From: an uncultured Haloferula sp.
Lineage (GTDB): Bacteria > Verrucomicrobiota > Verrucomicrobiia > Verrucomicrobiales > Akkermansiaceae
Assembly (NCBI GenBank): GCA_965652295.1
Contig: CBFGTS010000001.1
Coordinates: 320,001 to 384,000, forward strand
Reading direction: 5' to 3'
DNA length: 64,000 nt
Each line of letters begins with the position of its first letter. The first letter of the stretch is position 1. This document shows, one piece after another, positions 1 through 64,000 of this stretch. Below the pieces are notes generated by a model. That model had not been told where the DNA came from and did not search any database. It was given only the letters and a program-made list of their open reading frames with translations. Both the position numbers and the translations under genes were made by a program.

Positions 1-240
1 ACGCTGTGACCTGAGGTATTTCTTCACCTCAAAGTGGGCGATGCGGAATGCCCAGCTTCGAAAATTGGTGCCGGGCTGGTATTTGGAACGCTTCTTCCAC
101 ATCACCATGTTCACGGATTGGCGGATGTCCATGGCCGCATGGACATCCCCCACGAGGGTGCGGATGAAGTAGATCAGCTCCATCTGGTGACGGGTCAGCT
201 CTTGAACAAAGTCATCGAGGTCTTTGGCATCGTCAGACAT
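1..240 (-). CDS. ECF sigma-70 factor, Rhodopirellula/Verrucomicrobium type (partial; 3' end runs off the window start)
   Basis: Manual translation from ATG at 240: MSDDAKDLDDFVQELTRHQMELIYFIRTLVGDVHAAMDIRQSVNMVMWKKRSKYQPGTNFRSWAFRIAHFEVKKYLRSQR, which matches the sigma region 2 pattern. Not in the ORF track. Confidence 0.85.
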   Translation of the reverse strand, partial: MSDDAKDLDDFVQELTRHQMELIYFIRTLVGDVHAAMDIRQSVNMVMWKKRSKYQPGTNFRSWAFRIAHFEVKKYLRSQR

Positions 241-504
241 AGCAATCGGTCTCACCTGCTAACCCCCGGAACGCACGCAGGGTTTAGTGGAAAAGGAGGG
301 TATTCCGGGGTAGCCCACCATTTGCGGCATGTCATGGAAAGAAGGAGGTCGTTTCCGCTCCCTTTTCGCTAGGGATGACACGGGAGGGAGTCGATTTCTT
401 GAAGCTCCGACTAAACCCGGCCGGGGGAAGGGGGTGTTGCTGTGAGCCGGTTGCCTCGATGTGCAGGAGCCTCGGGGCATGCCGGTCATCCCCAACCACA
501 ACCT

Positions 505-1188
505 ATGAAAACCTACTCCTCCATCGCCACGGCGGCCTTGTTCCTCGGAACCCTGTCGCTCGCTCACGCCACCGTCATTGGCTTCGGACAGATCGGCGGC
601 AGCAACACCACGGTCCCCTCGGACCTGGGCTCGAACGCCACAGCGGACGGCAACGGCTTCGTTGTCACCAACGGCACCACTCCCAACATCGCCCTCACTT
701 GGGACGGCGGCTGGGACATCCACACCAGCGGCTTCTTCGCTGCGACGGAAGACCAGTCCGTCGGCGGTGGAGACTGGGATAACGAAGGCGGTATCCCGCG
801 GATCGGCCAACTGGATTTCGGAACCCACTCGATCGCCTTCACCGTGGATCCCGGATTCGCGCTGGTGCTCGGCTCGTTCGACTTCGGCCATACGGCCGAA
901 ACCGCGGGCACGACCGCCTGGGACATCAGCCTGACCGATTCGTCGCTTACCGAAGTCTGGCAGACGACGGTGGCATTTGTGAACGGTCAGGTGGTGACGG
1001 TGACGCCCGGTTTCACCGGCGAGCTGGGCGAGGACTACACCCTCTCCTTCGAGCGCACGGCGGAAAGCTATGGATCCAACGGCCGTCACGCCTTGGACAA
1101 CCTGAGTTTCACGCAGGTTCCGGAGCCATCGGCTGCGGCGCTCGTCGGACTTGCGGGCTGGGGGCTGCTGCTGCGGCGTCGCTCGTAA
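505..1188 (+). CDS. PEP-CTERM sorting domain surface protein
   Basis: Signal peptide MKTYSSIATAALFLGTLSLAHA; C-terminal VPEPSAAALVGLAGWGLLLRRRS. Confidence 0.92.
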   Translation: MKTYSSIATAALFLGTLSLAHATVIGFGQIGGSNTTVPSDLGSNATADGNGFVVTNGTTPNIALTWDGGWDIHTSGFFAATEDQSVGGGDWDNEGGIPRIGQLDFGTHSIAFTVDPGFALVLGSFDFGHTAETAGTTAWDISLTDSSLTEVWQTTVAFVNGQVVTVTPGFTGELGEDYTLSFERTAESYGSNGRHALDNLSFTQVPEPSAAALVGLAGWGLLLRRRS

Positions 1189-1312
1189 TCCCTGCCGGTT
1201 TGTTCGCCGGTTTTTTCTCCAACCTCTCCCGACCTTGGCGGGAGAGGTTGGTTCTTCTCGCGGTGAGAGGTCCGGTGCGCGCTTTTCCCCCATCGATTTC
1301 GTGGCGATCCCG

Positions 1313-4300
1313 ATGATGCGATTTTTTCAGAGGCTCGTTCTGATCCTTTGCGGAGTGGTGGCGGGTCTCGCAGGGAGTGAGGCGGCGGCGGTGGAATTCC
1401 GCTTCTATCGGTTTTCCACGGTGGCGGTTCGCACGGGTGTCGGCACGTCGGTGCAGCTCGCCGATTTCCAGTTCCACGCGGATAGCGGGCTGGTCGCGCA
1501 ACCCCCGCTCATTACGAATCCCGGAGGCGACAATCCGGAGGGCGAGGGACCGGTGAACCTCGGAGACTTCGACCCCGCGACCAAATGGCTGGATTTCGAC
1601 CGCCAACCCGTGGTTTTCGATTTCGGGGCACCGATGGAGATCGTCCGTTATGGCTTCACCACCGCCAACGACGTAAGCAGCCGGGACCCGGTGCGGTGGC
1701 TTTTTGAAGGAAGCCACGACGGCAGTGTTTGGTTCATGCTCGATGACCGGAGTGGCACCACCCAAAGCGTTTCGACCGAACGTCATTTCACCCATGAATG
1801 GGACCTGACATCCGTGACGGATCTGCCACGGGTGGACGTGGCGGTATCGGTGCCGGGAGTTTCGTCGCTGTACGGAGTCAACATCACAAACGGCGATGCC
1901 GTGACGCTCGCGTGGGAGGTGGAGGGTGCCTCCGTCGTGATCGTTCGGGAGGGCCCGACGACCCTTTCCACGGCGGTGAACGGGTCGGTTTCGGTTTCTC
2001 CCGTTTCGACAACGGGCTACACGGTGGAGGCGCAGAACGCGTCGGGCACGGAAGGCAGGGAGGTGGTGGTTTACGTCGATGCTGCGAGCGCCGAGGTCGA
2101 ACTCAATGAATTCGCCTCCGATGTCACGACGGACGGTGGCATGCTCGATGAGGATCAGGAGGCGTCCGATTGGATCGAACTCCACAATCCAAATCCTTTC
2201 GCGGTGTCCTTGGAGGGGTATGGCTTGACTGATGACGCCTCCCTCACGGCCCCGTGGCTTTTCCCGGCGGGCAGTGCGATCGAAGCGGATTCGTTCCTGG
2301 TTGTCTTTGCTTCGGGGAAAAACCGCAGGGTTCCGGGGGCGGAGTATCATACGGACTTCGCGCTTTCCAAGGGAGGCGAGTTTCTGGCGCTCACGGATGA
2401 TGGAGGGTCGGTGTTGCAGGTGCTCGATCCCTTTCCGCCGATGTTCGAGGATGTCTCCTACGGCCGCCGACTTGAGGATGGAGCATGGGATCATTTCACC
2501 ACGCCCACGCCCGGAGCTCCCAACGACACGCTGCCCGGACCGCCCGGTGCCGCTGTCACTTTTTTAACCCCGTCTTCCACTTTTACCACCTCGATCCAGG
2601 TCGGGCTGGCGACGGATTCCGCCACGGCTGGAATCCGCTACACGACGGACGGAAGCCTCCCGGACGAGACTTCATATCTTTACACGGGTCCGATCACGGT
2701 GACTTCCACCACCCTGATCAAGGCCCGGACCTATGAGACGGGTCGCGCTCCCGGCGAGGTGGCGGCTGCCGCCTATTTCAAGACCGAAGCCTCCGTGGCC
2801 AACTTCTCCTCGGACCTGCCGGTCGTGGTTCTGGAGAATTTCGCGTCAGGTCCGGTGCCGTCGGAGCGGACTTTGCAGGCAGCGCAGTTCTCGCTTTTCG
2901 AGCCGGACGCCCTCAACGGCCGGACGCTTCTCACCTCGACTCCCGCCGAGTCCCACCGTTGCGGCATCAAGCGCAGGGGGTCTTCGACCCTCAATGACCC
3001 CAAGGGAAGCTATCGGGTGGAATTTTGGCAGGACGGCAGCGACGAGGAGAAGGATGTCGGGCTGCTTGGCTTGGCGGAACACGACGAATGGGTGCTGTAT
3101 GCACCCTACACTTTCGACCGGGCTCTGGTGCGCAATGCCTTCTTGTTCGGACTGAGCAACGACCTGGACCGATGGGCTCCGAAGACCCGCTTCTGCGAGG
3201 TTTACCTCAACACCGACGGCGGGGCGCTGACGGGGTCGGACTATCAGGGCGTCTATGTCTTGATGGAAAGGATCAGTCGTGACGGGGATCGCGTGGATGT
3301 TGAAAAACTCACCGCCGCCGACAACAGCGAGCCCGAGGTCACGGGCGGGTACATTCTGAGCATCGACCGCCGCGACCCGGAGGACCTGGGTTTCCGCAGT
3401 GCGCTGGGGCATCCTTTCGATCCCCCCAACGCCAGTCCGCAGCCGTGGTTCAACCACGTCTATCCGAAGGAGCAGAACATCACACCGGCGCAATCAGGCT
3501 ACATCCGTGGCTACATCGATGACTTGGAGTCGGCGCTCTACGGGCCGGATTTCAAAGATCCCGAGACTGGCTACCGAGCTTGGCTGGAAACACCGGCGAC
3601 CATCGATCACCACCTGATGGTCACCTTCAGCAAGGATCCTGACGCCCTCCGGCTGAGCACCTACCTTCACAAGCCGCGCAACGCCAAGCTGGCGTTTGGG
3701 CCGCTGTGGGACTTCGACCGTGGCATGGCCCCTGACAACGACCAGCGCGCCGCCAGTCCCATCGGTTGGGACGCCGCGCCGGAGCGTGCGGAGTTCTTCG
3801 GTTATGATTACTGGGGCCGCCTGTTTCAGGACCCGGATTTCATGCAGGCATGGATCGACCGCTGGCAGGAACTGCGGCCGGGCGTGTTCTCCGATGGCTC
3901 GCTCCGGGCGCGGATCGATGGCATGGCAGCCGAACTCGCCGAAGCCCAGGTGCGCAATGCCGCACGGTGGCCGGCGGTTGCTCCCAACGGTGGAGCACTG
4001 TCGTCACTCGGAGGCTACGCTGGAGAAATCGAGCATTTGAAAAACTGGCTGGTTCAGCGAGCGGGATGGATCGACACGCAGTTCGTCGATCCGCCGTCCG
4101 TGCCCCCCGGAGGCCAGGTCGCGGCAGCCACGGTGGTGGAAGTGCAGCCGGCTGGGGCCCCAGTATGGTACACGATCGATGGCTCCGACCCACGGCTGCC
4201 GGGCGGGGGCGTGAATCCGTCCGCGATCGCCATCTCGGATGGCGCGGTGGAAACCATGTTGGTCAGCGAATCCTCCGCGCAAGTGCGGGTTCTACGCCCT

Positions 4301-5887
4301 ACTTCAGACATCCCGGGAGCCACCGCATGGACGATGCCCGGATTCGACGATTCCGGCTGGGACTCCGGGTTGTTCGGAGTCGGCTATGAGCTTTCTTCGG
4401 GCTACGAACCCTATCTTTCGACGATCGTCCACGAAGGCAGCGCTGGGGCACCGACGAGTGTGTATGTCCGGGTTCCCTTCGAGGTTTCGGTTCCGGCGTC
4501 CGGATTCGATTCATTGACGCTGCGCCTCCGCTATGAGGACGGCTTTGTCGCCTACCTCAATGGCACGCCGGTGGCGTCTTCGAACGCCCCGACCCCGCTT
4601 GCTTGGAACAGCGCCGCCACCGCCGTTCGTTCGGACGCGCTGGCCGTCGGGTTCGCTGATCTCGACCTCAGCCCTTTCGCGCATCTGCTGGTCGAGGGGG
4701 ACAACCTTCTCTCCATCCACGCCCTCAACGATGGCGACGTGAATGCGTCCAACACCGGCAGCGACAGTTCCGACATGCTCGTTTCCGCCGAACTGCTCGG
4801 CAGCTTCCAAGCATCGAACTTGGGCGAGGTGACGATTCACGAGACGACCCGGCTCATCGCACGTTCCTATGCGGACGGATCATGGAGCGGGCCCGTGTAC
4901 TCGAACTTCGTGGTGGGGAGACTGGCGGATGCGGAAAATCTGGTCGTGTCCGAAATCATGTATCATCCCCCGGCCCCCACTGCTGCGGAGATATCGGCAG
5001 GTTATTCCGACGACGGAGATTTCGAGTTCCTCGAACTGCAGAATATTTCGCCGACGGAAACCATCGACCTGACCGGGGTGGTGATCCGCGACTGCTTCGA
5101 TTTCGACTTTGCCGACGCCGGTCAGACCGTGATCCCGCCGGGCGGCTGCCTGCTGGTGGTGCGGAATCGTGCCGCGTTCGAACTCCGCTACGGCGCGGGC
5201 CTGCCAATCGCGGGTCAGTGGGGTGATGCGACCTTGCCGGACGGCGGATCGAACCTTTCCAATGGCGGGGAAAGGATCACCCTGACCGCCGCGGATGGCT
5301 CGGTGATCCGGGATTTCATCTACGACGATGCCTTGCCCTGGCCGCTTGCAGCGGATGGCGACGGGCCATCGCTTGAGCTCGTCACACCGTTCCGATCCCC
5401 GGACCACGCCTTGGGCTTGAACTGGCGTGCGAGCGCTACTCTTGGAGGCTCACCCGGCCTCGTTCCGGGAGTGTTCGAAAGCTGGGCCGCATCGTTTTTT
5501 TCCGCGGAAGAGTTGGAGGATCCTTCCGTCTCCGCGCCGGAGTCCGATCCGGACCACGACGGGCTCGCCAATGTCATCGAGTTGGCTTTCGGCGGGAATC
5601 CTCGCCTCGCCTCGCCCGGGCTGCGTCCCAGCGCGCAGCTGGAGGAGATCGAAGTGGACGGGGATTCCAACGTTTACCTCACGATTACCTTCAGGCGGGA
5701 TCCTTTGGTGCCGGGCTACACGGCGACACCGCAGTTCGGTTCGTCGCTTGATGTCTGGCCGGATGAAGGGGTGTTGATCGCGACTGTCTCTCATCCCGAC
5801 GGCACGGAAACCGTCACCTACCGCGACTCGACCCCGGCACCCGAGGGTCGGCGGTTCGTGCGGGTGAGAGTCGTGGGGGAGCTTTGA
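1313..5887 (+). CDS. Large secreted CotH-kinase / lamin-tail-domain protein with Ig/discoidin-like modules
   Basis: Signal peptide; LTD motifs (LNEFAS..SDWIELHN, VSEIMYHP..EFLELQN); YTTDGS modules; CotH motifs (IKRRGSS, YQGVYVLMERI, FGPLWDFD); C-terminal RRFVRVRV. Confidence 0.88.
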   Translation: MMRFFQRLVLILCGVVAGLAGSEAAAVEFRFYRFSTVAVRTGVGTSVQLADFQFHADSGLVAQPPLITNPGGDNPEGEGPVNLGDFDPATKWLDFDRQPVVFDFGAPMEIVRYGFTTANDVSSRDPVRWLFEGSHDGSVWFMLDDRSGTTQSVSTERHFTHEWDLTSVTDLPRVDVAVSVPGVSSLYGVNITNGDAVTLAWEVEGASVVIVREGPTTLSTAVNGSVSVSPVSTTGYTVEAQNASGTEGREVVVYVDAASAEVELNEFASDVTTDGGMLDEDQEASDWIELHNPNPFAVSLEGYGLTDDASLTAPWLFPAGSAIEADSFLVVFASGKNRRVPGAEYHTDFALSKGGEFLALTDDGGSVLQVLDPFPPMFEDVSYGRRLEDGAWDHFTTPTPGAPNDTLPGPPGAAVTFLTPSSTFTTSIQVGLATDSATAGIRYTTDGSLPDETSYLYTGPITVTSTTLIKARTYETGRAPGEVAAAAYFKTEASVANFSSDLPVVVLENFASGPVPSERTLQAAQFSLFEPDALNGRTLLTSTPAESHRCGIKRRGSSTLNDPKGSYRVEFWQDGSDEEKDVGLLGLAEHDEWVLYAPYTFDRALVRNAFLFGLSNDLDRWAPKTRFCEVYLNTDGGALTGSDYQGVYVLMERISRDGDRVDVEKLTAADNSEPEVTGGYILSIDRRDPEDLGFRSALGHPFDPPNASPQPWFNHVYPKEQNITPAQSGYIRGYIDDLESALYGPDFKDPETGYRAWLETPATIDHHLMVTFSKDPDALRLSTYLHKPRNAKLAFGPLWDFDRGMAPDNDQRAASPIGWDAAPERAEFFGYDYWGRLFQDPDFMQAWIDRWQELRPGVFSDGSLRARIDGMAAELAEAQVRNAARWPAVAPNGGALSSLGGYAGEIEHLKNWLVQRAGWIDTQFVDPPSVPPGGQVAAATVVEVQPAGAPVWYTIDGSDPRLPGGGVNPSAIAISDGAVETMLVSESSAQVRVLRPTSDIPGATAWTMPGFDDSGWDSGLFGVGYELSSGYEPYLSTIVHEGSAGAPTSVYVRVPFEVSVPASGFDSLTLRLRYEDGFVAYLNGTPVASSNAPTPLAWNSAATAVRSDALAVGFADLDLSPFAHLLVEGDNLLSIHALNDGDVNASNTGSDSSDMLVSAELLGSFQASNLGEVTIHETTRLIARSYADGSWSGPVYSNFVVGRLADAENLVVSEIMYHPPAPTAAEISAGYSDDGDFEFLELQNISPTETIDLTGVVIRDCFDFDFADAGQTVIPPGGCLLVVRNRAAFELRYGAGLPIAGQWGDATLPDGGSNLSNGGERITLTAADGSVIRDFIYDDALPWPLAADGDGPSLELVTPFRSPDHALGLNWRASATLGGSPGLVPGVFESWAASFFSAEELEDPSVSAPESDPDHDGLANVIELAFGGNPRLASPGLRPSAQLEEIEVDGDSNVYLTITFRRDPLVPGYTATPQFGSSLDVWPDEGVLIATVSHPDGTETVTYRDSTPAPEGRRFVRVRVVGEL

Positions 5888-6107
5888 GAATCTCCCGCAT
5901 ATGAGGCGGGCTGATGGTGAGGCGTCTGTCTGAGAGGGGAAAACACCCTCCGCATGAGCTGGCGGCATGGCTCGTAACCGACTGAATGAGAGGAATTGAT
6001 GAAGTGCCTCTCAGGTTCAAACGCGCTCATGAGCGGCAGGCTTTTTTCTCATCAGCTCGGTGGAGAGGCCGGCTTCCGGGGCCTGCCCCCTGCTAGATGG
6101 GGAGCGG

Positions 6108-8093
6108 ATGTCGAAACCGTCTCGCGCGAAACCCAACCTCCCTCTGCCTTCCTTGGTCGTGGTCGGGAATGGCATTGCCTCGGTGCGTTTCTGCGAGGAG
6201 GCGATGGCGTTGGGACTGGCCAAACGTTTTCGGATCACAGTCGTGGGAGCCGAGGTCATGCCGGGATACGATCGGGTCCGGCTTTCCCGCTACGTCGAGA
6301 CTCGTGATGCAGCCTCTCTGGTCCTGCGCCCGGCGGAGTGGTACGAAGCCGCGGGTATCCGCCTGGTGCTCGGAGAACCGGTCATCACCATCAACCGCGA
6401 GGCGGGCGAGGTTCTTACCAAGGTGGGAAGCCGGATTGCCTACGACCAGTTGGTGCTGTCGACAGGGTCCTCGGCCTTTGTTCCGCCGTTGGAAGGGGTG
6501 ACCGCCGAGGGGGTGTTCGTGTATCGAACGATTGGCGATCTGGAAGCCATCATGGCGGCTGCGAAAACCGCGAAGCGCGCGCTGGTGATCGGCGGCGGCC
6601 TGCTCGGATTGGAAGCGGCCCAGGCGGTCGATTCGCTCGGGCTGCCGGTCACGATCGTTGAACGCGCCGCTTTCCCGATGCCCCGGCAGCTCAACGCCAG
6701 GGGCGGCGATCGGGTTATGGCACGGATCAGGCAGCTGGGCATGGAGTTCCATGGTTCCTTTGCCGGCAAGGCAATCGAGCGACGGCCGGAGTCGTTGGTG
6801 CTGATCGATGAAGAAGGCCGCGAGCTGGCGGCAGACCTGATCGTGATTTCCGCCGGCATCGCGCCCAACTCGGACCTCGCCGGGCAGGCGGGGCTGGAAT
6901 GCGGCGTGCGGGGCGGCGTGGTGGTCGATGACAGCCTTTCGACCGCCGACGCCCGCATCCATGCGATCGGCGAGTGCGCCCTGCATCAGGGACAGATCTA
7001 CGGACTGGCGGCACCCGCCGCGGCGATGGCTCGATACGTCGCCCGCAAGCTGGCGGGAAAAAAGCAGAAGCCTTTCCCGAAACCGGACCTTTCCACCCGG
7101 CTCAAGATGCTGGGCCTCGACGTGTTGACGGTGGGCGATCCGCTCGACCGCGGTGAGACCTTTGAGTTCGAGTCGGCAGAAAGCTACCGCGCGATCACTC
7201 TCGACGGCCGTCGCGTTCCCGTCGGCGCACTGGGCGTGGGGGCCTGGCCGGAGTCGGCGCAGGTGCACAGCTGGTACCTCGAAGGCCGGGCGGTGCGGGA
7301 CAAGGAGATCGAGCGATTCGTTGCAGAGGGCGAGCTGCAGCCCGGCGGTGGCTCGGCCAGTGTGACCGCGTGGCCGGGTGAGCGCGTGGTTTGCAACTGC
7401 ATGTCCGTCACCAAGGAACGGCTTTGTCAGGCGATGGCCTGCGGAGCGACGACCCCCGCCACGCTGGCGGAGGCCACCGGGGCGTCCACCGTGTGCGGCT
7501 CGTGCACCGGCCTGCTGGCGGAACTCTGCGGAGACCCGGCCGAGGCACCCGTGAAACCCGCCGCGCCGCTGGTCTTGGTCTATTTCGGCGTCATCGCGTG
7601 GGTGCTGACGATGACGATCCCCGTGTTGAGTCCGCCGGTGGCGACGAGCGTCGATTCCATCGTCTATCAGCTCGACCGCTTCTGGGCGGACTCGTTGGCC
7701 AAGCAGGTCACCGGGTACTCGTTGCTCGGCGTGTGCCTCCTGGCGTTGGCGATTTCGGCACGCAAGCGGCTTCCGAGATTCCGCTTCGGATCGTTCGCGA
7801 AATGGAGGGTCTTCCACGCCGGCGTCGGGCTCTCGTCGCTGCTGCTGCTCTTCGTCCACACCGGCTTTCGTTTCGGAGGGGATCTGAACACATGGCTGAT
7901 GGGCGTGTTCGTGGGACTCAATCTGCTCGGTTCGGCCGCCGGCATCGCCGCGGGCATGGAAGTCCGGGGCGGGCCGAGATCCGCCATGCTGGCCAGGCGG
8001 ATGAGGCCGGGCCTCGTCGTCGCCCACTACGTGTTCTTCTGGCCGCTGCCGGTGCTGGTCGGGTTCCACATCGCCGCCGCCTACCTCTACTAG
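6108..8093 (+). CDS. NirB-like FAD/NAD(P)H oxidoreductase with BFD-type [2Fe-2S] domain and C-terminal His-rich membrane (cytochrome b-like) domain
   Basis: VVVGNG, YDRVRLS, IGGGLLGLEAA, AIGEC, CNC..CGSC. C-terminal TM helices carry His pairs (FHAG..VHTG; AHYV..FHIA). No siroheme domain. Confidence 0.85.
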   Translation: MSKPSRAKPNLPLPSLVVVGNGIASVRFCEEAMALGLAKRFRITVVGAEVMPGYDRVRLSRYVETRDAASLVLRPAEWYEAAGIRLVLGEPVITINREAGEVLTKVGSRIAYDQLVLSTGSSAFVPPLEGVTAEGVFVYRTIGDLEAIMAAAKTAKRALVIGGGLLGLEAAQAVDSLGLPVTIVERAAFPMPRQLNARGGDRVMARIRQLGMEFHGSFAGKAIERRPESLVLIDEEGRELAADLIVISAGIAPNSDLAGQAGLECGVRGGVVVDDSLSTADARIHAIGECALHQGQIYGLAAPAAAMARYVARKLAGKKQKPFPKPDLSTRLKMLGLDVLTVGDPLDRGETFEFESAESYRAITLDGRRVPVGALGVGAWPESAQVHSWYLEGRAVRDKEIERFVAEGELQPGGGSASVTAWPGERVVCNCMSVTKERLCQAMACGATTPATLAEATGASTVCGSCTGLLAELCGDPAEAPVKPAAPLVLVYFGVIAWVLTMTIPVLSPPVATSVDSIVYQLDRFWADSLAKQVTGYSLLGVCLLALAISARKRLPRFRFGSFAKWRVFHAGVGLSSLLLLFVHTGFRFGGDLNTWLMGVFVGLNLLGSAAGIAAGMEVRGGPRSAMLARRMRPGLVVAHYVFFWPLPVLVGFHIAAAYLY

Positions 8094-8113
8094 GTCTTCC
8101 GTAGAAAACTTTG

Positions 8114-9541
8114 ATGTTCATCCGATTCCATCGCCGCACTCAGATCACCGCCTGGTTCCTCGTGGCTGGCGCACTGGCCGGAGGATGGGCGCAGGTGTTT
8201 TTTCGGGCGGAGGACAAGACGGCGATCATGCCCGGGGATACCTCGCACGGGCACCATCAGATCGAGCTCCAGTGCTCGGCCTGCCATGACACCGGCTCGG
8301 GCGGGGCGCTGGTCACGGCGGTCACCAACGACGCCTGCCTCAAGTGCCACGACCAGGATCTCGACGAGGCGGACGACTCGCACCCGGTGGTGAAGTTCAA
8401 GAAGCCGGAGAACCGGCCGTTTTTCGAAAAGATCGATGCCCAGCGCTGCATCACCTGCCACACCGAGCACCGGCCGGAGGCCACCGGATCGATGGGAGTG
8501 ACGATTCCTGCCGACTACTGCACCTACTGCCACCAGGCGACCATTGAGGAGCGCGACACCCACAAGGGCCTCGGTTTCCAGTCCTGCGCCACCGCCGGCT
8601 GCCACAACTACCACGACAACCGCGCCCTCTACGAACGCCACCTCGCGATGCACTCGCTGGACCCACCGCACCTCGACGGCGGGCGGGTGGGCGATCTCGA
8701 AAGCCTGAGGCGGTACCTTCAGGAGCATCCTGAAACGGAGCCGCTGAGGCCCGCAGCGGCCGACGCGCCGGTTGGCGTCAAGCTGCCGGACGAGGAACTC
8801 CATCGCTGGTCCGCCGACGCACACGCGCTCGCCGGGGTCAATTGCTCGGACTGCCACCAGCCCGACGGCGGCGACTGGAAGGACGAGGTGACGATGGAGA
8901 CCTGTGCGACCTGCCACACGCAGGAGCACGCCGGCTTTCTCCGGGGAAAACACGGCATGCGCCCCGCCGCCGGCATGTCGCCGATGACGCCCGCCATGGC
9001 CCGTCAGTCGATGCGGCCCGAGGCCGCCCATCGCGCCTTGGACTGCATGTCGTGCCACGGCGCGCACGCTTTCGACACCCGCCACGCGGCCGTCGCCGCC
9101 TGCATGGAATGCCACGACGACGACCACACCCGGGCCTACCGCGGATCACCCCATTTCGCCGCCTGGCGGAAGGAATTGGCCGGCGAGGCTCCCGCCGGCA
9201 GCGGCGTCTCCTGCGCCACCTGCCACATGCCCCGGGTGGAGGACGGTGCCGGCGGACTGCGGGTGGAGCACAACCAGAGTGCCAACCTCACGCCCAACGA
9301 GAAGATGCTGCGCCCCGTGTGCCAGCAATGCCACGGCCTGCCCTTCGCCATGGACGCCCTCGCCGACCGCTCGCTCATCGACCGCAATTTCACCGGCACG
9401 GCCGGGGTCCACGTCGAAAGCTGCGACTGGTCCCGCCAGCGGGCGATCGATCGCAAGGATCCCGAGTTTCTCGAACTGATCCGCCGGATGTCCGGCCAAG
9501 ACTCTCCATCCACGCCAACCAACGAACCGACACAGCAATGA
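8114..9541 (+). CDS. Multiheme cytochrome c (11 heme-binding motifs)
   Basis: Ten CxxCH motifs (CSACH, CLKCH, CITCH, CTYCH, CSDCH, CATCH, CMSCH, CMECH, CATCH, CQQCH) plus one CX4CH (CATAGCH); N-terminal hydrophobic anchor. Confidence 0.9.
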   Translation: MFIRFHRRTQITAWFLVAGALAGGWAQVFFRAEDKTAIMPGDTSHGHHQIELQCSACHDTGSGGALVTAVTNDACLKCHDQDLDEADDSHPVVKFKKPENRPFFEKIDAQRCITCHTEHRPEATGSMGVTIPADYCTYCHQATIEERDTHKGLGFQSCATAGCHNYHDNRALYERHLAMHSLDPPHLDGGRVGDLESLRRYLQEHPETEPLRPAAADAPVGVKLPDEELHRWSADAHALAGVNCSDCHQPDGGDWKDEVTMETCATCHTQEHAGFLRGKHGMRPAAGMSPMTPAMARQSMRPEAAHRALDCMSCHGAHAFDTRHAAVAACMECHDDDHTRAYRGSPHFAAWRKELAGEAPAGSGVSCATCHMPRVEDGAGGLRVEHNQSANLTPNEKMLRPVCQQCHGLPFAMDALADRSLIDRNFTGTAGVHVESCDWSRQRAIDRKDPEFLELIRRMSGQDSPSTPTNEPTQQ

Positions 9542-10149
9542 AAACGACACCAACCGTCGCCCTCACGGGCGCTCTCACCACCGCGTTCCTCCTTTCCTCC
9601 TGCGGGGAGAAGGAAAGCACCGCCTCCGCCACCCCCGGCGGATTCACTTCCGAACAGGTTGCCGATACGGTGTATACCGTACTTGCCGCCGACCGGAAGG
9701 TCTACGCCTCGAAGATCGTCAACCGCCTCGTCAATGAGGAGAAGGTGATCAAGGCCCACGAGAACCACCTCGACGAAAAGGCGCTGCCGCTGCCCGCCCA
9801 GGTCTTCCGCATGGGAGCCGAGGAGGTGGACATGGTGGACGACAAGACCGTCGATTTCTCCTACTCGCTCCAGTCGCTGTGGCCGCTCAACAAGGAGAAC
9901 GCCAAGAAGCAGACGGATAAGGTGCGGGAGGGCCTGCAATACCTCGTCGACAATCCGGGTGCCGCGAAGTGGACCGGTGAGGAGGAGATCTCCGGCCAGA
10001 AGTACTTCATCGGTGTCTATCCGGACAAGGCCGTGGCACCCGCATGCTTCACCTGCCACAACAATCACGCCGACAAGGAACCCGACTTCCCTGAGTTCAA
10101 GCTCGGCGACGTGATGGGCGGAGTGGTCATCCGCATTCCCACGGAATGA
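9538..10149 (+). CDS. DUF3365/Tll0287-like heme c lipoprotein
   Basis: Lipobox LSSC; LPLPAQVFR, YSLQSLWPLN, AVAPACFTCHN, GDVMGGVVIRIP. ATG overlaps the upstream TGA. Confidence 0.8.
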   Translation: MKTTPTVALTGALTTAFLLSSCGEKESTASATPGGFTSEQVADTVYTVLAADRKVYASKIVNRLVNEEKVIKAHENHLDEKALPLPAQVFRMGAEEVDMVDDKTVDFSYSLQSLWPLNKENAKKQTDKVREGLQYLVDNPGAAKWTGEEEISGQKYFIGVYPDKAVAPACFTCHNNHADKEPDFPEFKLGDVMGGVVIRIPTE

Positions 10150-10159
10150 AGCAGCGGCC

Positions 10160-10570
10160 ATGAATTTCCATCTGCCGCTGTTCGCCGTCCTGCTGCCGGT
10201 CCTCGCTTCGTGCGATGGGCCGGCGGCCGAGGCGGTCGCTTCCAAGCCGGCGAAGCCCGCCCGCTTCGTGCCGTCCGAGTGGCAGCCCGACGACCCCGAG
10301 CTCGCCCACGGCAGGAAGATCTACCATCAGACCTGCCACCTGTGCCACGAGCACGGCGAGCAAAGCGCTCCACGGCTCCGGCATCGCGAGATCTGGGCGG
10401 GGCGCGCCGCCAAAGGCACCGACGTCCTCATCCGCCATGCCACGGAAGGCTTCCGCGGCAGCGAGGGCGAGATGCCCGCCCGGGGCGGCGAGGACACCCA
10501 TAGTGATGAAGACATCGCCGCGGCCGTGAAATTCATGGTCGCCGCCAGCCAACGAACCTCAACCGATTGA
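10160..10570 (+). CDS. Cytochrome c5-like monoheme lipoprotein
   Basis: Lipobox LASC; GRKIYHQTCHLCH; W..R..KG..L; MPARGG axial Met motif. Confidence 0.85.
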   Translation: MNFHLPLFAVLLPVLASCDGPAAEAVASKPAKPARFVPSEWQPDDPELAHGRKIYHQTCHLCHEHGEQSAPRLRHREIWAGRAAKGTDVLIRHATEGFRGSEGEMPARGGEDTHSDEDIAAAVKFMVAASQRTSTD

Positions 10571-10574
10571 TATC

Positions 10575-10997
10575 ATGACCGAAGACCAGAAAACACTCGT
10601 CCAGGAAAGCTGGGAACTCGTCGTTCCCATTTCCGACACCGCCGCGGAGCTGTTCTATGCCCGCCTGTTCGAGCTCGACCCCGAGCTCCGTCCCTTGTTC
10701 GCCGACGCGGACATGAAAGAGCAGGGAAAGAAGCTGATGCTGATGATCACCACCGCGGTCCGCGGCCTTGGCCGCCTCGACGAGCTGATCGGAGCCATCG
10801 AAGCCATGGGCAAGCGCCACGTCGGCTACGGCGTGAAGACCGAACACTACGACACCGTGGGCACGGCCTTGCTCGATACCCTGGAAAAGGGCCTCGGCGA
10901 GGTGTGGACGCCCGACCACAAGGAGGCGTGGGCGCTGACTTACACCACCCTGGCCGATGTGATGAAAAAGGCCTCCTACGGATCCGAGGCGGCCTGA
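10575..10997 (+). CDS. Single-domain globin (flavohemoglobin/Vgb-like globin domain)
   Basis: LVQESW, FYARLFELDPELRPLF, MGKRHVGYGV..HYDTVG.ALL. Confidence 0.92.
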   Translation: MTEDQKTLVQESWELVVPISDTAAELFYARLFELDPELRPLFADADMKEQGKKLMLMITTAVRGLGRLDELIGAIEAMGKRHVGYGVKTEHYDTVGTALLDTLEKGLGEVWTPDHKEAWALTYTTLADVMKKASYGSEAA

Positions 10998-11186
10998 GAA
11001 CCGGCCGGCGGGCCCGAGTGTGATCCGGGTTCGCCGGCGGGGAGGCTCGTGGTGTCATCAATGGCATGACCATCCCGGTCATGAACGCAGGAGTTCGGAT
11101 CGCCCGGCGGCATTCAGTTGCCTTCCAGAGCGTTCGGCTTCACCCATCATGAGCGGGGACGGTCATGCCACGACGAGCGGACCGCG

Positions 11187-12476
<1,290 letters not shown>

Positions 12477-12540
12477 CGGTGGGTCGAGTTAAGGCAGCGC
12501 CGGGCGGGTAGCAAGCGGCAAGGGGGCGCGGCGCGGGGTG

Positions 12541-12978
12541 TCAGGAAACAGGCGGCGGGTTGGCTTCGAGCCAGCGGTTGAGGATCTCGACGGCGGCGGC
12601 CTGGTCGATGACGGCCTTCTGGCGTTTGGCGTTGCGGCCGGCCTGGCGGAGCTTGGCGGAGGCATCGACGGTGGTGTGGGACTCATCGACGAACTCCAGG
12701 GGCAGCCCGGGCAGCCGGGCGGCGATCTTTTCCGCGAAGGCTCGGGCTTTGGCGGCGGCGGGACCTTCCTCGCCATCGAGGTTGAGGGGCAGGCCGACGA
12801 CGAGGGTGGCGATGCCGCGTCGCTGGCAGAGGACGGCGATGCGATCGACGGCATCCATCGTAGCCAGCGGGATGGTCTCGACCGGATGGGCGAGGATGCC
12901 GAGCGGATCCGTGGCGGCGACGCCGATGCGCGCGTCGCCGTAATCGATTCCAAGGGCGGGATGGAGGCCGGATTTCAG
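12541..12978 (-). CDS. ruvX: Holliday junction resolvase-like / pre-16S rRNA nuclease RuvX (YqgF); start codon uncertain (CTG proposed)
   Basis: ALGIDYGDARIGVA, VVGLPLNLDG, VDESHTT, IDQAAAVEIL. The conserved N-terminus lies upstream of the ATG at 12858, with no in-frame ATG/GTG/TTG before it. Confidence 0.88.
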   Translation of the reverse strand: MKSGLHPALGIDYGDARIGVAATDPLGILAHPVETIPLATMDAVDRIAVLCQRRGIATLVVGLPLNLDGEEGPAAAKARAFAEKIAARLPGLPLEFVDESHTTVDASAKLRQAGRNAKRQKAVIDQAAAVEILNRWLEANPPPVS

Positions 12979-13005
12979 ATTGAGGATTTCAGATGGAAGA
13001 TTTTC
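12971..13005. repeat. Degenerate heptamer tandem repeat (GATNNNN x5)
   Basis: GATTTCA GATTGAG GATTTCA GATGGAA GATTTTC. Confidence 0.7.
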
Positions 13006-14079
13006 CTAAAGCAACTCGGGCGGGAGCTTGGTGGAGAGGTTTTTGATCGCGTCGGCCTGGTGGCGGTTGGCGATGAGCAGGGCGTCCTCGGTCTGGACGA
13101 TGATGAGGTCATCGACGCCGAGCAGGGCGACGTGGGTGCCTTTGCGGGCGTTGAAGACGATGTTGTTCTCGGAGTCGATCTCGGAGACGGGGGTGTTGAC
13201 CTGATTGTTGTCGCCGACGGTTTCGAGGTATTTGGCGACGGAGATCCAGGAGCCGACGTCGTCCCAATCGAAGGTGGCTTCGATGTTGAGGACGCGGCGC
13301 GCCTTTTCCATGAGGGCGTAGTCGATGGAGATGGGGGTGAGCTTGGGAAACTGGGCTTCGATGGTCGCCTCGAGGTTCTTGGAGGAGCGAAGCTCGGAGA
13401 TGAAATGGCTGAGTTCCGGGGCGTGGGTGGAGAGTTCGCGGATGACGTTGGGCAGCGACCAGACGAACATGCCGGCGTTCCAGCAGAAGCCGCCCTTGGC
13501 GAGGAATTGCTCGGCGAGTTCGACGCTGGGTTTTTCGCGGAAGCGCTTCACCTCGGCGGGAGGGTGCTCGCAGCTCAGGCCGGTGATCGAGGCGCGCGGA
13601 CCGCGCTCGATGTAGCCGTAGGAGGGGCAGGGCCAGGTGGGCTTGATGCCGATGGTGACGAGGCCGTCGGATTTTTCCGCGGTGGCGATGGCATCGCGCA
13701 TGACGGAGTGGTAGGCGGCGGTGTCCTGGATGAGCTGATCGGCAGGGAGGACGAGCATGGTGGCATCCGGATCGCGGGCGGCGACGAGGCCGATGCCGAG
13801 CGCGACGGCGGGTGCGGTGTCGCGCTTGGCGGGTTCGGCGTAGATGTTCTCTGCGGGGAGCATGGAGGCGACTTCGCGGACGGCCTCGAGTTGCTTGGAG
13901 TTGGTGAGAATGAGGATGTTTTCCCGTGGGATGAGGCCTTCGAGGCGGTGGATGGTTTGCTCGAGAAGGGTGTCGGAGCCGAAGAGATTGAGGAGTTGCT
14001 TGGGCCGGGCGTCGCGGCTGAGCGGCCAGAAGCGGGTGCCGGAGCCGCCGGCGAGGATGAGAGCGTAGGTAGAGGACAT
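13006..14079 (-). CDS. manC: Mannose-1-phosphate guanylyltransferase
   Basis: ILAGGSGTRFWPLSR..RPKQLL, EPAKRDTAPA, FREKP, WNAGMF, ISIDYALME, WDDVGSW. Confidence 0.93.
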   Translation of the reverse strand: MSSTYALILAGGSGTRFWPLSRDARPKQLLNLFGSDTLLEQTIHRLEGLIPRENILILTNSKQLEAVREVASMLPAENIYAEPAKRDTAPAVALGIGLVAARDPDATMLVLPADQLIQDTAAYHSVMRDAIATAEKSDGLVTIGIKPTWPCPSYGYIERGPRASITGLSCEHPPAEVKRFREKPSVELAEQFLAKGGFCWNAGMFVWSLPNVIRELSTHAPELSHFISELRSSKNLEATIEAQFPKLTPISIDYALMEKARRVLNIEATFDWDDVGSWISVAKYLETVGDNNQVNTPVSEIDSENNIVFNARKGTHVALLGVDDLIIVQTEDALLIANRHQADAIKNLSTKLPPELL

Positions 14080-14223
14080 GAAGGAAGCGGAAGACGGGGT
14101 TGCGGCGGGAGTCTATCGATGAGGGGATCGACCGGAAGCCTGAATGCCTTGGGTGCCGCGTGGGCGGGTGAGGGCGGCGTTTTCGGGAGTTGTCGCCGGG
14201 CGGGTCCCTGCTAACTTCCGCTC

Positions 14224-14529
14224 ATGCCGATCGAAGAAGATGAAATGGCGCACGATTGGACGGACGCATCCGCGATGGTCTCGCCCGCACTCCTGGGAGC
14301 GGCCGCGGGCCTGATCCTCGGTGACATCATGCATGAGAACGCCCGCCGCGGGATCGCGATCGCGCTGGCGGCTTTGGGCGTGGCGGCGCTTTTGCCGAAA
14401 GCGGTGACCGGAATCGTGCACAAGGTGAACGGGCCGGAAAGCCAGCGGGGCGTGCAGCGCCGGCTACGGGGGATCCGTGACGCCGGCGACGGGGTGGAGA
14501 GCCTGCTGGATGAAACCGGCGTGATCTGA
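14224..14529 (+). CDS. Small membrane hypothetical protein
   Basis: Two hydrophobic segments; coding-like codon usage. Confidence 0.65.
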   Translation: MPIEEDEMAHDWTDASAMVSPALLGAAAGLILGDIMHENARRGIAIALAALGVAALLPKAVTGIVHKVNGPESQRGVQRRLRGIRDAGDGVESLLDETGVI

Positions 14530-14630
14530 CCGGATGCGGATCGCCGTTGTGGCGGATACGTTCGTATTTGTCCGGGTCTCTGCCGTTGACCCCTGCGCGG
14601 GTGAGTGGCAGGTTTCGTTCAGTCAGATCC

Positions 14631-15317
14631 ATGAAAGCCTCTCTCTTCTGTCTTCCTCTCGCCTGCTGTTTCGTTGCCTCGTGCGGGTCCGGCGGGCCCT
14701 CGTCGGTTTCCTCCTCGACCTTCGATCCGCTGAACGCGGCGGGAGGTGTTTCGCAGCCGACGAGCATGGCTGGCCAGCAAACCCTCAGCCCGGGTGAATT
14801 CGTTCAGGCCCTGACGGACAACACGGCTCTGTTCAAGAACCGTGGCGACGACACCGCGGCGAAGCTGCTCTCTCGCGGGACGACCATGAAGGTGATCTCG
14901 GACGATGGCAGCTATGCCAAGGTGGAGCTGGATGACGGCAACGTGGGATACGTGCCCTCGGTTCAGATTGGGAATCCCTCACAGTCCATGGCGGCGGATG
15001 CTGGGACGGGTAGCGAGGTTCAGGTGTGGCCGCCGGTGGGATCGACCATCCCGCTGCCTCCCGCCGACCCGGGAGCGCCCCCGGGAGCGCCCCCGGAAGG
15101 GGCCGCGGGTGATGGGGCTCCGACCTTGCCGCCGGTGATCGATCCGGATGCACCTGCCGAGCTGCCACCGTTGCCGGACGATGCACCCACGCCGGGCCTG
15201 GGTTCGGCGCCGCCGCTCGAACCGGCCCCGGCCGCCGAGGAAGCACCGAAGGAGAAGCCCGACGCGACGGAAACCACGGCGGATGAGGAAACGCCCTCCG
15301 ACGCCGAGATGGAGTAA
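14631..15317 (+). CDS. SH3-like domain lipoprotein with Pro-rich tail
   Basis: Lipobox VASC; LSRGTTMKVI..YAKVELDDGNVGYVP resembles bacterial SH3. Confidence 0.7.
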   Translation: MKASLFCLPLACCFVASCGSGGPSSVSSSTFDPLNAAGGVSQPTSMAGQQTLSPGEFVQALTDNTALFKNRGDDTAAKLLSRGTTMKVISDDGSYAKVELDDGNVGYVPSVQIGNPSQSMAADAGTGSEVQVWPPVGSTIPLPPADPGAPPGAPPEGAAGDGAPTLPPVIDPDAPAELPPLPDDAPTPGLGSAPPLEPAPAAEEAPKEKPDATETTADEETPSDAEME

Positions 15318-15337
15318 CCGTTCGATTTTCCCCAATC

Positions 15338-15372
15338 AAAAAGCCGCGATCCCTGAGGGATCGCGGCTTTTT
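15338..15372. terminator. Bidirectional intrinsic terminator
   Basis: AAAAAGCCGCGATCCC-TGA-GGGATCGCGGCTTTTT between convergent genes. Confidence 0.85.
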
Positions 15373-15388
15373 CATGAGGAGAGGGCGA

Positions 15389-15883
15389 TCAGGAAAGCTC
15401 TTTCAGAGCTGCCTTCACGGCATCGAAATCCGGAAGGTCCTTCGGATGCTCGGAGACCTGCACGTGGCGGACGATCCCTTGCTGGTCGATGACGAACGCC
15501 GAGCGCTTGGCGACGCCGCCCATGATGAGATTGGCCTCTGGCAGGAATTGCTCGTAGGCGACTCCGTAGGCCTTGGCGACCTCATGCTCGTAGTCGCTGA
15601 GCAGCTTGATGCCGATCCCGGCCTTCTGCGCCCACGCTTCCTGGGCGAAAGGATTGTCGCCGGAGATGCCGACGACGGTCGCCGACAGCGCCTCGTAGTC
15701 GGAGATGCCGGCGCTGATGTCGCAGAACTCCTGGGTGCAGACGCCGGTGAAGGCCATCGGCACGAAGAGTAGGACGAGGTTCGACTTCGCGGTGAGGTCG
15801 GAGAGTTTCACAAGTTCCGGACCGTCGGGTCCCTTGGAAACGAGAGTAAAGTCAGGGGCGATGTCGCCGATTTGGAGTGCCAT
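15389..15883 (-). CDS. Peroxiredoxin (AhpC/TSA, AhpE/BCP-like)
   Basis: APDFTL, PMAFTGVCTQEFC, GISGD, LLSD, KRSAFVID. Confidence 0.9.
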   Translation of the reverse strand: MALQIGDIAPDFTLVSKGPDGPELVKLSDLTAKSNLVLLFVPMAFTGVCTQEFCDISAGISDYEALSATVVGISGDNPFAQEAWAQKAGIGIKLLSDYEHEVAKAYGVAYEQFLPEANLIMGGVAKRSAFVIDQQGIVRHVQVSEHPKDLPDFDAVKAALKELS

Positions 15884-15950
15884 AAGTAGTAACGGAGGGT
15901 TAGGTTCGCGGCGCAGCATAAGGCCCGGCCCTCAGAGGTCAACGTAGCGC

Positions 15951-17219
15951 ATGGATTTCGAATTTTCCCAAACCGGCCGCGAGCTTGCCGGCGGCAGTGG
16001 CATCGGCGAACTGATGGAAGACCTCGGTCACGCCCTTGCCACCGGTGGCGATGTGAAAATGTTGGGCGGCGGCCAACCGGCGCACCTGCCGGAGGTGAAC
16101 TCGATCTGGCGGAGGCGGATGGAGGAAATCCTCTCCGAGCCGGGAGCGCTGGAAAAGGCCCTGGCGAGCTACGATCCCCCTCGCGGGAATCCCGGCTTCC
16201 TCTCCGCACTTGCGCGACTCTTCCGCGAGCGCTTCGGGTGGGAGGTGAGCGAGGAGAATCTGGCGGTGACGGCCGGGGGGCAGACGGCCTTCTTTTTCCT
16301 ATTCAATCTCCTGGCAGGTCTGATGCCGGACGGCCGGAAAAAGAAGATCCTGCTGCCGCTGGTTCCGGAATACATCGGCTACGCCAACCAGGGAGCGTCC
16401 GGCGATATTTTCCTCGCTGTGCCGCCGGTGGTCGAAAAGACCGGTCCGCACGAGTTCAAATACCGCGTCGATTTCGAGCGCCTGGAGATCACTCCTGAGA
16501 TCGCCGCGATCTGCGTCTCCCGGCCGACCAATCCCACCGGCAACGTCCTGACGGATGAGGAGATCGGGCGTCTTTCCGAGCTGGCAAAGCGCCACGGCAT
16601 CCCGTTGATCATCGACAATGCCTACGGTGCGCCTTTTCCGGGGATCATTTTCACCGACGCCACCCCGGTCTGGGACGAACACATCATCCTGACCCTCAGC
16701 CTTTCCAAGCTCGGCCTGCCGGGAACCCGCACGGGAATCGTCGTCGCCCATCCCAAAATCGCCGCCGCCATCGCCTCCATGAGTTCGATCGTGGGCCTAG
16801 CCAACCCGAACCTCGGGCAGGCGATCGTGAAACCGCTTCTGGAAAACGGGGAGATTCTCCGGCTCTCGGCGGAGACCATCCGCCCTTTTTATCGGGCGAA
16901 ATCCCGCCAAGCCATCGCCTGGGTGGAGGAATCCTTTGGCGACGACTTCGATTACTATATTCATCGTAGCGAAGGAGCCCTGTTCCTCTGGCTGTGGTTC
17001 CCGGGGATTCCCATTTCCTCCGCGGAACTGTACGAGCGGCTGAAAAAGCGGGGCGTGCTCGTGGTTCCCGGCCACTATTTCTTTTTCGGGCTGGGCGAGA
17101 CGCCCTGCTCCTATCGCAATGAGTGCCTGCGGATTTCATATGCGATGGGCGACGTGCCCGTGCGGGAGGGTATCCGGATCATCGGCGAGGAGGTTCGGAT
17201 CGCCCTCAAATCTCTCTGA
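15951..17219 (+). CDS. avtA: Valine--pyruvate transaminase
   Basis: MLGGGQPAH, PEYIGY, SRPTNPTGNVLTD, IDNAYG, SLSKLGLPGTRTG. Confidence 0.9.
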   Translation: MDFEFSQTGRELAGGSGIGELMEDLGHALATGGDVKMLGGGQPAHLPEVNSIWRRRMEEILSEPGALEKALASYDPPRGNPGFLSALARLFRERFGWEVSEENLAVTAGGQTAFFFLFNLLAGLMPDGRKKKILLPLVPEYIGYANQGASGDIFLAVPPVVEKTGPHEFKYRVDFERLEITPEIAAICVSRPTNPTGNVLTDEEIGRLSELAKRHGIPLIIDNAYGAPFPGIIFTDATPVWDEHIILTLSLSKLGLPGTRTGIVVAHPKIAAAIASMSSIVGLANPNLGQAIVKPLLENGEILRLSAETIRPFYRAKSRQAIAWVEESFGDDFDYYIHRSEGALFLWLWFPGIPISSAELYERLKKRGVLVVPGHYFFFGLGETPCSYRNECLRISYAMGDVPVREGIRIIGEEVRIALKSL

Positions 17220-17421
17220 ATTAGACGGTTATCCGGTTTTTTGAAGGACCGTCGAGCGGTGGAGGGCGGGTTGAACGCCTCCGCGATCACGTAAGTATTT
17301 AGGGATTCCGGTTTTTCGATTTAGGTGGATGATCGGGACGTGCGGCTGATACCGCACACCGTCCACCTCCCCCGGAGGACGTTCCCCCTAAATCGAGTTC
17401 ACCCCCAACTCACTCCCCCCC

Positions 17422-18141
17422 ATGAAGACACGACTCCCCCAGTCGGTTTGCGCCCTCGTCGCGCTAGCTATCACCGCCCTCGGCGGATCCTCCCACGCCA
17501 GCGACATTCCTGTCGGTTTCATCAACGCCTCCCCGGGCGTGGTCAAAGTAGGCACCTTTCCAGAGCTGGATTGGCAGATCAAATACCCGGTGAAGCTGGA
17601 TGACCTCGTGAAGGTCTCCTCCCCGGGCACGATCATTCCGAAGACCGATCTGGACATGAAAGTCCGCCTCCTCGGCGCGGGCGTGACGCTCAGCTACTCG
17701 AACGGCTCGAACCTGACCTTCGTTCACACCGAAGGTTACTTCAGCTACAACGGTGGCCACTGGCAGAAGCTTTTCGCGGGCACCAACGACGATGTCGACC
17801 AGAGCGAGGTGCTCAAGTCGCAGAAGGTGACCGCCGGCAAGTCGATCCGCTTCGGAGGTCGCTACTGGCACAACAGCTGGTCCTCCTTCTACAGCTCCAA
17901 CGACGGCACTCAGAACGTCCGGGTGCTCAAGGACGGCGACTCGATCCCGACCACCTACGACGTCGCGAATTCCCCGACCCTTGAGCAGTTCATCAAGCCT
18001 TACCTCGATGCGGGCGGCAAGGTGGACATCGGACCGATGGACATGATCGTGATGCTGGAGCTGACCCACACCGACAGCCAGCGGTACCAAAGTGGCTACG
18101 ACCTACAGGATCTCGTATTTCTCGTGACCTTCAGTGAATAG
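17422..18141 (+). CDS. Exported hypothetical protein
   Basis: Signal peptide; beta-rich; C-terminal LELTHTD..YDLQDLVFLVTF is reminiscent of DUF4114-type ends. Confidence 0.75.
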   Translation: MKTRLPQSVCALVALAITALGGSSHASDIPVGFINASPGVVKVGTFPELDWQIKYPVKLDDLVKVSSPGTIIPKTDLDMKVRLLGAGVTLSYSNGSNLTFVHTEGYFSYNGGHWQKLFAGTNDDVDQSEVLKSQKVTAGKSIRFGGRYWHNSWSSFYSSNDGTQNVRVLKDGDSIPTTYDVANSPTLEQFIKPYLDAGGKVDIGPMDMIVMLELTHTDSQRYQSGYDLQDLVFLVTFSE

Positions 18142-18174
18142 TAGACTCCGGCCGATCCACACCCCACCGCACCC

Positions 18175-19200
18175 ATGAAGACCGCCCTCCACACACTCGC
18201 CGTTTCCCTCCTGGGGCTGTCCGCAGTGTCCGGGCAGTCCTCCGACTACACCAACTTCATCCGCCAGGTCCTGCTCGGCAGCGACCCGGCGATCTACTGG
18301 GATGTCAGCGTGGAATCCAAAGGAGAGCGGCTTTCTCCGGTGGCCCTGGATCTCGCCGGGGCCCGCTACGAGCTCTGGACGGTGAAGTCCAAACCGTGGA
18401 CCTCCTACCTGCTGGACACCGCCTACGTCAGCGCCTTTGCGCCGGAGGCGGAGATCGTCATCGAAACCCTTGACCCCGATGGCGGCACCGTGCCCCGCAC
18501 CCGCGCCGACCAGCCTTTCAGTGTTGAGATCCAGGTGAAGGGCCTCCTTTCCGGGAACGACGCCCCCGCGGCTTCGAAGTCCGTCCGTCTCCTGCATCAC
18601 GTCCAGTCGTACGGCGGCACGAATGGCGAGAACATCGATCGCACCCAGGCGGACTTGTTCGCCCAGTCCGTGATCGATAAGAACGGCAAGACCACCCTCG
18701 ACTACGGGATGACGAACATCCCGGTTTCCGACCTTACAAGGGTCCGTGGCGAAGAGCGTTTCTCGGTCTACACGAGGAAGGACGACGGCACCCTGGATGA
18801 GCAGCTTTGCTCGCGCTACGTGATCGTCTGGCCGATCACCCAGGTCGCGATCACCGGGCTGAAAAAGGACGCGTTGATCCGTTTCGAGACACCCGACGTC
18901 AACATCCAGGTGGTGGACATGTATCCGAAGTCCTACACCTACACGCAGATCTATCCCGGCCACCCGAAGCTCGGCATGGCGGGAACCAAGATTCCATCCG
19001 CGCAGCGCCAGCTCGATCAGGCCATCCCGGCCAGCAAGACCTGGCGGATCAGCAATCTGGGCGACTACCTGACGAAGGACGGGCGTTGGACGCTCGAGGT
19101 GGTGACCGAAACCGTCTTCGGCAAGGAACGGCTGGGCTACGTCTCCTTCGATGTCGATCGCAGCCTGGAAGTTCGCTCGCTCATCTCGACCCTGGAATAA
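18175..19200 (+). CDS. Exported hypothetical protein (beta-rich)
   Basis: Signal peptide MKTALHTLAVSLLGLSAVSG; strong GC3 bias. Confidence 0.75.
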   Translation: MKTALHTLAVSLLGLSAVSGQSSDYTNFIRQVLLGSDPAIYWDVSVESKGERLSPVALDLAGARYELWTVKSKPWTSYLLDTAYVSAFAPEAEIVIETLDPDGGTVPRTRADQPFSVEIQVKGLLSGNDAPAASKSVRLLHHVQSYGGTNGENIDRTQADLFAQSVIDKNGKTTLDYGMTNIPVSDLTRVRGEERFSVYTRKDDGTLDEQLCSRYVIVWPITQVAITGLKKDALIRFETPDVNIQVVDMYPKSYTYTQIYPGHPKLGMAGTKIPSAQRQLDQAIPASKTWRISNLGDYLTKDGRWTLEVVTETVFGKERLGYVSFDVDRSLEVRSLISTLE

Positions 19201-19219
19201 ACCTCCGCCTTCTCCCGTT

Positions 19220-19750
19220 ATGAAACTCCCTGAAGTTTTCTGCCTCTTCGGTCTCGCCATCCTGTCCATCGCCCAGGCGGAGGAAATGCGCGAAGCTCCG
19301 ACTCACGAAGAGATTCTCCACCGGCTGCGCGTCCAGCGGCAGAATGATCCGATGAAGGATCTCCAGATCGTGGAAGGCGATGATCCATCGAAGACCAACC
19401 GGCCCGCCGATATTCTGGAAACCTCGGAATTCCTCTCCTTTTCCGGCCTGACGACGCTGGTGCCGAAGGGTGCCGTGCTTCATGTTCCGGCCCACCTCCA
19501 GACGCGGATCGGCAACCAGAGTGGAACGCGCATCGTGACCTGGTCCCAGTTTCTGGCCGAGAACCGTTCATGGATCGAGGTGGTGGAGTTCCAATTCGCC
19601 CAGGTCGCTGGCAAGGAGCCGTTGCCTGCCGGCCTGATCGGAAGCATGAAGGACTCACGTCGCATCATGGTGGCAGCCGTTCAAGGAGGGCCGATCTCGG
19701 TGCCCCCGGCGAAGATCGAGGAAGCGCGGGCCGCCGCCGAGGCGAAGTGA
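19220..19750 (+). CDS. Exported hypothetical protein
   Basis: Signal peptide MKLPEVFCLFGLAILSIAQA; TLVPKGAVLHVP. Confidence 0.7.
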   Translation: MKLPEVFCLFGLAILSIAQAEEMREAPTHEEILHRLRVQRQNDPMKDLQIVEGDDPSKTNRPADILETSEFLSFSGLTTLVPKGAVLHVPAHLQTRIGNQSGTRIVTWSQFLAENRSWIEVVEFQFAQVAGKEPLPAGLIGSMKDSRRIMVAAVQGGPISVPPAKIEEARAAAEAK

Positions 19751-19821
19751 CGCCGACCGCCAGGCTCACGGACTGAGCCATCATTTTCCGCCGGTCGTGC
19801 CGGCGCGAAGGGAACAGAACG

Positions 19822-19856
19822 AAACGCGCTGGTGTGGGACACCAGCGCGTTTTTTT
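19822..19856 (+). terminator. Intrinsic terminator
   Basis: AAACGCGCTGGTGT-GGG-ACACCAGCGCGTTTTTTT after the three-gene operon. Confidence 0.8.
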
Positions 19857-20227
19857 GGCAACGCCGGCAAGGAACACCCTCCCAAGAGGGGCTGCGGTTC
19901 TTCGCGCTCGGCGGGGACGGACTGATAAAATTTTTACGATTCTGAGTGGGGCGATGCAGCCGCTTGAGGAGGAAGCGGGTCTGCGATGAGGCGCCGCACG
20001 CAGGAACGAAAACCGGGAATGCTTCCGAGTACACTCCGAATCCCAAAGTACACCTGAGGTACACCGCAAGTTCCCAAGATGGACGGGGAGGGTGGTTTTC
20101 TAAAAAAACAGACCCTTGTTTAAGCCGTTTAGAAGGACTTGGAACACTGAAGTCCACTGGAAAACACCTCGTAACTCACTGATTGATAGTGATTTAAAAA
20201 TTATTCACAACGGCTCGAATTTCTCTT

Positions 20228-20252
20228 GCGGGTTTTAGTGTACTTTGGTGTA
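20228..20252 (+). promoter_or_regulatory. Putative MraZ-binding dcw boxes (10-bp periodic GTG repeats)
   Basis: GCGGG (20228), GTGTA (20238), GTGTA (20248) just upstream of mraZ. Confidence 0.55.
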
Positions 20253-20287
20253 GTTGGCGCACGGCAAATTCCGCCCGCCCCCTTTGA

Positions 20288-20743
20288 ATGTCCGCAACCG
20301 TCCAGAATCTGGAGAACCACTTTGTCCACAAGATGGACTCGAAGAACCGCGTGTCGGTTCCGACCGAGTTCCGTTTGGTGGAGGAGGGGACGCCGATTCG
20401 GATCATGCGCTCCAGCGAGCACGGCGAGCCGGTGATCAAGGTGTTCACCGAGGATCACTACCAAGGGAAGTTCGAGGAGATCGAGCAGGCCGAGGGGCTG
20501 CTGCCCGCCAAGAAGAAGCAGCTCGTGAGCGCGCTGCGCATGTTTTCCAAGCAAGTGACCATCAGTCCCCAGGGCAAGCTGACGCTGCCGAAGGACTGGT
20601 GCGACAAGGTCGGCCTCCGGGCCGAAGAGCACGCGGTCCTCGGGGGCTGCGGCGATTATTTCATTATCTGCAGTCAGGACGCCATGACCCGCATGGAGGA
20701 GAGCCTCCGCGATCTCGACGACGGCGGCCTCGGCGTCCTGTAA
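20288..20743 (+). CDS. mraZ: Division/cell wall cluster regulator MraZ
   Basis: HKMDSKNRVSVP.EFR and VTISPQGKLTLP AbrB-like repeats; heads the dcw cluster. Confidence 0.88.
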   Translation: MSATVQNLENHFVHKMDSKNRVSVPTEFRLVEEGTPIRIMRSSEHGEPVIKVFTEDHYQGKFEEIEQAEGLLPAKKKQLVSALRMFSKQVTISPQGKLTLPKDWCDKVGLRAEEHAVLGGCGDYFIICSQDAMTRMEESLRDLDDGGLGVL

Positions 20744-20780
20744 CCAAGATTTTCACCCAACGAACGACGACATGCTGTTC

Positions 20781-20858
20781 GCCCAACCAACCCTGGCATC
20801 CGGCACCACCCGCCCGGAAGCACCCACTTCCTCCTTCGGGCGGATGTCGGGGTTGGGC
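20781..20858 (+). ncRNA. Long leader hairpin with pyrimidine-rich loop (mraW-motif-like candidate)
   Basis: Nested stems GCCCAACC/GGTTGGGC, CCTGGCATCC/GGATGTCGGG and CGCCCGGAAG/CTTCGGGCG; loop CACCCACTTCCTC. Confidence 0.5.
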
Positions 20859-20868
20859 ATGTTTTTCC

Positions 20869-21415
20869 AGCCGCGGCCCGGAGCAATCGGGACAGCGCTT
20901 TGCGCCGTGGCTACCCAAACGGTTGTCCGCTCCGGTTTCCATGGCTGGTTTGCGGAGCGGCGACCGGTGATTTCCCAGGCTGAGCGGAAGGAGTTTCTCG
21001 GGACAGTACTCCTTTCGCCGATTACCCCGCGTGTCCGTGCCGGTTTCCATGGCTGGTTTGCGGCACGGACCGCGGCATTTTTTTCCAACGACACTCCGGC
21101 TCCGTCTCTCGGGACAGCGGCGGCACCGGAGTCACTCATGACGGTTGTCCGCTCCGGTTTCCATGGCTGGTTTGCGGGGCGGCGACCGATGATTTCCCAG
21201 GCTGAGCGGAAGGAGTTACTCGGGACAGCACTCCTTTCGCCGATTACCCCGCGTGTCCGCGCCGGTTTCCATGGCTGGTTTGCGGCGCGGACCGCGGCAT
21301 TTTTTTCCAAAGTAGCTCCGGCTCCGTCTCTCGGGACAGCGTCGGCTCCGGAGCTTCGCAAAACGGTTGTCCGCTCCGGTTTCCATGGCTGGTTTGCGGA
21401 GCGGCGACCGGTGAT
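20869..21415 (+). repeat. Array of five ~111-nt two-hairpin modules (222-nt higher-order repeat) between mraZ and rsmH
   Basis: CGGGACAG at 20888, 20999, 21110, 21221, 21332; CCGGTTTCCATGGCTGGTTTGCGG at 20932, 21040, 21154, 21262, 21376; each is flanked by inverted repeats. Confidence 0.92.
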
Positions 21416-21419
21416 TTTC

Positions 21420-22382
21420 ATGAGCGAGTCGGCCGAAGGCGGCGCTTGCGACTACCACCTGTCGGTCCTTCCGGAGGAAACGAAGCATTGGATGGCCGCA
21501 GGGCCGGGGAAGTTCATCATCGATGGCACCCTCGGCGGAGGCGGCCACAGCGAGGCGTTTCTCAAGGACGGAGCACGCGTGCTCGGAGTCGATCGCGATC
21601 CCGAGGCCATTGCCTACGCCAGCGCACGGCTGGCCCCGTATGGCGACCGCTTCCGCACGTGGCATGGAAACTTTGCCGATCTCTGTGAAGATCCCGAGAT
21701 CCAGGGGGGAGAGCGGGCCGACGGTCTGCTCCTGGATCTCGGGGTGTCTTCCCATCAGCTCGATGCCCCGGAGCGGGGCTTTTCGTTCATGCGCGAGGGC
21801 CCGCTCGACATGCGCATGGGCCCGGCGGTGGAAAAGACCGCGGCGGATCTGGTCAACACCTGGTCCGAGGCGGAAATCGTCCGCATCCTCCGCGAATACG
21901 GCGAGGAGCCCAAAGCGCGCCGGATCGCGGCCGCCATCGTCCGCCAGCGGGCGGAGAAGCCGTTTTCCACGACCACCGACCTCGCCGGCTGCATTGAAAA
22001 GACGGTCGGCCGCAGCGGTCGCACCCATCCGGCCACCCGCGCTTTTCAGGCGATCCGGATCGCCGTCAATGACGAGCTCGGCTCGCTGAGGAGAGCGTTG
22101 GAGGCTTCCATCCATCTTCTGAAGCCCGGAGGACGGTTGCTGGTCATCACCTTCCACAGCCTCGAGGACCGGATGGTGAAACAATTCATGAGGGATCGGT
22201 CCCGGGAATGGATCGACCAACCCCAATGGCCGGAGCCACGGCGGAACCCCGACCGGGTCTTCCGGCTGCCACAGTTGAAGGCGATCGCCGCAACCCCTGA
22301 AGAAATCCAAGTCAATCCCCGGGCCCGCAGTGCGAAACTGCGGGTCGCCGAGCTTCTGGACCCAGCCGAAACCGCACCATGA
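21420..22382 (+). CDS. rsmH: 16S rRNA m4C1402 methyltransferase RsmH (frame open back to ATG 20772)
   Basis: HLSVL, DGTLGGGGHS, DLGVSSHQLD, RGFSF..GPLDMRM, HPATRAFQAIRIAVN, ITFHSLEDR, NPRARSAKLR. Confidence 0.96.
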   Translation: MSESAEGGACDYHLSVLPEETKHWMAAGPGKFIIDGTLGGGGHSEAFLKDGARVLGVDRDPEAIAYASARLAPYGDRFRTWHGNFADLCEDPEIQGGERADGLLLDLGVSSHQLDAPERGFSFMREGPLDMRMGPAVEKTAADLVNTWSEAEIVRILREYGEEPKARRIAAAIVRQRAEKPFSTTTDLAGCIEKTVGRSGRTHPATRAFQAIRIAVNDELGSLRRALEASIHLLKPGGRLLVITFHSLEDRMVKQFMRDRSREWIDQPQWPEPRRNPDRVFRLPQLKAIAATPEEIQVNPRARSAKLRVAELLDPAETAP

Positions 22383-22720
22383 ACCGCCGACGCTCCGAAC
22401 CCAGGAAATCCCACCTCGCCGCCTACATCGCCCTCGGCCTGCTCACGGGCATCGCCACCACCGGTGGAGCCATGCACGCGATTTTCCGCAACGGCCAGAT
22501 CCAAACCGAGCGCAAGATCAGCGAGGCCCGCAAGCGCATCGAGGAAGTCCGGGCCGACATCCAGTTGATCGACGTCCGCCGCGAGCGCCTGATGGATCGC
22601 TACGAGATCCGCGATCAGCTGGCCATGCTCGACTCACCGCTCGTGCCGGTGACCTACGAGGTCATCGAGCGCATCCAGGACCCTTCGGTCGAGCCCATGC
22701 CCGTTGCCGCCCATCCCTGA
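22379..22720 (+). CDS. ftsL: Probable cell division protein FtsL
   Basis: Single TM plus coiled coil, located between rsmH and ftsI. Confidence 0.65.
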   Translation: MNRRRSEPRKSHLAAYIALGLLTGIATTGGAMHAIFRNGQIQTERKISEARKRIEEVRADIQLIDVRRERLMDRYEIRDQLAMLDSPLVPVTYEVIERIQDPSVEPMPVAAHP

Positions 22721-22727
22721 TTTTCCC

Positions 22728-24659
22728 GTGACCCGGCGGAACTTCCAGCGTCGTTGTTTGCTCCTGTGCTCGATCTTCGTGATCGGGCTCAGTTTGCTTT
22801 CGGTGCGGTTGATCCAGATCCAGTTGCTGGACCGCCAGAAATACCGCGAGCGCGCCCGCGCCGCCTACGACCGCAGCGAGGTCTTGCCCGGCCTCCGGGG
22901 GAAAATCGTCGATCGCAATGACGAGGTGCTGGCGAAGAGCATCGGGCTCAGCACCATGATGGTCGATGCGAAGCTGCTCCAGGACCCGGTCGTGGTCGTC
23001 CGCGCCCTGGCCTACAAGCGCGCTTCCACCGAGCCGGGATGGGACCAGCTTGGCAGTGATGAGAAGGCGCGCAAGGTCAAGGCCTACCGCAGCGTGATTC
23101 TGGAGGAGGAGAAGGAAGAGCTCCATATTCTCGTCGATCGTCATCTCGCCCATGCCGTGGGACTGCTCGCCCGTCCGCTGGGCCTCCGTCGCGAGGAACT
23201 CAGGGCACGCATTGAGGAGCCGCTGGCGAAAGGACGGAAGTACTTCCCCATTGCCAAGGACCTGCCCGAAGACATCGCCGATTCGATCCGCGAACTGATC
23301 GAGCGCAACGACCTCAAGGGCTTCCGTTGGGACAACAGCATCAAGCGCTGGTACAGCTCGCCCGATCTCGCCGTGCACGTCGTCGGCTACACCGGGGAGG
23401 AGAAAACCGTCGATGACCGGGGCGAGGACAAGTTCATCCAAGTCGGGAAGTTCGGCGTCGAGGCGGCGCTTGAGGAATACCTGCGCGGGCGCGACGGCCG
23501 CTGGGATCACCTCAACATTCCGATGCCCGGGGAGAAGGGCAACATGATCCCGCCGGTCCATGGCCTCAACGTCCAGCTCACGCTCGACATGGGCATCCAG
23601 GCGATGGTCGAGGAGGAATTCGACGCCGGGCTAGCGGAGTTCAAGGCCGAGCGTGGTTGCGTCGTCGTGCTGGATCCGGCTTCCGGCGAGGTGCTGGCGA
23701 TGGTCAGTCGCCCCGCCTTCAACCTGAATCTCAAGGAAGGTTTGTCCGAGGGCGCGATGAACTACGCGCTTCAGGGAATTTACGAGCCCGGGAGTACCTT
23801 CAAGATCATCGCCACCGCCGGGGCGCTGAACGAAAAGCTCGTTTCTCCGGACACGATGACTTTCTGTCACAACGGTCTTCTTCAGGAAGGCAAGCTTCGC
23901 ATTCCGGATCACCACCCCTACGGAATGCTGAGCGTCTGGGGAGTGCTTCAGAAATCGAGCAACATCGGCGCGTTCAAGATCGGGCGTCAGCTCGGGACGA
24001 AGCGCTTTTTCAACTATGCCCGGCGCTTCGGTTTCGGGGAGGAAACCGGAATCCTACTGAGCGGGGAATCGTCCGGGGTGGTGCGCGACACCAACAACCT
24101 CATCGATTTCAGCCGCCAGACCTACGGCTACGCCCTGAATGTGACTCCGCTCCAAGTGACCAACGCCTACGGCGCGATTGCCAATGGCGGCGAGTGGATC
24201 CGCCCGCGGGTCATCCGCTCGATCATCGCCCGCGATGGCACCGTGCTGGAGCGTTTCGAACCCGAGGTCGACCGCCGTGTGATCAGCGAACGCACCGCCC
24301 GCCAGATGCGGGAAGCCCTGGTGACCGTGGTGGAAAAAGGCGGCACCGCCACCCAGGCCGCGGTGCCGGGATACAAGGTCGCGGGCAAGACAGGGACGGC
24401 GCGGCGGGTCGAGGACGGCCGCTACCAAGAGGGCCATTACACCGTTTCCTTCGTGGGCTTCATGCCTGCCGAGGACCCTGCTTTCGTGTGTCTCGTGGTG
24501 GTGGACGACCCCCTCACCACCGAGGTCAAACGATACGGCGGCACCATTGCCGCACCGATTTTCGCGAAGATCGCCGCACGACTCGCAACGCACCTGCACT
24601 TGACTCCGACCGAGCCGGTGGACGACGAGGACGAACTCGCCGCCACCGAAAGACGATGA
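22728..24659 (+). CDS. ftsI: Class B penicillin-binding protein (FtsI)
   Basis: RGKIVDRN, GVE, EPGSTFK (SxxK), SSN, GKTGT. Confidence 0.9.
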   Translation: MTRRNFQRRCLLLCSIFVIGLSLLSVRLIQIQLLDRQKYRERARAAYDRSEVLPGLRGKIVDRNDEVLAKSIGLSTMMVDAKLLQDPVVVVRALAYKRASTEPGWDQLGSDEKARKVKAYRSVILEEEKEELHILVDRHLAHAVGLLARPLGLRREELRARIEEPLAKGRKYFPIAKDLPEDIADSIRELIERNDLKGFRWDNSIKRWYSSPDLAVHVVGYTGEEKTVDDRGEDKFIQVGKFGVEAALEEYLRGRDGRWDHLNIPMPGEKGNMIPPVHGLNVQLTLDMGIQAMVEEEFDAGLAEFKAERGCVVVLDPASGEVLAMVSRPAFNLNLKEGLSEGAMNYALQGIYEPGSTFKIIATAGALNEKLVSPDTMTFCHNGLLQEGKLRIPDHHPYGMLSVWGVLQKSSNIGAFKIGRQLGTKRFFNYARRFGFGEETGILLSGESSGVVRDTNNLIDFSRQTYGYALNVTPLQVTNAYGAIANGGEWIRPRVIRSIIARDGTVLERFEPEVDRRVISERTARQMREALVTVVEKGGTATQAAVPGYKVAGKTGTARRVEDGRYQEGHYTVSFVGFMPAEDPAFVCLVVVDDPLTTEVKRYGGTIAAPIFAKIAARLATHLHLTPTEPVDDEDELAATERR

Positions 24660-26158
24660 AACTCCGCGACGCCATCTCCGAACTCCGCAAACCCCTGGTC
24701 CAGGGGACGCTCGAACGCGAAATTCTTTCCGTCACCGCCGATTCGAGGACGGTGGAGGAGGGGAGCGTGTTCGTGGCGGTGCGCGGCAAGCAGGCGGACG
24801 GCCGGCGTTTCATCGATGACGCCGTGCAGCGGGGTGCCGTGGCGGTGATCGCCGATTCTCCTCCGGAAACGGGGGCCGCCAAGGAAATCACCTGGTTGCA
24901 GGTCGCCGATCCGCGCGCCGCCCTTTCCTCGCTCGCCGCCAAGCTGGCCGGCAGTCCTTCGGCCGACCTGAAACTCGCGGGCGTCACCGGCACCAACGGC
25001 AAAACGACCATCGCTTTCCTGCTCCATCATCTGATGCGGTCCGCGTGGCACCGCGCCGGGATGATTGGGACCATCAGGATCGATGACGGCATCGAAACCG
25101 CCGCTGCCAGCCACACCACCCCGGATGCGCCCGGTCTTCACGACCTGCTGGCCCGCATGGCTGGCAACGGTTGCCGCGGTGCGGCCATGGAGGTTTCCTC
25201 GCACGGCATCGACCAGAAGCGGGTGGCTGATGTCGCCTTCGACGCGCTGATTTTCTCCAACCTCACCCAGGACCACCTCGACTATCACGGGACGATGGCC
25301 GCCTACGCCGAGGCGAAATACTCGTGGTTCGAGGCCACCGCCGCGCACCCGCGAGGCAAGAAGCCAGTGGCGGTGATCAATGTCGATGACGCCGCCGGCG
25401 CCGAGCTGGCCGAGCGGCTGGAGGGGAAAATGCCGGTGACCCGCTACGGCTTCGGCCTGCACACCGAGGTCCGCGCGCTCGATTTCCGCCAATCGCCCCG
25501 CGGCATGGAGATGAAGCTTGAAGTACGGGGGAAGCAGTATCTCGTCCGCACGCCGCTGATCGGCCGTTTCAACGCCTACAACATCATGGCGGTGCTCGGC
25601 GCGGCCAAGGCGCTCGGTCTTTCGTTCCGCTCCGCCATTTCCGACCTGGCGGAGGCTCCTCAGGTGCCGGGCCGGATGGAGAACTGCGGCACCCGCGATG
25701 GGGTCACCGTCTTCGTCGATTACGCCCATACCCCCGATGCGCTGGAAAACGCCTGCCGCACGCTCAAGGAGCTGGAGCCGAAGCGTTTGATCACCGTCTT
25801 CGGCTGTGGTGGCGACCGCGACAAGGCCAAGCGTCCGTTGATGGCCAAGGCCGCCGCCCGCCATTCGGACGCCTGCATCATCACCTCCGACAACCCGCGC
25901 AGCGAGGACCCCGAGGAGATCATCCGGCAGATCGAAAGCGGCATGGGCTCCGCGCGCTACCGGACCGTGAGCGACCGTGCCGAGGCGATCCGGATCGCGG
26001 TCCACGCCGCGGCACCGGGTGACATTGTGCTGGTCGCGGGCAAGGGCCACGAAACATACCAGCAGTTCGCCGATCGGACGATCGACTTCGACGACCGGCG
26101 TGAAGTGAAACGCTCGCTGGCCGCCCGGCCGGATCCCGAGGAAAGGAGGCGTCCGTGA
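24656..26158 (+). CDS. murE: UDP-MurNAc-L-Ala-D-Glu--meso-DAP ligase
   Basis: GVTGTNGKTT, MEVSSH, NLTQDHLDYH, DYAHTPD, DNPR, AGKGHE. Confidence 0.96.
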   Translation: MKLRDAISELRKPLVQGTLEREILSVTADSRTVEEGSVFVAVRGKQADGRRFIDDAVQRGAVAVIADSPPETGAAKEITWLQVADPRAALSSLAAKLAGSPSADLKLAGVTGTNGKTTIAFLLHHLMRSAWHRAGMIGTIRIDDGIETAAASHTTPDAPGLHDLLARMAGNGCRGAAMEVSSHGIDQKRVADVAFDALIFSNLTQDHLDYHGTMAAYAEAKYSWFEATAAHPRGKKPVAVINVDDAAGAELAERLEGKMPVTRYGFGLHTEVRALDFRQSPRGMEMKLEVRGKQYLVRTPLIGRFNAYNIMAVLGAAKALGLSFRSAISDLAEAPQVPGRMENCGTRDGVTVFVDYAHTPDALENACRTLKELEPKRLITVFGCGGDRDKAKRPLMAKAAARHSDACIITSDNPRSEDPEEIIRQIESGMGSARYRTVSDRAEAIRIAVHAAAPGDIVLVAGKGHETYQQFADRTIDFDDRREVKRSLAARPDPEERRRP

Positions 26159-27519
26159 TCCCCGCCGATGCCAAGACCCTGGCCGAGGCTTGCGGCGGCG
26201 AAATCGTGACCGGTGACCCCGCGCAAGTGGCGGAAACCGTCTCGACCGACACCCGTACGCTTCAGCCCGGCTCGTGCTGGGTCGCGCTGAAGGGCGAGCG
26301 CTTTGATGCCAACACCTTCGCCGGCGAAGCCGCGGCCGCCGGAGCCAAGGTGCTGGTGGTCGAGAAACTGGAGGGCCCCGCGCCGCAGGGGACGACGGTC
26401 ATCGTCGTCAAAGACGGCCTGCTCGCCCTGCAGAAGCTCGCCCATTGGCATCGCATGGGTCTCGACCTCGAGGTGGTCGGCATCACCGGCTCGAACGGCA
26501 AGACCAGCACCAAGGATTTCACGCGCACCGTCCTCGGCACCCATTTCGAGACGGTGGCGACCAAGGGGAACTTCAACAACCACATCGGCGTTCCCCTCAC
26601 GCTGCTTTCCTTCGAGGCCCGCCACGAGGCGGCAGTGGTGGAAATGGGGATGAACCACGCCGGTGAAATCGCGCCGCTGTGCCAGATCGCGCGGCCCCGG
26701 ATCGGGATCATCACCAACATCGGCACGGCCCACATCGAGTATCTCGGCAGCCGGGAAGGCATCGCCGAGGAAAAAGGCGCGCTCGCCCGCGCGCTGCCGG
26801 AAGACGGGGCGCTGCTGGTTCCGGCAGGCTGCGATTTCGCGGAGTATTTCAAGAAGCGCACCAAGGCCAAGGTTCTGCCCGTGGGCAACTGCCGCGGCAT
26901 CGTCCGCGCCGAGAACCTGCGGCAGGACGGCGTCCGCTCGAAGTTCACGCTGGTGGTCGAGGGCAAACCGGTCGGAGAGGTCGACCTGCCGGTCATCGGC
27001 CGGCACATGGTCCGGAATGCGCTGCTGGCCGCCGGCTGCGGCTGGTTCCTCGGGGTGCCCTTCGACAAGATCTGCCAGGGTCTCAGCGGCACCATGCTGA
27101 CCAGCGGCCGGCTGCGTCGCTTCGAGGTGGAAGGCGTGACGGTGTTTGACGACACCTACAATGCCAATCCGGAATCGATGATTGCGGCGATCGACACGCT
27201 GGCCGATGTGCCGGTGGTCAATGGCGGCCGCCGCTTCGTGGTGCTGGGACGCATGGGTGAGCTGGGCGAGCATGCCGCCGAAGCCCATCCGCGGATCGGC
27301 CGCCTGGCCGCGGAACGTGGGCTGCATGTCGTGTCCGTGGGCGAGGGTGCCGAGGGCATCTCCCGCGGTGCCGGCGACGGTGAGCATTTCCCCCATATCG
27401 ATGATGCCGTGGCCGGCCTGACCGGACGCTTCCGCCCGGGCGATATCGTGCTTTTCAAAGCCAGCCGGGGTGCCGCGCTGGAACGGGTGATGGACCGGAT
27501 TTTTCCCCCTGAGAACTGA
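26155..27519 (+). CDS. murF: UDP-MurNAc-tripeptide--D-Ala-D-Ala ligase
   Basis: ITGSNGKTSTK, NNHIGVPLT, EMGMNH, DDTYNANPES, KASRG. Confidence 0.96.
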   Translation: MIPADAKTLAEACGGEIVTGDPAQVAETVSTDTRTLQPGSCWVALKGERFDANTFAGEAAAAGAKVLVVEKLEGPAPQGTTVIVVKDGLLALQKLAHWHRMGLDLEVVGITGSNGKTSTKDFTRTVLGTHFETVATKGNFNNHIGVPLTLLSFEARHEAAVVEMGMNHAGEIAPLCQIARPRIGIITNIGTAHIEYLGSREGIAEEKGALARALPEDGALLVPAGCDFAEYFKKRTKAKVLPVGNCRGIVRAENLRQDGVRSKFTLVVEGKPVGEVDLPVIGRHMVRNALLAAGCGWFLGVPFDKICQGLSGTMLTSGRLRRFEVEGVTVFDDTYNANPESMIAAIDTLADVPVVNGGRRFVVLGRMGELGEHAAEAHPRIGRLAAERGLHVVSVGEGAEGISRGAGDGEHFPHIDDAVAGLTGRFRPGDIVLFKASRGAALERVMDRIFPPEN

Positions 27520-28739
27520 TGCTCTACTGGATCTACGAATGGTGGCGGGCTGCTTTTGAAGCGGAAGCCGCAGCAAGCAAGGAGGGCTGGGCCCATACCT
27601 TGAGTTTCCTCAACCTGCTGCAATACATCACCTTCCGAGGCGCGCTCGCCTGTTTGATGGCATTCGGGCTGAGCATCCTCTTCGGACCCCGGGTGATCCG
27701 CCGGCTGATCTCGCTCAAGGTCGGCCAGCCGATCCGCACCGCGGAGGAGGTCCACAAGCTTGCCGAGCTCCACGGCGGCAAGGTCGGCACGCCGACGATG
27801 GGCGGGGTGCTCATCCTCGGGTCGGTGCTGGTTTCCACCTTCATCTGCGCTCGGCCGTTCAATCCATTCGTCGCCGTCTGTGCGTGCTCGATGGGGGCCC
27901 TGGGCCTGCTGGGGTTCGTCGACGACTACACCAAGGTGAAGCTGAAGAACTCCGACGGTGTCAGTGCCCGCACCAAGCTCTTCTGGCAGCTCGTGGTGGC
28001 GCTGGTGGCCAGCTCGTTCCTGTTTTTCAAAACGGAGATCTCCGGCTTCGGGGCGACTCCCGAGATGGCCGAGCAACTCGGTTTCCAGCCGGGCTATCTT
28101 TTCGCCGGCACTCCGATGAGTTTCAGCGAGGTGACCTTCCCGCTCTTCAAAGGGCCGATCATCGACCTCGGCTACCTGATCATCCCGTTCTACGCCGCGA
28201 TCATCATCGGGTGCTCGAATGCCGTGAACTTGACCGACGGCCTCGATGGTCTGGCCACCGGCTGCACGATCACCGTGTCCCTGGCCTACGCCGGCCTTGC
28301 CTATCTCGCCGGCCACCATTTCATGGCCAATGAATACCTGACGATCCCCTACAACCGCTTCGTCGGGGAGCTCTCGGTCTTTCTTCTCGCCCTGGCCGGC
28401 GCGGGCTTCGGCTTCCTGTGGTTCAACTGCCACCCGGCCAAGGTTTTCATGGGTGACACCGGTTCACTCGCGATCGGCGGTGCCCTCGGCACGGCCGCGC
28501 TGTGCGTGAAACAGGAGCTGCTGCTGGTGATCATCGGCGGCGTGTTCGTGATGGAGGCCCTCTCCGTCATGCTCCAGGTCGGCAGCTTCAAACTGCGGCG
28601 CAAGCGGATCTTCGCGATGGCTCCGATCCACCATCACTTCGAGCTCCGCGGCTGGCACGAGAGCCAGGTGATCATCCGTTTCTGGATCCTTTCCATCATG
28701 CTCGCCCTTGCGGGCATCGCCCTTCTCAAGATCGTCTGA
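27519..28739 (+). CDS. mraY: Phospho-N-acetylmuramoyl-pentapeptide transferase
   Basis: GTPTMGG, NAVNLTDGLDGL, FMGDTGSL, MAPIHHHFE. Confidence 0.97.
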   Translation: MLYWIYEWWRAAFEAEAAASKEGWAHTLSFLNLLQYITFRGALACLMAFGLSILFGPRVIRRLISLKVGQPIRTAEEVHKLAELHGGKVGTPTMGGVLILGSVLVSTFICARPFNPFVAVCACSMGALGLLGFVDDYTKVKLKNSDGVSARTKLFWQLVVALVASSFLFFKTEISGFGATPEMAEQLGFQPGYLFAGTPMSFSEVTFPLFKGPIIDLGYLIIPFYAAIIIGCSNAVNLTDGLDGLATGCTITVSLAYAGLAYLAGHHFMANEYLTIPYNRFVGELSVFLLALAGAGFGFLWFNCHPAKVFMGDTGSLAIGGALGTAALCVKQELLLVIIGGVFVMEALSVMLQVGSFKLRRKRIFAMAPIHHHFELRGWHESQVIIRFWILSIMLALAGIALLKIV

Positions 28740-30034
28740 TGAGCCTCACCGGACAGCGCGTGAACATCCTCGGTGCCGGTGCCAGTGGCCGGGCGGCGAT
28801 GGCGCTTGCCCTGCGCGAGGGTGCGGAGGTGCATGTGTTCGATGCGGGCCATCCCACCGGCCTGCCGGAAGGCGCGACCGTCCACGGTGGCGTGACGCCC
28901 GCCTCGGCGGAAGCCTGCGACCTGTTGGTGGTGAGCCCAGGCATCGATACCTATGGCCCGCTGGTGGGCGCGTTCTCCGGTCTCGCCGGGGAAACGGTCG
29001 GCGAGATCGAACTGGCCTGCCGCTACTACAACGGCCGTATCATCGCCATCACCGGCACCAACGGCAAGACCACCACCACCGAGCTCGTCGAGCGCCTGCT
29101 TCAGGCCGCCGGCACGACCGCCGTCGCCTGCGGAAACTACGGCGTGCCCGTCTGTGAGGTGGTCATGCGCGATCCGCAGCCCGCCGTGCTCGCGCTCGAA
29201 GCCAGCTCGTTCCAGCTCGAGACCATCGTCGATTTCCGCCCGGACGTCGCCGTGTGGCTGAATTTCGCACCCGACCACATGGACCGCTACCCGGACGTCG
29301 AGAGCTACCGCCGGGCGAAGCTCCGCATCTTCGAAAACCAGGGTGCCACCGATACGGTCGTGACCCGCGCCGGCGAGGAACTCCCCGAACTGGTGGGCCG
29401 CAAAATCACTTTTTCCACCGAGACCAAGGACGCCGACTGGTGGTCGGATGGCGAGACGCTGTTCCTCCACGGCGAGCCGGTTTTCAACCTGCTCCGGAGC
29501 TCCCACCTGCGCGGCCTGCACAATGCCGAGAACGCCATGGCCGCGCTCGCGGCCTGCGAGGCGATCGGCGTGAGCCGCGGAAAGCTGCTGGCCGCCTTCG
29601 ATGGCTATGCGCCGCCGCGCCACCGCTGCGAGCTGGTGCGCACGCTCGATGGCGTCGAGTGGCTCAACGACTCCAAGGCGACGAACCTGCACGCCCTCGA
29701 AAGCGCGCTGCGTTCGCAGACCCGCCCCGTCGTGCTGATCGCCGGCGGCAAGGAAAAGGGGCTCGACTACTCGCCGGTCCTCGCTCTGTTGGAAAAGCAC
29801 GCCGCTGCCGCGGTGACCTTCGGCCAGATCGGCGCGAAGCTCGGCGAACTTTTCGCGCAAGCCGTCCCGGTGGATACCTGCGACACGCTCGCCGAAGCTG
29901 TCGCCGCCGCCCACCGGCGCGCCGGCCGCGGGCAGGTCGTCATCCTTTCGCCCGGCACCTCCTCCTTCGATCAATTCACCGGCTACGAGGAACGCGGTGA
30001 CGTGTTCTGTCGGCTGGTCAACGAACTCCGCTAA
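28739..30034 (+). CDS. murD: UDP-MurNAc-L-Ala--D-Glu ligase
   Basis: ITGTNGKTTT, EASSFQL, DHMDRY, NDSKATN, LSPGTSSFDQF..RG. Confidence 0.96.
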   Translation: MSLTGQRVNILGAGASGRAAMALALREGAEVHVFDAGHPTGLPEGATVHGGVTPASAEACDLLVVSPGIDTYGPLVGAFSGLAGETVGEIELACRYYNGRIIAITGTNGKTTTTELVERLLQAAGTTAVACGNYGVPVCEVVMRDPQPAVLALEASSFQLETIVDFRPDVAVWLNFAPDHMDRYPDVESYRRAKLRIFENQGATDTVVTRAGEELPELVGRKITFSTETKDADWWSDGETLFLHGEPVFNLLRSSHLRGLHNAENAMAALAACEAIGVSRGKLLAAFDGYAPPRHRCELVRTLDGVEWLNDSKATNLHALESALRSQTRPVVLIAGGKEKGLDYSPVLALLEKHAAAAVTFGQIGAKLGELFAQAVPVDTCDTLAEAVAAAHRRAGRGQVVILSPGTSSFDQFTGYEERGDVFCRLVNELR

Positions 30035-30053
30035 CCCTCACATCGACACCCCT

Positions 30054-30905
30054 ATGAGAAACCAACGCATGACCGTGAAGCGCCGCTCCGTGAAGAAGAG
30101 CAAGTTCCGCACGCTCTTCGCGAATGTGGCCAAAAAGAAGAAGCGCCATCGCGCCGCCACCGCCGCCGTTTCCCCGGAAGAACTCGATGGCGATGTGCCG
30201 AACCTCGGCATCGGCAAGGCGCTGCTCGTGATCCTCGCCATCCACGTCGTGGCCATCGGCGGGATCTTTTACCACAGCTACCGCCTCGATCGCTCGGGCG
30301 AGCCGGCCAAGGCCGATGCTTCGAACCAGCGGGTGGTCAAGGCACCGGGAAATGAGTTCGCGGACAGTCCCGCGATCCGGGTGACGCCGTCGATCGCCCG
30401 CGCCGTCGAGCCGAGCGCCGATGAAGCACTGCCGATTTTCCGGGCCGCCGATCAGATTTACTCGGCCGGCACCGGAGACACCTACGCGACGATCGCGGCG
30501 CGCTTCGGCATCGATGAAATGGAGCTGCGCGCCGCCAACGACAACATTCCGCTGCGCCAGGGCCGCCGTCTGCGGATCCCGCCGAAGTCGATCACCGCCG
30601 TGGAACCCGCGGAGATCGCCGCCCTCCGCGTGACCTCCGCGCCCGACCCCGCGGCTCCGCCGGCCGAGGATCTGGTGGCCACCGATGCGGCCATCGCCCT
30701 CGACCGCCAGGTCGCCGCAGCTCCGAAAGCTGTTCCGGTCCGTGAACCGTCGGCCGGCACCGCCAGCTACAAGGTCGAATCCGGCGACACCTTCTGGAGC
30801 ATTGCCAAGCGCAACAACGTTTCCGTGGACCGGCTGATGCAGGTCAACGGCATCAGTGACGCCCGCAAGCTGCGGGTCGGCATGAACCTCGTGATCCCGC
30901 GCTGA
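30054..30905 (+). CDS. Membrane-anchored LysM peptidoglycan-binding protein (two LysM domains)
   Basis: TM segment; YSAGTGDTYATIAARFGI..LRAAN and YKVESGDTFWSIAKRNNVS..LMQVN..LRVGMNLVIP. Confidence 0.9.
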   Translation: MRNQRMTVKRRSVKKSKFRTLFANVAKKKKRHRAATAAVSPEELDGDVPNLGIGKALLVILAIHVVAIGGIFYHSYRLDRSGEPAKADASNQRVVKAPGNEFADSPAIRVTPSIARAVEPSADEALPIFRAADQIYSAGTGDTYATIAARFGIDEMELRAANDNIPLRQGRRLRIPPKSITAVEPAEIAALRVTSAPDPAAPPAEDLVATDAAIALDRQVAAAPKAVPVREPSAGTASYKVESGDTFWSIAKRNNVSVDRLMQVNGISDARKLRVGMNLVIPR

Positions 30906-30927
30906 CCCACCGCAACCCGCAGTTTCC

Positions 30928-32076
30928 ATGAACCGTTATCTCAGCATCATCCTCTGCGCTGGCGTCGCCGCGTTGGTGGCGCTGGGATTGATCATGCTCG
31001 CCAGCACCAGCGCGTGGGTGAATGGCCAGGAGGAACCATATCACTTCTTCTGGCGGCAGAGCGTCATGGCGGTGACTGGCATCGTCGGGGCAATCTTTCT
31101 CGCCCTTGTCGATCCTGCGCTGCTGCGGAAATTCTGGCCATGGCTGCTGCTCGGTGGCTGCCTCCTGCTGGTCCTCTGCTACGTGCCCGGCATCGCGAAG
31201 GACATCAATGGCGAGAAGCGCTGGATTGCCTTGCCGGGAATCGGCCAGTTCCAGCCATCGGAAATCGCCAAGTCGATCACCATGGTTGCCCTCGCCGGCT
31301 GGTTCGCGCGGTGGCAGACCGAAATCCCGACCTTCTGGAAGGGTTTCGTCATTCCCAGCCTGCTGCTCGGAATCCCCTTCCTGCTGATCCTTTTCGAAAC
31401 GGACATGGGCACCGCCGTGGGCATCGGAGCCGCCGGATTCGCCGTGCTTTTCACCGTCGGAGTGCGCCTGATTTTCCTGATCCCGACCGTGCTCATTGGC
31501 TCGGCCGCCTTCGCCGTATTGGTCCGCAGCAACGAGAACCGCTGGTCGCGGATCGAGGCGTGGTTGGATCTGGAGAACCCGGTCCACCAGCTCGACAAGG
31601 GACTCCAGCAGTGGCGCGCGCTGCTTGCCTTTGGCAATGGCGGCGTCGAGGGCCAGGGGCTCGGCAACGGCTTCGAGAAATTCGGTCACCTGCCTTACGC
31701 GCACACCGACTTCATTTTTCCTAACATCGGTGAGGAACTCGGTCTCTACGGTACGCTCGGCACGGTGCTGTGCTACGTGGTCATCGCGATTGCCGGCACC
31801 GGCATCGCCACCTACTCGACCAGTGTTTTCAACCGCTGCCTCGCGGTCGGCCTGACGGCGGTCATCGTGGTTCCGGCCATGGTGAACATCGCCGTCACCA
31901 CCGCCGCCCTGCCGAACACCGGTCTGCCTTTGCCCTTCGTGAGCTACGGCGGCACCAACCTCGTTTTCACGCTCGCATCCGTCGGTCTGCTCTGTGGCAT
32001 CCACCGCCGGACCCGCCATGAGGAAAAGCCCGGCCGCGTCCTGAGCACCCAGCAGACCGCCGAGGTGAGGCTGTAA
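30928..32076 (+). CDS. ftsW: SEDS peptidoglycan glycosyltransferase FtsW
   Basis: NGEKRWI, FQPSEIAK, AHTDFIF..IGEELG, LPFVSYGGT. Confidence 0.95.
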   Translation: MNRYLSIILCAGVAALVALGLIMLASTSAWVNGQEEPYHFFWRQSVMAVTGIVGAIFLALVDPALLRKFWPWLLLGGCLLLVLCYVPGIAKDINGEKRWIALPGIGQFQPSEIAKSITMVALAGWFARWQTEIPTFWKGFVIPSLLLGIPFLLILFETDMGTAVGIGAAGFAVLFTVGVRLIFLIPTVLIGSAAFAVLVRSNENRWSRIEAWLDLENPVHQLDKGLQQWRALLAFGNGGVEGQGLGNGFEKFGHLPYAHTDFIFPNIGEELGLYGTLGTVLCYVVIAIAGTGIATYSTSVFNRCLAVGLTAVIVVPAMVNIAVTTAALPNTGLPLPFVSYGGTNLVFTLASVGLLCGIHRRTRHEEKPGRVLSTQQTAEVRL

Positions 32077-32147
32077 ATCTCGGAGCACTCCGAAACCTTT
32101 CCGCCCCGGCGTTGACGGGACCGATCCGATCGTCTCCCATCGCGCCA

Positions 32148-33923
32148 ATGCCGAGCGACGAGGGAAAAGGATCGCGGTTCTCGATTGAGGGACTGCGCTG
32201 GGTGATGACCTACCTGAAGCCCCATCGCGCCCTGTTCCTGCCCTCGATCCTCGCGTTGATGATTACCGCCGGGCTGTCGCTGGCGTTCCCGTGGTTCATG
32301 AAGGAACTCTTCGGCGGCACGGTCGATGACCTCCGCGAGGGCGTCCCCGCCCCTGAAGTCCTTCAAGCCGCCAACCGCACGATTCTCATGCTGCTCGGCG
32401 TGCTGGCGGTGCAGGCGATCATCGGTTTCTTCCGCGTGCAGGGCTTGATCCGCTCCGGTGAGGCGGCGCTCAACGACCTCCGTCGCGACCTGTTCGGCCA
32501 TCTCCTTCGGCTGCCGGTCCCGTTTTTCCAGGAACACCGGGCCGGCGCGCTGAGCAACCGCGTTTCCGCCGATCTCGCCGTGGTCCGCGAAACCCTGATC
32601 ACCACCCTGCCTCAGGCGATCCGCCAGAGCGTGGTGCTCGTCGGTTCGCTGGTCGTGATCTTCGTGATGTCGTGGAAACTTTCGCTCGCCATGCTCGGCA
32701 GCGTGCCCTTGGTGGTGCTGGCGGTGGCCATCGCCGGGCGGAAGGTGCGGAACCATTCGAAAGCGGCTCAGGACGCGCTGGCCGATGCCGGGACCGTTAT
32801 CGAGGAGAGCGTCCAATCGATCGCCGACGTCAAGGCCTTCACCAACGAGCCCTTTGAATCCGCTCGCTACGACTCGGCTCTGCGGCGGTTTTTCGACGTC
32901 ACCCTGCGCGGTGCCTTCGCCCGCGCCAGCTTCCTCGCCTTCGTCATTTTCGTCATGTTCGGCACCATCGCGGCCGTCGCGTGGCTCGGCGTGCGGATGA
33001 TGGTTTCCGGAAATCTCACGTCGGAGGAGTTTTCCGGCTTCATCCTCTTCAGCGTATTTGTCGGGGCCTCGCTCGGCTCGATGCCGGAAATCGTTTCCCA
33101 GCTCCAGGCGATGAGCGGCGCGACCGAGCGGCTGCGTGAAATCATGACCGAGCCGGCAGAGACTGACGGTGGTGAAGCGGTCGACCACCTCGGCGGCGCT
33201 CTCGCCCTCCAAGGCGTGCATTTCCGCTACCCATCGCGGCCCGATCAAGCGGTGCTCGATGGTGTCGATTTCACCATCGCGCCCGGCCAGCGGATTGCCG
33301 TCGTCGGGCCTTCGGGTGCGGGAAAATCCACGCTGTTTTCCCTGATCCTCGGCTACTACCGGCCGGAGTGTGGCCAGGTGATGTTCGATGGCCGGGACGC
33401 CGCCACGCTCGACTTGCAGGCGCTGCGCAAGGCCATCGCGGTGGTGCCGCAGGAGGTCATGCTTTTCGGCGGTACCATCCTGGAGAACATCGAATACGGC
33501 CGACCCGGCGCGAGCCGCGAGGAAATCATCGAGGCCGCGAAGAAGGCGAACGCCCACGATTTCATCGAGGAGCGGCCGGAAGGCTACGAAACCGTCGTCG
33601 GCCCCCGCGGCGTGAAGCTCTCCGGCGGCCAGCGCCAGCGGATCGCGATCGCCCGCGCGATCCTCGCCGACCCGCGTATCCTGCTGCTCGACGAGGCGAC
33701 CAGCGCGCTGGATGCGGAAAGCGAGCGGCTCGTCAACGAAGCGCTCGACCGTCTGATGGCCGGCCGCACCAGCCTGGTGATCGCCCACCGCCTCTCCACC
33801 GTCCGCAATGCCGACCGCATCCTTGTTTTGAACCAGGGCAGGCTGGTCGAGCAGGGCACGCATGACGAGCTGATGGCGCAGGCCGGGACCTACAAGGTGC
33901 TGGTGCAAACCCAGCTCGGATAG
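32148..33923 (+). CDS. ABC exporter, fused TMD-NBD (MsbA-like)
   Basis: Six TM helices; GPSGAGKST, LSGGQRQR, LLLDEATSALD, IAHRLST. Confidence 0.93.
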   Translation: MPSDEGKGSRFSIEGLRWVMTYLKPHRALFLPSILALMITAGLSLAFPWFMKELFGGTVDDLREGVPAPEVLQAANRTILMLLGVLAVQAIIGFFRVQGLIRSGEAALNDLRRDLFGHLLRLPVPFFQEHRAGALSNRVSADLAVVRETLITTLPQAIRQSVVLVGSLVVIFVMSWKLSLAMLGSVPLVVLAVAIAGRKVRNHSKAAQDALADAGTVIEESVQSIADVKAFTNEPFESARYDSALRRFFDVTLRGAFARASFLAFVIFVMFGTIAAVAWLGVRMMVSGNLTSEEFSGFILFSVFVGASLGSMPEIVSQLQAMSGATERLREIMTEPAETDGGEAVDHLGGALALQGVHFRYPSRPDQAVLDGVDFTIAPGQRIAVVGPSGAGKSTLFSLILGYYRPECGQVMFDGRDAATLDLQALRKAIAVVPQEVMLFGGTILENIEYGRPGASREEIIEAAKKANAHDFIEERPEGYETVVGPRGVKLSGGQRQRIAIARAILADPRILLLDEATSALDAESERLVNEALDRLMAGRTSLVIAHRLSTVRNADRILVLNQGRLVEQGTHDELMAQAGTYKVLVQTQLG

Positions 33924-33984
33924 AGGAGCGAATCATGACGTGCTGGCTGTGGGATTCCGGCGCTCGTTCTGCTAATCGTCGCCC

Positions 33985-36900
33985 ATGCAGCGGCGTCTCC
34001 AGGAAACCATCGGCTACTTTGCTTCTGAAACCGAAGCGGCTTCGGCCCGCGCGCGGTTGGAAGAACTGGCCAATGTGAAGCTCGCCTCCCGTGGGTTCGC
34101 CGTCCCGGAGCTGGCCGGCGATTCGCCACTGCTCACGCTCGGCCGCTCGCTGCTGGCGAACTTCGAGGAAAAGCTTCGCATCTTCGGTGAGCCGCTGTGC
34201 CCGGTGGACCAGGCGATCCACGACTTCCTCGCCCGCTACCTCGGAGATCAGGCGGCGGGGGTGTTCGACACCGGGGAACCGATGGTCCCGGGCTCCGCGC
34301 TCACGCTTGAGCGCCACGGGCTGGCCCGCGAGTTCTCGCTGCCGGCCGATGCCGACCGCCTCGAATCCGACATTCTCTCCTCCTTCCGCGTCCACCAAGG
34401 CGTCTGTCACAATCCCGCCAAGGACCGTCGCACCACCGAGGGCGTCTTCCACGTCGTGGAGGACGGACTACCGATCCCGGCGGATAAAAAAGGAGTCCCA
34501 CGCCGCGCCTTCGCGGGGCTGCTGAAGGCCGCGTTGAACCCTCCTGCGGAATTCCTACGCCTCCCGTACACCGCCACGCGTCCGGAGAACGAGCAGGCAC
34601 ACACCTTCGTCAGCCTCTTGCTGCGCCCGGTCGTCTGCCCCGAGGTCGCCGGCGTGGTCCGCCAGCGCACCATGGAGATCCGGTTTTTCGCCCCCGGCGC
34701 GCTGGTGAGCAATCTGGACTTCGTCGAGAGCATCTTCGGCAATGCCGGCGATCCCTCCCTGCCGGAAAATGACGCCCGCCTCGATGCCGGCGGCTGGACC
34801 GGCCACACCGGTTGCGTGATCCTCGCCCCGCACCTCACCGCCCTGAAAAAGAAGGACCTGGGCCTGCCGCATGTTTCCGAGGCCACCGCGCGTCAGCAGG
34901 CCGATGGCATGTGCTGGGAAAACGAGGACGAACTCTACAATGACGGCGGCGCGTTCAAGGTCGCCTGCCGCGATGCCTCCGGCGTCTGCGTCACCCTCAT
35001 CGCCGACAGCTACTACGGTTACTGTAAGAAGGAAGTGAAGACGCAGATCAGCTTCGCCGCGAACCTCTTCGGTCTTTGCGAGGAAGAGCACGCCGGTGGT
35101 GCGTTGGCGTTCCCCTCGTTCGACCACGGCGAGGATTTCTCCGTGGCACAGCTGGGTTCGCTGGTGAACCACCGCTGGGAGGATGTGGTGCGGCTCAATG
35201 CCGACCGCATGGACGTGCTGCCTGAGGGCTACGGAGTGGACAAGCGCTGGCCGGACATCATTTACCTGCCGGAAACCGCGAGCCTCGACCTGCGCGCCCA
35301 ACGGATCACCTGGACGAAGCCCGACGGCCTCGCCGCCGAGCGCAAGATGCTGGCGGGCGAAACCTACGTCATGCCCTCCGGTTACAAGGTGGAGATGAAT
35401 CAGAGCGTGAAAGGCCAGCGTTGGCGGCTGGTCGGCACGCAGGCCGAGGGCACGCTGTGTCACAAGCCGTGCACCGTCTCCGGAGGGGGGAAATCGGAAA
35501 TCTCGAAGTCGCTTTCCGACGCCATGCTCACCGGCCCAGTCACGGTGCCGAACTTTCAGGATGCTCTGCGCCGCGTGCAGGAGATCCTCGACATGGGGCA
35601 GGAGTTTTTCACCGCCCGCTTCCACACGCCGCGCCAGCCGCAGCAGCCCAGCCGGCCGATCCTCGACCCCTCGCGCTCGTTCGGTTCGGTGGTGCGGATG
35701 ATGACGCCGGGTCATCTTTTCACCGAATCCTACAACCGCTGGCTGGAATCAATCCCGCGTCCCGTCCGTGCGCTGCTGCTCATCCTGAAGCGCCGCTACC
35801 AGCCGGAGTGGGGCGCGGATTGGGCGTCGAAATTCAGCGTCGACATGATCGATGGCCAACCCGGCATCGAACTGAAGTTCTACAACCAGCGGCTCTACAC
35901 CCGCTACCTGCGGGTCGGCTTCTCGGACGACGGATCATGGCGCATCTTCGGGTTGCGCAAGGACTTCGCGCCGGCGGTGAAACTGCAGCGCGAGGACGAC
36001 ATCACCGCTTCAGTCGTCGTTCCGGCGGCGAAATTGAAAGGCCTGCATCCGAAGCTCGACGAGCCCTGCTACAAGTTCGTGGCCAACTGCGAGTATCGGC
36101 TTTTCCAGCGCCCGGACGACGCCGTGATTCGCGGCTACGACCGCACCACCGAGGCGGATTTCGCGAAAAAGGGGATGTTTTTCTCCAATTACGAGCCTTT
36201 GCCCCGGGCGCTGGCCAAGGAGATGACCGAGGATGCGGTCCGCTTCGGTCAGTTCACTGCACCGGCTCAGAGAATGATCCGCGAGGTCGTCGCGGCGGAT
36301 TCGCCCGATTGGTTCGTCTGCACCGCCAATCCGCGGATCGTCGATGGCAAGCCGACCAAGAATCCGCGGTATCTGCAGAACCGGCCCGACCTCGACGATC
36401 CGCGAAAGGAATACCTCGGCGAGCTGGGCGCGCGGCTCTACCGGCGGCTCGAGCCCTTGCAGCCGGTGCTCAACCCCGCCCACTCCGTCCTCACCGGCCG
36501 CCGCAACAACCCGGCCGAACCCGAGGTCGGCATCCGTCCGCTCGCGGTCTTCGGGCCCGTCCATTTCCAGGAGCTGCCGGAGCTGTTCATGGACTTCACC
36601 GCGAGCCTCACCGGCAAGTCCCCCTCGACCACCGGAGCGGGCTCCGAAGGCGCGCTTACGAAAGGCCCGTTCAACTGCCTGTTGCCGATCCACGATCTCA
36701 ACAACGCTCTCATTTCCATGCTGCTCACCCGCTCGCACGGCTTCAGCAGCGCCGCCGGTCACATCGGCAGGAAATACCGGGTCGATCACGACATCAGCCT
36801 GGTCGTTCCCGAGGTCTGGAGCCGCATGCACATCCACGAGCGCGATCCCGAATGGCTCATCGAGCACGGTTGTTTGGAGCAGGTGAAGGACTTCGAGCAC

Positions 36901-37494
36901 GAAGGCCGCACGATCCCCGGCAGCCGGCTCGGGTGGCGGATCACGAAGGAGTTCGTCTCGCGCTTCTTCGGCCGGGTTTTCAATGATCCCATGGCCGTGT
37001 TTCCCGTCGACATGCTGCGGCCGGAATTGCAGAGCCAGGAGGAGTTCATCGACGGCATCGAGCACATCGCCGAGGCCCACCAGCGGGTGGCGGCGGACTA
37101 TTTCCGGGACGGATCGATCGACCACGCCATCCCGCCGCTCAAGGCGCTGCTGACCATCATGGCGGAGGGCAGGTGGGAGGGAAAAACGGCGAACGACCTG
37201 GAGGTCCGCCAGCTCTTCAGCCTCGAAGCGATGTTGGAGAGCGATTGGTATCGCGCTCGTCTTCAGGCCCGTGCCACCACCGCGCATCGGCTGTGGGAGC
37301 GCCACGTGGCCGATCTATCGAGCTTCCTTGAGCGCCGCACCCGCCTCCAGCCAGCCGAGCGGGCAGCGATGGAGGAGAAACTCCAGCACGCCCGGGAGCA
37401 GCTCCTCGACCTCGAAAAAACCGGGGCCCAGCGCTACGCCGGATCCCTCGGTCTTGATCCGGCTCTTCTGGAGACGGAGTTTTGTGGTTCATGA
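33985..37494 (+). CDS. PPi-dependent phosphoenolpyruvate carboxykinase
   Basis: 1169 aa; HNPAKDRRTTEGVFH, NLDFVESIFGN, YYGYCKKEVKTQISF, HKPCTVSGGGKSEISK, GKSPSTTGAGSEGALTK. Confidence 0.88.
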   Translation: MQRRLQETIGYFASETEAASARARLEELANVKLASRGFAVPELAGDSPLLTLGRSLLANFEEKLRIFGEPLCPVDQAIHDFLARYLGDQAAGVFDTGEPMVPGSALTLERHGLAREFSLPADADRLESDILSSFRVHQGVCHNPAKDRRTTEGVFHVVEDGLPIPADKKGVPRRAFAGLLKAALNPPAEFLRLPYTATRPENEQAHTFVSLLLRPVVCPEVAGVVRQRTMEIRFFAPGALVSNLDFVESIFGNAGDPSLPENDARLDAGGWTGHTGCVILAPHLTALKKKDLGLPHVSEATARQQADGMCWENEDELYNDGGAFKVACRDASGVCVTLIADSYYGYCKKEVKTQISFAANLFGLCEEEHAGGALAFPSFDHGEDFSVAQLGSLVNHRWEDVVRLNADRMDVLPEGYGVDKRWPDIIYLPETASLDLRAQRITWTKPDGLAAERKMLAGETYVMPSGYKVEMNQSVKGQRWRLVGTQAEGTLCHKPCTVSGGGKSEISKSLSDAMLTGPVTVPNFQDALRRVQEILDMGQEFFTARFHTPRQPQQPSRPILDPSRSFGSVVRMMTPGHLFTESYNRWLESIPRPVRALLLILKRRYQPEWGADWASKFSVDMIDGQPGIELKFYNQRLYTRYLRVGFSDDGSWRIFGLRKDFAPAVKLQREDDITASVVVPAAKLKGLHPKLDEPCYKFVANCEYRLFQRPDDAVIRGYDRTTEADFAKKGMFFSNYEPLPRALAKEMTEDAVRFGQFTAPAQRMIREVVAADSPDWFVCTANPRIVDGKPTKNPRYLQNRPDLDDPRKEYLGELGARLYRRLEPLQPVLNPAHSVLTGRRNNPAEPEVGIRPLAVFGPVHFQELPELFMDFTASLTGKSPSTTGAGSEGALTKGPFNCLLPIHDLNNALISMLLTRSHGFSSAAGHIGRKYRVDHDISLVVPEVWSRMHIHERDPEWLIEHGCLEQVKDFEHEGRTIPGSRLGWRITKEFVSRFFGRVFNDPMAVFPVDMLRPELQSQEEFIDGIEHIAEAHQRVAADYFRDGSIDHAIPPLKALLTIMAEGRWEGKTANDLEVRQLFSLEAMLESDWYRARLQARATTAHRLWERHVADLSSFLERRTRLQPAERAAMEEKLQHAREQLLDLEKTGAQRYAGSLGLDPALLETEFCGS

Positions 37495-37561
37495 AAGCTG
37501 CGCAGTTCGGCGGAATCCGAAACGGCTTGGAAACCAGTTCGATGTCGAATGAAGCTCCGAT

Positions 37562-38107
37562 ATGCCGAAGCTGCTGATCATAATTTCCCTGCTCACACTG
37601 ATCGCGGCGATGGTCGCGCGGTGGTGGTTCTGGGGGCGCGTGCGGGAGCGGGGACGCCGGGTGGAGTGCTCGATTTCGGTCGGGGAGGTTTGCGAGATGC
37701 TGGCGGTCTCGTGCGGGAAATCGGCGGATCTGAAGGACGCGGCGGCGCTGGGCGTGGCGGTGCGGGAGGCGGGGATGCAGCTGATGGAAAGAGAAGGACT
37801 GGCGCTGGCGAAGCGGCGCCGGCTGGGTTGGTGGAACCTCCGCATCCTGCCGGGACTGGTGGCGATGGTGGCGGTGGTGTCCGCGGTGAGCAAGTGGGCT
37901 CCGGTCCAGTGGGTGCTGGCGATCGGAGCGCTGTTGATCGCCGGGCACGTGGTGGTGAGGGTCAGTGGCTTGTCGATCGAGCTGGAAGCGGTGAAACGCG
38001 GCTGGACGGAACTCGGCAAGCACGTGCGGTTCCGCCGGATGGATGAGGAAGAGGCGGTCCTGCGCTGCGCCCGGGCGAGCGTCTGGGAGACGATTCTGCC
38101 GTGGTAG
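37562..38107 (+). CDS. Membrane hypothetical protein
   Basis: Three hydrophobic segments; strong codon bias. Confidence 0.7.
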   Translation: MPKLLIIISLLTLIAAMVARWWFWGRVRERGRRVECSISVGEVCEMLAVSCGKSADLKDAAALGVAVREAGMQLMEREGLALAKRRRLGWWNLRILPGLVAMVAVVSAVSKWAPVQWVLAIGALLIAGHVVVRVSGLSIELEAVKRGWTELGKHVRFRRMDEEEAVLRCARASVWETILPW

Positions 38108-38246
38108 GAGCGCCGATTATGAAATCGGCATCGAAGGAGCGTTGGATGTGGCCTCCCGGTTGGGATGAACGGGCGGGTGAAGCTGTCTATCGAGAACAGG
38201 AAAGCTCGCCCGAGGAGGTGATGCCGATTTCATAATCGGCGCTCCT
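38104..38246. repeat. REP-like inverted doublet (REPIN-like)
   Basis: Perfect 27-bp inverted pair AGGAGCGCCGATTATGAAATCGGCATC (38106-38132 / 38220-38246). Each copy is internally palindromic; the first has a GTAG head starting at 38104. Confidence 0.8.
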
Positions 38247-39969
38247 TTTGGGTGGAGAGAAACGCCTTCACTTCCTCAAGGCTGCGGGTGTTGAAGACGT
38301 CCTGTTTCCTCAGCCATCCTTTGCGGGCGATGCCGACGCCGAAGCTGAGGAACTGGAGTTGCTCGGGGCTGTGGGCATCGGGGTTGATCGAGGTCAGCAC
38401 GCCCTTGTCGCGGGCCTTTTTCCACCAGCGCCAATCCATATCGAGGCGCTTGGGCGCGCAATTCAACTCGATGATGGTGCGGGTGGCGGCGACGCAGTCG
38501 ATGATCTTGTCGTGGTTCACCGCGTAGGCGTCACGGCGGAGAAGGAGCCGGCCGGTGAGGTGGCCGAGCATGGTGATGTGCTCGTTCTCCATGGAACGGA
38601 TGAGCCGCCGGGTCATGGTTTTTTCATCGAGCGTGAAGGACGCGTGGACGGAGGCGACGGCATAGTCGAGCTGGGCGAGAACCTCGTCGGGGAAATCGAG
38701 CGAGCCGTCCTTGAGGATATCGACTTCCGAGCCAGCGAAGATCCAGAGTTCGTCGCCGCGCTGTGCGTTCCACGCGCGGATCTGCTCGACCTGCCTGAGC
38801 AGGCGTTCTTCGTTGAGACCGTTGGCTTGGAAAGAGGCCTTGGAGTGATCGGCGATGCCGAGGTAGCGGAGGCCGAGGTCAATGGCGGCTTCGGCCATTT
38901 CTTCCAGAGTGGCGCGGCCATCGGAGGCGGTGGTGTGGTTGTGGAAGGTGCCGCGGAGGTTCTCGAGCTCGACGAGTCGGGGGAGCTCGCCTTTGGCCGC
39001 GGCTTCGATTTCGCCGCGGTTCTCGCGGAGTTCGGGCGGGATGAATTCGAGGCCGAGGGCTTTGTAGATGCCGGCTTCGTCGTAAACTTCGGGGATCTCG
39101 CGATCGCCGGTGAAGCCGTATTCGTTGAGCGAGAGGCCCTGCTTGAGGGCGAGCGAGCGGAGGGCGACGTTGTGCTCTTTGGAGCCGGAGAAATACTGGA
39201 GGGCGAAGGGAAACTGGGCGTTCGAGACGGCCCGGAGGTCGCACTGGATGCCGTTGTCGAGACGGATGGAGCATTTGGTGTCGCCCTGCACGATGACTTC
39301 CGCGGCGAGGTCGAGCGTCGCGAACCAGGCGGTGAGTTCGGCGGGTCGGGTGGTGGCGGCGATGAAGTCGAGATCGCCAATGGTTTCCTTCGAGCGCCGG
39401 AGCGAACCGGCATACTGGGCGCGTAGTACCTCGGGGTGCTTGCGAAGCCTGCCGAGGATGAGCGCGGCGGCGTTGGTGGCGGTGGAGAGCAGGAAGCGGT
39501 TGGCGAAAGCTTTGCGGCGGGCGAGAGCCTCGAGGATTTTTTGCTCGGTCTTTTTTCCGAAACCGGAAAGCCCGGCGACCTTGCCGTCGAGGCAGGCGGT
39601 TTTGAGTTCAGGGATGGATCCGACGCCGAGTTCCTTGTGAAGAGCGGCGATCTTTTTCGGGCCGAGGCCTTCGACATCGAAGAGGTCGAAGAACGTGTCC
39701 GGGTATTGGGAGCGGAGGTTCTGGTGAAAGGCGAGCGTGCCGGTGGTGGCGAGTTCGTGGAGCTTTTGCTGGAGGGCGTCACCGATGCCTTTGATGCCGC
39801 CGAGGTCGTTGTCTTTGGCCCGTTGGACGATGTCGCCATCGAAGCCACGGACGATCTCGGCTCCCTGCCGGTAGGCGCGGGTTTTGAAAGGATTCTCGCC
39901 CTGGATTTCGAGGAGCAGGGCAATTTCCTCCAAGACTTCGGCGAGACTTTCGCGGGTAACGTCAGACAT
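38230..39969 (-). CDS. polX: DNA polymerase/3'-5' exonuclease PolX (PolX + PHP)
   Basis: GENPFKTRAY, AGSLRR.KETIGDLD, FSGSKEHN, HNHT, ADHS, INPDAH. Confidence 0.96.
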   Translation of the reverse strand: MSDVTRESLAEVLEEIALLLEIQGENPFKTRAYRQGAEIVRGFDGDIVQRAKDNDLGGIKGIGDALQQKLHELATTGTLAFHQNLRSQYPDTFFDLFDVEGLGPKKIAALHKELGVGSIPELKTACLDGKVAGLSGFGKKTEQKILEALARRKAFANRFLLSTATNAAALILGRLRKHPEVLRAQYAGSLRRSKETIGDLDFIAATTRPAELTAWFATLDLAAEVIVQGDTKCSIRLDNGIQCDLRAVSNAQFPFALQYFSGSKEHNVALRSLALKQGLSLNEYGFTGDREIPEVYDEAGIYKALGLEFIPPELRENRGEIEAAAKGELPRLVELENLRGTFHNHTTASDGRATLEEMAEAAIDLGLRYLGIADHSKASFQANGLNEERLLRQVEQIRAWNAQRGDELWIFAGSEVDILKDGSLDFPDEVLAQLDYAVASVHASFTLDEKTMTRRLIRSMENEHITMLGHLTGRLLLRRDAYAVNHDKIIDCVAATRTIIELNCAPKRLDMDWRWWKKARDKGVLTSINPDAHSPEQLQFLSFGVGIARKGWLRKQDVFNTRSLEEVKAFLSTQKERRL

Positions 39970-40052
39970 GGAGGAAGGGAACCGCCAAGATGCCGGGAAC
40001 GCCAAGGTTTTTGGAAGGGAGGCGCCATCAGAGGCGTCTGGAGGTTTGCGCG

Positions 40053-41420
40053 CTACCCTGCGGAACCTGAGCCAGAAGGCTCGAATAGCCAGCCTTCCTC
40101 GACCGGCTGGTAACGAAACAATCCCTGGGTATCGAGAAACCGGCGAAGTTCCGCTTCTGAGGCGGAATTAATCGATTGCACCGGCCGCGTATGGACGACC
40201 GGCAGTGCATCGACGATGCCTTTCCTCCCCAGTGGCACGTAGTCGTATCCCCAACCGCTGCCGTTTTCCTCATCCAGATAGCTGTGGAACTCAGTCCACG
40301 CCTCTCTGGCGAACACAGGCGCCATGATCTCGACGAAGTTTGTGAGCCGCCCAACGACGGGTAGGGGTTCATCCGAATCCTTGAAGCGCCGCGGCAGGGG
40401 GCAGGCTCTCCAGGCTGTGATCCCGTGAGATAGTCCGTGAGGCGACTGAATCGCGGGCTGCGCTACCGAGAGGCGATTGGCGGTCATGATCCGAACGAAG
40501 CGAAGAGGGTCGAAGTCCTCACAGTCGAGATCGTCGTCCCAGTAGAAAATGAAGTCGTAGGCCGCGACCGTCTCTGGTGCCAAGTGACGGAGCGCCAGCT
40601 GCCATTTGTAGCCTCGGTCCTTGATGATTCTAGTTCCGGAGCGAACCTCCATTTCCGCGTCGTCGTATTGCAGGAGAAGGCAATCGGCTCCTGCTCTCTG
40701 GAAACATGTCAGAGCCCGCTCGACGAGTGGTTGAGCATTCACACCCACTGGGGAGGCGAACAGGATGCGCGGCTGGAAGCCTACTGGAAGCCTGCGAAGC
40801 CTTTCTTTTGCAGGCTGAATTGCCAGACACGGGACTGGATGATGCATTTTTCCCGGCACGTGCTTCACGGGCTCCTGCCAGTCCCAGGTATCGACGCTGT
40901 ACCAGCGATCACGTCGGTCCTCTGGAGTGAAGCCTCCTTCACCTCCGATATCCTCGATCTTCAGCCCTGCCTGGTCGATCAGTGTGGGAACCACCGCCTC
41001 ATGATGGCCGCCCCAGCCATTCTTGAGCCCCTCTACGACCGCCGCCGCAGCAGCCCGGCTCAGACGTGCGAGGGGCAGCATGGCGGCGATTCCGTCCGAC
41101 GTTGAATGATCTCCTGAAGCCTTCAGACTTCGCAACCAGTGCCAATCGGGCTCCTCAGTGCGGTGTCGCACCACGGTGGCGAGGAGGTCCGCATCGCAGC
41201 GGGAAAAACTTTCGAAAAATTCATCCCAATCTCCGTCGAAAAAGACCTGCTCGTCGATGAGCCAAAGGTACCGATCCTCGGTGGAAAGAAACGCTTCGAG
41301 CATCGCACCGAGCTTTTGCAGCGTAAGACCGGGGCCGGTTTCCAGAATGGCTTCCACGCTCGACCAAGAGTTTTCTTCATCGCGCTCGCCGGCGTTGTTT
41401 TCGAAAGGAATGGAATTCAT
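40053..41420 (-). CDS. Two-domain protein: N-terminal GT-A-like (DUF3405-like) domain plus C-terminal DUF707-like glycosyltransferase domain
   Basis: YLWLIDEQVFFDGDW..EPDWHW; YDFIFYWDDDL, AQPAI, TNFVEIMAPVFAREAW, SGWGYD. Confidence 0.72.
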   Translation of the reverse strand: MNSIPFENNAGERDEENSWSSVEAILETGPGLTLQKLGAMLEAFLSTEDRYLWLIDEQVFFDGDWDEFFESFSRCDADLLATVVRHRTEEPDWHWLRSLKASGDHSTSDGIAAMLPLARLSRAAAAAVVEGLKNGWGGHHEAVVPTLIDQAGLKIEDIGGEGGFTPEDRRDRWYSVDTWDWQEPVKHVPGKMHHPVPCLAIQPAKERLRRLPVGFQPRILFASPVGVNAQPLVERALTCFQRAGADCLLLQYDDAEMEVRSGTRIIKDRGYKWQLALRHLAPETVAAYDFIFYWDDDLDCEDFDPLRFVRIMTANRLSVAQPAIQSPHGLSHGITAWRACPLPRRFKDSDEPLPVVGRLTNFVEIMAPVFAREAWTEFHSYLDEENGSGWGYDYVPLGRKGIVDALPVVHTRPVQSINSASEAELRRFLDTQGLFRYQPVEEGWLFEPSGSGSAG

Positions 41421-42763
41421 GACGGCTGTTTCTCGAAGTGGAAAGTCCCGGCGGCCTCACGGGATTCGCGGTGGAGATCCCATCGGCCGATGTTCGATCC
41501 AGGTGCGAATTTCCGGGCGAAGTAGCATCCGCTCTCCGCGATCTCGGCTGCGACTCTCGGAAGCACCTGATGAAATGTCTGGGGGTGAGCTCCTCCCCGC
41601 CAGCAGGTCCACGTGACGGGGCGATTGATGATGCTTTCGCCAGGAAACCGTCCTGAAGCGCTCAGCACCGTCGAGAAAAAACATTCGTCGGCCGCCCAGA
41701 CGTCTTTGAAGTGGGGCGACCAATCCTTCTCGCTCACGATCAGGGTATCCTTCCGGTTCAGACACATCCACTGGTCTTGAAACCAAGCATGCTCCTTCGG
41801 AATCCCCCACAACGCTTCCAACCGCAAAGCCTTTTCCCGGTTTCTCCAACTCTGGACCTGCTCAAGGGAGCGCATGGCGAGTCGTGAGCGTTCGTCCAAG
41901 CGAAGGCTTCGTGCCAGGGCGGAGAAGGGTCGGACAGGGACGCAGCTCTCGGAAACCAGAACGATGTGCGTCACATCGCCGTCCTCCAGTGCGGCCCGCA
42001 TCATCGCGAGAGTCGCTTCGACCAATGAAAACGCTCCCCAATCCGTATGGATGCGTTCGGTAACCTGCGCGTCCCGGAGAAACGATCCCTCGGGGAGTGA
42101 GTCGAGAGCCTTGGTATGAGCGTGAATCCTCGCTTGGGCACCAGCAGCAGCGAGGTACTCCCGCCAGATGTCCGGATGGTTCAGCTCGCCGCGTGTCAGA
42201 AAGAGACAAGCAACCGTCGGCGTGGGTGCCGGAATGTCCGTCTTCCAGACCGGGTCCCGAGGGTTCACAGGGTAGTGCAGCTTTCCGGGCACGAAACTCA
42301 CCGGTCCTTCCCAATGCCACGTCCGTTCGTCATACCAGCGGCCGACCTGACCCGGAGGTGTAAACGAACCCGCTCCGCCGATGTCTTCGATCTTCAGTCC
42401 GGCCCGGTTCACGAGCGTCGGGATCACTGCCTCCGGGTGCCCGTCCCAGCCCACGTCGAGACCCTTGAGGACCGCTTCCGCGGCTCCTCGGCTCATGCGG
42501 ATGAGCGGCAAAAGCATCGCCACGCCATGGACCAGCGGCTTTTCGCCTGCGGGTGCTCGCAGGCTCGACCACCAGTGCCAGCCCGGCTCTTCCGCATGAC
42601 GGCGCACGGCGGTGCCGAGCAGGTCGGCATCGGATTCTTCGAAGGCAGCTTCCAGGGTCTCGATTTCTCCGTCGAAGTGGACGCCTTCATCGACCAGCCA
42701 GAGGTGATTCGCCTCCGATTGGAGAAAGTCGTGTAGGACGGGAGTGACTTCTTTCAGGTTCAT
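41417..42763 (-). CDS. Core-2/I-branching (GT14-like) glycosyltransferase with N-terminal DUF3405-like domain
   Basis: VACLFLTRG, TDWGAFSLVEA, LVSESCVPVRPF, QWMCLNR, ADECFF, FARKF. Confidence 0.82.
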   Translation of the reverse strand: MNLKEVTPVLHDFLQSEANHLWLVDEGVHFDGEIETLEAAFEESDADLLGTAVRRHAEEPGWHWWSSLRAPAGEKPLVHGVAMLLPLIRMSRGAAEAVLKGLDVGWDGHPEAVIPTLVNRAGLKIEDIGGAGSFTPPGQVGRWYDERTWHWEGPVSFVPGKLHYPVNPRDPVWKTDIPAPTPTVACLFLTRGELNHPDIWREYLAAAGAQARIHAHTKALDSLPEGSFLRDAQVTERIHTDWGAFSLVEATLAMMRAALEDGDVTHIVLVSESCVPVRPFSALARSLRLDERSRLAMRSLEQVQSWRNREKALRLEALWGIPKEHAWFQDQWMCLNRKDTLIVSEKDWSPHFKDVWAADECFFSTVLSASGRFPGESIINRPVTWTCWRGGAHPQTFHQVLPRVAAEIAESGCYFARKFAPGSNIGRWDLHRESREAAGTFHFEKQPS

Positions 42764-42798
42764 GAACCGTAGGGAAAAGGGCAATGCTGCCGAGGAAG

Positions 42799-44349
42799 TC
42801 AGAAGTCTTGCCACTCCCCATAGCGCTTCTTTCGCATCTGAAACTTCGCCTTGTTGATTCTCAAGAGCTTCATGGCGAGGTTGTTGGCGAAAGTGGCATG
42901 ATAGAAAACGGTGGCTTCAAAGACAGGTTGCTTTCCGAGCGTTCCGATTTGAGAAGAAAGCGCGCGGTGCTTGATGCCCAGCTCGTGGATCAAGCGATTG
43001 ATTTCTTCTTGATCCGCGTCGGCGATCCTCCCATGGCGGAGGCCCTTTAGAACGCGGGAGTAGAGAGTCACAATCTTCGGGCAGTTCTTGAGAATAATGA
43101 ATCCACAGTTGTAGTAGTTTGGCCTGTCCAGCAACGCTGAGAATTCGATGTTGTCCCGACGGGCGTCATTGATCATGGTCCGAACTTCGCTGGGCTTGAA
43201 AAAATGGATATCCACATCGCTGATAATGAGATATTCGTTATCGTCGATCTGATGCATCACCTCCAGTGCGAGCTCGACCTGATTGATCAGCATCTCGTAC
43301 CACGAGCGGGTCTGAAACCCGTGTTCGCTAAACGAACTCAAATCGACCTTCCGGTTGAACACCGTGATTCCTTGTCTGGCAGGATCAAGGCTGGCAAGGA
43401 AGCCCTCGTATAGGGGTTGGAGATTGCTCGAATGGACGGTGACGACCGTCAGAGGGTGCGCTGCGGTCCCGTTTGATGAAGGGGGTTCCTCGGGCGGCTC
43501 TTCCCGCTTCCGAAGCTCATTCCACAGGGCTTCGGCAGTTCGATTTAGCTGCGCTTCGACGGTGAGATGGGTCGCCGCAAAGCGCCGACCCTCGCGGCCG
43601 ATCAGATCGTACAGCTTCTCGTCGGCTTCCAGTCGTGCATGGTTCTCGAAGAGGTCGGAGAGGTCTTGTTTCACCGGGACAAAGTGAACCCACGGTTCCA
43701 GATCCTCGTGCCACGGTTCGATAATGGGGCGGTCTACGATGAAGAGCGGTCGTCCCGTCGCGAGCAACCACTTGACGCGTGCGGAGTAGCCGTTGCCGGG
43801 GCAGTCGATGAGGTACTTGTATCTGGCGTGATCGGGGATCGTCACGAGCCGGGTCTTGGAGCGGGGCTTGCCGGGTGAGCTGAAATCCCACTCCATCAGC
43901 TCGACATCGAAAAGGTCACGGTGCTCTCGTCCCAGCCCGCAGAGTGCGACGCGTGAGGGATGGGTGTTCGCGCCGATCCAGAACAAACGATCGTCTTCGT
44001 AGGGAGCCTGCGTTTGAAGCAGCTCGAGCATCATCGTTTCGGCGTCGTCGATGCCTGCCTCCGGCCAACGCAGGGTGTATGGGCAGGGAAAGGGAAGCGT
44101 GCTCGCGGATTGACCGGAGAAGCGAGTGGTGCTGAAGGCCAGGTCGTGGGCCTCGACCCAATGCAAGGGCGGAACTCCGTCGCGGAAAGCGATTCCTCCG
44201 CTCCGGCCCACCATCAAGTCCGGCCAATTCTGGACGAGATCGCAGAGCAGCTTCAAGGCGTTGTCCGGTCGGCATTGAAAGCCTTTCGCTGCGGTGATCA
44301 CAACGCGGTCCACGGCTTCAACCCGGAATGAAATCGTATTATCCTCCAT
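42799..44349 (-). CDS. Glycosyltransferase family 90 fused to a nucleotide-diphospho-sugar transferase domain
   Basis: LFWIGA, DHARYKYLIDCPGNGYSARVKWLL, LEPWVHFVPV..DLSDL; C-terminal IISDVDI, YNCGFII, DQEEIN. Confidence 0.82.
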   Translation of the reverse strand: MEDNTISFRVEAVDRVVITAAKGFQCRPDNALKLLCDLVQNWPDLMVGRSGGIAFRDGVPPLHWVEAHDLAFSTTRFSGQSASTLPFPCPYTLRWPEAGIDDAETMMLELLQTQAPYEDDRLFWIGANTHPSRVALCGLGREHRDLFDVELMEWDFSSPGKPRSKTRLVTIPDHARYKYLIDCPGNGYSARVKWLLATGRPLFIVDRPIIEPWHEDLEPWVHFVPVKQDLSDLFENHARLEADEKLYDLIGREGRRFAATHLTVEAQLNRTAEALWNELRKREEPPEEPPSSNGTAAHPLTVVTVHSSNLQPLYEGFLASLDPARQGITVFNRKVDLSSFSEHGFQTRSWYEMLINQVELALEVMHQIDDNEYLIISDVDIHFFKPSEVRTMINDARRDNIEFSALLDRPNYYNCGFIILKNCPKIVTLYSRVLKGLRHGRIADADQEEINRLIHELGIKHRALSSQIGTLGKQPVFEATVFYHATFANNLAMKLLRINKAKFQMRKKRYGEWQDF

Positions 44350-44354
44350 CGCGT

Positions 44355-45824
44355 TCAAATTCCTGCCCGGTGGAGCCCCCACTTAGCAATGTCCGAATTG
44401 GGTGGGAATTTTCTGGCGAAGAACCCGGGGAACGTAGCGAGGTCGATGGCCATTGAGCAATCGGTTTCCTTGTGGCACGTGGGCGTCGTGATGGGCCAAG
44501 TTTCCCATTTCAACCACGTAAGCGGAGTAAAGCGAACTCGTTCCTGTATCGGGAAACCTCGCATTGCAAGGACTGAGCCAAAGTAGTGCTCGTCTGGAGC
44601 TTCAATGGAGGAGAAATGCATGGTGAAATCATGTTCCGATACGCAGGAAGCGGCGGCGCGATCCAGTAAAACCCACTGCGAGTGTTTGAGCATAACGTTC
44701 TCGGGAAGTCGCCTTATCGACTGGAGCCTACGAAAATGCTTTTTCTGCATTGATGACGAATCTTCAAGATCCATCATTGAACGTGGGTCGATCCTTAAAA
44801 GGCGCTTCATTTCCCGCCAAGGCTTTATCGGGACGCAGCTCTCGGACACAAACGCGAAGTGAGTGATATCCGAATGAGCTAATCCTTCCCTGAGCAACGC
44901 CAGCATTGCCCGAACAAGTGAAATATCGCCCCAACACGTATCGTGCAGTTCAGGGATCAAATAGGGCGTAAGAATCCCCGCTTCTCCAGGAGTCTTGACA
45001 TGAGCCAACGCCGTGACGTCGCCGATTGCTCCTTCGAGAAACTCTTTCCAGATTTCTGGATGATTGACATTACCCCGGGTGAGAAACAGCAGGCCGAGCT
45101 TCGGCGGAGCGGGATCTGATGGCTGCGTTTCGTTGGGATTCCAACGGCTGCCTCCCCAAACTTCTGCGTGAAAGCCTCTGAGCGGGTCGGGCCGAGCTGG
45201 AGTGTCGCCATTGTCACAATCGGCTTCATGAGCCGGAGACGGATAAGAAGGCTCGGTCTCCCGCACGAGGTCGGGGTAGCACGCATAGATTGGAACGCTC
45301 TGCAGCAGGCCTCCAAACAGGGAATCGGCACTGTAGGAATGGCATGAGCAGGCCTGGGTGCAAGCTTTCAGCGCTGCGAGGACCTGCTTGTAGTAGGGTG
45401 CGCGTACTGCGAAAGCGTAGGTACCGGATGCGTCGGTGACCTTGACGATTCCTTGAGAGTAAGGGAGCGGGCGTTCACGGTGGGTGCATCCGAGAAGAAG
45501 AATCCCCCAGTCGTCCGGAAGATCGACTTCGTCGAGGATGGATTTGATGTCCGGTCGGAACGTCACATTGTCTCCCAACAGGAGGACGGCGTCGGCGCTC
45601 GCTAGCATTGCGCTGCGAAGCGCCAGTCTTTGAGTGAGCGTATGCGCATAGCTCTCGGGATTCGAGTGGCCCCGTGTGTTCTTCACAAACCTTGCGTCGA
45701 TGGCCCGGAAACGCTTGGCCGGGAGGTCGGCTCTTTCGAGCGCCTCCTCCATCGCGAAACGTCGTTCCTGATTGCGTCCAAGGTTGGTCCAGTAGACTAA
45801 AGAAAATGTCGTCTCGGTATTCAT
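44355..45824 (-). CDS. GT25-like plus GT14-like (core-2/I-branching) bifunctional glycosyltransferase
   Basis: TNLGRNQERR..RFRAID, LPDDWGILLLG; LLFLTRG, WGDISLVRA, FVSESCVP, HSQWVLLDR, PDEHYF, FARKF. Confidence 0.8.
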   Translation of the reverse strand: MNTETTFSLVYWTNLGRNQERRFAMEEALERADLPAKRFRAIDARFVKNTRGHSNPESYAHTLTQRLALRSAMLASADAVLLLGDNVTFRPDIKSILDEVDLPDDWGILLLGCTHRERPLPYSQGIVKVTDASGTYAFAVRAPYYKQVLAALKACTQACSCHSYSADSLFGGLLQSVPIYACYPDLVRETEPSYPSPAHEADCDNGDTPARPDPLRGFHAEVWGGSRWNPNETQPSDPAPPKLGLLFLTRGNVNHPEIWKEFLEGAIGDVTALAHVKTPGEAGILTPYLIPELHDTCWGDISLVRAMLALLREGLAHSDITHFAFVSESCVPIKPWREMKRLLRIDPRSMMDLEDSSSMQKKHFRRLQSIRRLPENVMLKHSQWVLLDRAAASCVSEHDFTMHFSSIEAPDEHYFGSVLAMRGFPIQERVRFTPLTWLKWETWPITTPTCHKETDCSMAIDLATFPGFFARKFPPNSDIAKWGLHRAGI

Positions 45825-45839
45825 GAGCGATTCTTCAGG

Positions 45840-46700
45840 TCAGGCTTCAAGAAGATCCAACAACAGGCCACCCGCGTCCCCGTAAGTTTTCATCATATGA
45901 AGGGCGAAGGCCAGGTTGATCTTCTCCCGTTGATCGCCGCCAACAAAATGCAAGAGCGCTGCATGTTGGTAATCAAGGAAACCTGGGTTGAGGTGGAAGG
46001 GGAACATGATTTCGCCCTTCTCAAAAGTTCCGACTCGGAGCGTGGTATCCAGCAAGAGTCGGTTCCACGCCGTTTGGTCCCGCATGTCCGGATGTCGAGC
46101 CGGAGTCCTTTCAAAGATCTCCCTCCACTGGGCCATCACCTCGTGGTAGTGTCGTGCCCTGATCGCAACGGTGCCTGCGTTGATCCCGTGCCCATAGGCC
46201 CTCAGCCATTGGTTCCGCTCCGGTTGAAGACTCTCTTTGGCTCCGATATAGCCGTTGAATGCGCGGGAATGGAGCATGCTTCGTCCTGCCTCTGGTTGAA
46301 CGAGGATGTCGGCGTCACTATCGAAAAGATGATCCAGGTTGCGCAGTCCGAGGCAGTCTGCATCAAAATAGCCGATCCATTCATAGGGTGATGGATCGAT
46401 CATTTCCGCCGCGAGAAAACGGTAGGCAAGTGCCGAGAGCAAGCAGGCCTTGCCCCGATTCTGACTTCCCTCGACCTCCGGCGTCTCGACAAAAACTTCT
46501 TCGAGCCCGGGTCGCTGGACCGGAAATAAGGGCTCCGCAAAGTTCCTGAAGACAACGATGTCCCCGCTCCAGAAATGCCGCAGCAATGAGGCGCATAAGA
46601 GCTTCGCCATCGTTCGGCTACCGCGCCATCCCGGAGGGGTGAAAGCTACCGTGTAGATCAAACTAGGTTTTTGAAGGGAGCGTTCGTGGGAGGCGGGCAT
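45840..46700 (-). CDS. GT-A fold glycosyltransferase (GT8/GT77-like)
   Basis: YFDADCL (DxD), GINAGT, DQTAWN, LLHFVG. Confidence 0.72.
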   Translation of the reverse strand: MPASHERSLQKPSLIYTVAFTPPGWRGSRTMAKLLCASLLRHFWSGDIVVFRNFAEPLFPVQRPGLEEVFVETPEVEGSQNRGKACLLSALAYRFLAAEMIDPSPYEWIGYFDADCLGLRNLDHLFDSDADILVQPEAGRSMLHSRAFNGYIGAKESLQPERNQWLRAYGHGINAGTVAIRARHYHEVMAQWREIFERTPARHPDMRDQTAWNRLLLDTTLRVGTFEKGEIMFPFHLNPGFLDYQHAALLHFVGGDQREKINLAFALHMMKTYGDAGGLLLDLLEA

Positions 46701-46796
46701 ATTTTTTTGCGTGGATCTACGCGATTTCAGGTTGACGACTGCTAGGTTCCTCGTTAAAGGCTTCATCCCGTAGTTCAAACCTTCCTAAAACAAGCC

Positions 46797-47135
46797 ATGA
46801 ATTCCGAAGAAGTAGTGCCGACACCGTTAAGGGGCAGTCAACAAGAAATCAGCGCAGAAGGCCACGAATGGAATACCGGGATGACCCGGCGGCGGTTCCT
46901 TAGAAGGACGGGTGGAGCGACCGTCGCTTCCATGGTGGCTTGGCATGCGTCAGGAACAGCGGCGTGGGCGGGTGGTGAGGGTGGTGGCAGTTCGGGTGGC
47001 AGTTCGGGTGGCAGTTCGGGTGGCAGTTCGGGTGGCAGTTCGGGTGGCAGCGGTGGACATTGGGCGGACTACGGTCCTGACGGGAAATGTAAAAAATGCG
47101 GTGCCACCAGCGGAATGTACCATATCCCCTTCTGA
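46797..47135 (+). CDS. Small Tat-signal protein with (GGSS)n repeat and C-terminal H..CxxC..H motif
   Basis: TRRRFLR twin-arginine motif, AWA cleavage site, GGSS x5, HWADYGPDGKCKKCGATSGMYHIPF. Alternative start ATG 46881. Confidence 0.7.
   Translation: MNSEEVVPTPLRGSQQEISAEGHEWNTGMTRRRFLRRTGGATVASMVAWHASGTAAWAGGEGGGSSGGSSGGSSGGSSGGSSGGSGGHWADYGPDGKCKKCGATSGMYHIPF
46983..47051 (+). repeat. 12-bp perfect tandem repeat (GGTGGCAGTTCG x5 plus partial)
   Basis: Units start at 46983, 46995, 47007, 47019, 47031. Confidence 0.95.
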
Positions 47136-47419
47136 GCCTTGGATTGCTGTCTCGCATTGATAGATTCAAGATCCGATAATTGAGTTATGTAGTTTAATTG
47201 GATCGAGAAATGCTTGGGAGCTGCGGTATGGTGTTTCGGAAATACGGAACGACAACTTCATATTGTTTTGGTCGTATGACTCGTCGGTCCCTTCCTTGAT
47301 TTCGACATCGCGACATACCTGCCTGTAGCGCATGGTCTTGAGAGCCAACATCGTCTTTCTTTGCGGCGAAGGCCTTTCCCAGAAGGGAACCGCCACCTTC
47401 CCCATGGTGGGGTGTATGT

Positions 47420-47940
47420 ATTTGTTCCTCATTAGGTGGGAGAGCAGGTTCGGCCGGGGAGGTGTTGTGAGGGGTGAGAAGCGGCTTCGCAGCTACCGAC
47501 CGCCGCACCTGCCGGCGGCTATTCAAGCAGTGATTCTCAACGAAGCTGTCCGCCCGCCCAAGCACCCGACCGGCTGGCGCACCCGCCCCATGGCTAAAGC
47601 CCACGGAGCCTCAAAGGCCAGTTGTCACCGCTTCTGGACAGCTATTGGCATCAAGCCGGACCACTCTTGGACCTTCAAGTTTTCCATCGATAACGGCTTC
47701 GAACCGAAGTTGTGGGACGTCATCGGTCTGTATTGGAATCCTCTTTGCCAAGCCTTGGCGCTCTCCTGCAACGAGAAAAGCCGGTGCCAAGCTCTCAAGC
47801 ACACGCAACAACCCGGCTTGCCACTGGAAGCTTCACGAGCATTGAGGAGATCAATCAAGCCATCGGAGCCTACCTGTCCCGCGCCCGATAGGAGCCCAGG
47901 CGCTACGTCTGGAAAGCCGAATGTAGCGAAACTCACACTA
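47420..47940 (+). pseudogene. Degenerate, internally deleted IS630-family transposase remnant
   Basis: WRTRPMAKAHG.SK..HRFW..GIKP..TFKFS.D..KLWDVIGLYWNP..NEKS..QAL..QPGLPL, joined in another frame to IEEINQAIGAYL..*EPRRYVWKA (IS630 C-terminus). The catalytic middle is missing. Confidence 0.8.
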
Positions 47941-48081
47941 CGATCCATCATTTTTTTTCAGTTCCTCATGAACCCTTCCGGTGATGATGATTGGTTATTT
48001 GGTAATCTCTGTAATAGTCGATTGTGGGCATTGAGCCGTGTGAGTGAGGAATGGGAACCTAATGCATCTAATATCAGTTAA

Positions 48082-49263
48082 ATGATGAAACCAGGAACTT
48101 GCTATCTAGTCGTCATTTCTTCCGTGGTTCTATCAGGTTTGGCTGGATATTATATCGGAGCCGAACGGCAAATGGATACGTGGAGGAAAGGACGAGCATC
48201 TCAGGACAACGCATCCATGGTTCACGGAGGCCCGGGGGATTCATGGTCTAAAAGGGAGCATTTAAACGCGCGAAGAATGGAGCGCGATAAAGCCTCAAAC
48301 ACAAACAAGAAAGATGTTCATATTTCCCCTGATGAGGCAAAGGAAATGATGCGTAACGCAGCCATGATAACCGATCAGCGGGAGAAGGCGGCCGCTTATC
48401 GAAATATAATGAGGCGGCTTTGTGAGGCGGGATACACAGAAGACGCATGGCAGCTAATTGTGGAGGATCCGGGTTTGGTTCGCGACGCGCAAGTTTATGA
48501 ATTTTTTACGAGTTCGACACTCGCGTTGTCAACGTGTCTTTCAAAAGTGGCGATGCTTCGGGATGACTCGGAAATGAAGACGGCTTTAGCAGGTTATCTT
48601 CAAAATAACCTTCACGACATTAATCGAATTGTGAATGATTATGGCTTTGTGGAGATTACTAATCGACTTAACGAGAAGGATTCACATGCATTGGACGAAA
48701 TTCTCACGTCGGCCCTCCGAATGAGTTTTGATAATGCGTCCTCAGAGGAGCGAAAGGAAGAAGTTAATCAGATGGTTATTGATTATCATAAAAAGGGGAT
48801 TGTTTCCAATTCTGATTATGCGACATTTATTGCCAGAAACATTAATTCCAATGAGCCATTTGACATGTGGCAATGGATCTCGGATTCTTCTATGGGTGTG
48901 TCGAGTCCAGAAGGAAGCTTCGAGTCTCAAGCTCGAGCTGCTATTGTTGGTTCAATGGTGAACCAGGACCCCGAGAAAGCGATGGCCCAATTGAAGGCGT
49001 CTAGTAGTGATGGCTCTTCCTATGATTTGTATCTCGGATTGGAGTCATGGACAAAAACTGATCCTGGAGCCGCATATAATTGGTTTGATGATAATAGAGC
49101 GTCATTAACTGCGGACCAACAGGATTCAGCTGCCCGTGCTTTCGCGGTCAATGCTTTAGCTTTCAGAGAATTCGAAGGGGCTGAGCGGTGGGTTGAAAAA
49201 ATAAAAAATGAAGATCTTAGATCTGATTTGTTGAAGAAAATCAAATTAGGCTTAAGCGAATAG
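48082..49263 (+). CDS. Low-GC membrane-anchored helical-repeat hypothetical protein
   Basis: N-terminal TM; DPEKAMAQL / WTKTDPGAAYNW / GAERWVEKI repeats; AT-rich relative to the genome. Confidence 0.75.
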   Translation: MMKPGTCYLVVISSVVLSGLAGYYIGAERQMDTWRKGRASQDNASMVHGGPGDSWSKREHLNARRMERDKASNTNKKDVHISPDEAKEMMRNAAMITDQREKAAAYRNIMRRLCEAGYTEDAWQLIVEDPGLVRDAQVYEFFTSSTLALSTCLSKVAMLRDDSEMKTALAGYLQNNLHDINRIVNDYGFVEITNRLNEKDSHALDEILTSALRMSFDNASSEERKEEVNQMVIDYHKKGIVSNSDYATFIARNINSNEPFDMWQWISDSSMGVSSPEGSFESQARAAIVGSMVNQDPEKAMAQLKASSSDGSSYDLYLGLESWTKTDPGAAYNWFDDNRASLTADQQDSAARAFAVNALAFREFEGAERWVEKIKNEDLRSDLLKKIKLGLSE

Positions 49264-49525
49264 GTCGCGTGGATCAAATGGTTAACGCAACAAACTTATT
49301 AAAGTTTTAAGGGGGTAAGCACCGCCGAGTGCTGTCGGTCGCCGAGTGCTGTCTGTTCTTGGGTTGACGGCATGGTTGGGTGGCATAGGCGACAGCGGAT
49401 CGGTCGGACTTGGCTACCGGGTGCTTGGTGCGGTGCGCGTCGGCCCAAATGGACGGAAGCAGGGCGGGGTTAATCCTGAGAAAATATCTGATTGCTAAGA
49501 GTCGGGCTGATTCATAAAAACGCGA

Positions 49526-51682
49526 ATGCATCGAGGGTATCAGGTGGTTGCGGTCACTTCATTTGGACGATCACGATATACCGATCTACTCGCATCTATC
49601 ACTCGGAGTTGCTGGTTGATCGACCGGCACGAGCTGTGGATGAACACGGAGGATGCGGACGACCTTGCGGCGGCGGATCGGTATTGTGCGGAACATCCCG
49701 ATTTTTTTGTCAAGGTGGAGAGCTCTATGCCCTACGGCAACGGGATGGGGGGCGCGCGACTCGCCTCGTTCTGGCGGCTGTTGGAGGACGATCCGAAGAC
49801 GATTTACCTGCGCTTCGACGACGACATCGTCTGGATGGCGGATGATGCGGTGCAGCGCTTGTTGGATTTCCGGATCGATCATCCTGACTTCTTCCTGGTG
49901 TTTGCCAATACGCTGAACAATTCGCTTTGCTCCCACCTCCATCAGCGGCTCGGAGCTCTGCCGCCAGCTCCATTTCTCGAATACACCTGCTGCGGCGAAC
50001 GCTCTTGGCGACGGTGGGAGACGGCGGATGAGGTGCATCGGCGGTTTTTCGAGGCGATGGAGTGTGGCCAATTGGACCGGTTCAAGTTTCCGGCTTGGGA
50101 GCTGGTCGGCTACGAGCGCTTTTCGATCAACTGCATGGCCTGGTTCGGAGCGGATAATAGAGCGATTCGTGACCGCATGACCGATAGCGAGGAGATCTGT
50201 TTGACGGAGCAGATCCCGAGGCAGTTGGGGCGACGGAACGTCATCGTTGGGGATGCGCTGGTTTCCCATTTCGCCTATTATCCCCAACGGGAGGCATTGG
50301 AGGCGAACACGGGTTGGTTGTCGCGCTATTGGGATCTGGCTCGATCGAAAGGGATCATTGCCAGGGATGGACAACCGCGTGAGGTCGTAACGAAGACCCC
50401 TCAGATCCCGGTCCGGGAACGATTCCTCATTCTTACCCGCCGGAGCGGCAGCGCCGCGGAGCGCTTGGTCAGAGTCTTGAAACCGCTGGGAAAGGTGGAG
50501 GTGGTGGTGGATGAACTCCCGGCGGTGGAAGAGCTTCCTGCCAATCAGGTCTGGATTGCGGCCGAGGACGTGGAGGCGTTTGTCGGAGCGACAACTCCGG
50601 CGCTTCCCAGGACGACGGCTTGGGAGCGGGCACTTGCCCATCTTGAGCGGAGTTTTAATCCAAAAGAGGCGGTCTGGTTCGTGGAAGATGATGTGGCGGG
50701 TGAGGCGGAAGTATTCGCCCGCTTGGTGGCTGCTACTCGAAGACTGAATCCCGGGCTGGCGGCCACCGACGTGGTTTCCAAAGGTGAAGAGCCGGGATGG
50801 CACTGGTGGGAGCTTCTGAGGGAAGAGGACGGGATCTCAGAACCATGGAGGGCGTTTCTGCCTCTGTGTCGGCTGCGGCCTGAGCTGGTAAGAGAGGTGC
50901 TGAATTTTCGGAAAGCGCGGGGACGCATGCTACTGCACGAGATCTTGTTCGCCTCGCTTGCCAAAAGTTCGGGGATGTGGTGCCTCGACTGGAAGGTGCA
51001 TCCGGGGACTGCCCAGCATTTTGGGGCATTCCGATTTCGCCCTGAGGTGGATCGGTGGGTGCGTGGCATCTCCCACCCGGTGAAGGATCAGGACGTTCAT
51101 TGCGCCGTGTGTGAGGGAGGTTTGGATCCTTACCTTCGGATCGGAAGGGCGAATCTCGAAGGGTGGTCCATCCTTGCTGATGATTACCGGTTCCTCGTGA
51201 GCTACTGCCGTGAGAATGGGATCAAGCGGGTCGTCGAATTTGGCCCGGGAGACTCGACCTTGGCATTCCTCGACGCCGGATGTGAGATCCTATCATTCGA
51301 GCATAGCCAAGAATGGCTGCATAAGGTGGCGGCGCGTTTTTCCGGGGAGCTTCGTTTGGAGCTGGACTATTGCCCCGAAGATGCAGTTCCGGACCGGGCA
51401 ACATTGGGCTTTCAACCGGATCTGGTTTTTGTGGACGGTCCGCCGCTCCGAGAGGGACAAACGATGTCCCGGCTGGGGCCATGCGAGTGGGCGCTTGAGC
51501 AGTATGGGCGATTTCTTCTGCACGATGCAAAGCGCCCTGCGGAGCAGGCGACCTTGGCTGAGATGGAGAGGCGAGGAATGAGAGTGATCCGGATCGATAC
51601 CGAAAAGGGTCTGGCGCTTGTTGAGGCAGATCCGGCCGATGGGAGAGGGCTCCGCGGCAGGGATCGGGAGGCCTCGGGCTGA
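49526..51682 (+). CDS. Tri-domain protein: GT-A (GT2-like) + DUF3405-like + class I SAM methyltransferase
   Basis: IYLRFDDDIVW; VWFVEDDV..EPGWHWW; VVEFGPGDST..SFEHS..DLVFVDGP..LHDAKR. Confidence 0.78.
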   Translation: MHRGYQVVAVTSFGRSRYTDLLASITRSCWLIDRHELWMNTEDADDLAAADRYCAEHPDFFVKVESSMPYGNGMGGARLASFWRLLEDDPKTIYLRFDDDIVWMADDAVQRLLDFRIDHPDFFLVFANTLNNSLCSHLHQRLGALPPAPFLEYTCCGERSWRRWETADEVHRRFFEAMECGQLDRFKFPAWELVGYERFSINCMAWFGADNRAIRDRMTDSEEICLTEQIPRQLGRRNVIVGDALVSHFAYYPQREALEANTGWLSRYWDLARSKGIIARDGQPREVVTKTPQIPVRERFLILTRRSGSAAERLVRVLKPLGKVEVVVDELPAVEELPANQVWIAAEDVEAFVGATTPALPRTTAWERALAHLERSFNPKEAVWFVEDDVAGEAEVFARLVAATRRLNPGLAATDVVSKGEEPGWHWWELLREEDGISEPWRAFLPLCRLRPELVREVLNFRKARGRMLLHEILFASLAKSSGMWCLDWKVHPGTAQHFGAFRFRPEVDRWVRGISHPVKDQDVHCAVCEGGLDPYLRIGRANLEGWSILADDYRFLVSYCRENGIKRVVEFGPGDSTLAFLDAGCEILSFEHSQEWLHKVAARFSGELRLELDYCPEDAVPDRATLGFQPDLVFVDGPPLREGQTMSRLGPCEWALEQYGRFLLHDAKRPAEQATLAEMERRGMRVIRIDTEKGLALVEADPADGRGLRGRDREASG

Positions 51683-51686
51683 GCGC

Positions 51687-51707
51687 ATCCCCCTGAAGGG
51701 GGACTAC
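51687..51707 (-). repeat. Single GTAG-type REP-like palindrome
   Basis: Minus strand GTAGTCCCCCTTCAGGGGGAT between convergent genes. Confidence 0.5.
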
Positions 51708-51732
51708 GTACAGAGGCGGCGGGCTTGTGAGG

Positions 51733-52752
51733 TCATTCGAGGATCAGATCCGCGACGACGAAGCGATGGTCCGAGTGGCGGGTGGTCACGGCGCGGCAGC
51801 CGATGGGCCTGAAGTGGCGGGTGGCGTGGATCTGGTCGATGCGAAGGACCGGGATGCGGCGCTGATAGGTGTTGCCCCAGCCGGTGCCGGCTTCGGCGAA
51901 TGCATCCTGGAAGTCCCGCGCCATCAGGCGGTGGATGGGATCGGTGGGCGGGGCGTTGAAGTCGCCGCCGAGGATGACCGGCTGCGCGCCGGGGAAATCA
52001 CAGGTTTCCTCCAGGATGCGGAGGGCGACGGATGCTTCGAAGTGGCGCTTGCGGCGGTTCTCACGATGGATGCGCCAGCAGGAGGGACGCCAGAGGCTGA
52101 GGTCGGTGGCGGCGGAGGAAAGGTGGAGGTTGGCGACTTCGATCGTCCGGCCATCGGGCAGGCGGACGGTGACGTTGTGATTGAAGAAACGGAACTTGAG
52201 GTTGGGGTTCCGGACCTCGCGGATGATCGGCCAGCGGCTGGCGATGCCATTGAGCGCGTAGCTGCGGTAGTGGGAGTCGGCCCCGAAGATGGTGTCGGAG
52301 ATGTGCTTCACCCGGACGGCATCGATTTCCTGGAGCAGGAGGATGTCCGGCTGCCAGACGGCGAGATCGGCGGTGGGATCGCCGTATCTGAAATAGGCGG
52401 TGTTGAGGGTGGCGATGCGGATCGGTTTGACGCCATTGAGGGCGGCGGCGGGACCCGGTTCCGGCGTGCGGGCCCCGAAGTGACCGATGACGCGGGCTTC
52501 GTCCGCGCCGAGGAAAAGGGTGAGCGCCCAGATGGTGGTGACGACCAGCGAGAGGGGGGCGCGGAGGGCGAGGAAAGCGAGCGAGGAGGCGAACAGCCCG
52601 AACCCGCCCCAGACCCAGATGGGCATCACGGTGAACGCCGCCAGCACCGAAGGCTGGCGGTAGTAGGCGAAGACGGTGATGAAATGGAGCGCCAGCGAGA
52701 GGCCGATGAGGATCCAGCCGACTCGGCGCACGGTGCGGGTGGAGCGAGGCAT
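51733..52752 (-). CDS. Membrane-anchored endonuclease/exonuclease/phosphatase family protein
   Basis: N-terminal TMs; ATLN, LLLQE, NLHL, GGDFN, RIDQI, SDHRFV. Confidence 0.88.
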   Translation of the reverse strand: MPRSTRTVRRVGWILIGLSLALHFITVFAYYRQPSVLAAFTVMPIWVWGGFGLFASSLAFLALRAPLSLVVTTIWALTLFLGADEARVIGHFGARTPEPGPAAALNGVKPIRIATLNTAYFRYGDPTADLAVWQPDILLLQEIDAVRVKHISDTIFGADSHYRSYALNGIASRWPIIREVRNPNLKFRFFNHNVTVRLPDGRTIEVANLHLSSAATDLSLWRPSCWRIHRENRRKRHFEASVALRILEETCDFPGAQPVILGGDFNAPPTDPIHRLMARDFQDAFAEAGTGWGNTYQRRIPVLRIDQIHATRHFRPIGCRAVTTRHSDHRFVVADLILE

Positions 52753-52807
52753 GGATCCTGGGGCTGGCGGGTGAACTGGGCTTGGCGGATGAAATCCGCC
52801 GCCACGA

Positions 52808-53113
52808 TCAAAGCCCGGGGATGCCAAGCCCGCCGGTGAGCTTCTTCATCTCGGTAGCGGTGGCTTCCTTACCTTTGGCGATGGCTTCCTGGACGCCCTT
52901 GAGAACGAGGTCCTGGAGAAACTCGACGTCGCCGGGATCGACCACGGCGGGATCGATGGTGATGGCGGTGACGTCGCCGGCACCGGTGGCGGTCACGGTG
53001 ACTTTATCGCCGCCGACGGAGGCGGTGAACTCCATGGCAGCGAGTTCTTCCTGCTTGGCGAGCATGCCGGCCTGCATCTGCTGGGCCTGCTTCATCATTT
53101 TGGCGAGGTTCAT
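52808..53113 (-). CDS. ybaB: YbaB/EbfC nucleoid-associated protein
   Basis: MMKQAQQMQ, GGDKVTVT, D.EFLQDLV; downstream of dnaX. Confidence 0.93.
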   Translation of the reverse strand: MNLAKMMKQAQQMQAGMLAKQEELAAMEFTASVGGDKVTVTATGAGDVTAITIDPAVVDPGDVEFLQDLVLKGVQEAIAKGKEATATEMKKLTGGLGIPGL

Positions 53114-53114
53114 G

Positions 53115-53142
53115 GATTTGCGATTTAAGATTGGAGATTTTG
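53115..53142. repeat. Degenerate heptamer tandem repeat (GATTNNN x4)
   Basis: GATTTGC GATTTAA GATTGGA GATTTTG. Confidence 0.65.
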
Positions 53143-53149
53143 GGAAGGA

Positions 53150-54631
53150 TCAGCGGATTTTGGCTTCGAAGATCTCGAGGGCTTTCTGGATGAGCGGGTC
53201 TTGGTAGAACTCGTCCTCTGCGGGTGGCGCGGCGGGCTCGGGGGCCGGGGTGGCGGATGGAGCCGGTGCGGCGACGGGTGTCGGAGCAGGCTCGGGCTGC
53301 GGCGGTGCCTCGGGGGCCTCGGCTTCCAGAGCGTCCAGCGAGGCGTCGAGGTCGTCGAAGCTCTTAACGGCTACGGGTGCCGTTTTTTTTTCCGCGGGAG
53401 GCTCGGGCGTCGGAGCGGGAGCGGGTGCAGGCTCGGCGGGAGCCGGCGTGGAGGAAACCGGCGGCGTTTGGGAAACGGCGGGCGCTTCCGGCATTTGGTC
53501 GGCAACGCCGGCGAGGACTTTGATGAGGTCGTTGATGCGGACTTCACCGAGGACTTGGACGACTTTGATGAGGCCGAGTTCGAGGTGCATCCGCTTGTTG
53601 GTGGCCCAGCGCATGCGGCCTTCGGTTTCGGCGAAGCTGTCGATGATCGCCAGCAACCGGTCGGGCGGGTGGGCGGAGGCGGTCTCCACGAGGGCTTTCC
53701 AGATTTCCTCCGGGATGCCCTCGCCGCTGGCGGTGGGATCGATGCGGGCGACGAGCAAGGCGCGCAGGCCGCCGATGAGTTCGCCGAGCAGCTGGGAAAG
53801 CTCGCGGCCGGCATCGGCCTCGCGCTGGACGATGGAAAGGGCGCGGGCGCTGTCCTTTTCGAGCAGCGCGGTGGCGAGGGCGGCGACGGTTTCACGCGAG
53901 GTGAAGCCGAAGACGTCGAGCACGTTGGCCTCGGTGATCGTTTCGCCGCAGAAGGCGACGAGCTGGTCGAGCATCGACTGCGCGTCGCGCATGCCGCCAT
54001 CGGCACCTTTGGCGATGGCCCAGGCGGCGGCTTCATCGAGCTTCACGCCTTCGTTCGAGGCGATGTAGAGGAGGTGCCGCGCGATGATGTCGGCGGGGAT
54101 CGGGCGGAGGTCGAAGCGTTGGCAGCGGGACAGGATGGTGGCGAGGATCTTGTGGGGCTCGGTGGTGGCGAAGATGAACTTCACGTGTTCCGGCGGCTCT
54201 TCGAGGGTCTTCAACAGGGCGTTGAAGGCCGAGTTCGAGAGCATGTGGACCTCGTCGATGTAGTAGATCTTGAACTGGCCGCTGGACGGGGCGTAGCGGA
54301 CGGTTTCGCGCAGCGAGCGGACTTCTTCGACGCCGTTGTTCGAGGCACCGTCGATTTCGAGCACGTCGAGCGACCGGCCTTCGGCGATTTCCTGGCAAAT
54401 GGTGTCGTCCGGATCGAAGTCGGCCTTGGGGCCGCCGGGGCAGTTGAGGGCCTTGGCGAGGATGCGCGCGGTGGTGGTCTTGCCGGTGCCGCGCGGGCCG
54501 ACGAAGAGGTAGGCGTGGGCGAGACGGTTCTGGGCGATGGCGTTTTTCAGCGTCCGCACGACGTGATCCTGGCCGAGGATGTCGTCGAAGGTGCGGGGCC
54601 GGTATTTCCGGGCGAAGACCTGATAGCTCAC
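53150..54631 (-). CDS. dnaX: DNA polymerase III subunit gamma/tau
   Basis: GTG start; SYQVFARKYRP, GPRGTGKTT, EIDGASN, IDEVHML, LLKTLEEPP, SRCQ. Confidence 0.96.
   Translation of the reverse strand: MSYQVFARKYRPRTFDDILGQDHVVRTLKNAIAQNRLAHAYLFVGPRGTGKTTTARILAKALNCPGGPKADFDPDDTICQEIAEGRSLDVLEIDGASNNGVEEVRSLRETVRYAPSSGQFKIYYIDEVHMLSNSAFNALLKTLEEPPEHVKFIFATTEPHKILATILSRCQRFDLRPIPADIIARHLLYIASNEGVKLDEAAAWAIAKGADGGMRDAQSMLDQLVAFCGETITEANVLDVFGFTSRETVAALATALLEKDSARALSIVQREADAGRELSQLLGELIGGLRALLVARIDPTASGEGIPEEIWKALVETASAHPPDRLLAIIDSFAETEGRMRWATNKRMHLELGLIKVVQVLGEVRINDLIKVLAGVADQMPEAPAVSQTPPVSSTPAPAEPAPAPAPTPEPPAEKKTAPVAVKSFDDLDASLDALEAEAPEAPPQPEPAPTPVAAPAPSATPAPEPAAPPAEDEFYQDPLIQKALEIFEAKIR
53364..53391 (-). 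other. Putative dnaX programmed slippage site (A9 plus stops in both shifted frames)
   Basis: Coding strand GAA AAA AAA ACG GCA CCC GTA GCC GTT AAG; TAG at 53371-53373 and TAA at 53364-53366 lie in the two alternative frames. Confidence 0.7.
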
Positions 54632-54739
54632 GGCCGGGAGTCTAGGAGCGGATTCAGGGGGAGGAAAATGGGATAATTGGGGAAATCCGACGAGCGATCG
54701 CGCTGGCCCGTCCCGGCGGGGGTGGTAGGGTGCCGGGGC

Positions 54740-56245
54740 ATGACGGAACGGGATCCGAATCACATCGAGGGCGTGGGCTCGCGGCAGCCGGGGGCGACGA
54801 AAAAGCGGGGTTTCCCGTGGGTCCGGATGTCGATCTTCGTCCTCGCGGTGGCCGCCGCCGCGCTGCCCTTCACCGAGCAGGGAAGGGGTCTGCTGGGCGC
54901 GGTGAAACGGAAGCTGGACGGGCGGATCGAGACCCGGAACGCCGAGGATCAGGATGTTTTCCGCCAGGCGGAGGCGCGGCTGCGGGAGCAGTATGAAGCC
55001 GATCTCGAGGCCCTGCGCGATCAGGCCAAGGCGGCCGAGGAAGCGGCGCGGAAGGCGGCGGAAAGGCCCACGGAAACCGTGCTGCCGCCGATCAATGAAC
55101 ACACGGCGCAGAGCGGCGGTGACGTGCGGAAACTGCGTTCGGAAATCACGCTCAAGACCGAAGTGGAGATCGCGCCTGGGACGCTGGCCTCGATCGAGCG
55201 CAAGGACGACGACGCCTACGTGGCGACCTACAAGCTGAGCGTGCGGGTGCCGGAGCCATCGAAATCGCTCGCCGATCTGGAAAAGGTGAGCCCCGGGCTC
55301 GGCGAAATGCTGCCCGGGATGACGAAGCTGCTGGAGAAGCCGCAGGTTTCCCGCTGGTTCTACAAGCTCTACGAAAACAAGACCGACCGGTTGCGGCGCG
55401 ATGCCACCCAACTCAACCAGCTGCTCACCCGGCATAATTTCTACGATTGCGAGACGATTCTGAACCTCCGTCACCCCGAAACCGGCCGGCGGGTTTTCCT
55501 GATGCAGGCGGAAATGGATGTGGTGTCGGATGGCTCGGATGGTGACCGGCTGGCGACGATGCCGGATGAGATCGTCAACTCCACCCACTACCAGCCCTTC
55601 ACCAGTTATGGTTGGAAGAAGCGCACGGATATCCCGAACCCGATGGTGGCCGGTTGGAAGAAACGTATCGGCAACGCGGATCGCGAGTTGGCGGATCCCA
55701 ACACGACGGCCGCCCGCAAGGCATGGTTGCGCGACCGGAAGGCCTATCTCAAGCGCGGCATCGAAGACATGACTTATCGCAGCTTCCTGATTGCGGAATA
55801 CGATCCCTTCATTGTCATCCCTGTGAACCTGCTCACGGCGAGCGGTGATCCTTTCGCACCGAAGGTGGGCGACTACGCCGTGGTCGCGCATGAGGGCGTG
55901 CTTTATCCGGCGATCGTCGGCGATGGCGGCCCGACCTTCAAAGTCGGCGAGGCCTCGCTACGCATGGCGCGGCAGATCAACCCGCGCTCATCGCCCTATT
56001 CGCGGCCGGTTTCCGATCTGACGGTGACCTACGTCGTTTTCCCCGGCAGCCGGGACAAGGAGAGGAATCCACCCGACTACGACAAGTGGCGTACCCGCTG
56101 TGGTGAGCTGATCGGGGAAATCGGTGGCCTCGGTGAAGGTGCTAAACTGTTCGAGTGGGAAGACAAACTGCCGAAGCCGAAACCGGCCGAGGCTCTCGAA
56201 CCTGAGCCGGCAGGGCCGCAGGCACCTTCATCGACGGCGGAATAG
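54740..56245 (+). CDS. Glycoside hydrolase family 75 (chitosanase-like) protein with N-terminal anchor
   Basis: [44 protein letters not shown]. Confidence 0.75.
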
Positions 56246-56348
56246 CAGGTTGCGGAGCATTGGCATTCCTGCCGATGGAACTTTGTGAGAAGCGGGATCG
56301 AGGGTCTGCCGGCCGAACGCCGCGGCCCCGAAGAAGCCCGCCCTTTCT

Positions 56349-57041
56349 TCACCCGATGAAGTCCCCCTCGACCCGCTTGTCGGGGATGCGGAGGTGCTTT
56401 TCGATCTGCTGTTCGATGAAGATCGCCTGGTCGGCCTGGCGGAGGTTTTTCAGGATCGTGCGGCGGTGGTTGCCGTTGAAGATGGCCTCGACCTCGTAGG
56501 TGGTACTGGGGCCGTTCTTGCCGTGCCTGATTTTCTCCCGGCAGAAGATCTGCGTGAGGCGGGTGGCGTCGAGCCGTTGGTTGCCGCGCCAGGGGATGGG
56601 GCCGTGGTGGATTTCGAGCTCGTTGCGGCCGGCGCGGATGGTGGTGGTGTTGAAAAAGGTGGCGGCGAGGAAATAGAGGATGCCGATGCCGATGGCGGTG
56701 TGCAGCAGCGCGAAGGCGGACATGAGCCACTGGCCCTGGGTGAGGGCGATGGTGTGCCAGACGATGAGGAAGCCGTTCCAGAAGACGGCGAAGAACAGGA
56801 GGATCCAGGCGCTGTGATCGAACCAGCGGCGGCGGATGACGAGTTCGCCGGCCTCCTCGGCCATGGTGAAGCGCGGGGGCAGCCCGACCTGGCCGCGAGG
56901 GATGGCTTGCGTGGTGGCGGCGGGCAGGGCGAAGAGCGAGTGGCAGTGACGGCAGCGCGCGGCGGCGATCTGCGGAGAGATGTCGGCGGGATCGAGGACC
57001 GAGCCGCAGTTGGTGCACTTGAGTTCGACGAGTTCGCTCAC
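56349..57041 (-). CDS. Zinc-ribbon membrane protein
   Basis: GTG overlaps the upstream stop; CTNC..CRHC, two TMs (FFAVFWNGF), PH-like C-terminus. Confidence 0.75.
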   Translation of the reverse strand: MSELVELKCTNCGSVLDPADISPQIAAARCRHCHSLFALPAATTQAIPRGQVGLPPRFTMAEEAGELVIRRRWFDHSAWILLFFAVFWNGFLIVWHTIALTQGQWLMSAFALLHTAIGIGILYFLAATFFNTTTIRAGRNELEIHHGPIPWRGNQRLDATRLTQIFCREKIRHGKNGPSTTYEVEAIFNGNHRRTILKNLRQADQAIFIEQQIEKHLRIPDKRVEGDFIG

Positions 57042-58501
57042 GGTTTTTTCGAAAGGGGAATGAGGATGCGGAAACCGAGGTTGTCGCGACGCAGCAGCAG
57101 GTCGGAGGTCCACTGGCGGGTCCATGCGCCGGAGCTGGAATCGATGAAGGAGCCGCCGATGATCACGTGGGCGGGCTGGCCGGCGGGATTGGCGGGGTTG
57201 ATGCCGGGCTCAAGCGTCCATTCGGCCACGGAGCCGGCCATGCCGCGGAGGCCGTTCGGAGTGGTATCGCGAGGACCGATGTCAGTGACCGGGCCCCAGT
57301 CGGCGGGCAGCAGGGTGGAGGGCGATTCGAGCGGCGCGAACCATTCTTCCTGCGTCGGCAGGCGGCCGCCGGCCCACCGGCAGTAGGCGGCGGCGTCGTA
57401 CCAATCGACGTTCACCACCGGGCAGTTCAGCGACATCGGACGGCCTTCCCAGGTGCGGCCGTCCTGCGCTGCGGAAAACATGGCGGTCCAGTCGCTGGGC
57501 TCGTGGTGCTCTTTTTCCGCCGGCTGCCCGGGGTGGTCGAAGACGTCGCGGTCTTCGGGTGGAAGCGCGGAGAGGACGTCGAGAAACCGATGATACTCGC
57601 CGATGGTCACCTCGCAGGCACCGAGCTGGTAGGCGGCGAGGTCGGTCTTGTCGCCGTCCGGCGTGAAATAGTTTCCCGCCCCGACCTCGATCGGTCCGGG
57701 CACCGAGGGCTCACTAGGAGCGGGCGGCGGGGTGTCGCGGTCTTTCTTCAGCAGACCGGCGAGGCCGAGGCCGGCGACGACGGCGAGACCGCCGAGCACG
57801 GCGGGCAGAAGGGCGGTTCTTTTCCGGACAGGACGGGTGGTGGCGGCGACGGGGGAGGACTCCAGAAGCTGGTTCTCGACCTGCTCGCTGTAGGTGCGGA
57901 CCTGCGCCCAGCCGATGGGCGCGTCAAGGCCCTCGCCGCGCATCCAGGCGAGGACTGTCTGCAGGCGGCCCGCGCCGGGTTGGCCATCGGCGACGATGGC
58001 GGGCAGGGTTTCGCCCAAACGCATGACATCCGAGATTTCGCGATCCGGCTCCGGTGCGCCGTCGCAGGCGATGTTTTCGAGGCGCACGGCACCGAGGCCA
58101 TCGATGTGGATGGCGGCGGGGGTGAGCGGCTCGGTGGCGATGCCTTCGAGCCGGAGCATGGCCTCGGCGGTGCGGCGCAACGCGTGGGCGAGGCGCAGCG
58201 GCGGCAGCTTGATGCGGTCCTGGAGGTGGGCGGCGAGGCTGGCGGAGGGGAGATGTTCGAGCGCCACGAAGCACTGTTCCTCGTCCGACACCGCCTCGTA
58301 GACCGAGGAGATGAGCGGATGGTTCACCGCGGCTTTGGCGCGCACCTGGGCGAGGAATTCGTCGCGGTATTCGAGCTCGGTGAGTTCGACGATCACGACG
58401 GTGCGGCCGACCGAGGTCTGCTCGGCGAGCCAGGTCGTCTGGCCGGGGTGGGTGGCGAGGGGCTCAAGCAGGCGGTAGTCGCCCAACTGACGGGTGTCCA
58501 T
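57038..58501 (-). CDS. Degenerate Ser/Thr kinase-like domain + TM + FGE-sulfatase (SUMF1) domain protein
   Basis: LGDYRLLE..LAEQTSVGRTV..HPLISSVYE; EVTIGEY, PVVNVDWYDAAAYCRW.GGRLPT.EEW, MAGSVAEW, LGFR. Confidence 0.82.
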   Translation of the reverse strand: MDTRQLGDYRLLEPLATHPGQTTWLAEQTSVGRTVVIVELTELEYRDEFLAQVRAKAAVNHPLISSVYEAVSDEEQCFVALEHLPSASLAAHLQDRIKLPPLRLAHALRRTAEAMLRLEGIATEPLTPAAIHIDGLGAVRLENIACDGAPEPDREISDVMRLGETLPAIVADGQPGAGRLQTVLAWMRGEGLDAPIGWAQVRTYSEQVENQLLESSPVAATTRPVRKRTALLPAVLGGLAVVAGLGLAGLLKKDRDTPPPAPSEPSVPGPIEVGAGNYFTPDGDKTDLAAYQLGACEVTIGEYHRFLDVLSALPPEDRDVFDHPGQPAEKEHHEPSDWTAMFSAAQDGRTWEGRPMSLNCPVVNVDWYDAAAYCRWAGGRLPTQEEWFAPLESPSTLLPADWGPVTDIGPRDTTPNGLRGMAGSVAEWTLEPGINPANPAGQPAHVIIGGSFIDSSSGAWTRQWTSDLLLRRDNLGFRILIPLSKKP

Positions 58502-58504
58502 GGA

Positions 58505-59650
58505 TCAGCGTTCGTCGAAGGATGGCAGCTCGCCCATGGGGTCGGTGAGGACCTCGTTTTCCAGCGGAGGCAGCAGGGGCATGTTGGGGTCGAAGCCCGG
58601 CATGCCTTCCTCGTCGAGGAAGAGCGGGTCGGGATTGCCGGAAGCTTGCTGTTTGACGTTCGCCTCGCTGGCGAGGTGGCGGGGGCTGGCCTGCGCGTCG
58701 ATGAGTTCGTTGCGGTAGAAAAGCTCGACGGTCTGACCGTAGTACTTCCGCCGCGGGAAAAGGTGGGCGTCGGCAGCCGGAGGATTGGGGATGGTGTAGG
58801 TGACGCGCAGCATTTCCTGGCCGCCGAGCCAATCGATCGCGCCGCTGGCCCACTCGTATTCGGAGGAGGCGTCCGGGCCCATGTTGAGAATCTCGCCCTT
58901 GGCGTCTTTGTCGTAGAGATTCACCTTCACGAAAAAATCGTCGGCGGTGGGCTCGGCGCCGGGTGCGGCGGAGACGGGGATGGTGAGGATCACGCGTTCG
59001 CCGTCGGGGTAGGAAGTGTCCGGGAAGATGATGACCCGTCCGAGGGCCAGCTTGCCGCGCATGTTCTGCGGCAGGGCGATGCCTTCCTCAAGCTTCTTGG
59101 CGGCGAGCGGGTAGAGTGCGCCGGCGCGGCTGGTCCCGAGATTGAACACGCCTTGGAACGCCTCCGCCGCCTTTGCCGCGAGGCTGGTATCGAACGCCGC
59201 CATGGTTTCGTAAACCAACCCAAGTTCGTAGAGGGCGTTCGGGTCCTCGGGGTCGCGCTCAAGGGCTTCGGTCAGCTTCGGAATGGCGGTGCCGAAATCC
59301 TCGGCCACACGCGCCTCGCGGGCTTCGTGGACCAGTCGCTCGACTACGGGATCGGCGATCGGCGGGGCTTGGAGCGGGCGAGCTTCCGGTAGACGGCGAT
59401 CCGCGGGGATCGGCTCTGGAGCGGGCGGCAGGGCGACGAGAGGTTTGGCGGGTTCTTTCGGAGCGGGCGGGGCGATGTTGACCAGCTTGGTGACGACTTT
59501 TTCCTCCACGCGGACCTCGCGGGCGGCCTCGACGCGCAGGGCCAGGGCGACGCCACCGATCAGGATCTGGACGAACGCGATGAGCCCGATGACCCAGCAT
59601 GAAAGCTGAAAAAACAGGCCGGCGCGGGCATGGGTGGTCACTTCCGCCAT
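58505..59650 (-). CDS. Membrane-anchored TPR-containing protein
   Basis: N-terminal TM, Pro-rich linker, AIPKLTEALERDPEDPNALYELGLVYE. Confidence 0.75.
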   Translation of the reverse strand: MAEVTTHARAGLFFQLSCWVIGLIAFVQILIGGVALALRVEAAREVRVEEKVVTKLVNIAPPAPKEPAKPLVALPPAPEPIPADRRLPEARPLQAPPIADPVVERLVHEAREARVAEDFGTAIPKLTEALERDPEDPNALYELGLVYETMAAFDTSLAAKAAEAFQGVFNLGTSRAGALYPLAAKKLEEGIALPQNMRGKLALGRVIIFPDTSYPDGERVILTIPVSAAPGAEPTADDFFVKVNLYDKDAKGEILNMGPDASSEYEWASGAIDWLGGQEMLRVTYTIPNPPAADAHLFPRRKYYGQTVELFYRNELIDAQASPRHLASEANVKQQASGNPDPLFLDEEGMPGFDPNMPLLPPLENEVLTDPMGELPSFDER

Positions 59651-59771
59651 GCGGCAAAACGTAGGGAGCGGTGCTGGAAGTTCAAAGTGCGAAGTTTCGC
59701 GCATCGGCTGGCTGCGTCCGACGGTGAAAGTTGGGGCTTGGCAGGCGGGGCGGGGGGGCTAGAGGTGCGGC

Positions 59772-61034
59772 GTGAGTCGGACCGACGTGACGCCGCGTCG
59801 CGACCTCGAAGGGATGTCACCGGTCGAGGTCGCGGGACGGCTGCGCCATCTGCCGGGACTGGTGTTCTTCGATTCGGCGGCAAACGTGCCGGGCGATGCG
59901 GGAGCCGCCGTTTCAATCGTGGCTGCGGCACCGGTGGAGGTCTTCCGCGGCTCGATCCACTCGGCTCGGGATCGGGCTGTGCTGGAAATGCGGCTGGCCG
60001 AGCGTGGCGGGGAGCCGGCGGCGGACCTCGGGTTTCCCGCCGGAGGGCTGTGCGGGTGGGTGGACTATGAGGGCGGGTTTGTTTTCGGCGACTACCCGCG
60101 GATGCTCGTTCATACCGGGGCCGGCGGATGGATGGATGCCGGAGGCTTGGCCGATGAGTTGCGGGATGCCCCGGTTGAGCCGGGGCCGTGGATCGGGTCG
60201 GTGGTGGCGGAGTGGACGCGGGAACGGTTCATCGCCGCGGTGGAGCGGATCCGTGAGTGGATCGCAGCGGGCGATATCTATCAGGTGAACGTGGCGCAGG
60301 GTTTCACGGCGGAAGTACGAGGAACGTCGTTGTTCAGCCTTTACGAACGGCTGCGCGAGGTTTCCCCGGCACCGATGGCGGCATGGCTGTCGCTCGATGG
60401 CAGGGAGGTCCTTTCCTCTTCGCCGGAGACGTTTCTGCGGATTTCGGGTCGCGGCGTGGAGACGCGGCCGATCAAAGGCACCCGCCCGCGCTTTGCGGAT
60501 GCTGCGGAGGACCGACGCTCGGCGTATGAGCTGCAAACCTCACCCAAGGAGATCGCCGAGCTGGTGATGATCACCGACCTGCTGCGAAACGATCTCGGGA
60601 TGGTGTGCGAGTTCGGATCGGTGGAAGTGGATGAAATGCTGCGTCTGGAGACCCTGGCGCAGGTGCATCATCTGGTCTCGGTGGTGCGCGGACGGTTGCG
60701 GGCGGAGGTTTCGCCGGTGGCGGCGCTGGCACGGTGTTTTCCCGGCGGGAGCATCACCGGTGCGCCGAAGAAGCGGGCGATGGAGATCATATCCGAGTTG
60801 GAGCAAGCGCCGCGCGGGATGTATTGCGGTGCGCTGGGCTGCTTCGGTTATCACGGCGAGAGCCGTTTCAACATCGCGATCCGGACGATCGTGCGGGAGG
60901 GAGGCCGTCTGAGCTTCCACGCCGGCGCGGGGATCGTGGCGGATTCCGATCCGCAGAAGGAATACGAGGAAACCCTGCACAAGGCGGAAGGCATCCGCCT
61001 GGCGCTGGAGGGGTTCAGCGCCTCGGACTCTTGA
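59772..61034 (+). CDS. pabB: Chorismate-binding enzyme (aminodeoxychorismate synthase component I / TrpE-like)
   Basis: GDIYQVN, SSSPETF, TRPIKGTRPR, MITDLLRNDL, FPGGSITGAPK, NIAIRT, GAGIVADS. Confidence 0.8.
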   Translation: MSRTDVTPRRDLEGMSPVEVAGRLRHLPGLVFFDSAANVPGDAGAAVSIVAAAPVEVFRGSIHSARDRAVLEMRLAERGGEPAADLGFPAGGLCGWVDYEGGFVFGDYPRMLVHTGAGGWMDAGGLADELRDAPVEPGPWIGSVVAEWTRERFIAAVERIREWIAAGDIYQVNVAQGFTAEVRGTSLFSLYERLREVSPAPMAAWLSLDGREVLSSSPETFLRISGRGVETRPIKGTRPRFADAAEDRRSAYELQTSPKEIAELVMITDLLRNDLGMVCEFGSVEVDEMLRLETLAQVHHLVSVVRGRLRAEVSPVAALARCFPGGSITGAPKKRAMEIISELEQAPRGMYCGALGCFGYHGESRFNIAIRTIVREGGRLSFHAGAGIVADSDPQKEYEETLHKAEGIRLALEGFSASDS

Positions 61035-61707
61035 TGAGGTAGCGCCTCGGGATCGCGCCTTCGACGATGTCGTGGTAATGCTCCCTGAGTCGCGCGACTT
61101 TTTCGGGATCGACGTCGAGAGCGTCGGCGGGCGTTTCCGCGACCGGATTTTCGTTCCCCACGGGATCGCCGGTGCTTCCGGGGTCGGTCGGGACTTCGGG
61201 GTCAGACACCGAGGTTCCGGGGGAGGACGCGATAGGGCTGGGGAAATGGGCGGCACGGTAGTCGCGCATCAGCCCGTCATAGGACTCGGTCCAGGTTTCG
61301 GGAAAGGTGGTGACGGCGCTGCGCAGGTCTTCGCTGAGCTCTTCCGCTGCGCGGGTGGCCGCGAGTTGTTTTTCGAGCGTTGCTTCTGCCTCGGGGGTCG
61401 GCGTAGGATTGGCGCGGGCTTCGGCGAGCGCTGCGCGGTGTTCCGGGGGCATCCGGCTTTCCAATTTCTGCAGAGCCTCCGCTCCGAGCGGCTGCCCGGG
61501 AGTCGGGCGGATGCCGAGAACGGGCGGACGCTTCTCGTCGCTCTCTTCACGGGCCATGGTGGCATCCCGCTGGCTGATTTTCGCGGTGGCGAATTCATCC
61601 GGCTGCGGTTCGCCAGAGTTCGCCTTGCGATCAGGCAAAGAGACGAACACGGCCGTGCCGACCGCGAGGATGGCGGTGACGCTGGCGATGAGGACGGTGG
61701 GTTTCAT
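61015..61707 (-). CDS. Membrane-anchored hypothetical protein
   Basis: N-terminal hydrophobic segment; low-complexity body. Confidence 0.65.
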   Translation of the reverse strand: MKPTVLIASVTAILAVGTAVFVSLPDRKANSGEPQPDEFATAKISQRDATMAREESDEKRPPVLGIRPTPGQPLGAEALQKLESRMPPEHRAALAEARANPTPTPEAEATLEKQLAATRAAEELSEDLRSAVTTFPETWTESYDGLMRDYRAAHFPSPIASSPGTSVSDPEVPTDPGSTGDPVGNENPVAETPADALDVDPEKVARLREHYHDIVEGAIPRRYLIKSPRR

Positions 61708-61785
61708 AAATGGGGAGCTGGGCAACCTTTACGCCTGAAACCCCACCAGGGAAAGGATTTGTCTGCGGCGGTTTTTGGCGGGAGA

Positions 61786-62454
61786 TCAGGCTTGGCGGAT
61801 GGCTTGGATGGCTTCGGCCATGTCCGGGGCGCGGAAGGTGGACGAGCCGGCGACCATGACATTGGCCCCGGCGCGGGCGCAGCGGCCGGCGGTTTCAGCG
61901 ACGATCCCGCCATCGACTTCGATGTGGAAACCGAGCCCGCGGAGGTCGCGCGCGGCGGCGGCGGCTTCGATTTTCGGCAAAACCTCGGCCATGAACGATT
62001 GCCCGCCGAAGCCGGGGACGACGGTCATGCAGAGCAGCAGGTCGATGTGATCGAGGTGCGCCTCGACCTCTTCGAAAGGCGTGGCGGGGTTGAGCGCGAG
62101 CCCGGCCTGGCAGCCGGCGGCGCGGATCCGGCGGAGCGTGTCGGCCACGTCGTGATCGGCCTCGACATGCACGGTGATGAGGTCGGAGCCGGCGGCGATG
62201 AAACGGTCGAGATAGTGGTCCGGCCGGCTGAGCATGAGGTGGACATCGAGGAAGATGTCGTTGGTTTCATGCACGGTCTGGACGACGGCGGGGCCGAAGG
62301 AAATGTTGTCGACGAAGTGGCCGTCCATGATGTCCATGTGCAGCCAGTCGGCTCCGGAGCGGATGGCGCGGGATACTTCTTCGCCGAGCTTGGAGAAGTC
62401 GGCGGCGAGCAGGGAGGGCGCGATGACGCGGTCGCGGCAGGTCGGGGGAATCAT
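61786..62454 (-). CDS. rpe: Ribulose-phosphate 3-epimerase
   Basis: IAPSLLAADF, HMDIMDGHFV.NISFG, DVHLM, MTVVPGFGGQ, EVDGG. Confidence 0.96.
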   Translation of the reverse strand: MIPPTCRDRVIAPSLLAADFSKLGEEVSRAIRSGADWLHMDIMDGHFVDNISFGPAVVQTVHETNDIFLDVHLMLSRPDHYLDRFIAAGSDLITVHVEADHDVADTLRRIRAAGCQAGLALNPATPFEEVEAHLDHIDLLLCMTVVPGFGGQSFMAEVLPKIEAAAAARDLRGLGFHIEVDGGIVAETAGRCARAGANVMVAGSSTFRAPDMAEAIQAIRQA

Positions 62455-62460
62455 GGGTGG

Positions 62461-62835
62461 TCAGCGTTCGAGGATCTCGATTTCGTAGCCATCCGGATCG
62501 GTGACGAAGGCCATTTTGCGGTCGCCGGAGGCGAACTTCTCCCGCCAGCCGGACGGCCAGATTTCGAGGCCGGCTTTCTCCAGGGTATCGCAGTATTCGA
62601 TGATGTCGGGCACGCCGACGCAGGTGTGCATGAGGTCCTCGGGGCAGGTGGTCTTGTAGTCCTCTGACCAGGTCAGCTCGAGGAAGACGTCGTTTCCGGG
62701 GAGTTCGAGAAAGGCGAGCTGATTGCCTTGCGGCGAGCCTTTGCGCTCTTTTTCGGCGTAGCCGAGCTTGGAGTAGAACTCGATGGACTTGTCCAGGTCC
62801 TGGACGCGGATGCGCGTGTGGAGAAATCGGATCAT
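62461..62835 (-). CDS. gloA: Lactoylglutathione lyase / VOC family
   Basis: FLHTRIRV.DLDKSIEFY, LELT, AFVTDPDGYEIE. Confidence 0.8.
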   Translation of the reverse strand: MIRFLHTRIRVQDLDKSIEFYSKLGYAEKERKGSPQGNQLAFLELPGNDVFLELTWSEDYKTTCPEDLMHTCVGVPDIIEYCDTLEKAGLEIWPSGWREKFASGDRKMAFVTDPDGYEIEILER

Positions 62836-62972
62836 GGCGGGGCGAAGATGGGGTGGGAGCGGGGGGCTGTCAGCGGCGAAATCGTGCCGAACCGCGCATG
62901 GAGTGTGAAATCTCTCTCCGGACATGACGAGGGCTGGCATCCCGGGGGAGGCGGTGTTAGGGGTGTAGGACC

Positions 62973-63413
62973 ATGAAAACGATCGTAGCAGCAGTGGATT
63001 TCTCCGACTCGACGCCCGGCGTGCTGAAGGCCGCGCGAGCCCAGGCCGGAGCCTTCGATGCGGCGCTCCATCTGGTTCACGTGCTGGAGCCGGAGCCGTC
63101 CTACACCGCGTATGGATTCACGCCGGATGAATTCCCGGCGATGCATGTCTTTCAGGAAGAAGCCCGCAAGCGCGCTGGCAAGAAGCTCAACGAGCTGGCC
63201 GGGCAATGCGGCGCGGAGGCGGTGCTGCTGGAAGGCAGTCCGCTCCATGCTCTGATGGAGCACGTGAAGAAGACCGGTGCCGAACTCGTCGTTCTGGGCT
63301 GCCACGGACACGGAATGGTGGCCTCTCTCCTGCTCGGCTCGGTGGCGGAGGGCATGGTGCGAAAGGCGATCGTGCCGACGATGATCGTGCCGGTGACCGA
63401 GGGGAAGGACTGA
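62973..63413 (+). CDS. Universal stress protein
   Basis: IVAAVDFS, LVHV, LVVLGCHG, LLGSVAE. Confidence 0.92.
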   Translation: MKTIVAAVDFSDSTPGVLKAARAQAGAFDAALHLVHVLEPEPSYTAYGFTPDEFPAMHVFQEEARKRAGKKLNELAGQCGAEAVLLEGSPLHALMEHVKKTGAELVVLGCHGHGMVASLLLGSVAEGMVRKAIVPTMIVPVTEGKD

Positions 63414-63459
63414 ACCATCGCGGGAAAGAAGCGCGGCGGGCGGACGTAGAGAGCCGGCG

Positions 63460-64000
63460 ATGCGGAGCCTGTTGTTCCTGACCCTGTTTTTCATGGCCGG
63501 CCTGAGCGAGGGCGGGGAAAGGTTTGCCAACCCGGTGGCGGAGCGTGGTGCCGATCCGTGGGTCATCCGCCACGAGGGTCGGTATTACTACTGCTTCTCC
63601 AGACGCGGTGCGGTGTGGGTGGCGTCGTCCGCTTCCCTGATCGGCGTGTTTTCAGCAGAACCCGTGGAGGCCTGGCGGCCGGAGCGTGGGAAACCGTGGT
63701 CGCACGGGCTGTGGGCACCCGAGTTGCATAGGATCGGTGAGGAATGGATCATCTACGTGGCGGCGGATGATGGCGACAACGCCAACCACCGGATGCAGGT
63801 GCTGCGGCGCAAGGGTGCCGATGCATGCGGGGAGTTCGAGCACCTCGGTCCGCTGGACCTGCCGGAAAACCGGTGGGCGATCGATGGCACCGCGCTGCAA
63901 CACAAGGGCAAGCTCTACCACATCTGGTCCGGCTGGGAGGGCGCGGAGAACGTGCGGCAGAATCTCTACATCTGTGCGATGGAGGATTCCTCCACTCCGG
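63460..64000 (+). CDS. Glycoside hydrolase family 43 (partial, runs off window end)
   Basis: Manual translation: MRSLLFLTLFF.. NPVAERGADPWVIRHEGRYYY, LWAPELH, WAIDGT, WSGWEG. Not in the ORF track. Confidence 0.88.
   Translation, partial: MRSLLFLTLFFMAGLSEGGERFANPVAERGADPWVIRHEGRYYYCFSRRGAVWVASSASLIGVFSAEPVEAWRPERGKPWSHGLWAPELHRIGEEWIIYVAADDGDNANHRMQVLRRKGADACGEFEHLGPLDLPENRWAIDGTALQHKGKLYHIWSGWEGAENVRQNLYICAMEDSSTP

Follow-up and report, generated by a model that had tools for sequence, protein, structure and literature searches.

What is a tandem array of paired hairpins doing at the 5′ end of rsmH, and is it the RNA or the encoded peptide that selection maintains there? The question is raised by an uncultured Haloferula sp., from which we analysed a window of 64,000 nt (the whole stretch of DNA considered here, numbered from its first letter) that carries such an array in the dcw operon. 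The closest named records to the source DNA are Haloferula and Luteolibacter species.

A hairpin array inside the rsmH reading frame

A preliminary description of the window had reported a hairpin B recurring exactly every 111 nt and alternating with a hairpin A. The five B cores, their exact spacing and the alternation with five A loops are confirmed in the sequence. The A loops are spaced by 108 or 114 nt and therefore the true repeat is 222 nt, with 92% identity. On the forward strand, unit 1 lies at 20869..20966 (B1 20869-20912 with the loop CGGGAC, A1 20920-20966 with apical UGGCU), unit 2 at 20984..21075 (B2 20984-21018, A2 21027-21075, then a 7-U run at 21078-21084), unit 3 at 21093..21188 (B3 21093-21132, A3 21142-21188), unit 4 at 21206..21297 (B4 21206-21240, A4 21249-21297, then a 7-U run at 21300-21306) and unit 5 at 21312..21410 (B5 21312-21357, A5 21364-21410). 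All ten hairpins fold locally as claimed, but an eleventh and larger one had been overlooked: hairpin C (20781..20858, forward strand), a long stem of -42 kcal/mol that begins 9 nt past the A of the AUG. The 18-nt sequence described as the A loop is present five times, but folds as an internal loop with an apical stem of 2-3 bp. Allowing up to 2 mismatches, this 18-mer is found 5 times in the 4.37-Mb genome, always inside the array. The compensatory changes cited between copies (T21038/A21065 to C21260/G21287 and A21093/T21132 to G21315/C21354) can be read in the sequence, as can the change A20956 to G21178 in the third A stem. The array region folds with a z of -4.9, more stable than 100/100 shuffles; the reverse strand is also strong (z -6.4), so that strand is not assignable from folding energy alone. 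A CRISPR had been discounted, rightly, as what varies is the paired stems, which recur in duplicate at 222 nt, and there is no Rfam CRISPR match.

The array had been placed upstream of rsmH, in an untranslated spacer. Instead, it sits within the rsmH ORF (20772..22382, forward strand), a long form of 536 aa of which residues 228-527 are the RsmH enzyme (TIGR00006, 316 bits). The RNA array is carried by an N-terminal extension of 216 codons (20772..21419, forward strand), whose peptide has no family or confident fold. The catalogued RsmH product of the source genome is 414 aa, versus 536 aa for the long ORF, and RsmH starts have probably been mis-called in many genomes of this clade. An internal ATG at 21420, just 3′ of unit 5, is not conserved.

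All genes of the operon described here are on the forward strand. A divergent mraZ (20288..20743; NF001476, E 5.5e-10, below the cut-off of that model) precedes rsmH. It is itself preceded by a probable dcw promoter (20226..20254) containing the hexamer TTGCGG and a pair of GTGTA repeats spaced by 10 nt. These repeats look like MraZ boxes, which is likely given the form GTG(T/G) in the accessible text of PMC12957436. A promoter-like motif 5′ of mraZ was seen in 40 loci inspected; a simple sigma-70 scan found 0 sites, so the dcw promoter call is putative. Three inverted TACAC copies at 20030-20070, approximately 180 nt 5′ of the GTGTA repeats, are likely MraZ boxes too, and a terminator-like bidirectional hairpin at 19822-19859 closes the genes preceding the dcw promoter. 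Downstream, the ATG of a probable ftsL (22379..22720) overlaps the rsmH stop (ATGA); the name comes from position alone, no Pfam match above cut-off being found for this ORF. An ftsI-type penicillin-binding protein follows (22704..24659; PF00905, PF03717).

We then compared mraZ-rsmH regions. Both genes were present in 76 regions; after removal of two that contained N runs, and of contig-end fragments and named duplicates, 74 loci remained: 29 from genus g1, 37 from g16, 6 from g17 and 1 each from g45 and g48 (that is, Haloferula, its sister genus and three further genera). In 74/74 loci a frame starting at an AUG 4-125 nt (median 34) 3′ of the mraZ stop runs open into RsmH, with no in-frame stop more than 45 nt past mraZ, and the remaining two frames are open in 6/74 and 12/74 loci. 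The B-to-B spacings are divisible by three in 189/208 cases. The stretch from the final loop to the enzyme core lacks an in-frame ATG in 57/74 loci and lacks ATG, GTG and TTG altogether in 34/74. Metagenome arrays that include an RsmH start are open in 70/71 cases, the exception (L247) having two in-frame stops. A Shine-Dalgarno-like word was found in 1/74 loci (within the 20 nt 5′ of the rsmH AUG), the start context being C/A-rich. Two frames are represented among the B loops, giving LGT or SGQ, and GGCUG occurs in a second frame within the linkers. From these sequences we infer that ribosomes translate through the array. In the RNA contigs of four runs (shares of 0.08-0.20 across five runs), the array was covered by one 151-nt piece at a depth of 2. 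A programmed frameshift was considered and rejected, since the U7 runs are not conserved and the B loops that seem off-frame are a local matter, with the ORF staying intact.

Selection on the RNA and its distribution

In 18 five-unit g1 sequences, 95.0% of 2732 cells are paired, in a structure derived partly from this alignment. Double changes occur at 64/152 pairs, compared to 38.9 in shuffles (0/500 as high) and 11-20 in slid controls. Under a tree-aware, substitution-permuting null (100 rounds, custom script; FWER<0.05), 3/12 in-register A pairs (2, 4 and 5) and 4/10 B pairs (1, 3, 4 and 5) pass. On the sense strand there are 163 G-U against 17 A-C pairs, the paired columns coming partly from this alignment, which favours G-U. 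Taken singly, the A hairpins fold well beyond shuffles (median z -3.3) and the B hairpins weakly so (-1.5). The A hairpins also have a U-rich 3′ tail, with at least 4 U in 8 nt for 241/261 host hairpins. Thus the claim of a conserved tandem structured RNA that is tied to rsmH and covaries across homologues is borne out. The suggestion that A hairpins dimerise via CCAUGG fared worse: 137/200 distinct A hairpins have a form that is 3 nt shorter and lacks CCAUGG. The pairing of loop B with loop A, also proposed, is hypothetical: loop B does not vary, and most g17 loci have B hairpins and no A hairpin (below).

The loops are conserved at the level of the nucleotide. With loops chosen by their peptide, the codons are near-fixed (GGC 267/272, GGG 263/271, ACA 242/271), unlike those of the enzyme motif DGTLGGGGH, where Gly and Thr codons vary (ACA 6/74). 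Over 153 pairs, which are not independent, the median pN/pS is 0.87 for the extension and 0.26 for the core, and pS is 0.31 versus 0.54. The extension peptide gave nothing over Pfam cut-off and a blank result in the ESM Atlas, AlphaFold, run from 18 sequences, gave a pLDDT of 34.7, and of 17 matches of the repeat peptide 16 are the RsmH extension itself. Selection targets the RNA, and the peptide looks like a passenger. An essential housekeeping ORF has accepted 100-310 added codons that serve RNA structure, in an RNA family with strong covariation and no Rfam model; being coding, it would have been missed by intergenic screens.

These observations bear on a peptide repeat with a function of its own, such as binding a membrane or a partner, of which the hairpins would be a by-product. 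The frame is open throughout, dN/dS is 0.39-0.97 in close pairs, and short RsmH extensions in other families contain the peptide HLxxWP, encoded by varied codons. Against this stand the two ratios above, the lack of a confident fold or family, the identical motif in different frames and the non-coding copies in phages (below), and we regard such a function as very unlikely.

A covariance model was built on the B+A unit and searched in genomes, with 26 candidates scored per genome. In the source genome it has 5 matches, 5/5 within the array, and an nhmmer search agrees. Matches occur in 38/151 family genomes, those listed lying at rsmH or at contig ends, and are distributed as g1 16/16, g16 16/16, g45 1/1, g17 4/14 (weak), g15 0/17 and 0 in other genera. 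In a phylum sample 2/151 genomes match, both g1. Host copies are therefore confined to rsmH among the candidates scored in the source genome and the 151 family genomes, in agreement with the earlier view that this is not a scattered REP or MITE. The 111-nt period is exact in the window but is not conserved across loci, where 208 B-to-B spacings include 105 (66), 111 (55), 108 (30) and 114 nt (14). Arrays hold 1-9 B hairpins in the 74 complete loci, with unit order shuffled; unit counts from drafts may be wrong because assemblies often break in the array. Such breaks were seen in drafts L002, L020, L071, L083, L090, L092, L096 and L097. In g17, 5/6 loci hold B hairpins without any A hairpin, a UGGCUG linker preceding B, and in the g17 loci L034 and L139-L145 one B hairpin directly abuts the enzyme core.

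Hairpin C has a wider distribution. It shows double changes at 11/14 pairs (30 sequences), a similar stem lies 3′ of the rsmH AUG in g48, g52 and g46, and a folding z below -2.5 at its site was found in 11/13 loci of array-less family genera versus 0/18 in other families. Judged from sequence comparison, hairpin C predates the array, since it occurs in genera without the array too.

In g15 a degenerate Y1 transposase domain occupies the place of the array in RsmH. At loci L035-L050 this is an approximately 200-aa IS200/RAYT-like domain fused in frame, which passed the Pfam cut-off in 1/6 scanned. In other Verrucomicrobiales families (L053, L054, L056, L059, L060, L061, L063 and L067) the short HLxxWP extensions of RsmH have varied codons and RNA structure that is not in excess. 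In genome G000, RAYT-like domains stand in frame in ORFs of 1514, 917 and 1198 aa (C3:252502, C17:82645 and C17:91668), their flanks being translated REP-like sequence. A link between RAYT and the array was rejected, as the Y1 genes inspected in the source genome have no array-like flanks.

Single copies of the module in phages

Viral contigs searched with a pattern of the loops alone yielded 7 loci, of which 5 scored 43-55 bits, and a metagenome search added L214, L223 and L228 (42-55 bits). Together the copies on phage or phage-like contigs collapse to five distinct modules at 42-55 bits. Each consists of one B and one A hairpin, carrying the host loops on fully paired stems. The stems are unrelated to those of the hosts, with at most 6-12 nt common to any host array. 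In 5/5 cases the module lies 22-32 nt 3′ of a stop codon. The genes on the 5′ side are scaffold/protease-like (before the major head gene), portal, tail (two) and endolysin, the tail assignment for L228 being made from its likeness to L204. Clear U-tails follow hairpin A in 2/5 modules, plus a third (L228). One phage copy precedes promoter-like sequence and others resemble plain terminators, which weighs against the elongation reading discussed below.

Of 167 viral loci fetched, 100 were scored with the model and all 167 were submitted to a script filter, which missed the L204 module. The 100 further pattern-selected viral loci gave, above 18 bits, nothing but re-finds of three known modules, and the GGGACGG loop variant was found in 0/74 further viral loci. 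One pattern-selected coding match (L279) scored 29.7 bits and was rejected by the stem filter.

The module-bearing phages probably infect array-bearing bacteria, as judged from gene relatedness. The closest family relatives for the contigs of three of the five modules are in array-bearing genera. The capsid of one module-bearing phage is 81% identical to that of a g16 locus, which shares the leader 5′ of the capsid gene; a phage tail gene has family homologues in 3/32 g1 and none in other genera, and a phage portal gene has them in g17 alone. The family loci with homologues of neighbouring phage genes carry the module in 0/25 and 0/4 cases (excluding L604), and thus the host assignment is indirect. 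The same hairpin pair in host and phage suggests an undescribed RNA signal that may be common to both.

Read-through of the phage stop codon was rejected as an explanation, since the stop-to-loop distance falls in all three frames. Several further observations were made on these and other loci. The B-to-A loop distances in L203, L204, L207, L214 and L228 are 43-52 nt and all 1 modulo 3, though non-coding, which may be chance. In L214 a second near-perfect long palindrome (1275-1330) comes right after the module 3′ of the endolysin gene. In L501 (1120-1300) a simple GT-rich tandem repeat, in place of a scaffold gene, lies 5′ of the capsid gene and its leader. Genomes of g15 (L502-L519 and L525) contain a podovirus-type major head homologue at 33-38% identity in 17/23 cases, above random-prophage expectation.

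Possible functions and likeness to known systems

We tentatively favour, with somewhat less than even confidence, a dual-hairpin signal that would act in cis on elongating RNA polymerase, giving put- or nut-like read-through or conditional termination. The functional unit would be one B+A dual hairpin of approximately 90 nt, and a host component would read its loops, namely GGGAC[A/G]G in B and the Y-rich internal loop and UGGCUGG in A. In the nascent transcript the module would alter the behaviour of RNA polymerase at downstream pause or termination signals, as HK022 put or lambda nut sites do; the outcome may be read-through, or a ligand-dependent termination at the U-tract 3′ of hairpin A. 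The host may have set the module behind the gene that opens the long dcw operon, in a tolerant rsmH N-terminus, and multiplied it in frame. Because trailing ribosomes unwind hairpins, several copies could improve the odds that one folds, or could tie the outcome to how near translation trails the polymerase. The phages of these hosts would keep one non-coding copy behind a structural or lysis gene. Host and phage settings have in common a long operon and a module just past a gene. One non-coding phage copy and many coding host copies, with common loops and free stems, point to a host ligand reading the dual hairpin in cis. We infer that the array is transcribed and actually translated, that it has a ligand and that elongation is the step controlled. 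A multivalent binding scaffold, as proposed earlier, is plausible.

Several findings weigh against control of elongation: g17 holds B without A hairpins, one metagenome array is interrupted by stops, a coding match reaches 29.7 bits, and the independent phage modules are five only. A fuller version would have a host-encoded, translated array of polymerase-modifying modules, tuned by copy number, coupling the flow of ribosomes along rsmH to transcription of the entire dcw operon, with a single module adopted by the phages of the clade for their late operons. This would be a signal class with no described counterpart; we hold it as a possibility with considerable doubt. If elongation control is true, there would be a new layer of dcw-operon control beyond MraZ. 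The phage copies narrow the question to one 90-nt module, and suggest a host factor exploited by phages.

The module could instead act after transcription, in cis, as a site where a host RNA-binding protein or nuclease sets processing, 3′-end stability or ribosome transit. It would mark or protect transcript ends between genes in phages, and in the host would gate translation of rsmH and of the coupled ftsL-ftsI. The phage copies lie directly after a stop codon in 5/5 cases, hairpin C begins just past the AUG, and the next start overlaps the rsmH stop. RNase III-type cleavage does not require invariant loops, which counts against such a role, and the protein concerned is hypothetical. The dcw operon of Escherichia coli does have stable ORF-internal RNAs, according to the accessible text of PMC6156199. 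On balance, we consider a post-transcriptional role possible but on the unlikely side.

An excised, trans-acting sponge, in which the array is cut from the mRNA and titrates a regulator in the manner of CsrB/RsmZ while phage copies serve as decoys, would suit a tandem of hairpins in which loops are fixed, stems are free and copy number varies, and has a precedent in the E. coli decRNAs. We think it unlikely: no CsrA was found in the source genome (0/1; control 3/14; genome 98% complete), single cis-positioned phage copies would make poor sponges, and strict frame keeping suits a cis role equally.

Autoregulation through RsmH, MraZ or the 30S subunit, by rRNA mimicry or pairing, would explain why the array is in rsmH. 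Here a same-genus 16S/23S was used, as rRNA is missing from the source assembly. The loop-B variant of g17 (L034 and L139-L145) equals 11 nt of a 16S strand (shuffle P ~0.007, uncorrected), which we take to be the helix-18 5′ strand. This strand is also in 6/10 genomes without the array, and the other loop variants tested, including those of the window, match rRNA no better than shuffles. Moreover, the likely MraZ boxes (GTGTA) are unlike both loops and the phage copies are remote from any rsmH. Autoregulation is thus quite improbable.

Lastly, a selfish or domesticated palindromic element (REP/BIME, Rickettsia-type or RAYT substrate) is largely refuted, although the source genome contains 12 matches to Y1_Tnp and is rich in REP-like repeats, one of which bears a GGGAC loop, and g15 has its Y1 domain at the same RsmH site: model matches are restricted to rsmH, loops are fixed while stems vary, the strands are asymmetric and the peptide is absent from other proteins.

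How, then, does the array compare with known RNAs? Rfam 15, at gathering threshold, gave no match in window positions 19700-21600, 7 related loci or 6 phage-related loci, all scores being far below. CsrB/RsmZ sponges have many hairpins with fixed loops, and are non-coding and free-standing; GGA is in loop B as in their loops, in a genome with no CsrA. Rickettsia palindromic elements are palindromic coding repeats inserted in frame, dispersed, and driven by peptide or mobility. PARCEL repeats, as described in the accessible part of PMC2996958, are likewise in-frame palindromic coding repeats, scattered across many genes, with peptide or mobility as the driving force. The array differs from both in being restricted to rsmH and RNA-driven, and the dispersed copies typical of REP/BIME, RPE and PARCEL were absent among the 26 candidates scored per genome.

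The decRNAs of E. coli, in mraZ, ftsL, ftsI and murE (PMC6156199), are also structured RNAs internal to ORFs of the same operon, with reduced synonymous change, a feature that the array shares (see pS above). They are single, non-repetitive and defined by decay data, as a stable fragment exceeding the mRNA; the accessible text of that paper gives none in rsmH. The mraW RNA motif of Actinobacteria (RF01746) is a further structured RNA located at the 5′ end of mraW/rsmH. Its loop is conserved while its stem varies, and it consists of one hairpin with the loop CUUCCCC (PMC4607514, accessible part). The accessible parts of this and further sources (PMC2864571, supplement; PMC5784534) describe no tandem array or phage copy. 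The best genome match to RF01746 is 15.1 bits (cut-off 50) and lies outside the array; hairpin C is its positional analogue.

ANTAR targets are two small similar hairpins, the second overlapping the terminator. They share with our module a dual hairpin, conserved terminal loops and, in the accessible text of PMC3369931, termination control, whereas the module is two different long hairpins; the two are set apart by description. The array is a real RNA family, undescribed within the literature covered: no paper on the element was found in a search that covered few subscription papers, and supplements of later RNA-motif screens could already list the motif.

Lambda nutR, like the phage modules, is placed after a stop codon, in its case that of a first gene. 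In HK022 put, two adjacent stem-loops in the phage transcript are likewise cis-acting and dependent on a host component (PMC9378689, accessible text). The put sites described there lie close behind early promoters, while our five phage copies follow the stops of structural or lysis genes, in late regions, which counts against the elongation reading. The put RNA itself binds the β′ zinc-binding domain, suppresses termination with no need of protein factors and is approximately 70 nt to the module's 90. The module matches it neither in sequence nor in Rfam, and is also host-chromosomal, tandem and translated. By analogy, it would work most like a dual-hairpin elongation signal of this kind.
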